From Gemmatimonadaceae bacterium (lineage in GTDB: Bacteria > Gemmatimonadota > Gemmatimonadetes > Gemmatimonadales > Gemmatimonadaceae): 64,000 nt of DNA. Both the position numbers and the translations under genes were made by a program. Of this stretch, positions 1 to 64,000 are shown piece after piece. The notes beneath the pieces are model-generated. The model saw nothing but the letters and a program-made list of their open reading frames with translations. It made no database searches and was not told the origin of the DNA. The DNA is taken from the NCBI GenBank assembly GCA_045803545.1, contig JBJMOW010000005.1:1152001-1216000 (forward strand). Reading direction: 5' to 3'. How positions within the stretch are numbered: position 1 is the first letter of the stretch; each line of letters starts with the position of its first letter.

Positions 1-85
1 TGCAGACATAACAAGCTTGAAAAGGTCCGGTTTCAGCACCCCCTTGCTCGCGCCGGCACCATCAAATTCTCGGAGAAAAAACACA

Positions 86-622
86 ATGAAGGCGACCCGT
101 TACCTGGCCGCGATGGTGCTTGTCACTGCCATCGGCGCAACCCAGGCCAGTGCGCAGTGCAGCGGCAACGCTGGTAGCTGCAATACCACCAACACCGCGT
201 CGGTCACAGTCGGCGCACTCGTCAAGCTCGGCATGAGCTCGGCGACCACCACGCTGACGAATCCGACCGCGGATGATGTCGACAACGGCGCGACGATAGC
301 TGACCTTGGCCCGACCTTCACCGTCAAGGCGAACAGAAGTTGGACCCTCAAGATCAAGTCACAGAACGCAACGAACTGGACGTACGTCGGCAGTAATGCC
401 GGTGTGAAGCCGATCGGCGACCTCGCGTGGTCGACGGCTGCTAATGGCACTTTCGCCGCGATCAGCGGCAGCGATGCGACCGTTACTACTGGAGCGGGCG
501 CGAGCAACGGTGCACCAGCCGCGGTTTTCTTCCGTACGAGCTGGTTGAATGACTTCACGAGCGCAAGCAATGCTCCTGGTACCTACAGCTTGCCGATCGT
601 TTTCACCCTTACTGCTCCGTAA
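86..622 (+). CDS. Secreted pilin-like subunit (chaperone-usher/Csu-like), paralog A
   Basis: ATG 86 after GGAG; signal peptide ending ASA-Q; QCxxxxxC N-terminus; Thr/Ser/Ala-rich beta protein; C-terminal PGTYSLPIVFTLTAP; paralogous to 1512 and 5202. Confidence 0.7.
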   Translation: MKATRYLAAMVLVTAIGATQASAQCSGNAGSCNTTNTASVTVGALVKLGMSSATTTLTNPTADDVDNGATIADLGPTFTVKANRSWTLKIKSQNATNWTYVGSNAGVKPIGDLAWSTAANGTFAAISGSDATVTTGAGASNGAPAAVFFRTSWLNDFTSASNAPGTYSLPIVFTLTAP

Positions 623-626
623 TCCG

Positions 627-1505
627 ATGCAGAATTCTGGCTCTCGCTCGCCCGCAAGGGCGGGCGTAGAGCGCAGAGGGCGAGTACGGCGTACCGTGCT
701 CGCCCTCTGCGCTGTAGGGGCGGTGGTTTCGCGGCCCGTCGCGGCACAACTGCTCGTCGATCCGCTCGAGGTGTCGATCCTCGCGGCGGGAACCGATCGC
801 GTTGCCGCGAGCTTCTCGCTCACGAATACGTCCGACGCGGCCGTCCAGGCGACGATTTCGCGCTCCGACTGGGACCGCCTGGAGAATGGCGACAACCGCT
901 TTCTCGCCGCCGGCTCGACTGGCAACTCGTGCGGACAGATGCTGAGCGTCTCGCCGCTCTCAGTGCGCATCGAGCCGCACGCATCCCGGGTCGTGAGACT
1001 CGGCGTGCAGACAAACGCAGCGCTCAGCCGCGAATGCTGGAACATCGTGTTCGTCGAGGAAGTCCCTCAGCGCCCGGCAGGCAAAGGCAATTCGCTCCAG
1101 TACATCTTCCGCACCGGCGTGAAAGTCTACGTCGCGCCACCGGGACTTCCGCGCGATGGCGGCATCGAGAACATGGAAATCGTCGATGCGGTCACGAAGC
1201 CTGCCAACGCAGCTCGCCCGGCGAGCACTGCATCCATCGCGGCGAAGAAACAGGTTGCCATCCGATTCCACAATACCGGCGGCGCCCACCTGGTCGCGAA
1301 AGGCCACCTCGAGTTCCGCCGCCTCGATAACTCCTTGGCGCGAGAAGTTCCGGTCGAAGAGTTCCCGACTCTTCCGGGCGCCACGCGACGTATTCTCGTC
1401 GATATTCCGGCCGATCTCGCAGCCGGCGATTACGTGGTGTTGGCTCTCATCGATTTTGGGGGCGCGGAGCTTGTCGCCGGCCAGATCGATTACCAGGCGA
1501 AATAG
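627..1505 (+). CDS. PapD-like pilus assembly chaperone
   Basis: Signal peptide ending VAA-Q; motifs VDPLEV, LTNTSD, SVSPLSVRIEP..SRVVRL, VFVEEVP, VKVYVAP, FHNTG typical of two-Ig-domain chaperones; start uncertain. Confidence 0.7.
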   Translation: MQNSGSRSPARAGVERRGRVRRTVLALCAVGAVVSRPVAAQLLVDPLEVSILAAGTDRVAASFSLTNTSDAAVQATISRSDWDRLENGDNRFLAAGSTGNSCGQMLSVSPLSVRIEPHASRVVRLGVQTNAALSRECWNIVFVEEVPQRPAGKGNSLQYIFRTGVKVYVAPPGLPRDGGIENMEIVDAVTKPANAARPASTASIAAKKQVAIRFHNTGGAHLVAKGHLEFRRLDNSLAREVPVEEFPTLPGATRRILVDIPADLAAGDYVVLALIDFGGAELVAGQIDYQAK

Positions 1506-1511
1506 CAGCCA

Positions 1512-2006
1512 ATGCGCATCGCGCGGACGCTTCGTGGCGTCAGCACCAGCGTCGCAATGGCGCTGGTGGTCATCGCCGCGCCTGCGCGAGCGCAAAATCC
1601 TAAAACCGATCTGACGCTCGGTGGCGGCACCGTCACGTTCCCGGCGCCGACAGCAACTGATTACATCAACGGCTACGTCTACTCGGCGAGCGGTGTCAGC
1701 TATACGATTGACGCGACAAACGGAGCCGCGTCGCACACAGCCACGATTTCGTTCCGCGCGACGTCGGCAAACCTGGGCGGCGCCAAGCCACTAACGGATC
1801 TGGAGTGGCGGCGCTCTGACCTCGCGACGTGGAATCCGATAGCGAGCACCAATACCCAGGTGGAGCAGAAGATCATGGTTCGCGGCCTGCTCAACGACCC
1901 GTGGAGCAACACGATCTTTTTCCGCATGAAGTTGAGCTGGACCGCTGACCCACCGGCAACGTACGCCGCAAACTATCAGGTCACGCTATCACAAACAGTA
2001 CCGTGA
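1512..2006 (+). CDS. Secreted pilin-like subunit, paralog B
   Basis: Signal peptide ARA-Q; shares PTAxD, KPxxDLxW and PxxY..TL motifs with 86 and 5202; no Cys. Confidence 0.65.
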   Translation: MRIARTLRGVSTSVAMALVVIAAPARAQNPKTDLTLGGGTVTFPAPTATDYINGYVYSASGVSYTIDATNGAASHTATISFRATSANLGGAKPLTDLEWRRSDLATWNPIASTNTQVEQKIMVRGLLNDPWSNTIFFRMKLSWTADPPATYAANYQVTLSQTVP

Positions 2007-4786
2007 CGCGCGCGATGCAGCGTCGCGCTGCGCTGGTTGTGGCGGTATTGCTTCTGAGCGTATCAGGGGAGATATCCGCGCAAAGCGTTGTCGGTGCAGG
2101 TATGCCGAGTGGAAACGCGGCTGTCTCGCCGGTGAGCCGGACTGAATCTGGAAGCGCTGATATCGAGATCGCGCTGGCATCCGTCATTGTGACCGGCGCA
2201 CCGCGCAGCTACCAGGTCGTATCCGTGCCAGTCCCTGAGGCCATGGCTCAGTTGTCCGACGTACAGCTGGTGATCATCCCGCGCGGCGAATTCGTCGTAC
2301 TTGGGCCACGCAGCCGCGATCTCAATCCGCGCGGGGAACGAAAGGCGAAAATGGCAGTCACGATCGGCATTCCAGCGAGTGCACTCGCCGGACGTGTCGT
2401 CGCCGCCGAAGCGCGGTTCTCTGCCCTTGGCTCACCAACGCTCGTCGTGCCAATCGAAGTCGACGTCAGTCTCGTGCGGAAGGTTCTCCTGCGTGGAGGC
2501 AAAGCGTCGCTGAATGCGCAAGCCGGAAGCGATGTAATTCTCCCTCTGGAGATCGTCAATGCCGGCAATGCAGTCGAGACGATCCGTCCCCAGCTCGATC
2601 TGCCGACAGGCTGGGCGCTGCGAGAAGTTCACCAGGCCTCGCTCGTTCTCTCGCCGGGCGAAACCAACAAGCGTCGGATTCGACTTAAGGTCCCGTCCTT
2701 GTCGAGCACCGGCTCCTCCTTCGTTTACGTGATTCTGCTCGGTGGTCGCGACACCCTCGCCGCTGAGACGATGACCGTGGAGGTGTTCAATTCGAGCACC
2801 ATCGGCCGAGAGTCAGGCCCGCTGATCACCTCCGCGGTGTCGCAGGCAATTGACGAAAACGGTCGACCAAACCGGCTGCTCAGTCTGAGCGCAACGGGTG
2901 CGTTGTTCGATTCTGTGCACGTCGACGCCCGCATGTCACAGGGATCAGCGCTTGGCGGCGCGGCGAGTAATGCGTTCGCGCACCTCGGCACTTACCAATC
3001 ATCCGCCTCGGTCAACTTCACGGCGCCATCCGCCCAGCTCAGTCTTGGCAATACCGGCACCTCCTTCTCGGATGTGACTGGTCTGTACCCCTACGGCCAG
3101 GGTTTACTGCTTCATCTCCAGCATCCGTCGTGGAGTGTGCTCGGCTTCGGCGCCGCCTCGATGAGCCAGCCTGCTTTTCCACACCGCAAGCCAATGGTTG
3201 GACTGCGCGCCGAGCGACAGGTCGGAGTCGCGCAGCTAAATGCGTCGGTGACCCATCTCGAGGATGCAGGCCCGTCACCTAGAAAACTCGACGCCGCAGG
3301 GATTGGCGCCGCTGTTCCCGTCGTTCTCGGCAGCACCCTCAAGGCGGAAGTAGCCGAACGCCGGTTCGATGGCGGCGATGGGATTGGCTGGTCCAGCGAG
3401 TTGGAGCGAATCGCGGGTGAAGGAAACGAGCAGCTGCGAGTGACGCACGCACCGGGCGGCAGCGACGCGTTTGCACGCGCGACGAATGAAGTGGTTGCCA
3501 ACCTCTCCGAGCGAGTGTCGTCACGTGGTTTGCTGAGCGCAAGCGCGTGGCGCACGACTGACGCGACCTCGGTCTTCAGCGGACTCAAGTCGAACGGTCT
3601 TTCTTTACGGCCTCAGTTTACGGTGATTGGTGGAACCACCGTGGCGCTCGAGGCACGAAGCTACGAATTCAACGCAGACTCGCGCTCCATCGCAGCGGGA
3701 CAGGGTGGCGCTTTCGGCAGCAAAGAGCAGCAGCTCGGAATTGGCGTGAGCAGCTACCTGAGCCAGTACTACATCAACACGTCTGCTTATCTCGGCAACG
3801 TCACTCGCACAGTCACGCCGCTCGGACTGGCCATGGTTACCGATCGCACCCCGCGGAATTACTGGACGACCAATGCTGGTTGGTCCGGCGCTGGCGGCGT
3901 TCTCGAGCTGCAGCTGCGAATGGAGCAGACGCGCGATCGCGGCGGTTTCGTCAATCAGCAGAGTCTGTTTGGAATACGCGGCGAGCAAGTCGTGATGCCC
4001 TGGTTGGGCGGAGTCCGCGGGGAAGGCGAGCTGCAGCGCGTCAACGGATTCGGTGACGAGAAGTCTTCGATCATTCGCGCCGGTCTGGCGGTTCCGATCG
4101 TGAGTGGATTCGCCATCAAGATCGACGCTGAACGGAATTCAATTTTCCACTCGACGAGCGGCAAGGTGCCGTGGGTCCTTGGCGTTCGCTTCGAGCACGC
4201 GCTGGTGGTGCCAATGCTGCGCACGCCGGGCACCACCGGGCATGTCTATCAGGATCTCAACGGCAATCAGCGCCGTGACGACGGCGAGCCAGGCGTCGCT
4301 GGAGCGGTTGTGCGGCGTGGCGGCGAGTCAGCCACTGCCGATGCTAACGGCAAATACCATTTGGGCGGCGACACCAGGCAGCCCATCACAATCGACGAAG
4401 CTTCGTTGCCGGATGGCTGGTCGCCGATCGGCGCACCGCGAGGTGACCTCGGAGTGACATTGTCGACTTCCGCGGAAGTTGAGCTGGTGGTCGCACCACG
4501 CTCCGGAATCGCGGTAGTACAAATAGATCTGAGCAAGGCACGCGTGATCGCGCGCGACAGCGCTGGACGTGAGTGGGTGGCCGTGATGACAGGACCGACG
4601 ACTGCCACGTTCCAATCTCTCCCGGTCGGCACGTACCAATTGGACTTTGATTTGTCCGATGTCAGTGAGCCACTGGTTGCGCGCGCCCCGATCCCACCGT
4701 TGCTCATCGCCGGCAAGGAATCCAAGTCGATCACGATCACGCTCGACCCACGCCCGATCCGGATGTGGAACGGAAAGTCCCGATGA
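2003..4786 (+). CDS. Large exported usher-like/outer-membrane protein with Ig-like and SdrD-B-like domains
   Basis: 927 aa; signal peptide; NAGN..LPTGW Ig-like segment; long amphipathic beta-strand core; GHVYQDLNGNQRRDDGEPG motif; GTGA overlap with upstream gene. Confidence 0.55.
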   Translation: MTRAMQRRAALVVAVLLLSVSGEISAQSVVGAGMPSGNAAVSPVSRTESGSADIEIALASVIVTGAPRSYQVVSVPVPEAMAQLSDVQLVIIPRGEFVVLGPRSRDLNPRGERKAKMAVTIGIPASALAGRVVAAEARFSALGSPTLVVPIEVDVSLVRKVLLRGGKASLNAQAGSDVILPLEIVNAGNAVETIRPQLDLPTGWALREVHQASLVLSPGETNKRRIRLKVPSLSSTGSSFVYVILLGGRDTLAAETMTVEVFNSSTIGRESGPLITSAVSQAIDENGRPNRLLSLSATGALFDSVHVDARMSQGSALGGAASNAFAHLGTYQSSASVNFTAPSAQLSLGNTGTSFSDVTGLYPYGQGLLLHLQHPSWSVLGFGAASMSQPAFPHRKPMVGLRAERQVGVAQLNASVTHLEDAGPSPRKLDAAGIGAAVPVVLGSTLKAEVAERRFDGGDGIGWSSELERIAGEGNEQLRVTHAPGGSDAFARATNEVVANLSERVSSRGLLSASAWRTTDATSVFSGLKSNGLSLRPQFTVIGGTTVALEARSYEFNADSRSIAAGQGGAFGSKEQQLGIGVSSYLSQYYINTSAYLGNVTRTVTPLGLAMVTDRTPRNYWTTNAGWSGAGGVLELQLRMEQTRDRGGFVNQQSLFGIRGEQVVMPWLGGVRGEGELQRVNGFGDEKSSIIRAGLAVPIVSGFAIKIDAERNSIFHSTSGKVPWVLGVRFEHALVVPMLRTPGTTGHVYQDLNGNQRRDDGEPGVAGAVVRRGGESATADANGKYHLGGDTRQPITIDEASLPDGWSPIGAPRGDLGVTLSTSAEVELVVAPRSGIAVVQIDLSKARVIARDSAGREWVAVMTGPTTATFQSLPVGTYQLDFDLSDVSEPLVARAPIPPLLIAGKESKSITITLDPRPIRMWNGKSR

Positions 4787-5205
4787 CGCGTCTCTTCCTG
4801 ATGGTGCTACTGCTTTCGGCATCGGCGTGTCTCAAATCCACCGAGCCGCAGCCGTCGTTGCTGCAGTTGAACGGGACTTGGAACTACACCGGCGTCCAAA
4901 CGTCTCCCACTCGCGAGAATCTGTCGGGGACCCTGACAGTGTCGCGTGAGTCAGGAACGAGCTTTCAGGGAAGGCTCGATCTGGTGGCCACGAACACACA
5001 GAGCGGCCAAAGCACGGTAATGGGAGGATTGGTAAGCGGCGCGGAGAGTGACGGCAGCGTGATCGACTTCGATGCAGATCTCGAATCGACACCGAGGCGA
5101 CACGTCGGCCAGTTAGTGGCCGATACTATTTCCGGTACCTGGGTCGGCACGTCATCGGGTGGGCCGATGGCGACGGGCACATTTAGAGTCGAGCGTCAGC
5201 GATGA
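4783..5205 (+). CDS. Hypothetical lipoprotein (small beta-rich)
   Basis: ATGA overlap; lipobox-like LSASA-C; LNGTWNY and ISGTW motifs. Confidence 0.65.
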   Translation: MTRLFLMVLLLSASACLKSTEPQPSLLQLNGTWNYTGVQTSPTRENLSGTLTVSRESGTSFQGRLDLVATNTQSGQSTVMGGLVSGAESDGSVIDFDADLESTPRRHVGQLVADTISGTWVGTSSGGPMATGTFRVERQR

Positions 5206-5738
5206 GAAGATTGCGGACTATCGTAATTACGATTGCGCTCGTCGGTGTTGCGGCGGGTTCCGCGGACGCTCAATGCACTGCGTCGGGCGCGCCGGCGAAT
5301 TGCAGCCAAGCTGGAAGCGTGACCATGACAGCCGGTCGCGTCGTACGCCTGCAGATGAGCGCCGGATCGACCTCGCTCACCGCCCCGACGACGGCCGACT
5401 TCGATGCCGGGTTCAACTCGTCCACCGGTCCGACGTTGACTGTTAGCGCCAATGCGGCCTGGACGCTCAACATTCGCGCGGCGTCGGCAGACTGGACCGG
5501 CACCAATACCACGACCGGTGTGGCTGCGCGCATCAACAAGCCGGCGGGCGATCTAAAGTGGAGCATTTCGAGCGGCGGGATTTTCAGCGCTTTGAGCGCA
5601 ACAGACGCCAGCTTGGTGAATGGGAGCGCCACGGCGAACAGCGCGACCACGCTCTACTTCCAGACCGCCTACGACTGGGCTTTGGACACGCCAGGCAACT
5701 ACAGCCTGTCCATCGTTCTGACACTGACCTCCCCTTGA
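5202..5738 (+). CDS. Secreted pilin-like subunit, paralog C
   Basis: Signal peptide ADA-Q; QCx7C; GPTLTVSANAAWTL, KPAGDLKWS and PGNYSLSIVLTLTSP match paralog A. Confidence 0.7.
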   Translation: MRRLRTIVITIALVGVAAGSADAQCTASGAPANCSQAGSVTMTAGRVVRLQMSAGSTSLTAPTTADFDAGFNSSTGPTLTVSANAAWTLNIRAASADWTGTNTTTGVAARINKPAGDLKWSISSGGIFSALSATDASLVNGSATANSATTLYFQTAYDWALDTPGNYSLSIVLTLTSP

Positions 5739-5893
5739 CTGCTACGTACTTACCCCTAGTTCCTGTCAGTTAGAGCAGGTTTGTCGGTTGCAGTTTGCAA
5801 AGATCAGCGCAAAAGGCGAGTTGGGGTGCCTTGTTAGTCCACTGGAATCAGGGTTTACGCCGGCCATTAACGAGTTAACCCGGCCGTTGCCCG

Positions 5894-5908
5894 TGGAACT
5901 GGCCCTGC
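5894..5908 (+). promoter_or_regulatory. Putative sigma-54 (-24/-12) promoter of type IV pilin
   Basis: TGGAAC-TGGCC-CTGC with exact GG-N10-GC spacing, ~65 nt upstream of pilin ATG. Confidence 0.5.
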
Positions 5909-5971
5909 GTCTTTTGCTTGCACGCGGCTTACAAGACCGCTGGCAACCTAAAACCGCTCCAGGAGATCTAA

Positions 5972-6340
5972 ATGTCGTTCAACAAGAAAGGTTTCACGCT
6001 GATCGAGCTCCTGATCGTGGTCGTCATTATCGGTATTCTTGCCGCGATCGCGATTCCGAAGTTCGCCAACACGAAGGACAAGGCTTACGTCGCTGCGATG
6101 AAGTCGGACCTTCGTAACGTTGCTACGTATGAAGAGCAGTATGCCGCTGACAACCAGGGTGCGTACTTCTCGGGAACCGCGACGTCTGCGGCTCCGCTGC
6201 AGGGCTTCACGCCTTCGCAGAACGTCACGATCGTCGTGACCGCAGTTGCCGGCCCGCCTCCGTCATGGAGCGCGACCGCGACGCACTCGCAGTCAGCTAA
6301 GACCTGCGATATGACCAACGGTGTTATTACCTGCACCTGA
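5972..6340 (+). CDS. pilA: Type IV pilin (class III signal peptide)
   Basis: KKG|FTLIELLIVVVIIGILAAIAIPKF; C-terminal Cys pair; AGGAG RBS; own terminator. Confidence 0.85.
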   Translation: MSFNKKGFTLIELLIVVVIIGILAAIAIPKFANTKDKAYVAAMKSDLRNVATYEEQYAADNQGAYFSGTATSAAPLQGFTPSQNVTIVVTAVAGPPPSWSATATHSQSAKTCDMTNGVITCT

Positions 6341-6360
6341 TCAACGGGTCTAGCGTAAGT

Positions 6361-6393
6361 GAAAAAGCCCGGGACTCTGTCCCGGGCTTTTTC
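6361..6393 (+). terminator. Intrinsic terminator (bidirectional-looking)
   Basis: GAAAAAGCCCGGGAC-TCT-GTCCCGGGCTTTTTC perfect 15-bp stem. Confidence 0.9.
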
Positions 6394-6475
6394 GTTTGCG
6401 GACTACCGGCGCAGATGAAATCAAGAACTGGCCGCTGGTACGCTCCCTGCCTAACATCCAATAGAATCTTCCCGG

Positions 6476-6862
6476 ATGGTGAGAATGGGCCTGCGCAATC
6501 TGTTCCCCGAATCGATCTTCGGCCGCAAACTGAATCCAAACGCCGAGCGTCGGCTGCGTCTGTCACAGGCACGCGCTGAAGAGACGATCATACGTGGTCA
6601 CGTCGACAACGCTCTCATGTTCGTCGACACCCTCGCCGAGGACCTCTCCTTCGATCGCGCGATCGACACCTACATTCGGGTGATGGGCATCCCCGAGCCG
6701 CTCGCGAGCACGGTCGCCACTCGCGCGTTGGTGCATCTCGGTCGCGATCTCGTTCCTTTCCGTCGCCGCATGCAGCGCGAGGGTGAGGACGCTGCTGCCG
6801 AGAACAAGCCTCGCTTGCGCCTTGACGAAGCGGCCCGGGCGGGGGATATCAAGCGAGCGTAG
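6476..6862 (+). CDS. Hypothetical helical protein
   Basis: 128-aa ORF with coding-like composition; alternative start 6485. Confidence 0.7.
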   Translation: MVRMGLRNLFPESIFGRKLNPNAERRLRLSQARAEETIIRGHVDNALMFVDTLAEDLSFDRAIDTYIRVMGIPEPLASTVATRALVHLGRDLVPFRRRMQREGEDAAAENKPRLRLDEAARAGDIKRA

Positions 6863-6887
6863 CGACTGCGGACTGAGGACTTTAGAA

Positions 6888-7070
6888 GCGAGCTACCGCG
6901 CTATTAGCTGATCGCAGCTCGCTGATGGCTAATCGCTGCCTGCGACGGGACAGACCTCCGTCGCATTCTTTCTCCAAAACTCGCTTTCCTCAGCATGGTC
7001 GCGATCTGTCTCGCTGTTGGAGCGATCAGCTACTAGCTAGCTGCTATCAGCTACCAGCGCGGTAGTTCGC
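6888..7070. repeat. Long palindromic intergenic element, copy 1
   Basis: Outer arms CTACCGCGCT/AGCGCGGTAG; nested arms; homologous to 26988-27161. Confidence 0.8.
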
Positions 7071-7073
7071 CGT

Positions 7074-7514
7074 TCACCCCGCAGCCGGGTCCGTTCTGTT
7101 GAACTCCCGCATATCCAGGACGCTGACGGCGAGTATGAGCGTCACGATCGCCGCCGACGTGACGCACCAGATGCATATCGCGTGTATCACACCCAGCTCG
7201 AGATAGGTCAGCCACGCAGAAAACAGAACCCCCACTACAGACTGGGCGACGAGCACGATCGAGAAGGCGCGCTCGTCCTCGAAGCGAGGAAAAGTGCTGA
7301 GCGTGGCGACGGCGAATACGTCCAGGTAGAACAACAAGCCCCAGGCGGCGACGGGCAGACCGAGGAAGCGCGACCATTTGCTGGTGTTCACCGTTTCGCA
7401 CGAGCCGATGCTGCAGCTCAACTCGCCGATGATCCCCATTTTGTAGAGCGTCAGGTAAAGACTGATAAAGATCCCGGCCAGCGCTAGCGCGGCCACGATC
7501 ATCCGCTTCGTCAC
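7074..7514 (-). CDS. Vitamin K epoxide reductase (VKOR) family protein
   Basis: CSIGSCETV..S..S motif, TM helices, CIWC motif. Confidence 0.9.
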   Translation of the reverse strand: MTKRMIVAALALAGIFISLYLTLYKMGIIGELSCSIGSCETVNTSKWSRFLGLPVAAWGLLFYLDVFAVATLSTFPRFEDERAFSIVLVAQSVVGVLFSAWLTYLELGVIHAICIWCVTSAAIVTLILAVSVLDMREFNRTDPAAG

Positions 7515-8308
7515 TTCGGCGCGGCTGGCGTGCTACTGGCGGCGGTCGTCCCGCCGGCTTTGGCGAGGGAGTCGACGATGCCTTTCAGCTCGTCGTAAGT
7601 GCGCATTCCTGGATAGAGCCGACCGCCGATGACGAACGTGGGCGTCGAATTCACTCCGCGCCGCAGGCCCTCCGCGAGATTGGCGGCGATTCGTTTCTGG
7701 AACTTACGCCCGTCAAAGCAGCTCTCCCATTTCGCGACATCCAGGTCTGCCTCGCCGGCGTAGCGCTTGAAAAATGCCTTGGGTGCGTCAGTTGCCTCGC
7801 CGTTCCACTCATCCTGTGCCTGGAATAGTCGGTCGTGCATCGGCCAGAACTTGCCCTGCGCATCCGCGCACGCAGCTGCATTGGAAGCCGCCACTGTGTT
7901 TCGATGCTGCGTTAGCGGAAAATCGTAAAAGGTCAGGTTGGCCAAACCGGCGTTGATGATCCTGGTTCGAACATCTGGTTCGGTGACCGTCGCCCAGCCG
8001 CCGCACGAAGGGCACTCGAAATCGGCAAATTCGACGATCTTTACCGGGGCATCGACTTTGCCTATGAGGTAGCCCTGCGCCGGACCGGCATTAGTAGTGT
8101 CCGTCGTATCGAGCGCTTGTTGCGATGATGATTTTGGCTTCGTTGCGACGTAACCGAGCGCTGCCACACCAACGAGTGCAATGAGGCCGAGCAGCCAGAT
8201 GAAGGCTTTTGGCCGGTTTGATTGACGATTGTTTCTGACGGTGTTTCTGGGAGGAGGGGGCGGCGGAGGTGCGTTGCCCCGTCTTGATGAGTCGTTGGTT
8301 GGCGACAT
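7511..8308 (-). CDS. DsbA-family thioredoxin-like protein
   Basis: N-terminal TM; EFADFECPSC; GVNSTPTF; overlaps VKOR start. Confidence 0.9.
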   Translation of the reverse strand: MSPTNDSSRRGNAPPPPPPPRNTVRNNRQSNRPKAFIWLLGLIALVGVAALGYVATKPKSSSQQALDTTDTTNAGPAQGYLIGKVDAPVKIVEFADFECPSCGGWATVTEPDVRTRIINAGLANLTFYDFPLTQHRNTVAASNAAACADAQGKFWPMHDRLFQAQDEWNGEATDAPKAFFKRYAGEADLDVAKWESCFDGRKFQKRIAANLAEGLRRGVNSTPTFVIGGRLYPGMRTYDELKGIVDSLAKAGGTTAASSTPAAPK

Positions 8309-8378
8309 CGTCGGATTATTTTCCTGTGCGTGAACGCTGAGAGCGTCGTTGCGCGAAAGCTAAAAGAGGGGTTTACAG

Positions 8379-9221
8379 ATGCAAGCTGACATACTGCGTG
8401 CTCCAGTCGGACCGGGAGCGATGCACGTCGATCGGTATGGTCATGGCGGAACTGCGGTGATTCTTCTGCACGGATTCGGAACCTGCAATTTCCTGTGGCG
8501 CGCGATCGCGCCCGCGATCACCGCTGCAGGGCATACCGCTTATTCTGTCGATTTGTTCGGCCACGGCCAATCGGACCGGCCGCTCGACGCCGATTTTGGC
8601 ATCGCCGCGCAGGCAGAGTATCTCGATGCGGCGATGACGGTGCTGCGCGTGTCACGCGCCGTTGTCGTCGGTGTCGATCTCGGCGGTGATGTCGCCATGA
8701 AGCTGGCAGCGAATCGTCCCGAACGCGTCGAAAAACTGGTGTTGATCAACACGCCAGCCTTCGACGAGCTGCCCGCACGGGACATCACTCAGATGCAGCG
8801 TCGTACGGCGCGCTTTGCGTTCAGCCTTCAGCGGGGGGTAATGGGAGCCGCACCACTGCTGGAGGGTGTGCTCAAAGGGAGTGTTGCCGACCCGGAACAC
8901 ATGCCCATGAAGCTCATTGCCCGCTATCTCGCACCCTTTGTAGGGAAGGATGGAGCAAACCATCTCCTAACGCTTGCCAGTGCGGTCCACCGCGGCGATC
9001 TCGATGAGGATGAGTACGGCGAGATAAAAGCGCCCACGTTGATCGTCTGGGGCGACGAAGACCGTTGGGTCGACCCAAAACTAGCTGATCGACTGGCCAA
9101 TTCGATTCCGGAAGCAAGGCTCGTCAGGTTGGCGGGGGTGGCGAGGCTCGTTCCTGAGGAAAACCCCGAACATCTCTCGGAATTGCTACTCGATTTTATC
9201 AAACGACGAGCAGCGGCATGA
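8379..9221 (+). CDS. Alpha/beta fold hydrolase
   Basis: LLHGFG, DLFGHGQS, GVDLGG elbow, IVWGDEDRW. Confidence 0.85.
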   Translation: MQADILRAPVGPGAMHVDRYGHGGTAVILLHGFGTCNFLWRAIAPAITAAGHTAYSVDLFGHGQSDRPLDADFGIAAQAEYLDAAMTVLRVSRAVVVGVDLGGDVAMKLAANRPERVEKLVLINTPAFDELPARDITQMQRRTARFAFSLQRGVMGAAPLLEGVLKGSVADPEHMPMKLIARYLAPFVGKDGANHLLTLASAVHRGDLDEDEYGEIKAPTLIVWGDEDRWVDPKLADRLANSIPEARLVRLAGVARLVPEENPEHLSELLLDFIKRRAAA

Positions 9222-9301
9222 ACCTTTCTCCTGTGAAAAGTGTCTCAAAAACAGTAGATTACCAGACACGATTTTCACCGGATTTTCTCCAACCGAGATT
9301 G

Positions 9302-9565
9302 ATGAACACCACCACTAAAAACAGATTCCGGAAGGAGCCAGTAAGGGTAGTAAGTCCGTTTGCGGAAGCCAGGGACGAGCTGTTTCAGCAGATCATGCGT
9401 TGCGGAGTTATCGACGCGGCAGCTGAGGACCAGAAGGATTGGTTCGACAACACGTTGCAATACCTGGCTGATCGCTATCACGAACTGGCACCTTCGGAGC
9501 TAGATGAGCTTAGGGTACTCGGCGAGCGTTTCGCTCAGCCGCCCAAGGCGAGAAAAGCAGTCTGA
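9302..9565 (+). CDS. Hypothetical small protein
   Basis: Coding-like ORF followed by terminator; start could be 9218. Confidence 0.6.
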   Translation: MNTTTKNRFRKEPVRVVSPFAEARDELFQQIMRCGVIDAAAEDQKDWFDNTLQYLADRYHELAPSELDELRVLGERFAQPPKARKAV

Positions 9566-9569
9566 TTAG

Positions 9570-9595
9570 AGGGGCGCGAAGAGGCGCCCCTTTTT
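9570..9595 (+). terminator. Intrinsic terminator
   Basis: AGGGGCGC-GAAGAG-GCGCCCCT followed by T-run. Confidence 0.75.
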
Positions 9596-9599
9596 GTTG

Positions 9600-10091
9600 C
9601 TACCTCCGAGCGTTGATGCCGCGTCGAAGGCCAACGCCGATGCGCGCACCTCCGCCGAGGCCTGCCTCGATTGTCGGTACCCAACCGGACGTACGCCCTA
9701 GCGGCAGCGGGCCCTCGAGGCCGACGACCACCAACAGATACGCTCGCGAACCGCCATCCTCCTCGCTGCGATACCGGCCGCTAATTCCTCCAGCACCGTA
9801 CAGTGCCCACCGCGATTGGCGGAATGGATCCAGGCTGAAGCGCGACAGTAAGTCGGTGCGTCCCTCCACACCGTGGCGACCAACGCCCAACCCAGTGATG
9901 AATCCTGTGCGAGCGTAGATGCCTGACGGGATGCTTATCCCGAAACCGGCTTCGACTCCGCTGGTCCGCGCGAAGAGTCCGTCAACGCGCCATTCGGTCT
10001 GTACCTGTTGTTGGGGAGTCTGCGCTCCCATTCGGACGCTGGCAGCACAGAACGCGAAGCAGGAACCCAGCCGGAAGAGCGCCTTGAGCAC
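9600..10091 (-). CDS. Hypothetical exported beta-rich protein
   Basis: Signal-like N-terminus; Gly-rich amphipathic strands. Confidence 0.55.
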   Translation of the reverse strand: MLKALFRLGSCFAFCAASVRMGAQTPQQQVQTEWRVDGLFARTSGVEAGFGISIPSGIYARTGFITGLGVGRHGVEGRTDLLSRFSLDPFRQSRWALYGAGGISGRYRSEEDGGSRAYLLVVVGLEGPLPLGRTSGWVPTIEAGLGGGARIGVGLRRGINARR

Positions 10092-10094
10092 GAA

Positions 10095-10628
10095 TCAGGC
10101 AATGGTAGAGCGCGTGCGTCCCCGCCACAGCGCAATCGTGTAGTCAACGATCGATGCGGCAGAAACGACTGCGATGGTGAGGATCATTAAGTCAGTGAGC
10201 TCGGGCAGAATCGGGATCGTCACCAGCGCAATCAGCTGAAATACGGTGACAATCTTTCCCAACATTCTCGCCCTGAACACGGCTGGACGCAGCGTTGGAA
10301 TAATTTTGGCGACTAGGAATCCGACTGCCGTCGCGATGTCGCGTGTCAGGAACAGGAAATACTGGCCGGTTGTGAGCTGACCCTCAACGAGGTAAGTGGA
10401 AATCGCAACGAAAACGAAGACGCGATCGGCGAGCGGATCGATCAGCGCACCGGCAGTCGATTCCGTTTTGCGGTGGCGCGCCAGCCAGCCGTCCATGAAG
10501 TCGGTGAAGCCGGCGACCGCAATCAACACCACGCGAGCCCACGCGTCGGGTACGAGCACGAATGCGAGCGCCAGCACAATGCGCGACAGCGAGATCGTGT
10601 TCGGAAGCGTGACCAGACCGCGTGGCAT
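10095..10628 (-). CDS. CDP-alcohol phosphatidyltransferase family protein
   Basis: LPNTISLSR; TDFMDGWLAR...GALIDPLAD signature. Confidence 0.9.
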   Translation of the reverse strand: MPRGLVTLPNTISLSRIVLALAFVLVPDAWARVVLIAVAGFTDFMDGWLARHRKTESTAGALIDPLADRVFVFVAISTYLVEGQLTTGQYFLFLTRDIATAVGFLVAKIIPTLRPAVFRARMLGKIVTVFQLIALVTIPILPELTDLMILTIAVVSAASIVDYTIALWRGRTRSTIA

Positions 10629-10724
10629 GCGAGCGAAAAGTACCCGTGCGTTACGGCGCGTGCCAGCGCACACCAGCATGCGAACCTGCTTGCGGGTGAC
10701 TCACTGCGTGTCTAGGTTCGCTCG

Positions 10725-12251
10725 ATGAGCTCGCACAGGCTGTTGGGCGCGCTGTATCTCGCCCTCTCCATTGCGATGATCGCGTGGGACATCCTGAGAG
10801 CGGGTCGCATCGCGCAGCTGCGACGCATGCCGCGCGGCTTCCAGGCGATCACCGGCATAGCGGGATTGCTGCTCGTCCCCGCACTGGTCGTCGCGTACAC
10901 GTCGGTGTCGCTTCTCTACGGCCGTGCGATCTATCTGGTCTCGTGGCTGTGGCCGTTCACCGCGCTGCTGTTCGTTGTCCAGGCCATCTATGCACTTACT
11001 CGCCGGCTCGTCACACCGGCCCTTGGCTTTCCGCTGCTGGTGTACAACACGATCATCGCGGTCGTCGCCATCACGAAATTCATGATTTCGCGCGGCTTGA
11101 CGCCGCTCGATTTCGGTCTCGCTCTCAATGCCGCACAGGCGAGCATGCTTGGAAGCGTTTTCGGCACCCCCGCGTTGTGGAATCCCATATACCTGCAGGT
11201 GCCGATTTTCGCCCCATCACTGCCGGCGCGCTGGGGAGTCACCCGCCTCGCGCGCGTGGCGATGGCCGGCGCCGCGATCGCGCTGACTGCGTTGCTGCTG
11301 GTAGAGCTGCCCGGTGCATACGCAGCCGTCAAGAGCTACGCGATATACTCGGCCGTACGCTTGCAGGAACATCCCGAAGGCGATTTCAAGCTTGGGCTTA
11401 AAGTCTTCCCCGACCTTCGCAGCGGACCGCCGCCGGTCGGGCTCGACGACGATCTTTCACTCGCCGACACCCTCGACATCGACGCGATAAGTGTCGTCGT
11501 CGATCCGGAAGGGGCGCGCGGGATTGCGCTCGATTCACTCGCGCGGTCGATCGAACAGTCGCGATCCGACAGCACCGTTCTGATCGTCGCGCTCGGCTAC
11601 CCCAAAAAGGGGGCTGACGAGTTCAAGCGCTCGCGCGAAGCATACACGACAGCTCGCCTGAAAGACGTCGATCAGATTGCTCGCCGACTGAAGCCCGACT
11701 ACCTCATTCCTGCGACCGATCCGACCGAAGAGGGATTTCGGATACTCGGCAGTCAGGATCCCACGTATTGGATCGATTATTTCACGCGTGCAGCACGGCT
11801 CGCACACTACATCTATCCACGCATCAAAGTCGCGGTACCAATGAGCAGTTATGGAACGCGCGACAGCATCCTGTACGCCTGGGCAGCGCGACCCGGCTCA
11901 CCGATCGACGTAGTGGGCTTCTCGCTGCTCGCGGGCTTCGACGGTGCGCGCTCGATGGACACCGACATGCGAGTTGCGCGGCGATGGATGCAGCAATTCC
12001 CGAAACCCAAAGAGCATTGGGTGTTCGCGACCGGTGGCTACCCGTTGGTCCATGGCGAAATGAGTCAACTGCGCGCGGTTTGGGGGACGCTTGCCTGGGC
12101 GACTGCGCAGGCTCCGATCAAGGGGTTGGTTGTGTACGAGGGCGGAGACTACAACACGGTGCGCGGCATTCGCGCATCCGGCGGACGGTTGCGCCCCGTC
12201 TTCGACAAGCTGGTTCAAGCCGAGAAAGGACTCCGCGCCAGTCCCCAGTAA
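10725..12251 (+). CDS. Membrane protein with C-terminal soluble (possible TIM-barrel/GH-like) domain
   Basis: About 5-6 N-terminal TM helices then ~300 aa of alternating beta/alpha. Confidence 0.65.
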   Translation: MSSHRLLGALYLALSIAMIAWDILRAGRIAQLRRMPRGFQAITGIAGLLLVPALVVAYTSVSLLYGRAIYLVSWLWPFTALLFVVQAIYALTRRLVTPALGFPLLVYNTIIAVVAITKFMISRGLTPLDFGLALNAAQASMLGSVFGTPALWNPIYLQVPIFAPSLPARWGVTRLARVAMAGAAIALTALLLVELPGAYAAVKSYAIYSAVRLQEHPEGDFKLGLKVFPDLRSGPPPVGLDDDLSLADTLDIDAISVVVDPEGARGIALDSLARSIEQSRSDSTVLIVALGYPKKGADEFKRSREAYTTARLKDVDQIARRLKPDYLIPATDPTEEGFRILGSQDPTYWIDYFTRAARLAHYIYPRIKVAVPMSSYGTRDSILYAWAARPGSPIDVVGFSLLAGFDGARSMDTDMRVARRWMQQFPKPKEHWVFATGGYPLVHGEMSQLRAVWGTLAWATAQAPIKGLVVYEGGDYNTVRGIRASGGRLRPVFDKLVQAEKGLRASPQ

Positions 12252-12275
12252 CTCGGGTAACGAAGAGCGGCCGCG

Positions 12276-14885
12276 CTAGACTGTGCGGCCAACTCCGCGC
12301 ACGATTCCTTCCACGCGCTTTTCCGGGTCGAAGTACTTCCGCGCCAGTTCTCTCATCTGCTCGGCGGTCACAGAGCGCACATTGTCGTCGTGCTCGAGCA
12401 GCTCGTGCAGGCCTTCGCCGAACATCCAGGCATCGAGCATTTCACCCAGCTGAGCGCCGCCGCTTTCCTGCGCGATGGCGTGCGAACCAACCAGATATTC
12501 TTTCGCCTGATTCAGTTCGTCAGAAGTTACCGGGGCCTCGCGCAACTTTGCGAATTCCTTGAGCAGCCCCGCCCGCGCGACTCCTTCCTTCTCCGGAGAT
12601 GTCGCAATGTACGAAATGAAGATGCCGGCAAGCCTTTTCTCGCTCGCGGCCGCGTGCACTGTATACGCCAGTGATTGACGATCGCGAAGTTCGTCGAAGA
12701 ACCGACCTCCCAGTCCGCTTGCGAGTGTCCCAATCAGCGTTGCGGCAAATCGCATATCCTCGGTTCGCGATGGAGCCGGAAACGCCAGCGTCATCGCCGT
12801 CTGCGCCTTGTCGCGCGATTCCGCGGCGATCTTTACGCGCTTCGGCCAACGCGGCTTCCCTGCCTTTGGAGGCCGGCTTGCCTCGAGTGAGTGAAACTCG
12901 CGCGCAACGAGATTGGCTGCCTGTTGAGGATCCACGTCAGCGACTATGCCAATCACTGCCGCCGAATCCATCACGTGCACCCGATGCCACTCGCGGGCTT
13001 CTTCGACTCTCATTCCGCGCAGCGAGTCCTCGCTTCCCATCGTCGGCACGCCATAGGGATGACCTGCGAATGCGGCGGTCATCGCCAGACGCAGAGGATA
13101 GCGGAACATGTCGTCGCGCAGCATCGCCAGATTCGAGAGCGCGACCGTCCTCTCGGTCTCGAAATCTTCCTGCGGAAACGTTGGCCGCTGGATGACATCG
13201 CCCATCAACTCCAGGGCTTCCCCGAGTCGCTCGGTTGGCACTGAGAACGACCAGCCAAAACTGTCGCTGCCTACGCTCGCCGAGATGGTACCGCCGAGCA
13301 TCTCGGAGTCTTCCGCGATCTGCGAGGCGCTGCGCGAGGTGGTGCCTTTCAAGATCGACCGCGCGGTCAATAACGTGAGTCCCGCTTTCTCGGCCTCTTC
13401 CTCGAGCGCCCCTCCGACGATGTAGACCGCGATGTTCGCGATCGGTGATCCCGACTTTCGCCGAACCAGAATTGGGATGCCGTTTTCGGTTCTAAAGACC
13501 GACACACCCGCCTTTTCGCTCTCGAAGGTCGCCGTGTGTTCTTCGGCGCGCGGCGCAGTTTTGCGCGCCGGAATCTCGGGCAGGCGCTCCGTACCACCCT
13601 CACCAAGCAAGCGCTTCATGTCGGCAGCGTCCTGCGCTACCACTGGCGAGTTGGACGGGCGGTAGATCAGGGAGGCCGCTTTCTCCTCCGGAAGGTGCTC
13701 ACGCACGACACGCTGCACATCATCAGCAGTTACCGATAAGTAGCGTCGGAAATAGTCGTCGCCGAGCTGCCAGCCGCCGAGCGCTTCCCATTCAGCGAGG
13801 TAATTGGCCCGGCCTTCTGCCGTCTCGAAGCGGCGCAGCCAGCGCGCCTCGAAAATCCGCCGCACACGCGCCAGCTCGCTGTCATCCACCAAACCAACGC
13901 GCACTTGATGCAGCTGATCCCAGATCACACGTGCTGCATCGACAGTCGTCTCCGGCTCGGTCTCCGCGTGCACCACGAACACGCCGAGCTCGGTGGGCGT
14001 GTAGTCATAGGCGCTGACCGAGGAGGCGAGCTTTCTCTCACGCACCGCTCGATAGAGCCTGGACGCGCGACCAGTGCCGAGTAATGCGGCCGTTACATCG
14101 AGCGCCGCTGTGTCCGCGTCCAATGTGCCCGGCGTTCGCCAACCAAACAGCAGCTGACTTTGCGCGATGTCGCCGGCCAGCTCACGGTATCGAAATCCGG
14201 TATGGTCCGGTTCGCTCGGCCCGGGTCGGCGATTGGGGTCACCGCTTTGCAAACCGCCATAAAACTCTTCAACGCGACGTAACGCCTCGGCCTCATCGAC
14301 ATCGCCCGAGATGACAAGGATCGTGTTGCTGGGACGATAAAAATTCCGGTAGAAGCCATTCATCAAATCGCGCGTGAACGCGCGCAGACCCGGCTCTCGA
14401 CCGATGCGCCAGCGCCGCATCCTATGTACATCGTGTAGCACTTCGTACAAAGTCTCAGTGGCGACCGCGCTGGGGGAATCCGATTTGCGCTTTGCCTCCT
14501 GAATGATGACCTCCATCTCTTTCGCGAGATCCCGGCCGTCGATCACCGAGTTCGCATACGCATCGGCCTGGATCTCCAGACCTTTGGCGAAGCTGCTCGA
14601 CGGCAACACCGTGTAGTACGCGGTGTTGTCGTAGATCGTGTGCGCGTTGAGGTAGCCGCCGCTCGCTTTGGTCTCTTTCGCGATCTCTCCGACGCCGCGC
14701 TTCTGCGTTCCTTTGAAGAACATGTGCTCGAGCGCGTGAGCGAGCCCATTCTCTTCGTCCGTTTCGTCGAAATAGCCCGCCTTCACATATGTGACGATCG
14801 CGACGACTGGCGCGGACCTATCCTCTTGGACGAGAACGGTAAGACCGTTGGGCAGGATGGTGCGATGAACGCTTTGTTGATCCAT
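12276..14885 (-). CDS. M16 family zinc protease (pitrilysin-like, two halves)
   Basis: HALEHMFFKG (HxxEH); RFFDELRDRQSLAY. Confidence 0.92.
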   Translation of the reverse strand: MDQQSVHRTILPNGLTVLVQEDRSAPVVAIVTYVKAGYFDETDEENGLAHALEHMFFKGTQKRGVGEIAKETKASGGYLNAHTIYDNTAYYTVLPSSSFAKGLEIQADAYANSVIDGRDLAKEMEVIIQEAKRKSDSPSAVATETLYEVLHDVHRMRRWRIGREPGLRAFTRDLMNGFYRNFYRPSNTILVISGDVDEAEALRRVEEFYGGLQSGDPNRRPGPSEPDHTGFRYRELAGDIAQSQLLFGWRTPGTLDADTAALDVTAALLGTGRASRLYRAVRERKLASSVSAYDYTPTELGVFVVHAETEPETTVDAARVIWDQLHQVRVGLVDDSELARVRRIFEARWLRRFETAEGRANYLAEWEALGGWQLGDDYFRRYLSVTADDVQRVVREHLPEEKAASLIYRPSNSPVVAQDAADMKRLLGEGGTERLPEIPARKTAPRAEEHTATFESEKAGVSVFRTENGIPILVRRKSGSPIANIAVYIVGGALEEEAEKAGLTLLTARSILKGTTSRSASQIAEDSEMLGGTISASVGSDSFGWSFSVPTERLGEALELMGDVIQRPTFPQEDFETERTVALSNLAMLRDDMFRYPLRLAMTAAFAGHPYGVPTMGSEDSLRGMRVEEAREWHRVHVMDSAAVIGIVADVDPQQAANLVAREFHSLEASRPPKAGKPRWPKRVKIAAESRDKAQTAMTLAFPAPSRTEDMRFAATLIGTLASGLGGRFFDELRDRQSLAYTVHAAASEKRLAGIFISYIATSPEKEGVARAGLLKEFAKLREAPVTSDELNQAKEYLVGSHAIAQESGGAQLGEMLDAWMFGEGLHELLEHDDNVRSVTAEQMRELARKYFDPEKRVEGIVRGVGRTV

Positions 14886-14912
14886 TTCTAACGGTAATTG
14901 CTTTGGGCTGGC

Positions 14913-15650
14913 CTAGTCTGCGAGCGATCCGTAGCGCAACAGCACGAGCCCGAGGGCGAAGCAGAGCAAGCCATAGCCAACCAGCCAGACGACGTCGCTC
15001 GATTGTGCCGAGCCAGTTCCGATCAAGGAGTTTGCCACGTCATCGAGGCGATGGACGGGCGGGAGAATCTCTACGAGCTTTCCTTTCCAGCCAGCCCGCG
15101 GCCCGCTGTAGATGGCGCGCAACATTCGCGAGCCGAGCCAGACGGCGGCGAGACTCAGCCAGTCGTAGCGAGTGGCCACTGAAAGAAAAAAGCCGATGCC
15201 GCCCATCGCGAGGTACACAAGCGTCGCGTACAGAACGAAGTAGTAGACGTTGAAGCTGGGGAGGATCGTGCGCAGCAGCACGGACAAAACCGCCATGATC
15301 AGCAGTACGCCTACCATGTAGACCACGAAGGCCTGCGCGTAGTAGAGAACGCGATTGATCGGCTTTGCAAACAGAAACCTGTAGTAGCCGTTCTTGCGGT
15401 CACTCGAAACAATGCCATTCATCGCGATCAGCACCGACACCGATACGACTGCCGAGGTGATCTGCAGCACTATCCCCCAAATCGGCGAGCCGACTGCCAC
15501 TGGAACTGGCGATTGAGGATTCATCGCCGCGCGCAGGGGTGCGAGCAATGTGTAGCCCCACAGCAATCCGATGACCGCGATGCCGATCCCGTGCTGCATG
15601 AAGAAATCGCGGAACTGCCACAATGAGTATTTGCCGAGTCTCCCCCTCAC
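14913..15650 (-). CDS. ABC transporter permease-like membrane protein
   Basis: ~6 TM; DRKNGYYRFLFAKPINR; overlaps ATPase stop. Confidence 0.75.
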   Translation of the reverse strand: MRGRLGKYSLWQFRDFFMQHGIGIAVIGLLWGYTLLAPLRAAMNPQSPVPVAVGSPIWGIVLQITSAVVSVSVLIAMNGIVSSDRKNGYYRFLFAKPINRVLYYAQAFVVYMVGVLLIMAVLSVLLRTILPSFNVYYFVLYATLVYLAMGGIGFFLSVATRYDWLSLAAVWLGSRMLRAIYSGPRAGWKGKLVEILPPVHRLDDVANSLIGTGSAQSSDVVWLVGYGLLCFALGLVLLRYGSLAD

Positions 15651-16558
15651 GACGATTCCCCAACCGCTTCGCGGAATTGCTGTTCGAGCACGGAGCGTTC
15701 AGGCACCACGCTCGCTATCAGCCCACCGCGACTTATGAGATTCGCGATTGACGCATTGAGCTCTTGGATGCTCTGCACCGTCACATCGTACTCTCCCCTT
15801 CCAGCGTCCTCGGCGGAGGGGAAAATCGATTGCACGAGGTCAAACCCGCTCACCAGTGTCAGACGGAAACGCGTCGCAACAGGCGCCGCGGACTCGTATC
15901 CGGTGCTGACCACGCGCTGCAGTCGTCCGCGATCGATGATCGCCACTCTGTCCGCCAATCGCTGTAGCTCGTCGAGATTGTGTGACGCGATGAGCATGGT
16001 GCGGTCAGGTCGCCGCAACTCCCCAACAATGTCGCGGAAGCGCTGGGTCCAGACGGGATCGAGCCCGTGGGTCGGCTCGTCGAGCACCAGGATTCGCTCG
16101 TCGCGCAGGAGCGCCTGCGCCAATCCTAATCGTTGCAGATTTCCCTTCGACAAAGCTTTCACTTTCTTGTCGCGATGCTCACCGAGTCCAAGCAGATCGA
16201 TCACGTACTCGACCCGACGCGGAATCTCGTCATCCGAAAGGCCGGCGAGGATCGCGCTCCGCTTGAGCGTCGATTCTGCTTTCCACCTTGGATTGATCGA
16301 AATCAGCTCGGAGAGGTAGCCGATGCCGTTCTGCTCGACGTAGGTGCGCGCAAGCCGGCCGCTGATTTCAATCGTGCCGGTCGTCGGTCTGAGATAGCCG
16401 AGCATCATGGAGATCAGAGTGCTCTTGCCGGCGCCATTGGGGCCGGCGATGCCGAGTATCTCGCCTTCGTTGACTACTAACGAAAACTCCTCGACCGCTT
16501 GTACAGAGTTGCCGAGGAGTGATTTGTATGTCTTCCCGACGTTCCTGAACTCGATCAC
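15647..16558 (-). CDS. ABC transporter ATP-binding protein
   Basis: GPNGAGKS, LSKGN, ILVLDEPT, SH; GTG start overlapping upstream TGA. Confidence 0.92.
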   Translation of the reverse strand: MIEFRNVGKTYKSLLGNSVQAVEEFSLVVNEGEILGIAGPNGAGKSTLISMMLGYLRPTTGTIEISGRLARTYVEQNGIGYLSELISINPRWKAESTLKRSAILAGLSDDEIPRRVEYVIDLLGLGEHRDKKVKALSKGNLQRLGLAQALLRDERILVLDEPTHGLDPVWTQRFRDIVGELRRPDRTMLIASHNLDELQRLADRVAIIDRGRLQRVVSTGYESAAPVATRFRLTLVSGFDLVQSIFPSAEDAGRGEYDVTVQSIQELNASIANLISRGGLIASVVPERSVLEQQFREAVGESS

Positions 16559-17787
16559 AAGGGCGGCGGCGCGGCGGTTGGTGTCGCCGGCTGCAGGCAA
16601 TTTTGCCACGCTCCGGTACCGGCGTTGGTAATGAACTTCGTTCCTTCCGGAACCCGGCCCAGCCGCATCAACGTGCAACCGAGATATCCCTGTGATGCGC
16701 GATCCTGCGGATTCGTTGTTACGGCTCGCACCAGGAATCGCCGCGCGAGATCGTACTGTCGACTGGCAAATAGTACGAGACCCATCTCGCGGAGCGCGTT
16801 GGTGTTCTTTGGCTCCACCCGCAGTGCAGTGTCAAGCTCGGCGCGCGCAGTGGCGAGATCGCCATCGTTGCGAGCGAGCCGCGCCAGAAAAATGTGAGGG
16901 GTGGCAGAATTCGGATCGTCCTTCACTGCTTTGGCGAAGTTGCCGCGAGCGGTTTCGTTTTGGCCGTTTTTCATCGCTGCAATGCCGGCAGTCATGCTGT
17001 CGCTGGTACCGCCGCCACGACCGAACAGGAAGTAGCCGCCGATCAGAATCAGCGCGGCGACGGCAATACCAATCCACACTGGGAGCGAAATGTTCGGAAA
17101 GCGACTCCGGCTCTGTGCTGCCGCGAGGGCATGCTCGACCTGACCGCGTCCAACGCCGCCGCCGCCGGGCGGCGTCTTGTCGGCGCTCATCGACCTTCCC
17201 TCTGACATGAAGGCTCCCGGCATCTCAATCGTGGGCGGTCCCGCCATCTTGCGCCCGGCATAAGCCGGCGGCTGGCGATAGCCACCGCCAGCTGACGGCG
17301 GCGCATAAGGTGATGCTGGTTGGGACGGTGGCGGAGGCGGCGGAGGTGGAGCGGCTGGACGCGAGCGCGGGGTGTACGCAGCCTGGAGCGGACTGCTGGG
17401 TGTGGGACGCGAGCTCGAGGATGTCGGTGATTTCGCGCCGCTCAATCCCGATTCGAGGGCTTTGAATCCATCGACCGCGGCGTCCCCGTCCGCCTGCGTC
17501 GGCTTATAACTCGTGCGATTGGCGCGGTCTCGCGCCGCGAGAAACTCGAGAAGAGAGTGCGCCTGATCGAGCGTGATGACTTCCGCCTGTCGCGCGGCGC
17601 GAATCAACTGCTGGCCGCTGAGGGACGAGTTGCCGACGAGAGTCTGGAGGGCCGCCTCGACACCCGTCCACAAGTCGATGATGTCGGCGGCGAGATCTTC
17701 CGCCGAACGCGGTTGATCGAAGTGGGCCAGGACGGGGCGCGCGCCATTCAATGAGGCGAGCGCCGCCTGGTTGTTCTGAGGACTCAT
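16555..17787 (-). CDS. Bitopic membrane protein: helical N-domain, Pro-rich linker, TM, TPR domain
   Basis: PPPPPPPP linker, single TM (WIGIAVAALILIGGYFLF), C-terminal TPR repeats. Confidence 0.75.
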   Translation of the reverse strand: MSPQNNQAALASLNGARPVLAHFDQPRSAEDLAADIIDLWTGVEAALQTLVGNSSLSGQQLIRAARQAEVITLDQAHSLLEFLAARDRANRTSYKPTQADGDAAVDGFKALESGLSGAKSPTSSSSRPTPSSPLQAAYTPRSRPAAPPPPPPPPSQPASPYAPPSAGGGYRQPPAYAGRKMAGPPTIEMPGAFMSEGRSMSADKTPPGGGGVGRGQVEHALAAAQSRSRFPNISLPVWIGIAVAALILIGGYFLFGRGGGTSDSMTAGIAAMKNGQNETARGNFAKAVKDDPNSATPHIFLARLARNDGDLATARAELDTALRVEPKNTNALREMGLVLFASRQYDLARRFLVRAVTTNPQDRASQGYLGCTLMRLGRVPEGTKFITNAGTGAWQNCLQPATPTAAPPPL

Positions 17788-18836
17788 CTCAGGATGCGCA
17801 AAAGGCCTGCATCCGCGCTACGTCGAATGAAGCTCTCTGCATCCTGCTCCGGTTTCGGACTTTCCTTGAGGCAATTTGCATCGCGCATCTTGTCGACGAT
17901 TTCTTCCCAGGTCCCTTCAAATGTGTTGCCATCGTCGGTCTTAATGCGGTGGTTCTCGGGGATCGCTTTGGTCTCGGTGAAGCTCGAAAGCAGCGCGCCG
18001 AACAATTCCAGCTGCCCCTTCGCCTCGGTCTGGGCCGTCTCCATCGCCTTTGCTTCGATCTCGGCGAGCATCTCGTCGATGTCATCGAGCTCGCCCGACA
18101 GATCACGCAGTCTGTCCTCCCAAGGACGGAGCTCTGGATCGTTGTCACGCAGCCGATAGATCATTTTCTTCAGCTCAATCAATCTCCAAATGCCCAGCTC
18201 GTCCCAGTGATCGTCGGGCGATGAGCGGTCGAGATGATAGAGTGCGGCTTCGTAATCGCCGCGATCGTAAAAAATGTTGCCCAGATAAATGCGGGCTTCA
18301 GTGTGATCGGGATCCATCTGGAGCGCGCGGCGCAGCGTAGCAATCGCCGATTCGTCGTTGCCCAGTCGGTGCTCGGCGTAACCGATGCACGAGACTGCTT
18401 CAGCTGCGTCCGGTGTCTGCTGCGCGGCGATCTCGAAGAATTCCTTCGACTCCTCGATCATGCCTTCGCGGAAAAGCGCGCGACCGATCTGCAGCATCAG
18501 CTCGACGTCGTCCTGGTAACCAAGCTCGAGGCAGCGGCGAAAATTGCGCACCGCGTACTCGTCCTGTCCGAATTTCAAGAGTGTCTCACCGAGTCCGGCG
18601 AGCGCGTCCTCGTGGTCCGGATCGAGAACGAGCGCTTCTTCGAAGCTGCGCCGGGCCCACGCGTACTCTTCGCGTGCGTGGTGTGCGTAGCCAACCCCTA
18701 TGTGGAGCTCTACCGAGTTCGGGTAGAGGCCGAGTCCTTCTTTAAGTACGTCAAGCGCTTCGTCGTACTGGCCTTCGTTGTATAGCTGATGCGCTCGTTC
18801 GTCGTACTCTTCAGAACTCAAAAAAGGTGTTGGCAT
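17784..18836 (-). CDS. Tetratricopeptide repeat protein (cytoplasmic, acidic)
   Basis: Multiple TPR consensus repeats (ALVLDPDH, ALQMDPDH). Confidence 0.85.
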   Translation of the reverse strand: MPTPFLSSEEYDERAHQLYNEGQYDEALDVLKEGLGLYPNSVELHIGVGYAHHAREEYAWARRSFEEALVLDPDHEDALAGLGETLLKFGQDEYAVRNFRRCLELGYQDDVELMLQIGRALFREGMIEESKEFFEIAAQQTPDAAEAVSCIGYAEHRLGNDESAIATLRRALQMDPDHTEARIYLGNIFYDRGDYEAALYHLDRSSPDDHWDELGIWRLIELKKMIYRLRDNDPELRPWEDRLRDLSGELDDIDEMLAEIEAKAMETAQTEAKGQLELFGALLSSFTETKAIPENHRIKTDDGNTFEGTWEEIVDKMRDANCLKESPKPEQDAESFIRRSADAGLLRILR

Positions 18837-18870
18837 CTCTAAGCACCCTCCGAGGAGTCGCGTTTAACCT

Positions 18871-18906
18871 ATTGTACTCCTTAGACACGCTATTGTTCAA
18901 GGAGTA
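18871..18906 (-). promoter_or_regulatory. Sigma-70 promoter with overlapping inverted repeat
   Basis: Minus strand TTGAAC-N18-TACAAT; TACTCCTT-N16-AAGGAGTA palindrome overlaps both boxes. Confidence 0.55.
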
Positions 18907-18924
18907 ACATCCGCTTCAGACTGT

Positions 18925-20139
18925 TCAGGTGACGACCGCAATTTTTTCCACGAAGCGCTGCCAGCTACCGCTCTCAAGACTGAGATCGATCTCGCCGACG
19001 ACCTGCTCCACCTCTTCGTCCTTCGTGAAGAAGTGAGGCGCAATCCTGATACCAGCGCTGACCCGATAGTCGACGAGGATGTCCTTGGACAGAAGGACTT
19101 GAGTAACCTCGTAACCGTGGGGAACATCCATCGCTACCGTGCCACCCCTGCGCTCAGGGCGCCGCGCCGCAGTCACCTTGTAGCCGCGCGCGTCGGCCAG
19201 CTCGATCAGCCTTGTCGTCAACCGGAGGCTCTTCGCCCTGATCGCGTCGATTCCAGCGCGACGAATGATTCGCGTTCCTTCGGTCGCGATGTAGAGAGCT
19301 GGAATTATCGGGGTGCCGTTTAACCAACGGAAAGCACCCGAGGTGTATTCCATCGTTTCTTCGAAGGCGAACGGCCGCGAATGAGCCTGCCAGCCAGTGA
19401 GCGCCGGCTTGAGCTTATCGCGGACATCCGAGCTGACGTAAAGGAAACAGGCGCCCGGCCCGCCACAAAGCCACTTGAGTACGCCACCCGTCAGGAAATC
19501 CGCGTTGCTTCGTTTCACGTCTACAGGAACGATCCCGACAGCGTGAAACGAGTCGAGGGAAACCAGCGCGCCCATTTCATGCGCTCGGCGACAGATCGCG
19601 TCGACATCCATCAGGAAAGCGCTGCGAAACAGTACGTGTGACACGGCGACCAGCCGCGTGCGCTCATCGATAGCTGACAGCAGGGTTTCGAGATCGATGC
19701 CGATCCCATCGTCCGACTTGACCGAAACGATCCGAGCGCCGAGCCGCTGCGCCATCTCGGCGTAAGCGTAGCGGACTGACGGAAAGTCGAGATCGGTCAT
19801 CACAATAGTGTCCCGACCTTTCGGGAAATCGATCGCCGAGAGCACCGCGGTTTGGGCGATGGTGACGTTGGGCATCATCACGATCTCGCCAGGGTCAGCG
19901 TTGATCAAAGGCGCGATCTCGTTGCCGACTTCGACCGGAAATTCCCACCAGCCTCGGTTCCACGCCTTCACTCCCAGCTCGCCCCAATCTCTCGCGTACT
20001 CGGCAAGTCTCTCGGGGACGGTGCGAGGCATCGGCCCGAGCGAGTTCGAGACGAGATAGTTGGTCTTCGCAAGGATGGGAAACTCCTCGCGGAAGCCAAG
20101 CAGCGGATCTCCGCGTCCGGCTACGGTTTTTTGCGTCAC
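18925..20139 (-). CDS. PLP-dependent class V aminotransferase, kynureninase-like
   Basis: NSLGPMP, LDSFHAVG, GGVLKWLCGGPG; GTG start inferred. Confidence 0.8.
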   Translation of the reverse strand: MTQKTVAGRGDPLLGFREEFPILAKTNYLVSNSLGPMPRTVPERLAEYARDWGELGVKAWNRGWWEFPVEVGNEIAPLINADPGEIVMMPNVTIAQTAVLSAIDFPKGRDTIVMTDLDFPSVRYAYAEMAQRLGARIVSVKSDDGIGIDLETLLSAIDERTRLVAVSHVLFRSAFLMDVDAICRRAHEMGALVSLDSFHAVGIVPVDVKRSNADFLTGGVLKWLCGGPGACFLYVSSDVRDKLKPALTGWQAHSRPFAFEETMEYTSGAFRWLNGTPIIPALYIATEGTRIIRRAGIDAIRAKSLRLTTRLIELADARGYKVTAARRPERRGGTVAMDVPHGYEVTQVLLSKDILVDYRVSAGIRIAPHFFTKDEEVEQVVGEIDLSLESGSWQRFVEKIAVVT

Positions 20140-20170
20140 GCTGGAGTGCTTGGCCAACTCGGCGCGGAGC

Positions 20171-21826
20171 TCAGAGTCCTTTTCGCGATGCGTCGCGCAG
20201 CGCCTTGAACTCGGCATCGGCGTTCCAGGTCGGAACGGTCTCAGCGTTCGCGAGGCTGCTTCCGAAGCGGTAAACGATCTCACCGAGCTGGGCGGCGCCA
20301 GTCAGATCGAAGTCGGCGCGATACTCGTCAGAGGGCTGATGGTAGCGATGCGCGGTGTAGTCCTCTGCCTGTTGCAATCCCCAGCCCGCGGGATGACCGA
20401 CGTAGTCGATACCGCCACCGATCGAGACCGATGGAATTCCGACCTTGGCGAATGAGAAGTGGTCGGACCGATAGAAATGGCCAGCTTCCGGATGCGCATC
20501 GGGTGAGAGAGTGATTCCCTGCGCTCGAACCAGCCGAGCGAGTGCGGGGCCCAGCGTGCTTTTGTTGTCGCCCATCACATTCAGATCACGCACTCGGCCG
20601 TTGGCCGGCACCACGTCCATGTTGAGTGCAGCCACGATCCTGGATGCGGGAACGGTTGGATGTTCCCCGAAATACTGTGAGCCGAGCAATCCGGATTCTT
20701 CGGCGGTGACGAATATGAAGAGCTGAGACCGTCGCGGCTTCACGCCCTCGGCGGCGGCATGAGCGATCGTGAGAACGGTGGCGACGCCGGACGCGTTGTC
20801 GACCGCGCCGTTGTAGATCGAATCGCCGTTCACGACTGGTCCAATCCCGAAGTGATCCCAGTGCGCGGAGTACACGACGTACTCGTCGCGCACTTTCGGG
20901 TCGATTCCGCGCACGACTCCGACGACGTTGTTCGCCGAGAGGTGTTGCAGGCTATTCTGCATCGACGCATCGATCATGATTCCGGTGTTGATCGGCCGGA
21001 AATCACGCGACTCGGCCTGTTTGCGCAGCGTCGCCATGTTGAGTCCTGCCTGTGCGAGCAGCGCCGTGGCAGCGCTGTCGGTTATCCAGCCGCGAACGCC
21101 GAGCGGAGCTGGCGCGTTGGCAGGCCGCGGTAGCAGGCGGTGTTCAGTTGAATTCGAGGCGGTGACGACCTGCCAACCGTAGCCGGCGGCCGGTGTCGTG
21201 TGAACGATGAGCATTCCCGCCGCCCCACGACGCTCTGCTTCCTCGTACTTGTAGGTCCAACGGCCGTAATAAGTCATGGCTTTCCCGCCGAACAGGTTCG
21301 GCTCGGAGGCCGGGGCGGGAGGATCGTTCACGAGAACGAGCAGGATTTTGCCGCGAACGTCGGTGCCTTTGAAGTCATCCCACTTGTATTCGGGGGCACT
21401 GGCGCCGTAGCCGACAAAAACGAGCTCGCCACGGGCATTGCTGGATTCGGTCGCTGAGCCGGGCCACACGACAACGTCGTCGGTAAAGCGAAGGTTGGCG
21501 CTGGCCTTGCCCGATGCGATCACTCGGATGGTTTGGGGGTCGGCTCTAACAACATCGATGGGGACGCGCTGGAAATACGAGCTGTCGCCGACACCCGGTC
21601 TTACGCCAAAGGTCTGGAGTTGGGTGGCGAGATACTGTTCGGTCAGGCGTCCGCCTCGGGTAGCGGGGGCCCGGCCTTCCAGCAGGTCGGACGCGAGGAA
21701 CCGAAGGTGCGCATCGATCTCCTCCGGTGTAATAGCAGCAGGACTTCCTGATTGCCCCGAAACGTATGAGGCGGGTAGGAGCGTAGTGAATACAAGTGCG
21801 ACAAGCAAACGAATTGCGCGTCTCAT
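20171..21826 (-). CDS. M28 family peptidase with PA domain
   Basis: Signal peptide; SAHWDH, GAVDNASG, AEESGLLGS, RSDH, YHQPSD. Confidence 0.92.
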   Translation of the reverse strand: MRRAIRLLVALVFTTLLPASYVSGQSGSPAAITPEEIDAHLRFLASDLLEGRAPATRGGRLTEQYLATQLQTFGVRPGVGDSSYFQRVPIDVVRADPQTIRVIASGKASANLRFTDDVVVWPGSATESSNARGELVFVGYGASAPEYKWDDFKGTDVRGKILLVLVNDPPAPASEPNLFGGKAMTYYGRWTYKYEEAERRGAAGMLIVHTTPAAGYGWQVVTASNSTEHRLLPRPANAPAPLGVRGWITDSAATALLAQAGLNMATLRKQAESRDFRPINTGIMIDASMQNSLQHLSANNVVGVVRGIDPKVRDEYVVYSAHWDHFGIGPVVNGDSIYNGAVDNASGVATVLTIAHAAAEGVKPRRSQLFIFVTAEESGLLGSQYFGEHPTVPASRIVAALNMDVVPANGRVRDLNVMGDNKSTLGPALARLVRAQGITLSPDAHPEAGHFYRSDHFSFAKVGIPSVSIGGGIDYVGHPAGWGLQQAEDYTAHRYHQPSDEYRADFDLTGAAQLGEIVYRFGSSLANAETVPTWNADAEFKALRDASRKGL

Positions 21827-21887
21827 CGATTACTCAGTCAGTGTGATGGTAGTCCTTACATTATAGCTCCCGGAACGTCCCCTTAGC

Positions 21888-23051
21888 ATGACCCCACAAC
21901 CACGGATATCGCGCTTGTCTCCGGTAAAGCCGCGCCGCAAAGCTCACAAGATCGCGCTCGTTCTTGGCGGCGGTGGTCTTAAGGGCTTCGCGCACATCGG
22001 GGTATTTCGCGCGCTGCACGAGATGGGGATCGTGCCGACCGTAGTCGCAGGCACCAGCATCGGCGCGCTGATCGGCGCGGCGTACGCCCGTGGGATGCCG
22101 ATCGACGAGATGGCAGATCGCGCCCGCGGCCTCAAGCGGCGGGATCTCTTCCGCCTCAATCGAATGGGGATGCTGATCGAGCGACAGCATTCACCGGCGA
22201 TCTATCTGGAGGAGCCGCTACGCGAAGTGGTGAAATCGGTAGCGACGGAAAAGCGCATCGAACAAATGAAAACGACGCTCCTGGTCAACACCGTCGACAT
22301 CACGCGCGGCAGTCAGGTCGTGTGGGGATTGCCAGGCCTTCGTCACGTGAGCGTCGCTGATGCGGTCTACGCATCGTGCGCACTGCCTGGTTTCTATCCG
22401 CCGGGAAAGATCGACGGGCGTCTGTGTGTCGATGGCGGTGTTCTCGACAATCTGCCGGTATCGGTTGCGTCGCTGGGAATGGATGCAGTGATTGCAGTCG
22501 ACACCGGTTCAAGCGACATGGAGCCGGAGAACGACATTGCAACGGCCGGGTTCGCGTCGATTTACATGCGGGCCGCATCGACGATGATGCACGCGCTGCA
22601 GCTGGCGCCGTTCAATGGCTGGACACGGCCGCCCATGATTCTGATTCGACCGCGCGTAAATCACATCGGCTGGTTCAGCTTCTCGAACACCGAGGAGCTG
22701 CTCGAAGCCGGTTACACCGCGGCGCTGGAAGCGTGCAAGCACTATGAGGAATGCATCGCCTGGGGAATTGGCGTCTTTCCGCGGCGCGCGATGCAAATCA
22801 CAGTAGACCGTGCGAAGTGCATCGGCTGCACGCTGTGCACAGCGATGGCGCCCGATCTGATGGCGATGGACTCGCAGCAGAAGGCCTATCCGCTCCAGCC
22901 GATCGTGGAATGGTCACCTGCGGACGGCGACTTCGTGCACCACTGCCCGACGTACGCAATCGAGGCGACGCGGATCGATTCGCAAGATGCGCCAATTGCA
23001 CGCCCTACTGTGGATCCGACAAGCGAGCCGACGACTCGAAAGACCGGGTGA
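21888..23051 (+). CDS. Patatin-like phospholipase fused to C-terminal ferredoxin domain
   Basis: GGGGLKG, GTSIG, DGG; tail VDRAKCIGCTLC...CPTYAI. Confidence 0.88.
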   Translation: MTPQPRISRLSPVKPRRKAHKIALVLGGGGLKGFAHIGVFRALHEMGIVPTVVAGTSIGALIGAAYARGMPIDEMADRARGLKRRDLFRLNRMGMLIERQHSPAIYLEEPLREVVKSVATEKRIEQMKTTLLVNTVDITRGSQVVWGLPGLRHVSVADAVYASCALPGFYPPGKIDGRLCVDGGVLDNLPVSVASLGMDAVIAVDTGSSDMEPENDIATAGFASIYMRAASTMMHALQLAPFNGWTRPPMILIRPRVNHIGWFSFSNTEELLEAGYTAALEACKHYEECIAWGIGVFPRRAMQITVDRAKCIGCTLCTAMAPDLMAMDSQQKAYPLQPIVEWSPADGDFVHHCPTYAIEATRIDSQDAPIARPTVDPTSEPTTRKTG

Positions 23052-23092
23052 GAACTGCGCCGCGGCCCCGTTCAAGAGTCCGCGGCTCAGAG

Positions 23093-23743
23093 CTAATAAG
23101 CGACGCCGAATCGCGCGCCCGCGTGTTGCGGATTCTCGATCTCGTCGAGGAGCGCGACGGCGTAGTCCTCCATAGTGATCTGGCTTTTGCCGTTCTGGTC
23201 GGTGATGAGCTTTTCGGCGGTGGTGCGGTACTCGCCGGTGCGCTGGCCCGGAAAGATCTCGGCGGCGGGACTGATGAAAGTCCAGTCGATACCTTCGCCT
23301 TCGCTGCGATACACGTCGAGGCTCTCGGCGCCTTCAATTGCCTCGGCCTTGTAGATATCCGGAAAGCCGGGCGCGTCGAGCAGCCTGAGCCCCGGCGCCA
23401 CTTCGAGCGTTGATGCACCACCAACTACAAGCAGTCGCTTCACGCCCGCCTTCTTCGTCCCCTCGATCAAGGCGCGCGCTGCGTCCGCCAATCTTGGCGC
23501 CGGCAATCCTCGGCTATTTGGCCGCGGTGAGATCGCGCTGACTACGACATCAGCCCCCTTCACCACTTTGGCCACGCTGTCGGCGCTGGTGGCGTCACCC
23601 TTCACCAGCTTCACTCGCGGATCGGGTGACGAACTTTGCGACGGCTCACGAACAACTCCGACGACTTCGTGACCGCGCCGCAGCGCTTCGGCCGTGATGC
23701 GCTGGCCGATGTTTCCGGTCGCACCAAAGAGAACGATTTTCAT
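23093..23743 (-). CDS. NAD(P)-dependent oxidoreductase (flavin reductase/BVR-B-like)
   Basis: GATGNIG; VGGASTL; DWTFISPA; ITMEDYA. Confidence 0.88.
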   Translation of the reverse strand: MKIVLFGATGNIGQRITAEALRRGHEVVGVVREPSQSSSPDPRVKLVKGDATSADSVAKVVKGADVVVSAISPRPNSRGLPAPRLADAARALIEGTKKAGVKRLLVVGGASTLEVAPGLRLLDAPGFPDIYKAEAIEGAESLDVYRSEGEGIDWTFISPAAEIFPGQRTGEYRTTAEKLITDQNGKSQITMEDYAVALLDEIENPQHAGARFGVAY

Positions 23744-23820
23744 CGACGGGCTCCTACTGCTCTGTCAGAGGAAGGGTTGCCGGCGCTGGTGAAAGGGAGC
23801 ACCAGCGCAGCACAAGGACT

Positions 23821-24031
23821 GATTGAGGCGTTCGGACTAACCGCCAGTCCGGACTGCGGACTAATTAAGGATAGCGGATTAGAGGCAGTCCGAGTTTCGA
23901 GCTAAGTCCGAAGTTCGAACCCATTACGAGTTGCGAGCGGTTCGCGCGGTCTAGCTCTCGACTCGCAATAGGCTCGCAACTCGGACTCAGCTCGCAACTC
24001 GGACTCGGCTTCCAGTCCCAACCCCTCAATC
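23821..24031. repeat. Nested long inverted repeat upstream of acnA
   Basis: Outer arms 16/18 complementary; inner ~52-bp arms 23887-23938 / 23954-24005 with an 18-nt repeat unit. Confidence 0.7.
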
Positions 24032-24132
24032 CCGTATTAAATTGCCATTAGCCTGCAATTCGCGTTGCGGATTGCAGTGGCTCCGCTCCTACCGGCCAGC
24101 GCAATGCCGCGGCCAAAGTACGAGACAAAGCA

Positions 24133-26922
24133 ATGACACACCCGAATTCCTTCGGTAGCCGATCAACGCTCGACGTTGCTGGTCGGCAGTACACGATCTT
24201 TCGGCTGGATTCCCTCGCCCAGATCGCGGGTGGGAACGCGCAACGGCTCCCTTTCAGCCTCAAGATCCTGCTCGAAAATCTGCTGCGAAACGAAGACGAC
24301 AAGTTCGTCAAGGCGGATGATATCCGCGCCCTTGCCGGCTGGGACGTAAAGGGAAAGACCGAAAAAGAAATCGCTTTTAGAACCGCGCGGGTTCTGCTTC
24401 AGGATTTTACCGGCGTCCCCGCGGTCGTCGATCTCGCGTCGATGCGCGATGCGCTCGCCCGACTCGGGGGCGATCCACAACTGATCAACCCGCTGCAGCC
24501 GGTCGATCTCGTGATCGACCACTCGGTCCAGGTCGATGAGTACGGATCTGAGGCGGCGCTCCTGATCAATGCCGACTTCGAGTTCCGCCGCAATCAGGAG
24601 CGGTACGCATTCCTGCGCTGGGGACAGAAAGCGCTCCACAACTTTCGCGTGGTGCCGCCGGACACCGGCATCGTCCACCAGATCAATCTTGAGTATCTGG
24701 CCAAAGGCGTCTTCACCGAAGTCGTCGGCAAGCAGACCTACGCATACCCTGATTCGCTCGTCGGCACCGACTCGCATACGACCATGATCAACGGCCTCGG
24801 CGTGCTCGGCTGGGGCGTAGGGGGAATCGAAGCGGAAGCGGCGATGCTTGGCCAGCCGGTATCGATGCTGATCCCCGAAGTCGTCGGGTTCAAGCTGCAC
24901 GGCAAGCTGCCACCGGGCGCCACCGCAACCGATCTCGTGCTCACGGTCACCGAGATGCTGCGCAAGAAAAAAGTGGTCGGGAAATTCGTCGAGTTTTACG
25001 GTGCGGGCTTGTCTTCGCTCTCGCTCGCAGATCGCGCGACCATCGGCAACATGGCGCCCGAGTATGGCGCGACGATGGGATTCTTCCCGGTCGACGCCGA
25101 GACGGTGAACTATCTCAGATTCACGGGACGGGACGAGTCGCAGGTGCAGCTCGTCGAGGCGTACTGCAAGGCGCAGGGACTTTTCCGCACCGACGAGACG
25201 CTGGATCCAGCTTTCAGCGACACGCTGGAGCTCGATCTGCGCAGCGTCGAGCCAAGCCTCGCCGGCCCGAAGCGTCCTCAGGATCGAGTGCCGCTCAAAC
25301 TCGCCAAGAAAATGTTCAGAGAGGCGTTGCGAGCTGATCTCGATCGCACCGGGACGGTCGCAGCAGTCGCGGCGGCGAAGCAGGCGATGCAGGTGGCAGC
25401 GTCGCCTCAGCTTTCTCCATCCGTCGTCGCCACCGATCCGGATGAGCAGGCGGGTCAGCACTCGAGCATTTCAGTGCAGATGAATGGCGAGACTTTTTCG
25501 ATACGTCACGGCTCGGTGGTGATCGCGGCGATTACGAGCTGCACCAACACGTCAAATCCGAGTGTGATGCTCGCGGCAGGACTGCTGGCGAGAAACGCAG
25601 TCGGCAAAGGTTTGGCGTCGAAGCCGTGGGTGAAGACGAGCCTCGCGCCGGGCTCCAAAGTCGTGACCGACTACTTCAAGAAAGCCGGAGTGATGGGCGC
25701 GCTACAGCAGCTGCGCTTCAACGTCGTTGGTTTCGGCTGCACGACATGTATCGGCAACTCCGGCCCGTTGCCGCAGCCGATCGCTGAAGCAGTCGAAGCG
25801 AACAAGCTGGTGGTCGCATCGGTTCTGTCGGGCAATCGCAACTTCGAAGGACGCATCAATCCCCTGACGCGCTTCAACTATCTGGCTTCACCGCCGTTGG
25901 TCGTCGCGTATGCGCTCGCGGGTCGGATGGATATCGATTTCAACACCGAGCCGGTTGGCGTCGGGAAGGATGGTCCTGTCTTCCTGCGAGACCTCTGGCC
26001 GAGCCCGAAGGAAGTCGAAGAAGAGATCTTGCGCTCTGTGAAGGCCGAAATGTTCAAGGCGCAGTACTCGAATGTCTTCCACGGCGATGATAATTGGCGG
26101 GGACTGCCCGTTCCCGAGGGCGATTTGTACGCGTGGGACGCGGACTCGACCTACGTCAAGAATCCGCCATTCTTCGAGGGAATGACGCTGACGCCGCCAG
26201 GCGTTCGTCCAATCGCCAACGCGAAGGCGCTTGGTATGTTCGCAGATTCGATCACCACCGATCACATCTCGCCGGCGGGTTCCATTCCGGCGTCGAGTCC
26301 GGCGGGCAAGTGGTTGATCGAGCACGGTGTGAAGACCGCGGACTTCAACTCGTACGGGGCACGGCGCGGCAATCATGAGGTAATGATGCGCGGCACCTTC
26401 GCAAACATTCGGCTTCGCAACGAGCTCGCGCCGGGAACTGAAGGCGGCTGGACAACTCTTGCAGCCGGTGGGAAGCCGATCACGATCTATGACGCAGCGA
26501 TGGAGTACCAGCAGGCGGGCACACCGCTCGTCATCGTCGCAGGCAAAGAATACGGAACCGGCTCGTCACGCGATTGGGCAGCAAAGGGAACGCTTTTGCT
26601 CGGCGTGCGCGCAGTGATCGCCGAGTCCTTCGAGCGAATCCATCGCTCGAACCTGATCGGCATGGGCGTGCTGCCGCTCGAGTTCCTGCCGGGCGAAACG
26701 CGGCAGACGGTCGGGCTCAGCGGTTTCGAGACGTTCTCGATCGAGGGCATGACCAACGAAATAAAACCGCGTTCCGCGTTGACGGTTCGGGCACGGGCAG
26801 CTGACGGAAGCGAGAAAACCTTCAAGGTCGTGTCGCGTATCGATACGCCAGAGGAGCTGAGCTACTATCGGCACGGGGGCATACTGCCGTACGTGCTGCG
26901 GCAGCTCGTTTCTGGACGGTGA
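24133..26922 (+). CDS. acnA: Aconitate hydratase A
   Basis: [56 protein letters not shown]. Confidence 0.97.
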
Positions 26923-26947
26923 CTGCGGACTGAGACCTGGACAATCG

Positions 26948-26982
26948 AAAGGGACGAGCATTCGCTCGTCCCTTTTTGTTTT
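26948..26982 (+). terminator. Intrinsic terminator after acnA
   Basis: AAAGGGACGAGC-ATTC-GCTCGTCCCTTT plus T-rich tail. Confidence 0.88.
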
Positions 26983-26987
26983 GATAA

Positions 26988-27161
26988 CTACCTCCCTTAT
27001 TAGCCGAGAGCAGCTGGCTGATAGCTATTCGCTGCAGGCGACGGGACAGGCCTCCTTCGCATTCCATTAACAACCGTCTTTTCCTCAGGATGATCGCGAT
27101 CTGTCCCGTTGCAGGCAGCCATCAGCCACTAGCCTGCTGCTATCAGCTACCAGCGAGGTCG
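26988..27161. repeat. Long palindromic intergenic element, copy 2
   Basis: Colinear homolog of 6888-7070 (GCGACGGGACAG, TCGCATTC, TTTCCTCAG, TCGCGATCTGTC, CTGCTATCAGCTACCAGCG shared). Confidence 0.8.
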
Positions 27162-27187
27162 TGGCTTCTAAAGTCCTCAGTCCGCAG

Positions 27188-27820
27188 TCAAAGAGGTTTA
27201 GTCGGCGTCGACGTAATCTCCTTTCTCTTCCTAAGGTGAAAATGCGGCGAAGATGCGTTGATCTGCTCGGTAAGATCGCTCTCGATCTTTTTCGGATCGA
27301 GCGGCTCCAGCATCGTACGCAGCTCGGGGTCGTCGGCGAGCTGTAGACCCAGACGCGAGTATAGACCGGCCACCAAATGCAGAGTCTTGGTGATCTCTTC
27401 TTCCATGCGGAGGTTCACCTGCAGCGTCAGCTCTTCGCGCAGCTCACCGATGCGCGACTCGCGACTCTGGGTCATCAACACGAAGATCGAGAGGAAGATC
27501 GCCTCGAGTGAGACGATCGTCGTCAGCATGCCGTATGGATACGGATCGAACTGCGGCAATCCGAAACCGGGGATGTTCCACAGGATCCAAACGATGAAGC
27601 CGACCGCGTGTATGACGAGAAACGGGCTCGAGCTCGCGACTCCGATCATGCGATCGGCCCATATCTCCATCGTTGAACGATTCGACGCGTGTTGGGCCTT
27701 GATCGCACGGAAAACTTTGTTGATGTCCGTGCTGCGGCGACGCCGGCGCTCAGCGCTGATCGCTCTTCTTGCTTGCTCGGTGGGTACTTCCGTCGGAGGC
27801 GCGGTCTCGTCTGACTGCAT
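27188..27820 (-). CDS. DUF1003-like membrane protein
   Basis: FDPYPYGMLTTIVSLEAIFLSIFVLMTQSR motif. Confidence 0.85.
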   Translation of the reverse strand: MQSDETAPPTEVPTEQARRAISAERRRRRSTDINKVFRAIKAQHASNRSTMEIWADRMIGVASSSPFLVIHAVGFIVWILWNIPGFGLPQFDPYPYGMLTTIVSLEAIFLSIFVLMTQSRESRIGELREELTLQVNLRMEEEITKTLHLVAGLYSRLGLQLADDPELRTMLEPLDPKKIESDLTEQINASSPHFHLRKRKEITSTPTKPL

Positions 27821-27903
27821 TTCTCGACTGGCTGGAGGTGAGATAACCTAACGCAAGCCGGCGGCCACTACCTGCGCTGCAGCAAAAGGTTAACCTTCCA
27901 TTT

Positions 27904-28824
27904 ATGGCTACATCACCGTCATTCACCGTCGGCATCGTGCAGGAAGCGATCAGCGATGACGTGGAAAAGAACGTCGCGCGTGCGGAATCTCGCATTCGAG
28001 AAGCGGCTGAGAAAGGAGCACAGATCGTGTGCCTGCAGGAGCTCTTCAACGCGCCGTACTTCTGTAAATCGCAAAAGCACGAGCGCTTCGATCTGGCGGA
28101 GCCGATTCCCGGACCCACCATCGAGCGCATGCGCAAGCTCGCTCGCGAGCTCGAGGTTGTAATCATCGTACCGATCTTCGAGCGGCAGGCGGCGGGAGTG
28201 TATCGCAACTCCGCGGCAGTCATCGACGCCGATGGCAGAGTGCTGGGCGCCTATCGGAAAATGCACATCCCCGACGATCCGCTCTTCAACGAGAAGTTCT
28301 ACTTCACTCCAGGCGACTCGCACGTACCTGACGATGGCGATCAGCGCGGAGCTGGCGGCTTTCGCGTCTGGAAGACTCGGTACGCGGACATCGGCGTGCT
28401 GATCTGCTGGGACCAGTGGTACCCCGAGGCAGCGCGTATCACCAGCCTGCTTGGCGCCGAGATTCTGTTTTATCCGACAGCGATCGGCTGGCACCCATCA
28501 GAGAAAGCGGAGCACGGCGAGGCGCAGGTAGAGGCGTGGCGCACGGCACAGCGCGCGCACGCGATCGCCAACGGCGTCTACGTCGCATCGCCGAATCGCG
28601 TCGGACACGAAGACGAGCCGGGCACCGACGGCATCGAGTTCTTCGGCCACTCGTTCATCGCCGATCCGTTTGGTCGCATCATCGCGGAAGCTGGAACCGA
28701 GCCGGCGGTGCTCGTGTCGAAGTGTGATCGCGCCCTGATCGAAAGCACGCGTCGCAACTGGCCGTTCCTGCGCGATCGCCGCATCGATGCCTATGCCCCG
28801 ATCCTGAGCCGTTACATCGGATGA
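27904..28824 (+). CDS. aguB: Carbon-nitrogen hydrolase, N-carbamoylputrescine amidase-like
   Basis: LQELF, YRKMHIPDDP, ICWDQWYPE; adjacent to agmatine deiminase. Confidence 0.85.
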   Translation: MATSPSFTVGIVQEAISDDVEKNVARAESRIREAAEKGAQIVCLQELFNAPYFCKSQKHERFDLAEPIPGPTIERMRKLARELEVVIIVPIFERQAAGVYRNSAAVIDADGRVLGAYRKMHIPDDPLFNEKFYFTPGDSHVPDDGDQRGAGGFRVWKTRYADIGVLICWDQWYPEAARITSLLGAEILFYPTAIGWHPSEKAEHGEAQVEAWRTAQRAHAIANGVYVASPNRVGHEDEPGTDGIEFFGHSFIADPFGRIIAEAGTEPAVLVSKCDRALIESTRRNWPFLRDRRIDAYAPILSRYIG

Positions 28825-28828
28825 ATCG

Positions 28829-28859
28829 GCGGGAGGTGGGAGGCGGGAAGCGGGAGGCG
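28829..28859. repeat. Heptamer tandem repeat (GCGGGAG)x4, degenerate
   Basis: gcgggag gtgggag gcgggaa gcgggag just after the aguB stop. Confidence 0.7.
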
Positions 28860-28928
28860 TTGGCCGGACGAGCAGTTACAGGAACTAAGCGCAAGGGTCA
28901 CGCTCCCTTCGGAAGTAGCGCTCTTACT

Positions 28929-30014
28929 ATGGAGATGTCGCTGGCGCGTCGAATGCCGGCCGAGTGGGAGAAGCACGACGCGACGTGGATTGCGTGGCCG
29001 CATCACGAGCCCGATTGGCCAGGCAAGCTGGCGCCCATTCCCTGGGTCTACGCCGAAATCGTACGCGCACTAAGCGAGTTCGAGCGCGTGGAAATCCTTT
29101 GCCACGATCAGGCGGTCGCCGACAACGCGCGGCTATTGATTGCTGCGCACGGCGTGGCTGATCGCCCCGAGAAATACCGTCTGCATATCGCGCCCAATGA
29201 CCGCGTCTGGCTGCGCGACTCCGCGCCGACGTTCGTGTACCGAGCCGACGGTGTGCTGGAGATGATCAACTGGGGATTCAATGCCTGGGCGAAATACGAC
29301 AACTACGCCAGCGACGCCAAAGTCGGCAGCGTGATCGAGAGCATCACCGGAGTGCCGCGCACGGAAGCGAAACGCGAAGACAATGGCAATCGGCTGATAC
29401 TCGAAGGGGGAGGAATCGAGGTCAACGGCAGCGGAATGATGCTGGTGACTGAGGAGTGGCTGTTAAGCGGTGTGCAGGTACGGAATCCGGGCCTGACCGC
29501 GCAGGAGTACGAGGAATTGTTCGCGAAGTACCTCGGTGTAACCGATACTATATGGTTGGGAGAGGGCGCCGTCGGCGATGATACTCACGGACACATCGAC
29601 GACATCGCGCGCTTCGCGGCGCGTGACACGATCATCCTCGCTTACGAGCAGGACCCGTCGGACGAGAATCACGTTCGCTCAGTCGCCAACCTCGAGCGGC
29701 TCAAAGCGGCGACGAAGGATCGCGACCTGAAGATCGTCACGATTCCCTTCCCGCGTCCGGTGATAATGAACGGCGAACGGCTTCCCGCCAGCTACGCCAA
29801 CTTCTACATCGCGAATGGCGCCGTTCTTGTACCGACATTCAATGATCCCAACGACCGGGTAGCACTCAATGGAATCGCCGAGGCGTTTCCCGGTCGAACC
29901 GTCATCGGCATTCACGCCGTCGATCTGGTTTGGGGATTGGGGACTCTGCACTGCCTGACGCAGCAGCAGCCAGTGCCGCCGACAACCGGGGGGCGAAGCT
30001 CGAAACGGAAATGA
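28929..30014 (+). CDS. aguA: Agmatine deiminase family protein
   Basis: RMPAEW, WLRD, LEGG, DDTHGHIDD, SYANFY, GTLHCLTQQQP; start uncertain (28821/28929/28935). Confidence 0.9.
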   Translation: MEMSLARRMPAEWEKHDATWIAWPHHEPDWPGKLAPIPWVYAEIVRALSEFERVEILCHDQAVADNARLLIAAHGVADRPEKYRLHIAPNDRVWLRDSAPTFVYRADGVLEMINWGFNAWAKYDNYASDAKVGSVIESITGVPRTEAKREDNGNRLILEGGGIEVNGSGMMLVTEEWLLSGVQVRNPGLTAQEYEELFAKYLGVTDTIWLGEGAVGDDTHGHIDDIARFAARDTIILAYEQDPSDENHVRSVANLERLKAATKDRDLKIVTIPFPRPVIMNGERLPASYANFYIANGAVLVPTFNDPNDRVALNGIAEAFPGRTVIGIHAVDLVWGLGTLHCLTQQQPVPPTTGGRSSKRK

Positions 30015-30415
30015 AGATCCTTTTGACAGGCGAAGAATCGCTGCGGCTCGAGCCGACACCGGGAATGCTGACTATCGAAGCACCTTCATCCGACAGCAGC
30101 TATTCACCGTTTCACATGCTCGGCAGTGCGCTTGCCGGCTGCACGTTTTCCGTGTTGCAAAGCTGGGCATCGAACAAGGATCTTCACGTTGACGATTTGA
30201 AGATCGACGTGAAGTGGAAATTCGCGGAGGGAGAACATCGACTCGAGCGAATGGATGCGCGAATCGAATGGCCGTCCCTGCCCGCCGAGCTGTGGCCGCG
30301 AGCTCTGCGCGCGGCGCATGTGTGCGGAATCCATCAGACCCTTAGTCACAGCGTGCAGGTGAATGTCGACGCGGTCGGCGCCGAGAGTCCCGCGATCGAA
30401 GGAGTCACGACGTGA
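30011..30415 (+). CDS. OsmC-like protein
   Basis: SPFHMLGSALAGC...CGIHQTL two-Cys pattern; ATGA overlap. Confidence 0.75.
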   Translation: MKILLTGEESLRLEPTPGMLTIEAPSSDSSYSPFHMLGSALAGCTFSVLQSWASNKDLHVDDLKIDVKWKFAEGEHRLERMDARIEWPSLPAELWPRALRAAHVCGIHQTLSHSVQVNVDAVGAESPAIEGVTT

Positions 30416-30882
30416 GCGTTCAGGTCGTTCGGTTTACATATGCGGACCACGACACCGAGTCTGTCGCGCCGACCATCGGTGAGCCTGGGCGGCCGTACAC
30501 CGTGATCTACGATGGACACTGCAAGGTCTGCGGCCGGCTGGTGAAGCTGCTCACCAAATGGGACAAGCAACACATCCTGGAGATAGCGCCATCGCAGGCG
30601 CCCGGAGTGCAAGCGCGATTTCCGTGGATTCCACCGCGAGCGTACATAGAATCGGTTCAGGTAATCAGGAATCGCGATGGAAAGACGTGGCAGGCTGCGG
30701 CCGCCCTCGAAGAACTTCTCAACGTCCTGCCCAAAGGCTGGCTATTCTCGTGGCTGTTCAAGATTCCGTTCGTAAGGCCCCTCGCAGACAGGTTTTACCG
30801 GTGGTTCGCTCGAAACCGCTACCACTTTGGCTGCGGTGAGCATTGCGCGGTGAGGCCTTCTAACCTCGATTATGGCGAATAG
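30412..30882 (+). CDS. DCC1-like (DUF393) thiol-disulfide oxidoreductase
   Basis: IYDGHCKVC; YRWFARNRY. Confidence 0.88.
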   Translation: MSVQVVRFTYADHDTESVAPTIGEPGRPYTVIYDGHCKVCGRLVKLLTKWDKQHILEIAPSQAPGVQARFPWIPPRAYIESVQVIRNRDGKTWQAAAALEELLNVLPKGWLFSWLFKIPFVRPLADRFYRWFARNRYHFGCGEHCAVRPSNLDYGE

Positions 30883-30885
30883 TCC

Positions 30886-32772
30886 ATAACGGGAAAAACC
30901 ACGCGCTACGCTGCACTAGTTCTGTTGGCGATTGCCTGCGCTGCCCCGGCGCCGCGGCCAACGACGAGCACCAATGCTGATTGGGCAACGACAGGCGGTG
31001 ACGCCGGCAATAGTCGCTACTCGTATCTCGATCAGATAGATCGCCTCAACGTCGCGCAGCTCCGCATGGCGTGGACGTATCACACTGCTGACGCGCCAGC
31101 CAGCGGCCGTTCGCAGATTCAAGCCACACCGATCATCGTCGACGGTGTCCTGTACTCGACGACCTCTGCGCTGAACGTCATCGCGCTCCGAGCGGACAAC
31201 GGCACGGCGATCTGGCGATTCGATCCGTTTTCCAATCGTGAACGGGCGACCCACGTAAATCGCGGTGTCGCTTTCTGGTCAGACGGGGCGCAGCGGCGGG
31301 TGTTCTTCACCGCGGGTCGCCGCCTTTATTCACTCGACGCCGCGAATGGACAGCCTGACCGTTCGTTTGGCGATTCCGGTTCGATCGACCTTAGCGCCGG
31401 CCTCGGTCGCGATGTGTCGAACACCGACGTGCTGGCGACAAGTCCCGGTGCCGTCTTCCAGGATTTGTTGATCCAGGGCACGCGAGTTGGGGAAAGCGAA
31501 GGGTCGGCGCCGGGTGACATCCGTGCGTACGATGTCCACACCGGCAGAATACGCTGGACGTTTTACACCATTCCGCATCCCGGCGAATACGGCTACGACA
31601 CCTGGCCGCCCGACGCCTGGCGGACCGCGGGTGGGGCGAACTCATGGGCCGGAATCACCGTTGACGCTGCGCGCGGAATTGTCTTCATCCCTACGGGCTC
31701 GGCGACGCCTGACTTCTACGGTGGCGCGCGCCACGGCAGAAACCTTTTTTCGAGTTCGCTGCTCGCGCTCGACGCTCGCTCCGGCCAGCGTCTATGGCAC
31801 TTCCAGACCGTGCATCACGATCTCTGGGATCGCGATCTCCCGACGGCGCCCAATCTGCTGACGATTACGCGCGACAGAAAGTTGATCAGTGCCGTCGCAC
31901 AAATCACGAAGAGCGGATTTGTCTTTCTCTTCGAGCGTCAGACCGGAGCTCCGCTGTTCCCGATTGAGGAGCGGCCGGCTCCGCCGTCGGACCTGCGCGG
32001 GGAGCAGGCATGGCCGACTCAGCCAATCCCTACCAAGCCGGCACCGTTTGCCCGGCAGTCAATCAGCGAAGCGACCCTCAATGCTCTGAATCCGGCCGCG
32101 CGGAGCGCACTCGTCGAGCGCTTCAGCAAGTTGCGTCACGACGATCTGTTCGCGCCGCCAAGTCAGAATGGGACCGTAGTGTTGCCTGGGTTTGATGGCG
32201 GCGGAGAGTGGGGCGGCGCGGCGGTCGATCGACTGACGGGCGTGATCTACGTGAACGCCAGCGATGTTCCATGGATTGCAGCGATGCGTGATACTGCGTT
32301 AGCAGACTCCGCGACGCGACGCGCGCGAGCATCGCGTCACCAGCTTTTACCATACGACTTCGTCGGCTACGAGCGCTGGCGTGATTCTGCCGGCTATCCC
32401 GCAATCGCCCCGCCGTGGGGCACTTTGAGCGCTATCGATCTCAATACCGGCGAGTATCGGTGGCGGATTCCGCTCGGTGAGCATCCGGGGCTCGCGTCGC
32501 GCGGAATCACTGATACGGGCGCGGAGCAGTACGGCGGACCAATCGTGACCGCGGGCGGGCTGGTCTTCATTGCAGCAACCATGGATGAGAAATTTCGCGC
32601 CTTCGACAAGGACACCGGCAGATTACTTTGGCAGACGACGCTTCCCGCCGCGGGCTACGCGACACCCAGCACGTTCATGGTAAACGGCAAACAGTATGTC
32701 GTCATCGCGGCGGGAGGCGGAAAGCTCGGCACGAAGTCGGGCGATGCGTACGTAGCTTTCGCCCTGCCCTGA
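30886..32772 (+). CDS. PQQ-dependent (glucose/quinate-type) dehydrogenase, probable lipoprotein
   Basis: QATPI, GGANSWAG, HHDLWDRD, PPWGTL, GYATPSTF; full lipoprotein signal only if started upstream of TTG 30925. Confidence 0.85.
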   Translation: MTGKTTRYAALVLLAIACAAPAPRPTTSTNADWATTGGDAGNSRYSYLDQIDRLNVAQLRMAWTYHTADAPASGRSQIQATPIIVDGVLYSTTSALNVIALRADNGTAIWRFDPFSNRERATHVNRGVAFWSDGAQRRVFFTAGRRLYSLDAANGQPDRSFGDSGSIDLSAGLGRDVSNTDVLATSPGAVFQDLLIQGTRVGESEGSAPGDIRAYDVHTGRIRWTFYTIPHPGEYGYDTWPPDAWRTAGGANSWAGITVDAARGIVFIPTGSATPDFYGGARHGRNLFSSSLLALDARSGQRLWHFQTVHHDLWDRDLPTAPNLLTITRDRKLISAVAQITKSGFVFLFERQTGAPLFPIEERPAPPSDLRGEQAWPTQPIPTKPAPFARQSISEATLNALNPAARSALVERFSKLRHDDLFAPPSQNGTVVLPGFDGGGEWGGAAVDRLTGVIYVNASDVPWIAAMRDTALADSATRRARASRHQLLPYDFVGYERWRDSAGYPAIAPPWGTLSAIDLNTGEYRWRIPLGEHPGLASRGITDTGAEQYGGPIVTAGGLVFIAATMDEKFRAFDKDTGRLLWQTTLPAAGYATPSTFMVNGKQYVVIAAGGGKLGTKSGDAYVAFALP

Positions 32773-33293
32773 CAAGCGAGCGCACGACGGCGAGTGGCCG
32801 CAGCTACATCGTGATGGGCGTGTCCGGCTCCGGCAAGACCGTCATCGGCACGCTGCTCGCCCGCGCATTAGGTGTCGATTTTGTCGAGGGTGACACCTAT
32901 CATCCGCCGGCGAACATTGAGAAGATGTCGGCCGGTGTTCCGCTCACAGACTTCGACCGTGGGGGATGGCTACATGCAATTGGCGAGAGAATCAAACGCG
33001 CCAACGACGATGGTGAAGGCGTCGTCGTGTCCTGCTCGGCGTTGAAGCGGTCATATCGTCAAATCATCCGCGCCGAGGCGGGCGCGGTGCAGTTCGTCTT
33101 TCTGCGTGGCGAGCGGGCGCTGATCGGGCAACGTATCCGTGGTCGCAAAGGACATTTCATGCCGCCGTCGCTGCTCGACAGCCAGTTCGCGGCGCTCGAG
33201 GAGCCATCGAGCGAGGAAAATATCTGGATCGTTGATATCGATGATTCGCCTGAAGCGATCGCTGCCTCACTCATCGCCCGCGCATCCGCTTGA
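32769..33293 (+). CDS. gntK: Gluconokinase
   Basis: MGVSGSGKT, EGDTYHP, CSALKRSYR, GHFMPPSLLDSQF; start CTG 32769 or GTG 32811. Confidence 0.9.
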   Translation: MTSERTTASGRSYIVMGVSGSGKTVIGTLLARALGVDFVEGDTYHPPANIEKMSAGVPLTDFDRGGWLHAIGERIKRANDDGEGVVVSCSALKRSYRQIIRAEAGAVQFVFLRGERALIGQRIRGRKGHFMPPSLLDSQFAALEEPSSEENIWIVDIDDSPEAIAASLIARASA

Positions 33294-34642
33294 GCCCTGA
33301 CGCGCGGCTCCTGCTGTGCGCACTCGGCGCGGTGATCGCGCTGATTCTGCTGATCGCGCAGGTCAAAGTTCATCCGTTCGTTGCGCTTGTCAGCGTCTCA
33401 TTGGCGATGGGAGCTGCGGCCGGAATGCCGCTCGCGAACACGGTGAAAGCATTCCAGGACGGCGTGGGCACTACACTCGGCTTTATCGCAGTGGTCGTCG
33501 GGCTCGGTACGATGCTGGGCAAGATGATGGCGGAGTCGGGAGCGGCAACGCGGATTGCGACGACTTTGATCGATCGCTTCGGCGAACAGCGGGTGCACTG
33601 GGCAATCATGATCGTCGCGTTCATCGTCGGCATTCCGGTGTTCTTTCAGGTTGGCTTCGTGTTGCTGATTCCGTTGGTATTCACCCTCGCGCGGCGGACC
33701 GGCGCTTCGCTGATCAAAGTCGGACTGTCCCTCGTCGCCGGGCTCTCGGTTGTACATGGCATGCTGCCGCCGCATCCCGCCGCGATGCTGGCGCTCACTG
33801 CCTACAACGCTGACATCGGCCGCACCATTCTCTACGGATTGCTCGTCGGGTTGCCGACGGCGGCACTGGCAGGGCCGATTTTTGGCTCGTGGATATCGAA
33901 GCGAATCATCCTTCCCGCCGAGAATCCGATGGCGGCGCAGCTCGAGGGCAGCGCAAGCGACAGCACGCCCACGCCGGGCTTTGGGATTTCTGTATTCACG
34001 GTTACCGTCCCGGTCATCCTCATGCTGCTCAGCACCGTGACGGACCTCGTGCTCGGCCCGCGCAGCGCGGTTGCACCGCTGACTCACTTTGTCGGCAACC
34101 CGATCGTGGCCCTGCTTCTGGCCTTGATCTTCTCGTTTTGGTCTTTGGGCCGGGCGAGGCACTTCAGTCGCTACGACATCATGAAGTTCTGCAACGACTG
34201 CCTCGCGCCAACTGCGGCGATCCTGCTGGTGATCGGCGGCGGGGGAGGCTTCAATCAGGTGCTGGTGCAGAGCGGAGTGGGCACTGCGATCGCACACGCC
34301 GCTGTGAGTGCCAGTATCTCGCCACTGCTTCTGGCGTGGAGCGTCGCAACCCTGATTCGGGTGGCGACGGGATCAGCAACGGTCGCAATGACCACGGCTT
34401 CCGGCATAGTCGCACCGATCGCCGCTGCGATGCACGGCGTGAGTCCCGAGCTGCTCGTCCTCGCAACCGGCGCCGGATCCCTGATGTTGTCCCATGTCAA
34501 TGACGCGGGCTTCTGGCTGATCAAGGAGTTTTTCAATATGTCTGTCCCGCAGACCCTCAAGACGTGGACTGTCGCCGAAACAATCATCGGGGTGACTGGA
34601 CTCGTTCTTACCCTCATGCTCAGTCTCGTCGTCCACGCCTAA
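33290..34642 (+). CDS. gntP: GntP family gluconate:H+ symporter
   Basis: PPHPAA, GSATVAM, SHVNDAGFW; multi-TM. Confidence 0.9.
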   Translation: MSPDARLLLCALGAVIALILLIAQVKVHPFVALVSVSLAMGAAAGMPLANTVKAFQDGVGTTLGFIAVVVGLGTMLGKMMAESGAATRIATTLIDRFGEQRVHWAIMIVAFIVGIPVFFQVGFVLLIPLVFTLARRTGASLIKVGLSLVAGLSVVHGMLPPHPAAMLALTAYNADIGRTILYGLLVGLPTAALAGPIFGSWISKRIILPAENPMAAQLEGSASDSTPTPGFGISVFTVTVPVILMLLSTVTDLVLGPRSAVAPLTHFVGNPIVALLLALIFSFWSLGRARHFSRYDIMKFCNDCLAPTAAILLVIGGGGGFNQVLVQSGVGTAIAHAAVSASISPLLLAWSVATLIRVATGSATVAMTTASGIVAPIAAAMHGVSPELLVLATGAGSLMLSHVNDAGFWLIKEFFNMSVPQTLKTWTVAETIIGVTGLVLTLMLSLVVHA

Positions 34643-34664
34643 CCTCTGTTCGAGGATTTCAGCC

Positions 34665-35405
34665 ATGCACCGGAATTTGAGCTGGCTCGCCGCAACATTC
34701 GCTCTTGCCTGCTCCGCCTCGCGCGCCGATACGGTGGCTTCGCAACAGTCATTGCCAACCGATGGCTGGATCGACGCGACCGCGACGCTCGACCCGAGTA
34801 CGACGCCGATCTATCAGGGCGACGCGCCGATGAAGTTCGATTTCATCCACGACATGCGCAAAGGTGACGCCTTCACCCTATCGGCATACTCGCTCGGCGC
34901 GCACAGCGGCACCCACATCGACGCGCCGATGCATTTCGTCCGCAACGGCGCGGCAATCGATAGAGTGCCGCTTGGCCCGCTGATTGGCCGCGCTCGCATC
35001 ATCGACATTCCCGACGGCGTTCAAGCCATTAACGCCGCCGAGCTCAACAAGCACAGCTGGCGCGGCGTGCCGAGGGTTCTTTTCCGCACCCGCAGCGCGC
35101 TTCATGGCTGGATGTCGTCCCCGACATTCCACAAGGATTTCGCGTACATCGCGCCCGATGCAGCGAAGATGTTGGCGGACGCTGGCGTTCAGCTGGTTGG
35201 AATCGACTACATCTCCGCGGAACAATTCGGCGCGGCGGCACCATTGACCCACCGCACGCTGCTGGGGAGAAACATTCCGATCGTGGAAGGCCTCGCACTC
35301 GACCATGTCAAAGCCGGTGATTACGATTTGATTGTGCTGCCGATAAAGGTCGGCGGTCACGAAGGCGCGCCGGCGCGGGCGATACTGCGACCGCGTTCGC
35401 GGTGA
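34665..35405 (+). CDS. Cyclase family (kynurenine formamidase-like) protein with lipoprotein-like signal
   Basis: HSGTHIDAPMHF; GIDYIS; IVEGL; N-terminal FALA-C. Confidence 0.88.
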   Translation: MHRNLSWLAATFALACSASRADTVASQQSLPTDGWIDATATLDPSTTPIYQGDAPMKFDFIHDMRKGDAFTLSAYSLGAHSGTHIDAPMHFVRNGAAIDRVPLGPLIGRARIIDIPDGVQAINAAELNKHSWRGVPRVLFRTRSALHGWMSSPTFHKDFAYIAPDAAKMLADAGVQLVGIDYISAEQFGAAAPLTHRTLLGRNIPIVEGLALDHVKAGDYDLIVLPIKVGGHEGAPARAILRPRSR

Positions 35406-35418
35406 GATCGGGAGAGTC

Positions 35419-35985
35419 ATGAGTAGCATTGTCGAGTCGATTCGTGCGGAATATCTCCGCTACAAAACCCTGGCCGAAGGCGCAATCGATCAACTCGATG
35501 ATGCCGACTTAACGAAGGAAGGCCCGAACGGCGGTAACTCGATCGCGACGTTGTGCTGGCACATCAGCGGCAATCTCAAATCCAGGTTTTCCGATTTCCT
35601 CACCAGCGACGGAGAGAAACCCTGGCGGGACCGCGAAGAAGAGTTCCAGGCGCGAACGGTCAGCCGCGCGGATCTGCTGGAGAAGTGGAACGGCGGGTGG
35701 AAGGTATTACTCGACACCATCGCACAGTTGACCGATGAGGATCTCAGGAAGACGGTGACGATTCGGCAGCAGCCCCTGATCGTTCATGAGGCACTGCATC
35801 GCTCGCTCTCGCACACCGTATATCACGTCGGCCAGATGGTCTACATCGCGAAGGGATTTCGTGGCGCTGCGTGGAATTACCTCAGCATCCCGCCCGGGCA
35901 ATCAGCCACCTACAACAAAGCTCCCAAATTCGAGACGGCCGCCGCACAGCAGGCCGCGGTGGCAAGCAGGATTACGCGGAAGTAG
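35419..35985 (+). CDS. DinB/DUF1572 family protein
   Basis: NSI...HISGNL.SRF.DF...DGEKPWRDREEEF; HTVYHVGQ. Confidence 0.85.
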   Translation: MSSIVESIRAEYLRYKTLAEGAIDQLDDADLTKEGPNGGNSIATLCWHISGNLKSRFSDFLTSDGEKPWRDREEEFQARTVSRADLLEKWNGGWKVLLDTIAQLTDEDLRKTVTIRQQPLIVHEALHRSLSHTVYHVGQMVYIAKGFRGAAWNYLSIPPGQSATYNKAPKFETAAAQQAAVASRITRK

Positions 35986-36784
35986 GGATCCGGTTGACGC
36001 CGGCGGCGGACATTGCGCCGCTCTGCGAGGCGCGGCGCACCAAGCGCCACGGGAAGAAGTAAATCGCGTAAATCACGGCGTAGACCGCAAAGTTCTCGAG
36101 CCGCGCGAAGTGCGCGAAGAAGAAAAAGAACATCAGCATGTGCATTCGCATCACGTTTCGATACGGCTCGGAGAACAACTCGCCAAATCGCCGGTTCTGG
36201 GTCCCGGTCAAGGAAAGCGATTTCTGCGAATCGATCGAGAATGGCTTGCGCATGAAAGCCGCGCGGTGGGCGATGAAAGCCGACGGCAGAAATGGCCAGT
36301 AGCGCCTGACGATCTCCACGTATGTCGACATGTTCGCGTCGGTGGAGCGGCCATGTCCGGTCTCGATTGGAAAGAACGAAATCAGAATCTGGGAATGGAC
36401 GTAGTGAAATCCGCCGAAGTGGATCGTGAAAAATCCTAGAAAGAACGCGACGCCCACGAAGAGGATCAGCACGAGCGCGGCGATTGCGCGTGGGTTGCCG
36501 CGGAGCATCGCGCGATCGCGCCAGGCTACCTCTGCGAACTCCGAGGCAGGCTGGACTATCATCCACACAATCGTCGCGTAACCAACAACGAAGCTGGAGA
36601 GCCACAGCGACCAGATCAGATCGCCAGCACTCCACCGCGCCCACCAGGCGACGGCAAGTCCAATGGCGAAAGCAATGGCATCGGGCCAGCTGCTCGCCCA
36701 GCTTTCGGTGTTCGTTTCGGTCGCAGTTACGGTCAGGAGGCTCACAGTTACCCTCTCGACGCTCTCACTGGACCGCCGTAACAC
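35972..36784 (-). CDS. Hypothetical membrane protein (DUF6498-like)
   Basis: Several TM; FFTIHFGGFHYVH; PYRNVMRMH; start uncertain. Confidence 0.65.
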   Translation of the reverse strand: MLRRSSESVERVTVSLLTVTATETNTESWASSWPDAIAFAIGLAVAWWARWSAGDLIWSLWLSSFVVGYATIVWMIVQPASEFAEVAWRDRAMLRGNPRAIAALVLILFVGVAFFLGFFTIHFGGFHYVHSQILISFFPIETGHGRSTDANMSTYVEIVRRYWPFLPSAFIAHRAAFMRKPFSIDSQKSLSLTGTQNRRFGELFSEPYRNVMRMHMLMFFFFFAHFARLENFAVYAVIYAIYFFPWRLVRRASQSGAMSAAGVNRIPTSA

Positions 36785-36811
36785 GTCACCGCCGCGAGTG
36801 TATTAACCACC

Positions 36812-37423
36812 ATGAATTCGGCCTTCAGACCGAGCGCTTTGGACCAACATCGGGACGCGCTGCTGCGCTGTCGCCGCTGTCGGCTGCATTCCGACGTCAC
36901 CCCGGTCGCCTCACTCGCGCGCAATCCACGAGCGATGCTCGTTGGGCAGGCGCCGGGAAAAGTTGAGGCGGAGGGCGGTGTCCCATTCTCAGGTCGCGCG
37001 GGGCGGACGCTTTTTGGTTGGCTCTCACGCGCCGGGTTGGACGAGAACGATGCTCGCGAGCAGATCTACATCTCGGCGGTCACGAGGTGCTTTCCGGGGC
37101 CTCATCCGAGCGGCCGCGGCGACCGAGTGCCGTCCAAAGTGGAGCAAGCGCATTGCGCTGATTGGCTCGAAGCGGAGCTTCGGATCATTCGGCCCAAGCT
37201 GCTGATTCCGGTGGGCAGACTGGCAATTGAGCGGTTTTTGCCCGCACTCCCGCTTGACCAGCTCATCGGCACCAAACGCAGCGTTGTCCACGCCGGCGGG
37301 CAGTCAACCGTGATTCCGCTGCCGCACCCGTCGGGCGCGAGTAGCTGGTTTTACCAGAACGACAACCAAACCCTGCTTGACCGAGCCATCGAGCTTATCG
37401 CTGTCGAGCTTGGCCGTCTCTGA
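36812..37423 (-). other. No minus-strand gene supported here (shadow of the + strand UDG gene)
   Basis: Only short antisense ORFs without motifs. Confidence 0.1.
36812..37423 (+). CDS. Uracil-DNA glycosylase family protein (Fe-S type)
   Basis: CRRC, GQAPG, PFSGRAG, RCFP, HC, HPSGAS. Confidence 0.88.
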   Translation: MNSAFRPSALDQHRDALLRCRRCRLHSDVTPVASLARNPRAMLVGQAPGKVEAEGGVPFSGRAGRTLFGWLSRAGLDENDAREQIYISAVTRCFPGPHPSGRGDRVPSKVEQAHCADWLEAELRIIRPKLLIPVGRLAIERFLPALPLDQLIGTKRSVVHAGGQSTVIPLPHPSGASSWFYQNDNQTLLDRAIELIAVELGRL

Positions 37424-37477
37424 AAAGCGACGCTAAACTTGTGGAGCGCCGCGTAGCGGCTATCACGGGAGGCAACC

Positions 37478-37849
37478 CTGACGTCAACAGCTCCGTCGAC
37501 GCGAGCCGTCAACATTGGGCCGCGCGAACGACTCAAGAGACTCAGCGCGGGAGTGGTTGGCTTCGCTCTCGGCATCGTTCTGGCCGCGGTGCTGATCGCC
37601 ATGCGCGCGCCACCGCTGTGGCGACTGTTGCTCTTCTTCCCCTTCCTGTTCGGCGCCCTCGGAGTGTTCCAATCTCGCGACAAGACGTGAGTAAGGCTTG
37701 CATCGCGCGGTCAGCGCGATCTCGACACCGGGCCCCAAAGCGTCGACAACAGCGTGGAGCTGGCGCAGCTGCGCCGGCAGGCACGCGCGGTCTACGCGAA
37801 ATCGTTCGTCACAGCGATCATTCTCACGGCGCTTTCCTTAGCGTTATAA
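37478..37849 (+). CDS. Candidate selenoprotein: 123-aa membrane protein with in-frame UGA (codon 71)
   Basis: GGGAGG RBS then CTG; NIGPRERLKRL + 2 TM + FQSRDKT-TGA-VRLASRGQRDLDTG... + TM, TAA 37847; SECIS-like hairpin downstream of the TGA. Confidence 0.75.
37702..37720 (+). promoter_or_regulatory. Putative bacterial SECIS element
   Basis: ATCGCGC-GGTCA-GCGCGAT, starting 11 nt after TGA 37688-37690; loop begins with GG. Confidence 0.65.
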
Positions 37850-38805
37850 CGCTAAGCGCTGCGCTGCTGTCGGTCGCGGCTCCGTGCGCGTCGGCGCAAA
37901 TGACGGCGGCGCGACTTGATGCGATCGTCGAAGCACAGCGCGACAGCGGCTTTTCAGGCGTGGTGCTGGTGGCGAGGAATGGCACCATCATCATGGAGAA
38001 GGCGTACTCACCGCGAAACGGGGCTCCCCTCCGCACGACGTCGCAATTCAATATCGCGTCCATCACCAAGAGCTTTACCGCCGCGGCGGTCCTGCGGCTC
38101 CGCTCCACACACCGACTGTCCTTCAGTGATCCGATCTCGCGCTTTTTTCCATACACCTCACCTGGCAAGCGCGATATCACGATCTATCATTTGCTCACCC
38201 ACACGTCGGGTCTCGCCGGACATTCGGCAGGTACGGGAATCGTGCGCCGCGATGGGGCCGTCACCGCAATCCTCGCGCAAAGACTCGAATACCCACCGGG
38301 CACGCACTATCAGTATCAGGATGACAATTACGAGCTGCTCGGCGCGGTTGTGGAGATAACTTCGGGCCTCAAGTGGGAAGACTACATCGATCGCGAGCTG
38401 CTGACTCCTGCGCGCATGAACTCAACGACCTTCCAGGGCGGCGACTGGGGACACAAAGGCGCCAATGGCATGCGGAGCACCGCGCGCGATCTCTATCGAT
38501 GGCTCACAGCCATTCACGATGGCAAACTCTTCGGCCGCACCGAAAGCCAGGAGCTCGAGTCTCCGCTGATGCACGTGCGCAGCGAGCCGCCGTACGAGAT
38601 TCATTACGGTTACGGCAATCGGATCTACGTGCGCAACGGCCGGGTCGCGGAAGTGATGCACTCGGGAAGCGGCGACGCCCGCAACACCTCGATCGCACGA
38701 ATGCTGGCCGACGGAACTATCGTCGTCGTTCTCTCCAACTCTGGCCAGCACAGGGGAACGACCTGGGCGTCGTATCTAGGGACGCGACTCGCGGCGCGCA
38801 AATAG
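37846..38805 (+). CDS. Serine hydrolase, beta-lactamase class C-like family
   Basis: FSGVVLVA, ASITKS (SxxK), LLTHTSGL, HSG; start ATA 37846 or ATG 37900. Confidence 0.85.
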   Translation: MTLSAALLSVAAPCASAQMTAARLDAIVEAQRDSGFSGVVLVARNGTIIMEKAYSPRNGAPLRTTSQFNIASITKSFTAAAVLRLRSTHRLSFSDPISRFFPYTSPGKRDITIYHLLTHTSGLAGHSAGTGIVRRDGAVTAILAQRLEYPPGTHYQYQDDNYELLGAVVEITSGLKWEDYIDRELLTPARMNSTTFQGGDWGHKGANGMRSTARDLYRWLTAIHDGKLFGRTESQELESPLMHVRSEPPYEIHYGYGNRIYVRNGRVAEVMHSGSGDARNTSIARMLADGTIVVVLSNSGQHRGTTWASYLGTRLAARK

Positions 38806-38811
38806 CCGCGC

Positions 38812-40245
38812 TCAAACTCTCCGCGTTTTCCAGCGACCCTTTCTGAAGAACCACGCGCTCACTATCGCGTGTACCGAGTAAGTCAGTAGCATCGCGAAGA
38901 ACACCCCGCGCGGTCCGCGATGCAACGGCAGCGCAAGCAAGGCAGCAAGCGGGATGCAGAACGCCCAAAAAACGAACAGGTTGATCCACGTCGGAGTCCA
39001 GGTATCACCGGCGCCGTTGAACGCACTGTTCAGGACCATTCCGTATGCGTACAGCGGGAATCCGAACGCAACTGTTCTCAGGCCGGCGACGGCGTAACCG
39101 CCAATTGCCGGATCGGACGTGAACAGAGATGCAATCGGTCCGGCGAGAACAACGAAGATGAGTCCGATTGAGCTCAGGAATACCACGTTATACCTGCCCG
39201 CCATCCACACCGCGCGCTCAGCCCGATCCGGTTTTTTCGCGCCGAGCGCCTGCCCCACCATCGTCGCGGCAGCGTTGCTGACGCCCCACGAAGGAAGTAG
39301 TGCGAACATAATGATTCGCACCGCGATGGTATAGCCGGCCAACGCAGTACTGCCAAAGACTGAGATTATTCGTACGAGCCCGATCCAGCTCGCGCTGCCG
39401 ATCAGAATCTGAAACGTTCCCGATCCCGACAAACGAATCATCTGCCACATCAAGGTCGGGTCGAGCTTGAAATGATGTCGGCGTACCTGCACACGGCCAC
39501 CGGGGCGGAAGAGGCGGGTGAGCGCGTATATGGCACCAGTTCCTCGTCCAATGGTCGTGGCCACTGCGGCACCGACGACGCCTAGTCGTGGAAACGGACC
39601 GACGCCGAGGATCAGCATCGGGCCGAGGAAGATATTGATGGTGTTTGCCAGCCACAGCACGCGCATCGCAATCACCGCATCACCGGCGCCGCGGAACACC
39701 GCGTTCACCAGAAACAACAGCAGCACGACGATGTTTCCGCCGAGCATGATGCGAGTGAAGAGAACGTTGGCGAGCACGCCGCCCGACCCGCCCATCGCCC
39801 GCAGCAGCACCGGCGCTGTCAGTGCGCCGAGTACTCCGAGGGTCACTGCAATACCAGCAGCAAGCAAAATCGCCTGTGCGGCTGCGTGCGAGGCGCCTTC
39901 GGAATCCTTCTCGCCAATGCGTCGCGCCACGGTTGCGGTGGCACCGATGCCGAGGCCCATCGCCATGGTGTAGATGAGGACCATCATCGACTCGGTGATG
40001 CCGACCGTTGCGACTGCATCAGCGCCGAGTCGCGATACGAAGAAGACGTCGACCACAGCGAAGACGCTCTCCAGAACCGTCTCGAGCACCATCGGCACCG
40101 CAAGCAGGAAGATCGCTCGGCCAATGGGACCACTGGTGTAGTCGTGGTGCGCGCCGCGCAGCGCTTCCCTGATGTTCTCCCAGTACCCTGGCGCAGGCTC
40201 GGGCGTCGTCGTCGCTGGGACGGCGAACTCGGACGTGTCACCCAT
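38812..40245 (-). CDS. MATE family efflux transporter
   Basis: LAVPMVLE, VDVFFVSRLG, RGAGD, NGAGDT; ~12 TM. Confidence 0.92.
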   Translation of the reverse strand: MGDTSEFAVPATTTPEPAPGYWENIREALRGAHHDYTSGPIGRAIFLLAVPMVLETVLESVFAVVDVFFVSRLGADAVATVGITESMMVLIYTMAMGLGIGATATVARRIGEKDSEGASHAAAQAILLAAGIAVTLGVLGALTAPVLLRAMGGSGGVLANVLFTRIMLGGNIVVLLLFLVNAVFRGAGDAVIAMRVLWLANTINIFLGPMLILGVGPFPRLGVVGAAVATTIGRGTGAIYALTRLFRPGGRVQVRRHHFKLDPTLMWQMIRLSGSGTFQILIGSASWIGLVRIISVFGSTALAGYTIAVRIIMFALLPSWGVSNAAATMVGQALGAKKPDRAERAVWMAGRYNVVFLSSIGLIFVVLAGPIASLFTSDPAIGGYAVAGLRTVAFGFPLYAYGMVLNSAFNGAGDTWTPTWINLFVFWAFCIPLAALLALPLHRGPRGVFFAMLLTYSVHAIVSAWFFRKGRWKTRRV

Positions 40246-40249
40246 GTCG

Positions 40250-40813
40250 CTACTGGTTTGCCGTCGGCGAGTCGGACTTGGGAGCCTGGTCATAGCCGGG
40301 CATGTCGAGCGCGAGGTAGGTAACCGTATCCCACGCGTTGTGAACGCCGACCGACAGCAGAATCAGAGACGCGGCCCCGATAGCGAAGAGCGCTGGGGTG
40401 TCGAAGCGTGGCAGCGCAAGCGCGGCGACCAACATCAGAATGTAAGCGCCAAACGGCAGCACGACATGGAAAATCCAGTCCTCGAGTACAGGTTGATACC
40501 GTTCGGTACGCCCGGCACGTCGCGTAACGATCGCGCTGTAAATGATTCCGGTTAAGCCAAACAATCCAATTACGAACGCGGCATGGTTCAGCTCTTCCCA
40601 CGGCGCGCTGATGATCGCGCCAATGAGCAGCACCGCCATGAAGTGAACTACCGTTGGCGTGCCGAACGCTGCAATCTCCTGGTGACCGCCCCGTCCCGGC
40701 TGGTCGGCGATGATCGCCATAACCACGAACTGTAAACCCGTCAGCGCCCCCGCCGACGAGCCGACGATGACGTAGAAGCTTTCCCATTTGCCGAGAATTT
40801 CGTGGGCGGGCAT
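40250..40813 (-). CDS. Hypothetical membrane protein
   Basis: WESFY..GSSAGALTGLQFV; HNAWD; ~5 TM. Confidence 0.75.
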   Translation of the reverse strand: MPAHEILGKWESFYVIVGSSAGALTGLQFVVMAIIADQPGRGGHQEIAAFGTPTVVHFMAVLLIGAIISAPWEELNHAAFVIGLFGLTGIIYSAIVTRRAGRTERYQPVLEDWIFHVVLPFGAYILMLVAALALPRFDTPALFAIGAASLILLSVGVHNAWDTVTYLALDMPGYDQAPKSDSPTANQ

Positions 40814-40957
40814 GGGCCTAAGCTATTCGGACCCGGTCGAGTGGGAAACTGTGAAATGAAAACTGCCAGCCGGCGGTGTCCAGCAGTCAGCCAGCGGTCC
40901 GCGCGTGATCCCGCGACCGAAAAAAAACAGCCCAGAGGCTAGATTTGAGGTCAATCA

Positions 40958-41452
40958 ATGCCGGCAACCCCATTCCACCTTGGCCCAGGCCTGCTGATCA
41001 AGGCCGCTGCGCCGCGCTCCTTCTCACTCGCGGCATACTCCGTCGCGCAGGTCGTCATCGACATCGAGTCGGGATACTACCTGTTGAAGGGCGATTACCC
41101 GGTCCATCGTCAGGCGCACACATTCTTTCTCGGCGGCTTGATCGGTCTCGTCTGCGGACTGATTGTTTCACGGATCGGCCGAGCCTGGGCGAAACCGCGC
41201 GACGCAATTCCGGAAGCGCTGGCGGTTGAGTATCGCTTACTCATTGCAGCTTACAGCGGATTGTTCGGGGGAGTCTTTCACTCGTTCCTGGATGGAATCA
41301 TGCACGCCGACATGCGGCCTCTGCGTCCGTTCAGCGATGCCAATCCGCTGCTCGGCCTCGTGAGCATCCAGGTTCTCTATCTATTCTGCATCGTCACCGG
41401 AATCCTCGGCGCGGCGCTCCTGCTGGCGTGGGAACGACGGCGCCGATTCTAG
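40958..41452 (+). CDS. Membrane-bound metal-dependent hydrolase-like (DUF4184-like) protein
   Basis: MPxTPFH, DIE, HxxxHT, HSFLDGIMHAD. Confidence 0.7.
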   Translation: MPATPFHLGPGLLIKAAAPRSFSLAAYSVAQVVIDIESGYYLLKGDYPVHRQAHTFFLGGLIGLVCGLIVSRIGRAWAKPRDAIPEALAVEYRLLIAAYSGLFGGVFHSFLDGIMHADMRPLRPFSDANPLLGLVSIQVLYLFCIVTGILGAALLLAWERRRRF

Positions 41453-41459
41453 ACGGCGT

Positions 41460-42629
41460 GTGAAAGAGAGCGCGCCGGAAGCCGCCACCCTCCTTCACGA
41501 TTTTATCGCGCAGCAGCACGCGAACGTCTTCGCCAGGGCGTTTGCGGTGTCGACAAATCAGCTGCCGCACGGCGCTGAGAGTCAACCCGAACTGGCGGAT
41601 CGAATGCTGATGACCAACAACATCGGGTTCATCTTCCAGCTGTGCGAGCGCGAGCCGCATGGCGTCGTCAGGGCCGGCGAGCTCGAGCGATGGGCGGCAA
41701 CCCAGGTTGTGCGAAAGGGCGTGAGACTGATTCAGAACACCCGCGAGCTGCTGGCTACATACTCCGCCATCTCGCTGGTCAATCATTTCGGACACAGAGT
41801 GACGGTCTCGCCGAAAGATTCGGAATCGCTCGTCGGCATCGTCGTCTATCGGGTGCCGCCTAAGACACGGCCGTTCCGGGTTGCGCGATTCAAGCGAGCA
41901 CGCAACGGCACGTTCGTCCACATCCTTCGCGATACAGATTTCTTCGAAATCTGCGACCACTTCGTGACGCCGGCCGAGCTGCTCGATTACTTCAACTTCC
42001 GTCGCGACATCCTCCTGGGATGGGATCCGCCGACAACGGCAGTGAGCGAGACCGCGCTGATTGGCCAGTATCTACTCGAGGACTTCGAATCGCCGCCGGA
42101 TCAGCGTCTTGACGCCGCGGCACGCGCGAGAAGGAGTCCGGCCGTCTGCGAATTCACTTTTATGCTCGACAGTCTGGCGGCGGTGATTGCGGCAGAGGAG
42201 GACGATTTCGCAGACAGTGACTCCTACCGGATTCTGAGCGAGCTGTCGATGCTCGGCCGGTATGAGCTGCGCGCTTTGAGCGAACAACTGCGGCTGGCGC
42301 TGGAATCGGTGCGGGCGGACAGGTTCGAGCTGCCATATAGGATGGCGTCGTCGAAGACTGGCTGCGGATTCGTCATCCTGCCGCTGACCCGGGAGTTCCT
42401 CGATCGCGGCTATGACGCGCTGGACAGCCTTGCTCGCGCATCGAAGCACGAGCTCGATCTGGAGCGTCAGATCGCAATCGGCCTGTGGCGGGATGGGGAA
42501 TTCGTTGACATAGAGTGGCTGTTCCTGTCGGGTGACAACGCGCCCGATCCGGACATCGATGAACGCCTGGCGCAGAGTTACCCATTTCGGCGTGCATCGG
42601 AGCGGCGGTTGCCGCCAATTTTCACATAG
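41460..42629 (+). CDS. Hypothetical protein
   Basis: 389-aa ORF filling the gap; ELAD...FQL segment. Confidence 0.7.
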   Translation: MKESAPEAATLLHDFIAQQHANVFARAFAVSTNQLPHGAESQPELADRMLMTNNIGFIFQLCEREPHGVVRAGELERWAATQVVRKGVRLIQNTRELLATYSAISLVNHFGHRVTVSPKDSESLVGIVVYRVPPKTRPFRVARFKRARNGTFVHILRDTDFFEICDHFVTPAELLDYFNFRRDILLGWDPPTTAVSETALIGQYLLEDFESPPDQRLDAAARARRSPAVCEFTFMLDSLAAVIAAEEDDFADSDSYRILSELSMLGRYELRALSEQLRLALESVRADRFELPYRMASSKTGCGFVILPLTREFLDRGYDALDSLARASKHELDLERQIAIGLWRDGEFVDIEWLFLSGDNAPDPDIDERLAQSYPFRRASERRLPPIFT

Positions 42630-42734
42630 TGATACATGCCGCAAGCTCGGCTCGTCGCGATAACCAGATGTGTGCGGGAACAATGCATGCCGTTTCCGGT
42701 TTCATATGGTGTCACTGCCTTCAATGAGAATAAG

Positions 42735-43421
42735 ATGAATCGCTCCCTCTCCGGCTTCTTTGCTTTTGTCGTCGTCATTCCCATAGCGCTGGTACTGTTG
42801 GCTTCACGCCTCACGAGCGGGGCCCCCAGGACAAACGGGTCCGTCAGCGCGCCGGTGGTCGGCGCCGAGCTCTCCGCCGCACCTGCCGAAGACACAGCGG
42901 TATTCGCTGGCGGCTGCTTCTGGGGAATCGAGGCAGTGTTCGATCACGTGAAAGGTGTAAAGAAAGCGATCTCGGGATACGCCGGTGGCAATCTTGCGAA
43001 CCCGACCTACGAGCAGGTCAGCACTGGTGACACCGGGCACGCCGAGTCGGTAGAAGTGATCTACGACCCGTCGCAGGTGGCGTATGGCAAGCTGCTGCAG
43101 ATCTTCTTCTCCGTTGCGCACGACCCGACGCAGCTCAATCGTCAGGGACCGGATCACGGCACCCAGTATCGGTCGGCGATTTTCTATCGCAACGCGCAGC
43201 AGCAGCGGGTAGCTGAGAGCTACATCAAGCAGCTGACCGCTGCGAAAACTTTCTCGAGCCCGATCGTGACTCAGGTCGGCGCGCTGCACGGCTTTTACGA
43301 GGCCGAAGAGTATCACCAGCACTATCTGGAGCAGCACCCCAACCAGTTGTACATCGTGATCAACGACAAGCCGAAGCTGGTCGCGCTCAGGAAAGAATTT
43401 CCGGACATCTACAGAGATTAG
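42735..43421 (+). CDS. msrA: Peptide-methionine (S)-S-oxide reductase with signal/anchor
   Basis: AGGCFWG, TGHAE, HDPT..NRQG, YRSAIF, AEEYHQ. Confidence 0.95.
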   Translation: MNRSLSGFFAFVVVIPIALVLLASRLTSGAPRTNGSVSAPVVGAELSAAPAEDTAVFAGGCFWGIEAVFDHVKGVKKAISGYAGGNLANPTYEQVSTGDTGHAESVEVIYDPSQVAYGKLLQIFFSVAHDPTQLNRQGPDHGTQYRSAIFYRNAQQQRVAESYIKQLTAAKTFSSPIVTQVGALHGFYEAEEYHQHYLEQHPNQLYIVINDKPKLVALRKEFPDIYRD

Positions 43422-43491
43422 TCGGAAGCCGCGGGCCGCCGGCTGAGGGGGGCAAGCCGCGAGCGAGCAGTTTTCTTTGTAGTTTGCGGCC

Positions 43492-44343
43492 GTGGAAATT
43501 CAAATCCTCGCCGTCCCCTACGACTCCGGGCATCGCGGGCTGCGTATGGGCGCCGGACCGGAGGCGCTGCTGCAAGCCGGGCTCGTCGATGCACTGCGCA
43601 GTGCCGGTCACAACGTCAGCGTTCGACTCGCCGAGCTCGACCCCGATCAATGGCAAGCGGAGATTCAATCGGGCTTCGAGTTGATGCGTATGCTGGCGGT
43701 AGCGGTACGCGAAGCCCGAGATGGCGGCCGCTTCCCAATTGTGCTCGCCGGCAACTGCAACACCGCTGTTGGCACTCTCGCCGGACTCGGAGCTGATTCA
43801 ATCGGCGTCGCATGGTTCGACGCACATGCCGACTTCAACACTCCCGAGACAACCACCAGCGGTTTTCTCGACGGCACTGCCGTCGCCATCATCAGCGGAC
43901 GCTGCTGGACCCAGCTCGCCGCAACAGTGCCGGGATTCTCGCCAATCACTGACGAGCGCATCTGTCTGATCGGGACGCGCGACATCGACTCGCTCGAAAG
44001 CGCACTGCTCGATGATTCGTCGGTGAGTGTCGTGACGCCTCGTCAGCTTCGTGACGGCCTTTCGCGGCGGTTACAGTTTTTGAGCGAGCACGTCGAGCGA
44101 ATTTACGTCCACCTCGATCTCGACGTGCTCGACGCGGCGGTCGCGGCTGCCAACACTTTCGCCGTCGGTGGCGGCTTGACGCTGGATGATGCGCGCTACG
44201 CCTTGACGACGATCGCCGAGAGGCTGGAAATCGGCGCAATCACGCTATCGGCTTTTGACCCGAACGCGGATACAGATGGATCCGCTGCACGCGCGGCCAT
44301 CGATCTCATTTGCACTGCTGCGGGATTGGTCAGTCGCACTTAG
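43492..44343 (+). CDS. Arginase family protein
   Basis: DAHADFNT; HLDLDVLD; GNC replaces GDH. Confidence 0.88.
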   Translation: MEIQILAVPYDSGHRGLRMGAGPEALLQAGLVDALRSAGHNVSVRLAELDPDQWQAEIQSGFELMRMLAVAVREARDGGRFPIVLAGNCNTAVGTLAGLGADSIGVAWFDAHADFNTPETTTSGFLDGTAVAIISGRCWTQLAATVPGFSPITDERICLIGTRDIDSLESALLDDSSVSVVTPRQLRDGLSRRLQFLSEHVERIYVHLDLDVLDAAVAAANTFAVGGGLTLDDARYALTTIAERLEIGAITLSAFDPNADTDGSAARAAIDLICTAAGLVSRT

Positions 44344-44378
44344 ATTCGTTCCGCCAAGTCCACATAGGGAGGAGTTTC

Positions 44379-44831
44379 ATGCTGGTGCTCCAGGTGAACT
44401 ACCTTGCCGTAATCGTCGCCGCCATCGTCCTCTTTGTACTCGGCGGCCTTTGGTATTCTCCGGTGCTGTTTGCCAAGAGGTGGATCGCGTTACAGGGTCG
44501 AACCGAGGAGCAGATGCGGGCCGACGCTGCTCGCTCCAACATGCCGATGATGTACTTGATGGCATTCATCACCGCGCTGATCATCGCGTGGGCGATGGCG
44601 GTCCTCGGCAACGCTTTTCCACCTCAACCTGGCGGCGGAGGCGGTGTGATGCGTGGCATCAAACTCGGCTTCTTCTGCTGGTTTGGTTTCGTTCTTCCGA
44701 CGACCTTCGCCACGTCACTTTTCTCAATGAAGCCGCGACAATTATGGCTGATCGACGCCGGCTACAACCTGGTGTCGTTTGTACTCGCCGGCGCAATTAT
44801 CTTGGGGTGGATGGGCGCGACCGCTCACTAG
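44379..44831 (+). CDS. DUF1761-like membrane protein
   Basis: GGAGG RBS; NYLAV, LWYSP..F..W, LIDAGY. Confidence 0.85.
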   Translation: MLVLQVNYLAVIVAAIVLFVLGGLWYSPVLFAKRWIALQGRTEEQMRADAARSNMPMMYLMAFITALIIAWAMAVLGNAFPPQPGGGGGVMRGIKLGFFCWFGFVLPTTFATSLFSMKPRQLWLIDAGYNLVSFVLAGAIILGWMGATAH

Positions 44832-44878
44832 CCGAGGTAGCGCCTCGTTCGAGTTCGTGAACATCCAAGAGGAGGACG

Positions 44879-45493
44879 ATGATGCTGGGTTCACTCCACT
44901 ACCGCACGGCAATACTGGGCACGACGATGTTGGCGATCTCCGTCGCATCGTTGGGCGCGCAGGCAGCTGCGTCCAAGGGTAAAGCGAAAGCAAAAGCGGT
45001 CGCCCCCACACACTTCCGGGTCACCGCGCCAGACTTGACGGCGAAGGGAAGAATTGCCCAGGAGCATGCTTTCAATGGGATGGGTTGCACCGGCCAGAAC
45101 GTTTCTCCGGCGTTGACCTGGAGCGGCGCTCCGGCGGGAACCAAATCATTTGCCGTAACCGCCTATGATCCGGACGCACCGACCGGCAGCGGCTGGTGGC
45201 ACTGGGTGATGTACAACATTCCGGCAGATGCAACGGGATTGCAGGCGGGAGCGGGCAACGGCCGTAACGCGCCGCGTGGCAGTCAGCAGGGCAACACCGA
45301 TTTCGGTAGCAAGGGATATGGTGGCCCGTGTCCTCCGCAGGGCGACAAGCCACATCACTATCACTTCACCGTTTACGCGCTGAAGACTGACAAGCTCGAC
45401 GTACCCGGCAACGCAACGGCGGCCATGATTGGCTACAACATCAACGCCAACAAGCTTGCCAGCGCGAGGATTACTGGGCTCTACGCACGCTAG
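44879..45493 (+). CDS. YbhB/YbcL (PEBP/RKIP-like) exported protein
   Basis: DPDAPTGSGWWHW; YGGPCPP; HHYHF. Confidence 0.92.
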   Translation: MMLGSLHYRTAILGTTMLAISVASLGAQAAASKGKAKAKAVAPTHFRVTAPDLTAKGRIAQEHAFNGMGCTGQNVSPALTWSGAPAGTKSFAVTAYDPDAPTGSGWWHWVMYNIPADATGLQAGAGNGRNAPRGSQQGNTDFGSKGYGGPCPPQGDKPHHYHFTVYALKTDKLDVPGNATAAMIGYNINANKLASARITGLYAR

Positions 45494-47147
45494 TTGAATC
45501 CACGACTGGCTTGAGGACATCTCTCGCGTTGACGTAGAAAGTCTCGTCAACGCCGAAGTCCTCAGGCCGGTCGAGTTTTATCGCCGTCGACTTCCAGCGC
45601 TCAGTCGGGCGAATCCAGTCGTAGCGTCCTGTCGCTGTCGTGATCTTGACCGGCATCGCGAAGCCGCGCACGACGTTCGACCACCTGTAACTGAGCTTGT
45701 TGCCCTCGAGCTTGTATTCGAGCGTCGGAATCTTCGTCGTTCGCAGATACTGATCGAAGACTTTGCCGAGATTGATTCCCGATTCGCGACTGATGTAGTC
45801 CTCGATCTGTTTTGTCGTCACCGTTTGGTGCCAGAAGGTCTTGTTCAGTCCGCGCAGGATTCCGCGCCAGCGGGTGTCGTCGTCGACGAGCTGACGTATC
45901 GCCAGTAGCATGTTGGCGCCCTTGTCATACATGTCGCCGGAGCCCTCGGCGTTCACCCCGTAGGAGGCGATGATGGGCTCGTCGTTACGAACGATTTTGC
46001 GCTGGCCGATCGTGTATTCCTGCCCCGCCCGCTTACCCTGCTGACATTCGGTAAAGAGTCCCTCGGCGTAAGTCGCGAAGCTCTCATGAATCCACATGTC
46101 GGCCTGGTCCTTCATGGTGATGCTGTTGCCCCACCACTCGTGCGCGCTCTCGTGGATGATGATGAAGTCCCACAGCAATCCGTGGCCGGTGGCAGAGCGA
46201 TCGCGGCCGAGGTACCCGTTCTTGTAGTGATTGCCGTAAGCGACGGCACTCTGATGCTCCATCCCGAGGTGAGGAGTCTCGACGAGTTTGTAGCCGTCCT
46301 CATACCATGGGTACGGCCCGAACCAGCTCTCGAAACACTGCAGCATCGGTTTTACCTGCTGAAACTGTACGCGCGCGGTGTCGACGTGATAATCGAGAGG
46401 ATAGAAATCGAGAGTGAGATTCCCTTTCTCACCCTGATAGTTGTCGCTCCAGTGCGTGTAGTGACCGGCGTTGACCGCGATGTCGTAGTTGTTGATCGGA
46501 TTTCTGACGAACCACTCGTAAGTCGTTGTGCCGTCCGAATTGCGCGTGGTCGCGCGTAGTCGTCCGTTCGAGACATCGAATAGCGAATTCGGAACCGTTA
46601 TCGCCACACGCTGACTGTCGGGCTCGTCCGCGAGGTAATCCTTGTCCGGCCACCAGACACTGGCGCCGAGTCCTTCGTTGGCGGTGACCACCCAGTCGCG
46701 ACCCAGACTATCCTTGGCCCAGACAAAGCCGCCATCCCACGGCGCACGCGTCGCGACAACGGGCTTCCCGTGATAGTACACGGTGACTGTCTCGAGACTG
46801 CGCGCTGGCTGCGGTGCGATGAGCGTGACGAAAAATGCGTTGCCGTCGCGACGTGAGGTCAGTTGCCGGCCGTCCTGTACGATGCTGTCGACGACGAGCG
46901 GCATCTGGAGATCGATCTGCATCTCGGCGCCCGGCTTCAGCACGCGGTAGGTGATCGCGTTGTAGCCGACGATGCCGCTATCTGCGGGATTGGCTTTGAC
47001 GTGAAGATCGTAGAAGGCGACATCCCACCAGGAGCGCCGCGCACCGTTGGAGCCGCGGAGGGTGTCGGCGCGGGTAAAGACGCGCGGCGATTCCTGCGCC
47101 AACGCGAAAGTAGGCAGCAATAACAAACACAGAGCGCCTAGCCTCAT
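45471..47147 (-). CDS. M1 family aminopeptidase (secreted)
   Basis: GMEHQ; HESAHEWWG...WIHES; YDKG. Confidence 0.9.
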   Translation of the reverse strand: MRLGALCLLLLPTFALAQESPRVFTRADTLRGSNGARRSWWDVAFYDLHVKANPADSGIVGYNAITYRVLKPGAEMQIDLQMPLVVDSIVQDGRQLTSRRDGNAFFVTLIAPQPARSLETVTVYYHGKPVVATRAPWDGGFVWAKDSLGRDWVVTANEGLGASVWWPDKDYLADEPDSQRVAITVPNSLFDVSNGRLRATTRNSDGTTTYEWFVRNPINNYDIAVNAGHYTHWSDNYQGEKGNLTLDFYPLDYHVDTARVQFQQVKPMLQCFESWFGPYPWYEDGYKLVETPHLGMEHQSAVAYGNHYKNGYLGRDRSATGHGLLWDFIIIHESAHEWWGNSITMKDQADMWIHESFATYAEGLFTECQQGKRAGQEYTIGQRKIVRNDEPIIASYGVNAEGSGDMYDKGANMLLAIRQLVDDDTRWRGILRGLNKTFWHQTVTTKQIEDYISRESGINLGKVFDQYLRTTKIPTLEYKLEGNKLSYRWSNVVRGFAMPVKITTATGRYDWIRPTERWKSTAIKLDRPEDFGVDETFYVNARDVLKPVVDSTSVRRAQ

Positions 47148-49372
47148 CTCCGCCCCGCTTTGATCTCGTACTCCTTCGGAGGCTCGGCGCCAAGGAGATT
47201 CTTGACGAAGTAGTCCCAGCGCCGCCGCACCATGTAGGGCTCGTTGCCGAAGCCATGCGGGCGATTGGGCAGCAATAGTAAGTCAAAATCCTTGTTGGCG
47301 GCGATCAGCGCGTTGACGACAAGGAGCGTGTTGTCAGGCGGCACATTGTCGTCCATGGTGCCGTGGGCCAGCAGCAGCTTTCCCTTGAGATCCTTCGCGT
47401 GGATCTCGTTGGCTTCGTTCGCATAGCTGTCGCTGCCGGGCGGCGTGCGCACGAGCAGGCCCTGATAGCGCTCGCCCCAATCGTCTTCGTAGTTACGCTG
47501 GTCGTGATTTCCCGCTTCCGAGATCCCGACCTTGAAAAAATCCGGATATCTGAACATCGCATCGGCCGCAGCGAACCCGCCACCACTGTGGCCGTAGATA
47601 CCGGCGCGGTTGATGTCGATGAACGGATACCGAGTCGCGAGCTCCCGCATCGCCGCAACCTGATCGGGTAGGGTGTTATCGCCCATCTTGCCGAAGTAGG
47701 CATCGTGGAACGATTTCGACCGCCACGGTGTGCCCATACCATCAATTTCGACCACCACGAAGCCAAGCTCGGCGAGTGCCTGAGCGTCGCCGCGCGCCGG
47801 AGAAAAGCTGCGACCACCCACGCTTCCGGTCTGCGGCCCGGGGTAAATGTGATTGACGATTGGATACTTCTTGTTGCGATCGAGATTGGTCGGCAGGTAC
47901 ATCAGCCCGTACAGATCGGTCTTGCCATCACGCGCTTTGACGGTGATTGGCGTCGGCGGCTTCCAGCCCCGGGCTTGCAGCCGGCTAATGTCGGCACGCT
48001 CCAGCGTCAGGACAGTCTTGCCGTTCAAGTCGCGCAGCACGGTCACCGGCGCTTGATCGGGGCGCGAAAAAGTGTCGACGAAATAGTCTGCTGATGGGGC
48101 GAGACTGATTTCGTGATCTGCATTCTCGGGAGTGAGAAGCGTTTGCCCCGTCCCATCCATCCGGATCTTGTAGAAGTGCCGGAAATAGGGATCACGTCCC
48201 TGCTCCTTCCCATTTCCAACGAAGTAAATGATCCGGTTTTTGGCATCGATGCGCCGCACCTGGGCAACGCTGCCTTCGCCGTTGGTGATTTTGGATTTGA
48301 GCGCGCCGGTGGTCAGATCGTAGAGATAGAGCTGGCCCCAGTCGTCGCGCTCGGAAAACCAGACCACCTCATTGGACGCCGGCAGCACGTGCCAGTTGAC
48401 CGCGCCGTTGCCCGATTCGAAATGAGTGGCGACATCCTCGCGCAGGACATCGCGCACCGCGCCCGTATTGGCATCGGCGACGCGCAACACTTCGTGCTTG
48501 TGATCTCGCGATGTCGATACGAACGCGACGTGTGAAGCGTCCGGATACCATTCGACGTCAACCCAGTTCGGTGATCCGCGACACACGATGTGGTCGCATA
48601 GCGTTGATCGATGGGCGTCCGGCGCCATTCGCAGCGGTATCACCTTCGGAGCATCGACGTCGATCAACACGCGACGGATCATCGAGATCGCACTGTCGCC
48701 CGGCAACGGATACTTCCACGCCTGGAGCTCGGGGTGGCCGACTTTAGTGCGCACCAGATACATCTCGCCCAGCGGACGGTCGTCCTGCTGGAACGTCGCA
48801 ATCTTGCGCGAGTCCGGCGACCACAAGAGCACCGGGCGATCGCTTCTCACCCACCCCGCGTTGTCGGTTGCGTACCCGAAGTCTTTCTGCCCATCCGTCG
48901 TGAGCTGAGTTTCACGGCCACTTGCGACGTCTCTCACCCAGAGATTGTAGTCGCGAATGAATGCGGCCTTGCTTCCGTCGGGCGAGAGCGATTCAGGGCG
49001 TCCGCTCGCTCCTCGCTGCGCCGTCGGTTGTAACCGGGACAGCTCGCTCGGGTCGAGCGCGCCGCCGCAGCGATCGGTGTCCGGGCTGCAGGCGAGACGA
49101 CTGCCGCGCGCCGGATCCACGAGGATGATTCCGGCTGTCCCCCGCGCCGGATTGCGATATGCAACGCGGTTCCCCGATAGCCACACAGGCTGGACTGCGA
49201 TGCCGCTGACGTACGGGGTGACGCTGTCCATCAGAAAGCGCTCAGCGCGCGCATAATCGGCAACGGTTACCTGCGCACCGACAGAAGACCCGCTGAAAAG
49301 CAAAAGCATAACTGCCTGCAGGCTGCCGGCGGCTTTCAGCCAGCGGCTGGCGGCTCGTGCGACGGTGCTCAT
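47144..49372 (-). CDS. S9 family peptidase (DPP IV-like)
   Basis: YPGP, GHSGGG, DDNV, His in NRPHG; ATGA overlap. Confidence 0.92.
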   Translation of the reverse strand: MSTVARAASRWLKAAGSLQAVMLLLFSGSSVGAQVTVADYARAERFLMDSVTPYVSGIAVQPVWLSGNRVAYRNPARGTAGIILVDPARGSRLACSPDTDRCGGALDPSELSRLQPTAQRGASGRPESLSPDGSKAAFIRDYNLWVRDVASGRETQLTTDGQKDFGYATDNAGWVRSDRPVLLWSPDSRKIATFQQDDRPLGEMYLVRTKVGHPELQAWKYPLPGDSAISMIRRVLIDVDAPKVIPLRMAPDAHRSTLCDHIVCRGSPNWVDVEWYPDASHVAFVSTSRDHKHEVLRVADANTGAVRDVLREDVATHFESGNGAVNWHVLPASNEVVWFSERDDWGQLYLYDLTTGALKSKITNGEGSVAQVRRIDAKNRIIYFVGNGKEQGRDPYFRHFYKIRMDGTGQTLLTPENADHEISLAPSADYFVDTFSRPDQAPVTVLRDLNGKTVLTLERADISRLQARGWKPPTPITVKARDGKTDLYGLMYLPTNLDRNKKYPIVNHIYPGPQTGSVGGRSFSPARGDAQALAELGFVVVEIDGMGTPWRSKSFHDAYFGKMGDNTLPDQVAAMRELATRYPFIDINRAGIYGHSGGGFAAADAMFRYPDFFKVGISEAGNHDQRNYEDDWGERYQGLLVRTPPGSDSYANEANEIHAKDLKGKLLLAHGTMDDNVPPDNTLLVVNALIAANKDFDLLLLPNRPHGFGNEPYMVRRRWDYFVKNLLGAEPPKEYEIKAGRR

Positions 49373-51447
49373 TTCGTCGCCGCCATCCGCGGCCACACAT
49401 TGTCGCTGAAAGTGTGATCCGGGAATCGCTGATTGGGATCGAGCGTAAGGCGTGTGATGCGTCGGCCGGCAAAATCCAGATTCGCGGTGAACGTGCGACT
49501 GCCGGAGAACCACACATCCGCCGGATAGGTAATCACCGCAGTGCTCGCGTCCTGCCACACGATCGATTCGGTGAAAACACCCAGCACTGTGCGACTGGAG
49601 TTGGCGGGCTTGGTGGTCGCGGTCCCCGGCGCAAACTCGACCTTTAACACGATTGGCGACGGCATCTCTCCATCCTGGCGCACCGTCACTCGCGTCTGCC
49701 GTCCAGCCGCGACCACACTTTGTATCGAGCCGTCGACGGACTCGTTGGTGAACAGCCAATAGTACCAGAACCAGCCGAGGTCGCGGTGCAAGGCGTTGTT
49801 CATGAAGTTGGCGTAGTCCCAGGGAGAGGGATGCTTGAAACGCCACGCCTTTGCGTAATCACTCATCGCGCGTTGCACAGCGCTGTCGCCTACAACCCCG
49901 CCCAGCGACGAGAGCATCAACGGCGCCTTGCCGTACGCAGCGAATCCGTAAAGCGGGCCATCGTAGTTCTCGTCCCACATCATAGTCGGCTCGCGCTCAT
50001 CGCCGCTCACCTGCCCGTACGAAAGACCGAGGCTATCCAGGGTGTACGGCTTTTTGTCGCGATCGGCATCGGACAGAATGTTCATGTACTGATTGAACCC
50101 TTCGTCCATCCAGCCGTACCAGGTCTCGTTGACGCCGACCATCATCGGCCACCACTGATGTCCGGTCTCGTGATCAGCCGCGAAGACCGCCGACATGATG
50201 AACATCGGATATTCCATTCCCAGCTCGGGCCCGTCGACCATCGTCAGCTGCGGATATGCGTACGGCATCCACAGGTTCGAGTAGTACTCGAGCGCATGAC
50301 GCACGTGGCGTGGACCATCTGCGTAAGTCTGGGTGTGACCCGGCAGATACATGACGTTGAAGGGTACGTAGCCCCTTGTCGGAATGTTGGCGCGGCCGGC
50401 ATCCCACACGAACTGGTTCGATGTCGCCCACGCAAAATCACCGACCGTGTCCGCCGCGAAGCGCCAGACCAGTCGACCGTTGCTGCCGAGCCCCGTCGAC
50501 TTTCCTGGGCCGCGCTCGGCGGCGCCGACCACGCGTATCGTTGAATCCGATGAGAGTACCCGGCTCAGTCGATCGCGCGCTGTCGACGTCAGCACGTCGT
50601 TCGGGTTTTGTAGGACCCCCGTTGCACCGACAATCCATCCTGCGGGAACGTCGATGCTGACGTCGAAATGACCGTAGTTGTTATAGAACTCACCGTCGCC
50701 CAGGTACGGATCGGAGTCCCACCCGCGCAGATCGTCGAACACAGCGAGGCGAGGATACCATTGGGCTACCTGATAAAGCGTGTCGGCCCATCTTCCCATC
50801 CGGAATCCACGCGCGCCTTCCATCCGGGGTACCTCGAAGCTCCAGTCAGCCTCGAAAGTGCCGCTGCCGTGCGCGGGAATCGGAGTTGCCAGCGGGATAC
50901 GCGCCGAGGTGCCGCGCAGGATTCGCGACAAAGGGGTCGTGCGCCGATCGGATCCGGGTACCGGGGCGCCGACGGTGTCACTCACGGAAAGCGACTGCCC
51001 GTTCACTACCAATCGCGTGACTTTCATACCGCTGGTGACCGCGTCCATGATGCTGGTCCGCGGCGCATCCGGCCGGAAAATGTTCTGATCGAGCCGTAGC
51101 ACGATGCTTCGCATCGCGGAATCGCTGTTGTTCCGGAAGCTCACGGTTTCCGTTCCGGTCACCGTGGACGTCGCGCTGTCCAGCCGAGCGCGAATCGTGT
51201 AGTTGGTCCAAAGCTGCCAGTACCGCGATGTCGGCCGGCCACTCATGTCGCGCGTGCCCGCCGAAAATGCGCGCTTGATCATGTTCGTCAGCGGAATGTC
51301 ACGCCTGATTGGTCGCGTTGCCGAAACCGGCGGCAAAGTGCCTTGACCTGTGGTCGCTGCGGATGGAGCCGCTGCTTGAGCGTTGGCAGCGTAGGACAGT
51401 GTCGCTGATCCAGTGACAGAAAGGAAAAGTCGAAGACGGGCGCGCAT
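49369..51447 (-). CDS. M1 family metallopeptidase (secreted)
   Basis: GMEYP; HETGHQWW...WMDEG; YGK. Confidence 0.88.
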   Translation of the reverse strand: MRARLRLFLSVTGSATLSYAANAQAAAPSAATTGQGTLPPVSATRPIRRDIPLTNMIKRAFSAGTRDMSGRPTSRYWQLWTNYTIRARLDSATSTVTGTETVSFRNNSDSAMRSIVLRLDQNIFRPDAPRTSIMDAVTSGMKVTRLVVNGQSLSVSDTVGAPVPGSDRRTTPLSRILRGTSARIPLATPIPAHGSGTFEADWSFEVPRMEGARGFRMGRWADTLYQVAQWYPRLAVFDDLRGWDSDPYLGDGEFYNNYGHFDVSIDVPAGWIVGATGVLQNPNDVLTSTARDRLSRVLSSDSTIRVVGAAERGPGKSTGLGSNGRLVWRFAADTVGDFAWATSNQFVWDAGRANIPTRGYVPFNVMYLPGHTQTYADGPRHVRHALEYYSNLWMPYAYPQLTMVDGPELGMEYPMFIMSAVFAADHETGHQWWPMMVGVNETWYGWMDEGFNQYMNILSDADRDKKPYTLDSLGLSYGQVSGDEREPTMMWDENYDGPLYGFAAYGKAPLMLSSLGGVVGDSAVQRAMSDYAKAWRFKHPSPWDYANFMNNALHRDLGWFWYYWLFTNESVDGSIQSVVAAGRQTRVTVRQDGEMPSPIVLKVEFAPGTATTKPANSSRTVLGVFTESIVWQDASTAVITYPADVWFSGSRTFTANLDFAGRRITRLTLDPNQRFPDHTFSDNVWPRMAATK

Positions 51448-51558
51448 TACGACTCCGGTAGAGAATTGCCAGACGTTTTGTTGACCGACGCAGCAAGAGA
51501 AAAGTAGTTGATGCGCCCGCGTCAGCGTATGATTCGGGTATTCAACGGAGACCAGACG

Positions 51559-52086
51559 ATGGATTTCAAACTCGACCAGGCGATCCCCATTCTGGAGCGA
51601 ACGCCGAGAGTGTTATCAGAGCTGCTTGCCGAGCTTCCCGGCGACTGGACCGTGATCAATGAAGGGCCCGACACCTGGAGTGCCCGCCAAATCATCCTTC
51701 ACTTGATCAACGGCGAGCGAACCGACTGGATTCCCCGCGCGCGCATCATTCTAAAGCAAGGTCAATCCCGTCGTTTCGATCCCTTCGATCGCATCGGTGG
51801 TTTCGACTCGACGCAGCCGATGCGCACTCTGCTCAGCGAATTCGACAAGGTGCGTGCGGAGAGTGTCGCGACCCTGCGTGGCTGGAATCTCAAGGAGAAG
51901 GATCTCGAGCTCACCGGCGAGCACCCCGAGTTCGGTTCTGTCACGATGCGCCAGTTGCTCGCGACATGGGTCGTGCACGACCTGTCGCACATTTCCCAGA
52001 TCACGCGGGTAATGGCGCGCGCGTACACCGAGGCTGTCGGACCGTGGACTCGCTACTTCAGGGTGCTACAGAGGGTCGCTATGTAG
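51559..52086 (+). CDS. DinB family protein
   Basis: GGAG RBS; LERTP, WS..H, HPEFG, HDLSH. Confidence 0.88.
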   Translation: MDFKLDQAIPILERTPRVLSELLAELPGDWTVINEGPDTWSARQIILHLINGERTDWIPRARIILKQGQSRRFDPFDRIGGFDSTQPMRTLLSEFDKVRAESVATLRGWNLKEKDLELTGEHPEFGSVTMRQLLATWVVHDLSHISQITRVMARAYTEAVGPWTRYFRVLQRVAM

Positions 52087-52116
52087 ATATCTCGGCGTCG
52101 GTCGCCAGCACGCGAC

Positions 52117-52154
52117 AAAAAAAACCTCCGTGAGGAGGGCTGTCCTCACGGAGG
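52117..52154 (-). terminator. Minus-strand intrinsic terminator
   Basis: 12-bp stem CCTCCGTGAGGA/TCCTCACGGAGG with 8 A on + strand (U8 on minus). Confidence 0.8.
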
Positions 52155-52240
52155 CGCGTGTAGGTGAGCGTCTGCGATCGCTCTGGGGTGCGCATTTCGG
52201 ATTGAACCGAGTCAGTTCGGCGTAAACGCCGCTGACACTT
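52117..52240 (-). ncRNA. Putative small RNA
   Basis: ECF-like TGAAAC-N17-TGTCT upstream, several hairpins, orphan terminator, flanked by + strand genes. Confidence 0.5.
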
Positions 52241-52325
52241 GATAAGACAACAAATAACCCGCGAAGGTTTCACGCTCGCTGCATTTTTACAGTGTATGGA
52301 AGCCTTCGCTCGACGGGAGATAACA

Positions 52326-52694
52326 ATGGCCGACTATTCCTATGTCACTCGCCTTGACGTCAAGTATCCGGCACTCGAGCTCATCGATATTGCGGCGGAG
52401 AGCAAGGCGGTCAAAGACCGCTGGTTCAATCAGACTCTCTGCAAAGTCAATGATTCAGTTGTGCGCATGGGTGTTGTGCAAGGCGAATATCACTGGCACA
52501 AGCACATCGATCTGGACGAGTTCTTCTACGTCGTCGAAGGCAAGTTCTACATCGATCTCGAGGATCGCGCCATCGAGCTGACCCCTCAGCAGGGGTTCGT
52601 CGTGCCGAGGGGGGTGACGCATCGCACGCGCGCTCCGGAGCGCGCTGTCATTCTGATGGTCGAGGGCGAGGAAATCGTGCCGACCGGCGATTGA
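52326..52694 (+). CDS. Cupin domain protein
   Basis: GEYHWHKH..DEFFYV; VVPRGVTHR. Confidence 0.9.
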   Translation: MADYSYVTRLDVKYPALELIDIAAESKAVKDRWFNQTLCKVNDSVVRMGVVQGEYHWHKHIDLDEFFYVVEGKFYIDLEDRAIELTPQQGFVVPRGVTHRTRAPERAVILMVEGEEIVPTGD

Positions 52695-54401
52695 CTACCT
52701 GGCGCCGAATCTTATGTCGTGCTCGAGCACGAGGGTCCCGGGAAGAACTATGCGCTCTTCGAGAGTGTTGTGTCCCGCCACCCCGACCTTCAGGGTGATC
52801 TGAGCACCGCGAGTGAAACCGCACATGAGATAGGCGCCGTCGCTATTGGTATCGGTCTCCACAGTCATCTGCCGATTGCTCGCGACCAGCTTCCCGTTCT
52901 GTTCGACCCATTGCAGCGGCCACGCCGCCCAGACGTGCGCGCGAGCGATTGGTTTGCCGGCAGCGTCACGGACGTAGCCCGCCAGCATGCCCTGCGACTC
53001 GGTGCCGGTGACGTTACGCCCGCATACCGATGCGCGCAGCGTAGCGTACGAGGGCACGATCAGGTACGCCTGGCCCCGACCACCGGCCGGAAGCGAAACT
53101 CCCTGCACTACGTTCGGCACATTGAGCAATCGAAGTCTCGGATGATCGAACACCACGCTATCGTCGACCGGACCATCAATGGCCAGGTCATAACGTCCGG
53201 CAGAGTTGGTCATCGCCTTGTAGCGACCACCGGCCGTCCACACCCGCACGTTCGCCAGCCCACTGTTGGCAGTGCTGTCGTAAACGAAACCGCTGATGAT
53301 TGTCTGACCGGCTGGCTCAGTTACCGCGGACGCATTCTTCGCTTGCGCGCCCTGCGTTGGACGCGGAGAACCCGCGGGACGCGCCACCCCTCCAACTTCC
53401 TGATATCCGATCAACGTATCCCGCGATGATACGCGCGGATCGCTCGATGCGATGTGTCCGAGGCGGGGCATTCTGATGTACCACCGTGGTACTATCCACT
53501 GACCACTCGGCAACTGGTCGAACTCGAGCCGGCCGTTCGTGCGCGCAACGCGCAGCGGAATCGGCAGATTCACATAGTCGAAATTGAGTGCTCGCAGGGT
53601 GTTGGTCTTGGGATCCATCCAGAGCACACCGGTCAGCTCCGGCATACCGCCGACTCTCGACGGCTTGAACTCCAGACCTGTGAGCCCGGTTTCGGCTCCA
53701 TAGCCGCGAATCGCGGCGAAGCAATGCGACCTCACGAACTGATCGGACACGAGTGATGCTGCGTCAGGCGCGCGGAAGACATCGGTGCCAGCCGCATCGT
53801 TGCGCTTGGTGGTATCGATTTGATCCCATGAAATCCCGACGACTGGACGCCGGCCGATTCGACTGCGTTGTTCTGCCCGCTCAGCCACCACCGCACCGTT
53901 AGTGTCGAGGGCGCGCTCGTATAGGTCGACGTCGAGCGGTACCAGTCCTTGCGCCTCGGTAAGCGCACTAGCGGTAAGTGCCTTCTTTATCTCCGACCAG
54001 AGGTCTCCGATCGCAGTGCCGGGACCGACCATCTGTTGACAGGAGTTTTCGTTGCGCACGAGCATCGTCGCAGGATTGCGCGCCGGCGCCATGCCAGCTC
54101 TCACGAAGACGGTCCGATCGACTACTGCCAGCTGCACCGACAACCAGCTCTCATAACCCACTTTGTCGGCTTTCACGCGGTATTGTCCGCGCGCAGGCGC
54201 GCGTAGATCGATGCGGCCGTTCTGGTCGCTGAAACCGCCGAATATCGGTATGGTGCCCGCGGAATCGAACAGGGAAACGTTCGCGCCGATAACGGGCTTG
54301 CCGGTACCGGCCTCCACTACTTCGACGTGCAGGTCTTGAGCGGACGCGTGCGCTGCGATGAGCGCGATGCCCGCGATCGGGAGAATGAGTTTGAGTCGCA
54401 T
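52695..54401 (-). CDS. Exported protein with carboxypeptidase-regulatory-like domains
   Basis: Signal peptide; three GxVxD..G.P..A.V-like repeats with T(D/N)..G.Y. Confidence 0.75.
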   Translation of the reverse strand: MRLKLILPIAGIALIAAHASAQDLHVEVVEAGTGKPVIGANVSLFDSAGTIPIFGGFSDQNGRIDLRAPARGQYRVKADKVGYESWLSVQLAVVDRTVFVRAGMAPARNPATMLVRNENSCQQMVGPGTAIGDLWSEIKKALTASALTEAQGLVPLDVDLYERALDTNGAVVAERAEQRSRIGRRPVVGISWDQIDTTKRNDAAGTDVFRAPDAASLVSDQFVRSHCFAAIRGYGAETGLTGLEFKPSRVGGMPELTGVLWMDPKTNTLRALNFDYVNLPIPLRVARTNGRLEFDQLPSGQWIVPRWYIRMPRLGHIASSDPRVSSRDTLIGYQEVGGVARPAGSPRPTQGAQAKNASAVTEPAGQTIISGFVYDSTANSGLANVRVWTAGGRYKAMTNSAGRYDLAIDGPVDDSVVFDHPRLRLLNVPNVVQGVSLPAGGRGQAYLIVPSYATLRASVCGRNVTGTESQGMLAGYVRDAAGKPIARAHVWAAWPLQWVEQNGKLVASNRQMTVETDTNSDGAYLMCGFTRGAQITLKVGVAGHNTLEERIVLPGTLVLEHDIRFGAR

Positions 54402-54447
54402 AGTCTTTCTAAAGACGCGCGACCCCAGCCAGAGTTTTCCCTGAGTG

Positions 54448-54873
54448 TTACGGCTGGCTGCCTGCGCGCATTACCACGCTATAACGACTGATAACGTTGC
54501 AACCGGAAACCTGGGCGGGGGCAAACCGGTGCCTGGCCGCAAACCTCACGGCGTTGCGCACGAACTGAGGGTCGCTCGCGCCGAGGACCTCGACTGAGCT
54601 GGTGTCGGCGATGCCGTTTGGGAATACCACAAAATCGACGGCGACGCTATCGCCGGCGCGGACGCCTGCCGGCCGAGGTAGCATGTCACTCCCCACCAAT
54701 TGCGCGTTTGGGAGCGCGTCCTCCGATACGTACTTGGAGAGCGAGTCTCCCACCGCTGCGCAACGCGGGTCCTGCACAATTCCCGCATCGGTGGAGGTGG
54801 AGCGTCCGGCACAGGCAAGCGTCAGCGCCAAGAAAACAATGACCGGGCTCCTTTGCAGCATTTCGAATCTCAT
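54448..54873 (-). CDS. TonB C-terminal-like lipoprotein
   Basis: LTLA-C; VDFVV..NG.ADTSSV.V; F.PAQ..GC.V. Confidence 0.65.
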   Translation of the reverse strand: MRFEMLQRSPVIVFLALTLACAGRSTSTDAGIVQDPRCAAVGDSLSKYVSEDALPNAQLVGSDMLPRPAGVRAGDSVAVDFVVFPNGIADTSSVEVLGASDPQFVRNAVRFAARHRFAPAQVSGCNVISRYSVVMRAGSQP

Positions 54874-54882
54874 GGTCCAAGC

Positions 54883-56448
54883 CTAAATCGTCGCGTCTTC
54901 GCCGAACGTCGACTCAGTGCGATTGTACTTCGTGGATGATTTCGTTGCCGTTTCCTGCGTTGCGGCGGAGTTCTGTTCGCGTTTGCGCGCCGCGATCAAG
55001 TCCCGCAGCCAGCTCTCCACCCGCTCCGTCTTATCGGCGTCGAGAGATTCTTCTTCGTGCTGCACCGGCGAAGCCGCGCTTCCCCCGCTTTCCGCCAGCA
55101 ATTTCTGCAACATCGTTTCCCAGGAGCTGGCTTGGACGGACTCGCCGACGGAGCGCATCAGAAGCCAGTCTGCCAGATTCGCCGGACGATCGTACAACTG
55201 GACCTGGAACCGCAGCATGTCGCCGATCTGTTCAGAGAGAAAACGCACCGCGCCAGCAAGCGGGTGGCCGGCCAGAGTAACGAGCACGGCTTCCCGGTTG
55301 GTCACTTGCTCGACGCGAACCTGCACGTTGCCGCGCACGGGGAGCTTCATGGTGATGGTGCTGCTCTTCTCCAGAACCGTCGGCGTGTCGGGCTCCGCGC
55401 GCACATCCATTGTGAATGGCACCAGCTCGGCGAATCGCATCCTGAACCGGGCAAACAATTCTTCGGCGGTGAGCTGACTGCCGTCGATGTCCATCCAGTA
55501 GCGCTTTCTCTTGAAAGCGCCGACACCTTTCTCCGGAGTTTGTTCGGGCAAAGAGTCGGCGAGCTTGCGCAGCCCGCTATCGAGCGGCGTCGGTTTGATC
55601 TTGAAGACACCAGTTAGCGCGTTGGTGCCAGGCGTTTTGATCCAGTTACCCTCGGTGAGCATCGTCACCTGGCTTTCCGTCAGCGGCAATTTCACACCGA
55701 GCATGCTGGCTATAGTGACGCCGGCACTGGCGAGGAAAGTTGGAATCGGGAGTCGCGCCGGCTGGCGTCCGGTGATCTCACAGATTCGCGTCAGGACGTC
55801 GTTCAGCGACGTGCGCTCCTCGCCAGCGACCTCCAGAACTTGTCCGTGAAGATCGGTGCGCCTTATCGACTCGCCGATTGCTGTCGCCAGATCCTCGACC
55901 CAGATCGGCTGGAACTGGTGGTCTCCACCACCCACCACCGGTACCGCGGGGAGTGTACGTACCATCGTCAGGAGCAGCGATATGACGTCGTCGCCCGGAC
56001 CGTAGACGTTGCCGGGCCTCAGGATGATCCACCCCCCGGCGAACCCACGAACTACTTCCTCGGCGCGGCGTTTCGAACGGTGGTAGGGGGAGTTCCCCGT
56101 GTCGGCTCCGAGTGACGACATATGGATGAAACGGCCCACCTTGCACCGCTCTGCCTCGCGCACGATCAGCCGGGTTCCTTCGACGTTTACGAGCTCGTAG
56201 GTGCTGTCGGGCGGTGACTCCTCCATGATGCCCGCGACGTGGAGCACGAGGTCGCAGCCTTCCGCACACCCGCGCAGCGCGCTTTGGTCAGTGAGCGCGG
56301 CGGGCCACGCTTCGACACCTTCAGGCCAATGGGTGGCGACTTCCTCAGCGCCTCGACTGAGTAGTCGCACCGAGTGACCACAGCCAAGCAATTCAGTCAC
56401 GGCCGCCTGGCCAATGACGCCGGTTCCTCCTGTCACCAACACTTTCAT
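54883..56448 (-). CDS. NAD-dependent epimerase/NDUFA9-like protein with extra C-terminal domain
   Basis: TGGTGVIG, YHRSK, RPGNVYG; ~210-aa C-terminal domain with TLAGHPLAG. Confidence 0.82.
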   Translation of the reverse strand: MKVLVTGGTGVIGQAAVTELLGCGHSVRLLSRGAEEVATHWPEGVEAWPAALTDQSALRGCAEGCDLVLHVAGIMEESPPDSTYELVNVEGTRLIVREAERCKVGRFIHMSSLGADTGNSPYHRSKRRAEEVVRGFAGGWIILRPGNVYGPGDDVISLLLTMVRTLPAVPVVGGGDHQFQPIWVEDLATAIGESIRRTDLHGQVLEVAGEERTSLNDVLTRICEITGRQPARLPIPTFLASAGVTIASMLGVKLPLTESQVTMLTEGNWIKTPGTNALTGVFKIKPTPLDSGLRKLADSLPEQTPEKGVGAFKRKRYWMDIDGSQLTAEELFARFRMRFAELVPFTMDVRAEPDTPTVLEKSSTITMKLPVRGNVQVRVEQVTNREAVLVTLAGHPLAGAVRFLSEQIGDMLRFQVQLYDRPANLADWLLMRSVGESVQASSWETMLQKLLAESGGSAASPVQHEEESLDADKTERVESWLRDLIAARKREQNSAATQETATKSSTKYNRTESTFGEDATI

Positions 56449-56507
56449 TCAGCCTTGCCCCTTATCTCAACGAATCGTGACGCGGACCTCCCCTTGGCCA
56501 TAGAGGG

Positions 56508-56522
56508 GCAGGTTGGGTGCCA
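56508..56522 (-). promoter_or_regulatory. Putative sigma-54 promoter
   Basis: Minus strand TGGCAC-CCAAC-CTGC, ~60 nt upstream of start 56448. Confidence 0.5.
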
Positions 56523-56664
56523 TGCGCCGGCCATCGAGAGCAAAAATCAGTGACCGCCTGAGCTTTGGCCTCGTCTTTCGAGGAACGAAGGAGCTTCGCC
56601 GTTTGGGCTGCCTTTTCAGTTCACTCTATGGAACCAACTAGCCCAGACGCCGTGGGAGGAGAAG

Positions 56665-57759
56665 GTGTTGTCCAAAGCCGCTTGGTCAGTCGCCCTGCTA
56701 GCGCTCGCAGGCTGCGCCGTCAACAAGGATCCCTACGTGGTCGGTGCCGCCGGTCCCTGGAAGCAGGGTTACGGGCTGCAGAACCTGCAGGGCGTTCAAC
56801 TGGCTGTCGAAGACATCAACAAAGCGGGCGGGATCAATGGCCACACCATTCGCCTGATCACGCGCGATGATGATGGTGATGGCGCAACTGCCGCCAAGAT
56901 CGCGCAGGAGTTTGTAGCCAATCACGCCGTTTCCGCCGTGATCGGTCACGTCAATTCATCCGGGATGCTCTCGGCCGCACCAGTCTACGACGGCGAGCTC
57001 GCGGCAGTGGCGACCAGCGCCACCTCTCCCGATCTCACCGGCATTTCGAGCTGGGTTTTCCGCATCATCTCCAGTGATTCGCTGAACGGCATTGCCCTCG
57101 CCAACTTCGCATCGAAGTTCGGTCAGCGTGCTCCCGCCAGCGTATCGGTCCTTTACGAAAACAACACCTATGGCCGAGGGCTCGCTGACTCTTTCCGTCG
57201 CTCCTTTCACGGCGATATCCTGAGCCTCGATCCGATCGACGCCGACATCACGACCGCCGAGCCGTACGTATCGTATCTCAAGACACGCAAGCCGCGCATC
57301 GTGTTCGTCGCCGGTCGCGTCGCCTCCGGCCTCAAGATTCTGCAGGAAGCGAAACGTCAGGGATTCACCCCGATCTTCGTCGGTGGCGACGGCTGGCAGG
57401 GAATTCTCGCCGATACGTCGATCGCCGAAGGCACTTATATGGGCATGTCATTCACGCCGGCAGATCCATCGCCGAGTGCGAAGACTTTCGTTTCATCGTT
57501 CACCAAGAAGTTTAAGACGGCGCCCGACGCGCACGCTGCACTCGGTTACGACGCGACGATGCTCATCGCGCAGGCGCTGAAAGACAGAGGCCCCGACCGG
57601 CGCGGCATTCGTGACTATCTCCGCTCTCTAAATCGTGAGACCGCCTACCCCGGCCTGACTGGCCCCGCCTTCTTCGAGGACACGGGAGACCCGGTTGGCA
57701 TGCGGTTCAAGGTTTTCCGCGTGCACGACGGATCGCTGACCGTCGCGGAGGGCAAGTGA
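56665..57759 (+). CDS. Branched-chain amino acid-type substrate-binding lipoprotein
   Basis: [37 protein letters not shown]. Confidence 0.88.
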
Positions 57760-59594
57760 GACTCCCCTTCAAGTTCCAGACGATCCGACAGGTTCTGGCC
57801 GTTGGATTCTCGTTGTTGATCGTGCTGCTGCTCGGTGCCGGCGCTGTCGGCTGGATGTCGATGAATCGAATGGCAGACCAGGTTTCGCAGACGCTGTCCG
57901 ACGCCCAGCAGGATGCGAAGCAGGCCTCCGATTTCTCCAACGTCGTCACCCAGGAAATTCAGGCAGCGAACACCTACCTCAGCGACCAGGACGCGAAATC
58001 AGACGCCGAGTTCCGTCGTCTGGGCTGGGAAGCGCATCGCCTGCACCGCGACTTTGGCTCGCGCCGGGATGCCATGGCCGAGCAAATCATTCGCACTGTC
58101 GCGATCGATACTACGCTGGCACGCGTTGAGGCGGCGTTTGCCCTTTCACACAGGTTGACCGACCTCGGCCGGCTCGACGAGGCGCACGCCGAAGCGCAGC
58201 GCGCGCGCAAGATGGTGCCAGGACTACTCGAACAGCTAACCGGACTGGAGCATTCGCGTGCGCAGCAGCTCGCGTCGATGTCCGCGGATTTGCGATCACA
58301 GGCAACGGCGCGCTCGAGACTGTTGGTGATAGTGATCAGCGTCGCCACTTTGCTGGCAATCATGATCGTAATTCGCACTGGCCGGGCAGTTGCGCGTCCA
58401 TTGCGCCTCCTGGTGAAGCACGCAGTTCAACTAAGCCACGGCGATCTGCAGCAGCGGACCGAGAGCGAAATGCCCGGTGAGTTCCGCACCCTGGCCGACG
58501 CAATGAATCACGCAACAATCGCATTGTCCCGCATCGCTGCGGGCGCGGCAAGAACGGCCGACGAGGTCGCACAGTCGGCGGCGGACCTCGCCTCTGCCTC
58601 CAAACAGATCTCGGCATCATCCGGCGAAGTCGCCGATGCGGTCGAGGAAGTTTCGCACGGCGCCGAGTCACAGGTGGCACAGCTGCGTCAGGTAAACGAA
58701 GCGCTGGACGGCATTCGCACCCGCGGCGATAACCTCGTCGGCGGCGCGCAGGAAGTGCACGGACTTGCCAGCGCGATCGAGGCGGAAGCAGAAGCCAAGC
58801 GCATCGAGATCGACCGCGCGTTGAAAATCCTGTTCGATGTTCGATCGATCGTCGAGCAGGCAGCTGCCCAGGTGCGCGAGCTGAACACCAGCGCCAGCGA
58901 AATCAACAAATTCGTCATTTCCGTCGGACGCATCGCGGAGCAGACCAATTTGCTATCGCTGAACGCCGCGATCGAAGCAGCGCGCGCCGGTGAAGCAGGT
59001 CGGGGCTTCGGGGTCGTTGCCAGCGAAGTGAGAAAGCTCGCCGATCAGACCCAGGCCGCTGCCGACGACGTCGTCAAGATGACTGACAGCGTCACCACGC
59101 GAGTTCTGGCTACCTCGAAGGCGATGGAGCAAGGCGTAACTCACGTCGGCGAGATCGAGCGCCTAAGCCACGATCTCGACAGCGCCCTGTCGACCATTCT
59201 CGCCGCCGCTGAGCGCACTCGCGCCGCTGCGGCAATGGTGACGACTGCAGCGACGGAGAACGCGCGCGCAGTCGACTCCGCGGCCGCGAACCTCAGTCTC
59301 GTTGCTCGCACGGCGGAGAGTCATGCGACCGCCGCTATGGAGGTCAGCGCCTCGACCGAAGAACAGAGCGCCGCTTGTGAGCAAATGAGCATGGCGTCGA
59401 CGCAGTTGTTCCACGGCAGCCACGCACTGCGTGATCTGGTGGGTGAGCTGAAGACCGACGGAGTCGTCGGCACGACGGAGATGCAGACGCCTGTCGCAGC
59501 GGAAGCGACCGCACCAGCCGAAGCGGACGCCGCAACTCCGCACCCGCGATTCACTCCGCCACACCCACAGCCGCCAGTCAAGAAGGTCGCGTAA
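57756..59594 (+). CDS. Methyl-accepting chemotaxis protein
   Basis: 2 [43 protein letters not shown]. Confidence 0.95.
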
Positions 59595-59616
59595 ACGGCG
59601 ACCCGCGTCGGGCGGG

Positions 59617-62133
59617 TTAGGCTTTCGCCGCGCGCATTTCGCGGACTTTCGTTAGTAGCTGGTCGGGGCCGAAGGGTTTTTGCAGGAAGGCGGTCTCGCC
59701 CTTGAGTACGCCGCGCTTCATCACTTCGTCGTCGGTGTAGCCCGAAACGAAAAGCACATCGATGTCACGGTGTGTAAGGCGTAAGCGTTCGATGAATTCG
59801 GGCCCGCTCATTTCGGGCATCACCACATCACTGATCGCGAGGTCGATGCGGTGATGGTTTGCCGCCGCAAGCTCCAGCGCGTGCGCACCGCTGCGCGCCG
59901 CAAGGACCTTGTATCCTGCGCTGGCTAGAACGCGCTCGTACAGTATGCGCAAGGATTGGTCATCCTCTGCCAAAAGAATCGTTCCCGACCCGCGCACAAC
60001 ACCCTGCAGCGCGGTATGCGGCGGAGTGTTCTGTTTGACCGCATCGCAGCAGGGCAGATAGATGTCGAAACTCGTCCCGCGACCGGGTTCTGATTTCAAG
60101 GACACGTCGCCGCCGAGTTGTTTGACGATTCCGTACACGGTCGAGAGGCCAAGGCCGGTTCCCTTTCCTAGCGGCTTGGTGGTGAAAAACGGCTCGAAGG
60201 CACGCGCTTGGACCTCGGCTGACATGCCCGTCCCAGTATCGCTTACCGACAAGCATATGGCAGGGGAGTGAGCCAGCCCGGGCTGCAGCGGACCGATGTG
60301 CTCGCTCGCATTGGCGTTTGCGGTGCTTATACGCAGCACGCCACCATCGGGCATCGCGTCACGCGCGTTGATCGCGAGGTTTAGCAGCACCTGCTCCACC
60401 TGACCCGGATCAACGTTGATCAAGCCAAGGTCGCGCTGGAGACTGATCTCGAATTTGATGTCTTCACCGATCAGGCGACGCAACATTTTCTCGGTCTCAT
60501 TAACGACGTTATTGACGTTCGTCGGCCGAGGTTGAAGAACTTCCTTGCGGCTGAATGCGAGTAACTGCCGCGTAAGCCCCGATGCCCGTCTCGCGGCAGC
60601 AGTGATTTCGTCGACGTCCATCCGGCGTGGGTCGGTTTGCTCGAAGTCATCGTGCAAAAGTGCGCTGTAGCTCATGATGACAGTGAGCAGGTTGTTGAAG
60701 TCATGTGCGACGCCACCTGCCAGCTGTCCGATTGCCTCCATTTTTTGAGACTGAGCCAGCTGGGCCTCGAGCATTCTGAGCTCGGTCGTATCGACCGCGA
60801 TCAAGCCAACGGCGAAGGTATTTCCGTCACTCGCCCGAAGTGGGTAGTAGCTCACCATGATGTGACGTTTGGACATCTGTCCGACGTCCGTCGGCAAACC
60901 GGCATCGCCGGCGAGCTCTTTCTCGCGAACCGCGCTGCCCGTTCTGACAACTTCGCGGACTGAGCGCTCGATATGAGCCCCGAATTCCGGTGAGATGTCA
61001 CCGGGACTGCGTCCGATGTGCGATTCACTCGAGGTGCCGTACAATCCCGCGAAGGTGGAGTTGACCCGGATATAGCGGGCCTCGCGATCGAACAGCGCGA
61101 AGCCGACCGGCGCGGTAGCGAGAACGATTTCCAAAACAGTGAGCGCTTCCGCCTTTTCCTTCGTCGCGCGCTCCGCCTGCTCGCGCGCGCCTTCAGCGGC
61201 AAACCGCGATGCTCGCTCGGCGTCCGCGCGCGCACGGGCTGCTTCCTCCTTGACCACGAGGTTCACTCGCTCTTGTTCGGCAGTTTGTCGACGCTTGTCC
61301 GCCGCGTCCAGCAGCGCCGCCGTCGACCACACCACCGCTCCGAAGATCACCATCGTGAGCACCGCTGAGAACGCGTTCTGAGCGGCAAGACTGTATTGGC
61401 TCGTCCAGTCCTCGAAGACCCGCAGTCCGCCCAGCGCCAAGGGCACGAGGAAAGCGACCGGCAGTAGACGTCGGGCGAGCATCCCACCGGCATGCTCAGA
61501 CAGGAGCGTCTCTACCCATGTGCCATGCGGCGGTACAGCTAACGCGCCCACCGAGAGGAATACCAGTGCAATGGCAGTCGGAATCGCGATCTGAATTCCC
61601 TGGCCCAGACCAGCGGTTGGAATCGCGCCATACACATAAGCAAGCAGCGCCATTAGACCGAGGGCTGCGGTGGCGACCAAAACAAAAATCGAAGGCCGCC
61701 GGCCTTTGCGGGTGCGGTAGTCTAGGGTCACTAGTCCCAGCCCAAGCAGGACGAAGGCGCTGGAAGTCACCGCGGCCATGCGGCCGGGGGTCGCGGTATG
61801 TCCCCAGTCCTGCCTCGCGGGAAAAACCAGCTCGTCGATTCCGAGGTTTATAACAGACACGTACTCGGCAATCGTAAGCACCCCAATGCTGGTGACCAGG
61901 ATAGCGAGAACCGCCAACACCGGGCGTCGCCATGCCGCGCCGGCCGCCGTTCTCGGTCGCAGCAGCAGGCAGACTGCCGCCGACCCAAGTCCGATCGCAG
62001 TGTTGACCTTCACGGTTACCCGACCGGCGAACAACGTTTTCGCCGCGTCCATGTCAAACGCCCAGCCAACCAGAACGACGAGTGCCATTCCAAGAACTAC
62101 CCAGCCGGTCAGAATGGGGATCGTACTGATCAT
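59617..62133 (-). CDS. Membrane hybrid sensor histidine kinase (TM-PAS-HisKA-HATPase-REC)
   Basis: AHDFNNLL, NLAINARDAM, DTGTG, FFTTK, GTGLGL, SDVVMP, LQKPF; start uncertain. Confidence 0.92.
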   Translation of the reverse strand: MISTIPILTGWVVLGMALVVLVGWAFDMDAAKTLFAGRVTVKVNTAIGLGSAAVCLLLRPRTAAGAAWRRPVLAVLAILVTSIGVLTIAEYVSVINLGIDELVFPARQDWGHTATPGRMAAVTSSAFVLLGLGLVTLDYRTRKGRRPSIFVLVATAALGLMALLAYVYGAIPTAGLGQGIQIAIPTAIALVFLSVGALAVPPHGTWVETLLSEHAGGMLARRLLPVAFLVPLALGGLRVFEDWTSQYSLAAQNAFSAVLTMVIFGAVVWSTAALLDAADKRRQTAEQERVNLVVKEEAARARADAERASRFAAEGAREQAERATKEKAEALTVLEIVLATAPVGFALFDREARYIRVNSTFAGLYGTSSESHIGRSPGDISPEFGAHIERSVREVVRTGSAVREKELAGDAGLPTDVGQMSKRHIMVSYYPLRASDGNTFAVGLIAVDTTELRMLEAQLAQSQKMEAIGQLAGGVAHDFNNLLTVIMSYSALLHDDFEQTDPRRMDVDEITAAARRASGLTRQLLAFSRKEVLQPRPTNVNNVVNETEKMLRRLIGEDIKFEISLQRDLGLINVDPGQVEQVLLNLAINARDAMPDGGVLRISTANANASEHIGPLQPGLAHSPAICLSVSDTGTGMSAEVQARAFEPFFTTKPLGKGTGLGLSTVYGIVKQLGGDVSLKSEPGRGTSFDIYLPCCDAVKQNTPPHTALQGVVRGSGTILLAEDDQSLRILYERVLASAGYKVLAARSGAHALELAAANHHRIDLAISDVVMPEMSGPEFIERLRLTHRDIDVLFVSGYTDDEVMKRGVLKGETAFLQKPFGPDQLLTKVREMRAAKA

Positions 62134-62490
62134 CGGGTAAGCGTCACCGCCCGCCAGCAATCGCTCGGGATGCCCGACTCGACGCGCCGAAGAAAGCACG
62201 CCGGGACTGCTGCGTGGCGTGGCCTTTAGCGACAAAACTTCGTGTCGACCGCTCAAGTGACTGCCATCCTCCAAAACCGAGTGACGAGCGCGGCACGTTG
62301 AGTGGATAAGCGCTGGCAGAAAGACGACTGACGACGCGATCCGATTCTGGAAAACGAGATGTGGAAGAAAGGGACCCACCCGTTGTTCAGCATGGAGCCG
62401 CGGCCGCGCTGTCCAAGCCACTCGTCCCTGACGAATTGTTCGCCGCTTTGGAAGGCGTACTCTAGGCGCTCGTAAGGTAATTTTCACGGA

Positions 62491-63240
62491 GTGACCTCCG
62501 TGAATTATTCAGTGACCCCATCGGGCGCGCCGGCTGTCGTTCTGTTGAGCGGCGGGCTGGATTCCACAACCGTGCTGGCGATCGCGCAGAGCGAAGGCTT
62601 CGACGTCCATGCACTGAGTTTTCGTTACGGGCAGCGTCACGCTCTCGAGATCGAGGCCGCGAAGCGAATTGCGCACAAGGCTGGCGTAGGCAATCACCAC
62701 GTCGTCGACATCGATTTACGCGCGTTCGGCGGCTCCGCGCTAACCGCCAACATTCCGGTGCCAAAGGATCGCGACCTCGCATCGCGGCAAGTCTCGAGTG
62801 AGATACCCGTCACCTACGTGCCCGCGCGCAACACGATCTTCCTCGCGTACGCGGTCGCGCTCGCCGAAGTGATCGGGGCATCCACCATCTTCATCGGAGT
62901 GAACGCGCTCGACTACAGCGGCTATCCAGACTGTCGTCCTGAGTTCATCGAAGCGTTCATGAAAATGGCGAATCTGGCGACGCGCGCCGGCGTCGAAGGC
63001 CAAACCCGCCTCGATATTCGTGCCCCACTGATGTCTCTGACAAAAGCCGCGATCATCACGCTGGGAAAATCGCTGGGGGTCGATTACTCGCTGACCGCGA
63101 GCTGCTACGATCCTGGTCCCGGCGGTGAGGCCTGTGGGCGGTGCGATGCCTGCCAGCTGCGACTAAAGGGCTTTAGCGAAGCAGGCGTTGAGGATCCAGT
63201 CACCTATGCGAGCGCGCGCGGGGCCGGGGTCGCGCGATGA
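62491..63240 (+). CDS. queC: 7-cyano-7-deazaguanine synthase
   Basis: SGGLDS, YGQRH, TYVPARN, YPDCR, CGRCDAC. Confidence 0.96.
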
Positions 63241-63884
63241 CGTATACGGTCAAGGAAATCTTCTACACGCTGCAGGGCGAAGGTGCTCAATCAGGCCGTG
63301 CCGCGGTCTTCTGCCGTTTCTCCGGCTGCAATCTGTGGACGGGTCGCGAGGAAGACCGGTCGAGAGCAGTCTGTCAGTTTTGCGACACCGACTTCGTCGG
63401 CGTCGGACCGGACGGCGGCAGGTTCGCCAGAGCGAACGAGCTTGCTAATGCGATTGATCGGTGCTGGGGCGGCGGCAAACAAGGATATGAAAGCTCCGCG
63501 CGGAAGTTCGTTGTCTGCACCGGCGGCGAACCGTTACTCCAGCTCGACGAGCCTGTGATCGACGAGCTGCATCGACGTGGATTCGAAGTCGCCGTCGAAA
63601 CCAACGGCACCCGCTCTGCTCCTCCCTCACTCGATTGGATTTGCGTGAGTCCGAAAGCCGGCGCTCCCTTCGTCCAGACTTCGGGCAACGAGCTAAAGCT
63701 CGTTTTCCCGCAGGAGAACGCCGCGCCAGAGAAATTCTCCGCGCTCGACTTTCAGCACTTCTTCCTGCAGCCAATGGACGGCCCCGACGTCGCAGCCAAC
63801 ACTGAGCGAGCGATCGAGTATTGCCTACGGCATCCGCAGTGGAGGCTCAGTATCCAGACGCACAAGCTCGTGGGAGTGCGGTAG
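63237..63884 (+). CDS. queE: 7-carboxy-7-deazaguanine synthase (Cx14CxxC type)
   Basis: [46 protein letters not shown]. Confidence 0.95.
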
Positions 63885-63942
63885 CCAGAGGCCAGAGGCG
63901 AGAGGCGGGAGGCGGGAGGCGGGAGGCGGCTAACTGCTAACT
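63884..63942. repeat. Heptamer tandem repeat
   Basis: gccagag x2, gcgagag, gcgggag x3, then gctaact x2 immediately after the queE stop. Confidence 0.75.
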
Positions 63943-64000
63943 GTTCCTCGCGTGAAGAAACTTTTCAGCGCTCGCCAAACCGCGCGCACCAACAGCGCCG

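Follow-up and report, generated by a model that had tools for sequence, protein, structure and literature searches.

We find that a 123-codon gene of a Gemmatimonadaceae bacterium carries an in-frame UGA at codon 71 that, judged from sequence comparison, is almost certainly read as selenocysteine (Sec). The gene lies in the window, that is, the whole 64,000-nucleotide stretch that was analysed, and its family is present in Gemmatimonadota, Acidobacteriota and NC10. Comparison across genomes shows a Sec/Cys pair at one position, selection on both flanks of it, a hairpin linked to the TGA and Sec machinery. Taken together, the sequence comparisons mark this as a new selenoprotein family; the recoding mechanism is itself known.

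A gene with an in-frame UGA

Re-reading of the sequence bore out the frame drawn in the preliminary description: its translation, the TGA at codon 71, the absence of Cys from the product, the TAAACT, the GGGAGG and the CTG are all as claimed (Table 1). The TGA is followed by 52 codons and then a TAA (37847-37849). The codon-usage score of the frame is 7.0 before the TGA and 3.2 after it, and is negative in the other two forward frames. A consensus scan at the locus found no full sigma-70 promoter. The extension of the 37441 ORF over the gene had been called spurious and probably is, since its frame has stops there in 16 of 30 genus loci and scores negative in codon usage where the selenoprotein frame scores positive; a real N-terminal extension of that ORF, which we considered, is unlikely on the same two counts.

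Translation of the window copy would start at CTG or ACG, and the choice of CTG, which sits 5 nt after the GGGAGG, is uncertain. Start codons in relatives are mostly ATG, but also TTG, GTG and CTG, and the closest relative, L022, has TTG ATG at the site of the CTG ACG of the window. That difference could mean that the selenoprotein family is real but that this copy, its ATG now ACG, is weakly translated or decaying. We consider this quite unlikely, given that the Shine-Dalgarno-like site, the -10-like site, the TGA, the hairpin and the frame are all intact, that other members have non-ATG starts, with three database homologs starting one codon upstream (70 aa), and that pN/pS between the window copy and its relative is close to the family value.

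Downstream lies a PF00144 serine hydrolase gene. The selenoprotein gene had been said to end flush with it, which did not hold up: there is no canonical start at the junction, and the serine-hydrolase frame has no ATG, GTG or TTG until 37900. A signal-peptide-like hydrophobic stretch of the PF00144 gene straddles the selenoprotein stop in the -1 frame (window 37820-37905). The PF00144 gene lacks an ATG, GTG or TTG before this stretch in eight loci (the window, L236, L237, L238, L246, L260, L262 and L162); in other relatives a spacer separates the two genes and the start is normal. The junction might involve non-canonical re-initiation or a frameshift fusion. Directly upstream of the selenoprotein gene is a gene of the uracil-DNA glycosylase family (window 36812-37423, plus strand), which also adjoins it in metagenome loci L119 and L154; the adjacency is probably local synteny. 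A DUF6498 membrane-protein gene (window 35972-36784, minus strand) is also found near the gene in the close relatives L022, L023 and L024.

Table 1 Features of the predicted selenoprotein gene, in window positions
Feature	Position	Strand	Basis or remark
-10-like hexamer TAAACT, putative promoter	37434..37439	+	TAAACT/TAGACT similarly far upstream in many genus relatives; inferred
Shine-Dalgarno-like GGGAGG	37467..37472	+	Sequence; identical in closest relative L022
Start region: CTG (37478) or ACG (37481)	37478..37483	+	ACG position is ATG in relatives
Coding sequence, predicted three-helix membrane selenoprotein, 123 aa (122 from ACG)	37478..37849	+	Sequence, homologs, model
Conserved cytoplasmic N-terminal motif N12-I-G-x6-R21 (side predicted)	37511..37540	+	N12 invariant, R21 nearly so, in 139 proteins
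Predicted membrane helices 1 and 2 (about residues 22-42 and 50-64)	37541..37669	+	AlphaFold2; family mean hydropathy 2.0-2.1
In-frame TGA, predicted Sec71, motif Q-x4-T-U-V-x-L-A-x-x-G	37688..37690	+	TGA or Cys in homologs
Bacterial SECIS-like hairpin, stem ATCGCGC/GCGCGAT	37702..37720	+	7 Watson-Crick pairs
Hairpin loop GGTCA	37709-37713	+	18 nt after TGA; stem starts 11 nt after TGA
Predicted membrane helix 3 (about residues 109-122), read-through product only	37802..37843	+	Model helix 92-122; mean hydropathy 2.3

UGA or cysteine at position 71

Across 50 distinct genome loci, the codon at position 71 is either TGA (38 loci) or a Cys codon, TGC or TGT (12 loci), and never another; this set leaves out five duplicate loci, the partial locus L078 (22 bits) and the weak or spurious hits L048, G110 and G454. 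The frame continues for 52-58 codons past the TGA in 37 of the 38 TGA loci. Strong matches occur in 42 of the 109 genomes of the window's genus (41 TGA, one TGC; three weak matches set aside) and in 4 of 301 genomes from the phylum to which a Pyrinomonadaceae genome belongs (3 TGA, 1 Cys; again with three set aside). For the NC10 phylum, 28 of 121 genomes have a full-length match bearing one TGA (two matches omitted), and it falls at position 71 in all 10 that were fetched. The match at L078 (G342) covers the N-terminal third of the family (22 bits), after which the frame diverges; this is possibly a frameshifted copy.

Protein databases record the Sec forms as short products. A protein search returned 75 close matches, 74 of which end at the residue just before the TGA: 73 are 69-70 aa long, one 213-aa entry also ends there, and the last is full-length with Cys. 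The named protein matches are Gemmatimonadaceae 'hypothetical proteins'. A HMMER scan of 1.84 billion representatives gave 997 proteins at E <= 0.001, in 997 clusters at 50% identity. Position 71 is Cys in 182 of 188 aligned database proteins; it is Gly, Asp or Trp in four, and two are truncated there. Metagenomes contain at least 120 matches to a DNA pattern that requires the TGA and the hairpin letters. We fetched 80 of these loci, and all 80 are homologous upstream of the TGA and 79 downstream; the remaining one, without a downstream score, is cut by a contig end.

The preliminary description had predicted Cys or TGA at position 71 and conservation on both sides of the TGA. Both predictions agree with the codons of the 50 loci, the Cys of the database proteins and the conserved flanks of the genus and metagenome loci. 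The outcomes that it had listed as telling against selenocysteine (Trp, Arg or a variable residue at this position, no conservation after the TGA, or a genome without Sec machinery) were not what we found. On an approximate tree built from 207 sequences the two forms, TGA and Cys, are intermingled, with 26 parsimony changes compared with 69 for shuffled labels; the protein is short and this tree is poorly resolved.

Two other explanations were rejected. A nonsense mutation or pseudogene does not fit the TGA/Cys pattern in the 50 loci or the selection after the TGA. Genome-wide reading of TGA as Trp or Cys does not fit either: the sole tRNA with a TCA anticodon is tRNA-Sec, and 19 of the 50 loci use TGA as a normal stop at the end of the frame.

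Selection on the frame and the hairpin

Both sides of the TGA are under similar constraint. Codons 12-70, before the TGA, have a pN/pS of 0.36 across 30 genus loci, and codons 83-122, after it, one of 0.35. Synonymous divergence falls from about 0.6 elsewhere to 0.32 over hairpin codons 72-82 of the same loci. Within the hairpin, codon 77 is CGC and codon 80 is CGC in 30/30 loci, codon 76 is TCG in 29/30 and codon 78 is GGT in 29/30; the lone exception at codons 76 and 78 is the lone Cys form among the 30.

The perfect 7-bp stem with a GGTCA loop beginning 11 nt past the UGA had been described earlier, and its sequence and fold are as stated. With 7 bp, a 5-nt loop, a spacing of 18 nt and an energy of -11.8 kcal/mol, the hairpin lies within all four limits of the consensus bSECIS model, as given in the legend of Fig. 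2A of PMC13188914. The comparison that had been drawn with E. coli fdhF also proved apt, with GGTC at +22..+25 in both genes. As in fdhF-type genes with an in-frame SECIS, the UGA stands opposite Cys in homologs and the hairpin lies just 3' of it; in contrast to them, the window stem lacks the bulged U and has two pairing registers, and the protein is unrelated to FdhF.

Taken alone, the hairpin is within chance. Its z score against shuffles is -0.5 to -0.8 for folds of 43-53 nt, and in the same genome 1144 of 109,505 TGA triplets (about 1%) precede a stem of at least 7 bp with a G-starting loop at an allowed spacing. It carries weight because it is conserved, not because it is exceptional by itself. 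Over +13..+35 in 50 loci, the mean hairpin energy is -10.5 kcal/mol in TGA forms versus -5.8 in Cys forms, a difference for which p = 2e-5 is an overstatement because kin are not independent. Positions C17, G18, C19, G23, G27, C28 and G29 are invariant among 37 TGA forms. The stem alternates C and G and so can pair in two registers, whose loops are 5 nt and 3 nt long; two-sided changes occur mainly in the 3-nt-loop register (13, reached in 0/500 shuffles, a figure inflated by relatedness), and the near-invariance of the stem leaves little room for base-pair covariation. Comparison of the loci shows that TGA forms retain the hairpin and that it decays in Cys forms.

These data bear on the alternative that the TGA is a true stop, through a nonsense mutation or as the end of a 70-residue two-helix protein, with the downstream frame a remnant. 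Database annotation as 69-70-aa products and a hairpin that is not exceptional by itself would fit it, and some termination at a Sec UGA is, as is well established, expected when selenium is short. We nevertheless regard a true stop as extremely improbable: the TGA is retained across three phyla, always opposite Cys, the downstream frame is equally under purifying selection, and the TGA and Cys forms alternate on the tree, with at least 26 parsimony changes among the 207 sequences.

Selenium machinery

SelB binds hairpins of this kind and delivers Sec-tRNA. Profile searches of the window genome placed selA, selB, selD and tRNA-Sec all above curated cut-offs, and aragorn found a tRNA-SeC with anticodon TCA; the expectation that selA, selB, selC and selD would be present was thus borne out for all four. 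Every one of the 38 TGA genomes has selA or selB: leaving aside the window genome, 36 of 37 score above the cut-off for selA, and selB is present in the one that does not. Among the 12 Cys genomes, 8 have selA and one has a marginal tRNA-Sec match only; no selA, selB or tRNA-Sec was found in three (98, 82 and 78% complete). Since 242 of the 301 genomes scanned in the window's phylum have selA above the cut-off anyway (a tally that includes G007, a genome without a family match), the co-occurrence of Sec machinery and TGA is modest evidence.

The selD gene of the window genome itself bears an in-frame TGA, and this SelD gene (G000 C3:41122-42042, minus strand) is likely to encode a selenoprotein. 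Other selenoprotein candidates lie in G000 at C4:1075562 (+), C4:645754 (-) and C4:1281702 (+); from their motifs we take the candidates to be peroxiredoxin-like (TxxU), thioredoxin-like (UxxC) and AhpD-like (CxxU). The selenoproteome of Gemmatimonadota looks under-explored. The phylum is not named in the accessible text of a 2026 selenoprotein review (PMC13188914).

Relation to described families

None of the 119 prokaryotic selenoprotein families in Table 1 of PMC13188914 matches by name, motif or model; table rows with CDD or PANTHER ids only were set apart by name (soluble thioredoxin-like, Fe-S and binding proteins). Integral-membrane selenoproteins are few in that table and are mostly transporter parts. 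At cut-off, the window protein, P0001, and 26 members of A1 matched nothing in Pfam or in NCBIfam release 20, the source of the NF and TIGR ids in that table, and PHROGs likewise yielded no match at cut-off. The ESM Atlas returned unnamed clusters only, with no named match. The family goes undescribed in the accessible portions of deep-Sep (PMC12013277), BSepDB (PMC13326102), Haft and Gwadz (10.1101/2022.07.06.499078), SelCysML (PMC13745706) and a preprint on Actinomarina (10.64898/2026.04.03.716425). The literature searched, which stops short of Deng et al. 2026, Haft and Tolstoy 2025 and the BSepDB family table, holds no description of it; the first of these reports unvalidated candidates from 44,000 MAGs, according to a passage of PMC13188914. 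The earlier wording, a little-known membrane selenoprotein family, is on this evidence if anything understated.

Predicted architecture and the second cysteine

In an AlphaFold2 model built from 139 sequences with Cys in place of Sec (pLDDT 96.5, pTM 0.86), residues 15-41, 46-68, 72-76 and 92-122 are helical, residues 79-88 form a beta-hairpin and a bridge lies at residue 13. Three membrane segments stand out in the hydropathy profile. Mean Lys/Arg content is 4.0 in the N-terminus and 8.3 in the 65-108 loop versus 1.4 in the short loop at 43-49; under the positive-inside rule this distribution would place Sec71 on the cytoplasmic side. The predicted protein is thus N-in with three helices, and the N-I-G motif, Sec71 and the 79-88 beta-hairpin are predicted to pack together at the cytoplasmic side. 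Co-variation among 308 sequences links G14 and E17 to D81, D83 and S66, with G14-D81, E17-D81 and G14-D83 among the top 8 pairs; R9-C71 and N12-C71 are weakly elevated (ranks 94 and 108). A search of the PDB by sequence found nothing significant, and one by fold found no clear match: the best Foldseek E was 1.6 and the best VIA-align Z 6.7 (rmsd 3.9, 82 aligned), within the helical-bundle background, which does not establish a new fold.

Position 71 is the most conserved reactive residue of the family. Most Cys forms have a second Cys: among 168 such proteins it lies 1-3 residues before N12 in 111, at position 80 in 24 and at both sites in none, with Cys at position 18 in 5 and no second Cys in 28. 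This mutual exclusivity may largely reflect clades. The N-terminal Cys is rarer in TGA forms (12/37 genome loci and 28/75 metagenome loci). Four Cys forms (P0196, P0221, P0231 and P0257) have an unnamed N-terminal domain with CxxC motifs and a conserved His but no Pfam match, possibly zinc-binding or redox-active.

The layout recalls MerT. The mercuric transporter (PF02411) and the MerT-type 'putative mercuric transport' selenoprotein, an entry of Table 1 of PMC13188914, also have about 120 residues, three membrane helices and a thiol or selenol in the loop after helix 2. Sec71, with the second Cys, could then be a soft-metal ligand in metal or metalloid binding or transport, and the C71-x8-C80 arrangement of 24 homologs would suit this. 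The MerT profile, however, gives no match (hhalign score 16.1 over 8 columns, where shuffled profiles reached 16.2), the 25 Pfam families most often matched do not include MerT, the family lacks the conserved Cys pair of MerT within helix 1, and the flanks scanned show no mer, ars or cop operon context. We judge a metal-binding role to be improbable.

Fusions, neighbours and possible distant relatives

Ten of the 80 metagenome loci fetched (from at least 120 matches) continue into a DedA/VTT domain. Six of these fusions are complete (L127, L128, L141, L171, L172 and L177), three are cut by contig ends (L129, L151 and L187) and one is frameshifted (L146). The rhodanese at the C-terminus of the six complete fusions has a second in-frame TGA in its active-site loop (LYCS-TGA-PNE) and a hairpin of its own. 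The C-terminal partner resembles NF041203 (rhodanese-like selenoprotein form 3, CxU) together with DedA/VTT PF09335; the rhodanese part matches NF041203 with E 1e-22, below the model's cut-off. The fusions are 80-94% identical to one another and form one tight clade, and so count as one event. The window gene corresponds to the N-terminal module alone, without rhodanese or DedA, and the window genome holds no close DedA-rhodanese (best pieces 25-29%). Fused forms of greater length are absent from 7999 candidates in the protein database, which is weak evidence.

There is no conserved operon beyond close kin. About six redox or sulfur genes are found among 153 flanking ORFs: Sod, AhpC/TSA, MsrA, a pyridine-nucleotide oxidoreductase, TauE and FTR-beta (77 of 95 and 76 of 97 called ORFs were scanned, near-duplicates being left out). 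The second Cys at exclusive sites and the fusion to DedA and a Sec-rhodanese make a redox or sulfur-relay role likely.

One form of such a role needs no sulfur-carrier link: the selenoprotein could be a general membrane thiol-disulfide reductase, a scavenger of peroxides or electrophiles, or a redox sensor. Such proteins usually combine a catalytic Sec/Cys with a resolving Cys that may be absent, Sod, AhpC/TSA and MsrA are occasional neighbours, the N-terminal domain of the four Cys forms contains CxxC, and most uncharacterised selenoproteins are, according to PMC13188914, probably redox proteins. Yet the window protein has no thioredoxin fold and no CxxU or UxxC motif, and DedA-rhodanese is the only named fusion partner found. 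A purely redox function is a possibility to be taken seriously, if a doubtful one.

The most frequent weak Pfam match is PF11127 (YgaP-like, DUF2892), with 28 of 139 members at E <= 1 (best E 0.001); it is below the Pfam gathering cut-off in every member, and P0001 has no match. Comparison by hhalign aligns the N-x-G..R motif at a probability of 6-11%, one run (10.6%, E 0.003) also aligning the Cys with Sec71; a local rerun scored 18.8 versus a shuffled maximum of 14.8, across 23 columns only. E. coli YgaP is described in PMC4730233 as a rhodanese with a two-helix membrane domain. Features that it and PF11127 may have in common with the family are an N-x-G...R before a two-helix hairpin, an invariant Cys after helix 2 and an association with rhodanese. 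The window family differs in adding a beta-hairpin, a long helix and a third membrane helix, and in lacking the C-P-x-Y motif of PF11127 members.

Proposed role

The codon-71 UGA is very probably read as Sec through the in-gene SECIS hairpin, giving a predicted 123-residue three-helix inner-membrane protein, and we propose that Sec71 would be a redox-active nucleophile in a small cytoplasm-facing pocket of it. The pocket may take up and pass on sulfane sulfur (or selenium), probably with a rhodanese. Sec71 would be modified to Se-SH or Se-S and then reduced by the nearby second Cys where there is one; for copies that have none, such as that in the window, an outside thiol would reduce it. We rank this sulfur or selenium relay ahead of general thiol or peroxide redox chemistry and of metal binding, and put the chance that the reading as a whole is right, from inner-membrane Sec71 protein to relay partner, at about even. 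A more specific version, that the family is a remote Sec-using offshoot of YgaP/DUF2892 with an unsolved fold, acting as a membrane sulfane-sulfur or selenium relay with DedA-rhodanese selenoproteins, is speculative and rather unlikely.

The family is widespread, and its Sec forms are systematically cut to 69-70 aa in databases; it has no domain model and no solved relative. Because the Sec/Cys pair points to the residue that probably carries out the chemistry, the family can be tested directly. The DedA-rhodanese fusion with its two Sec residues may help to explain why rhodanese domains occur on DedA proteins, a connection described as unclear in PMC10127716, among whose references is a paper on DedA and selenite. 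If the reading as a YgaP-offshoot relay is true, the family would amount to a selenium- or sulfur-trafficking module that is widespread in soil bacteria, and the relay would be a candidate for a dedicated selenium-handling step not yet identified in prokaryotes.
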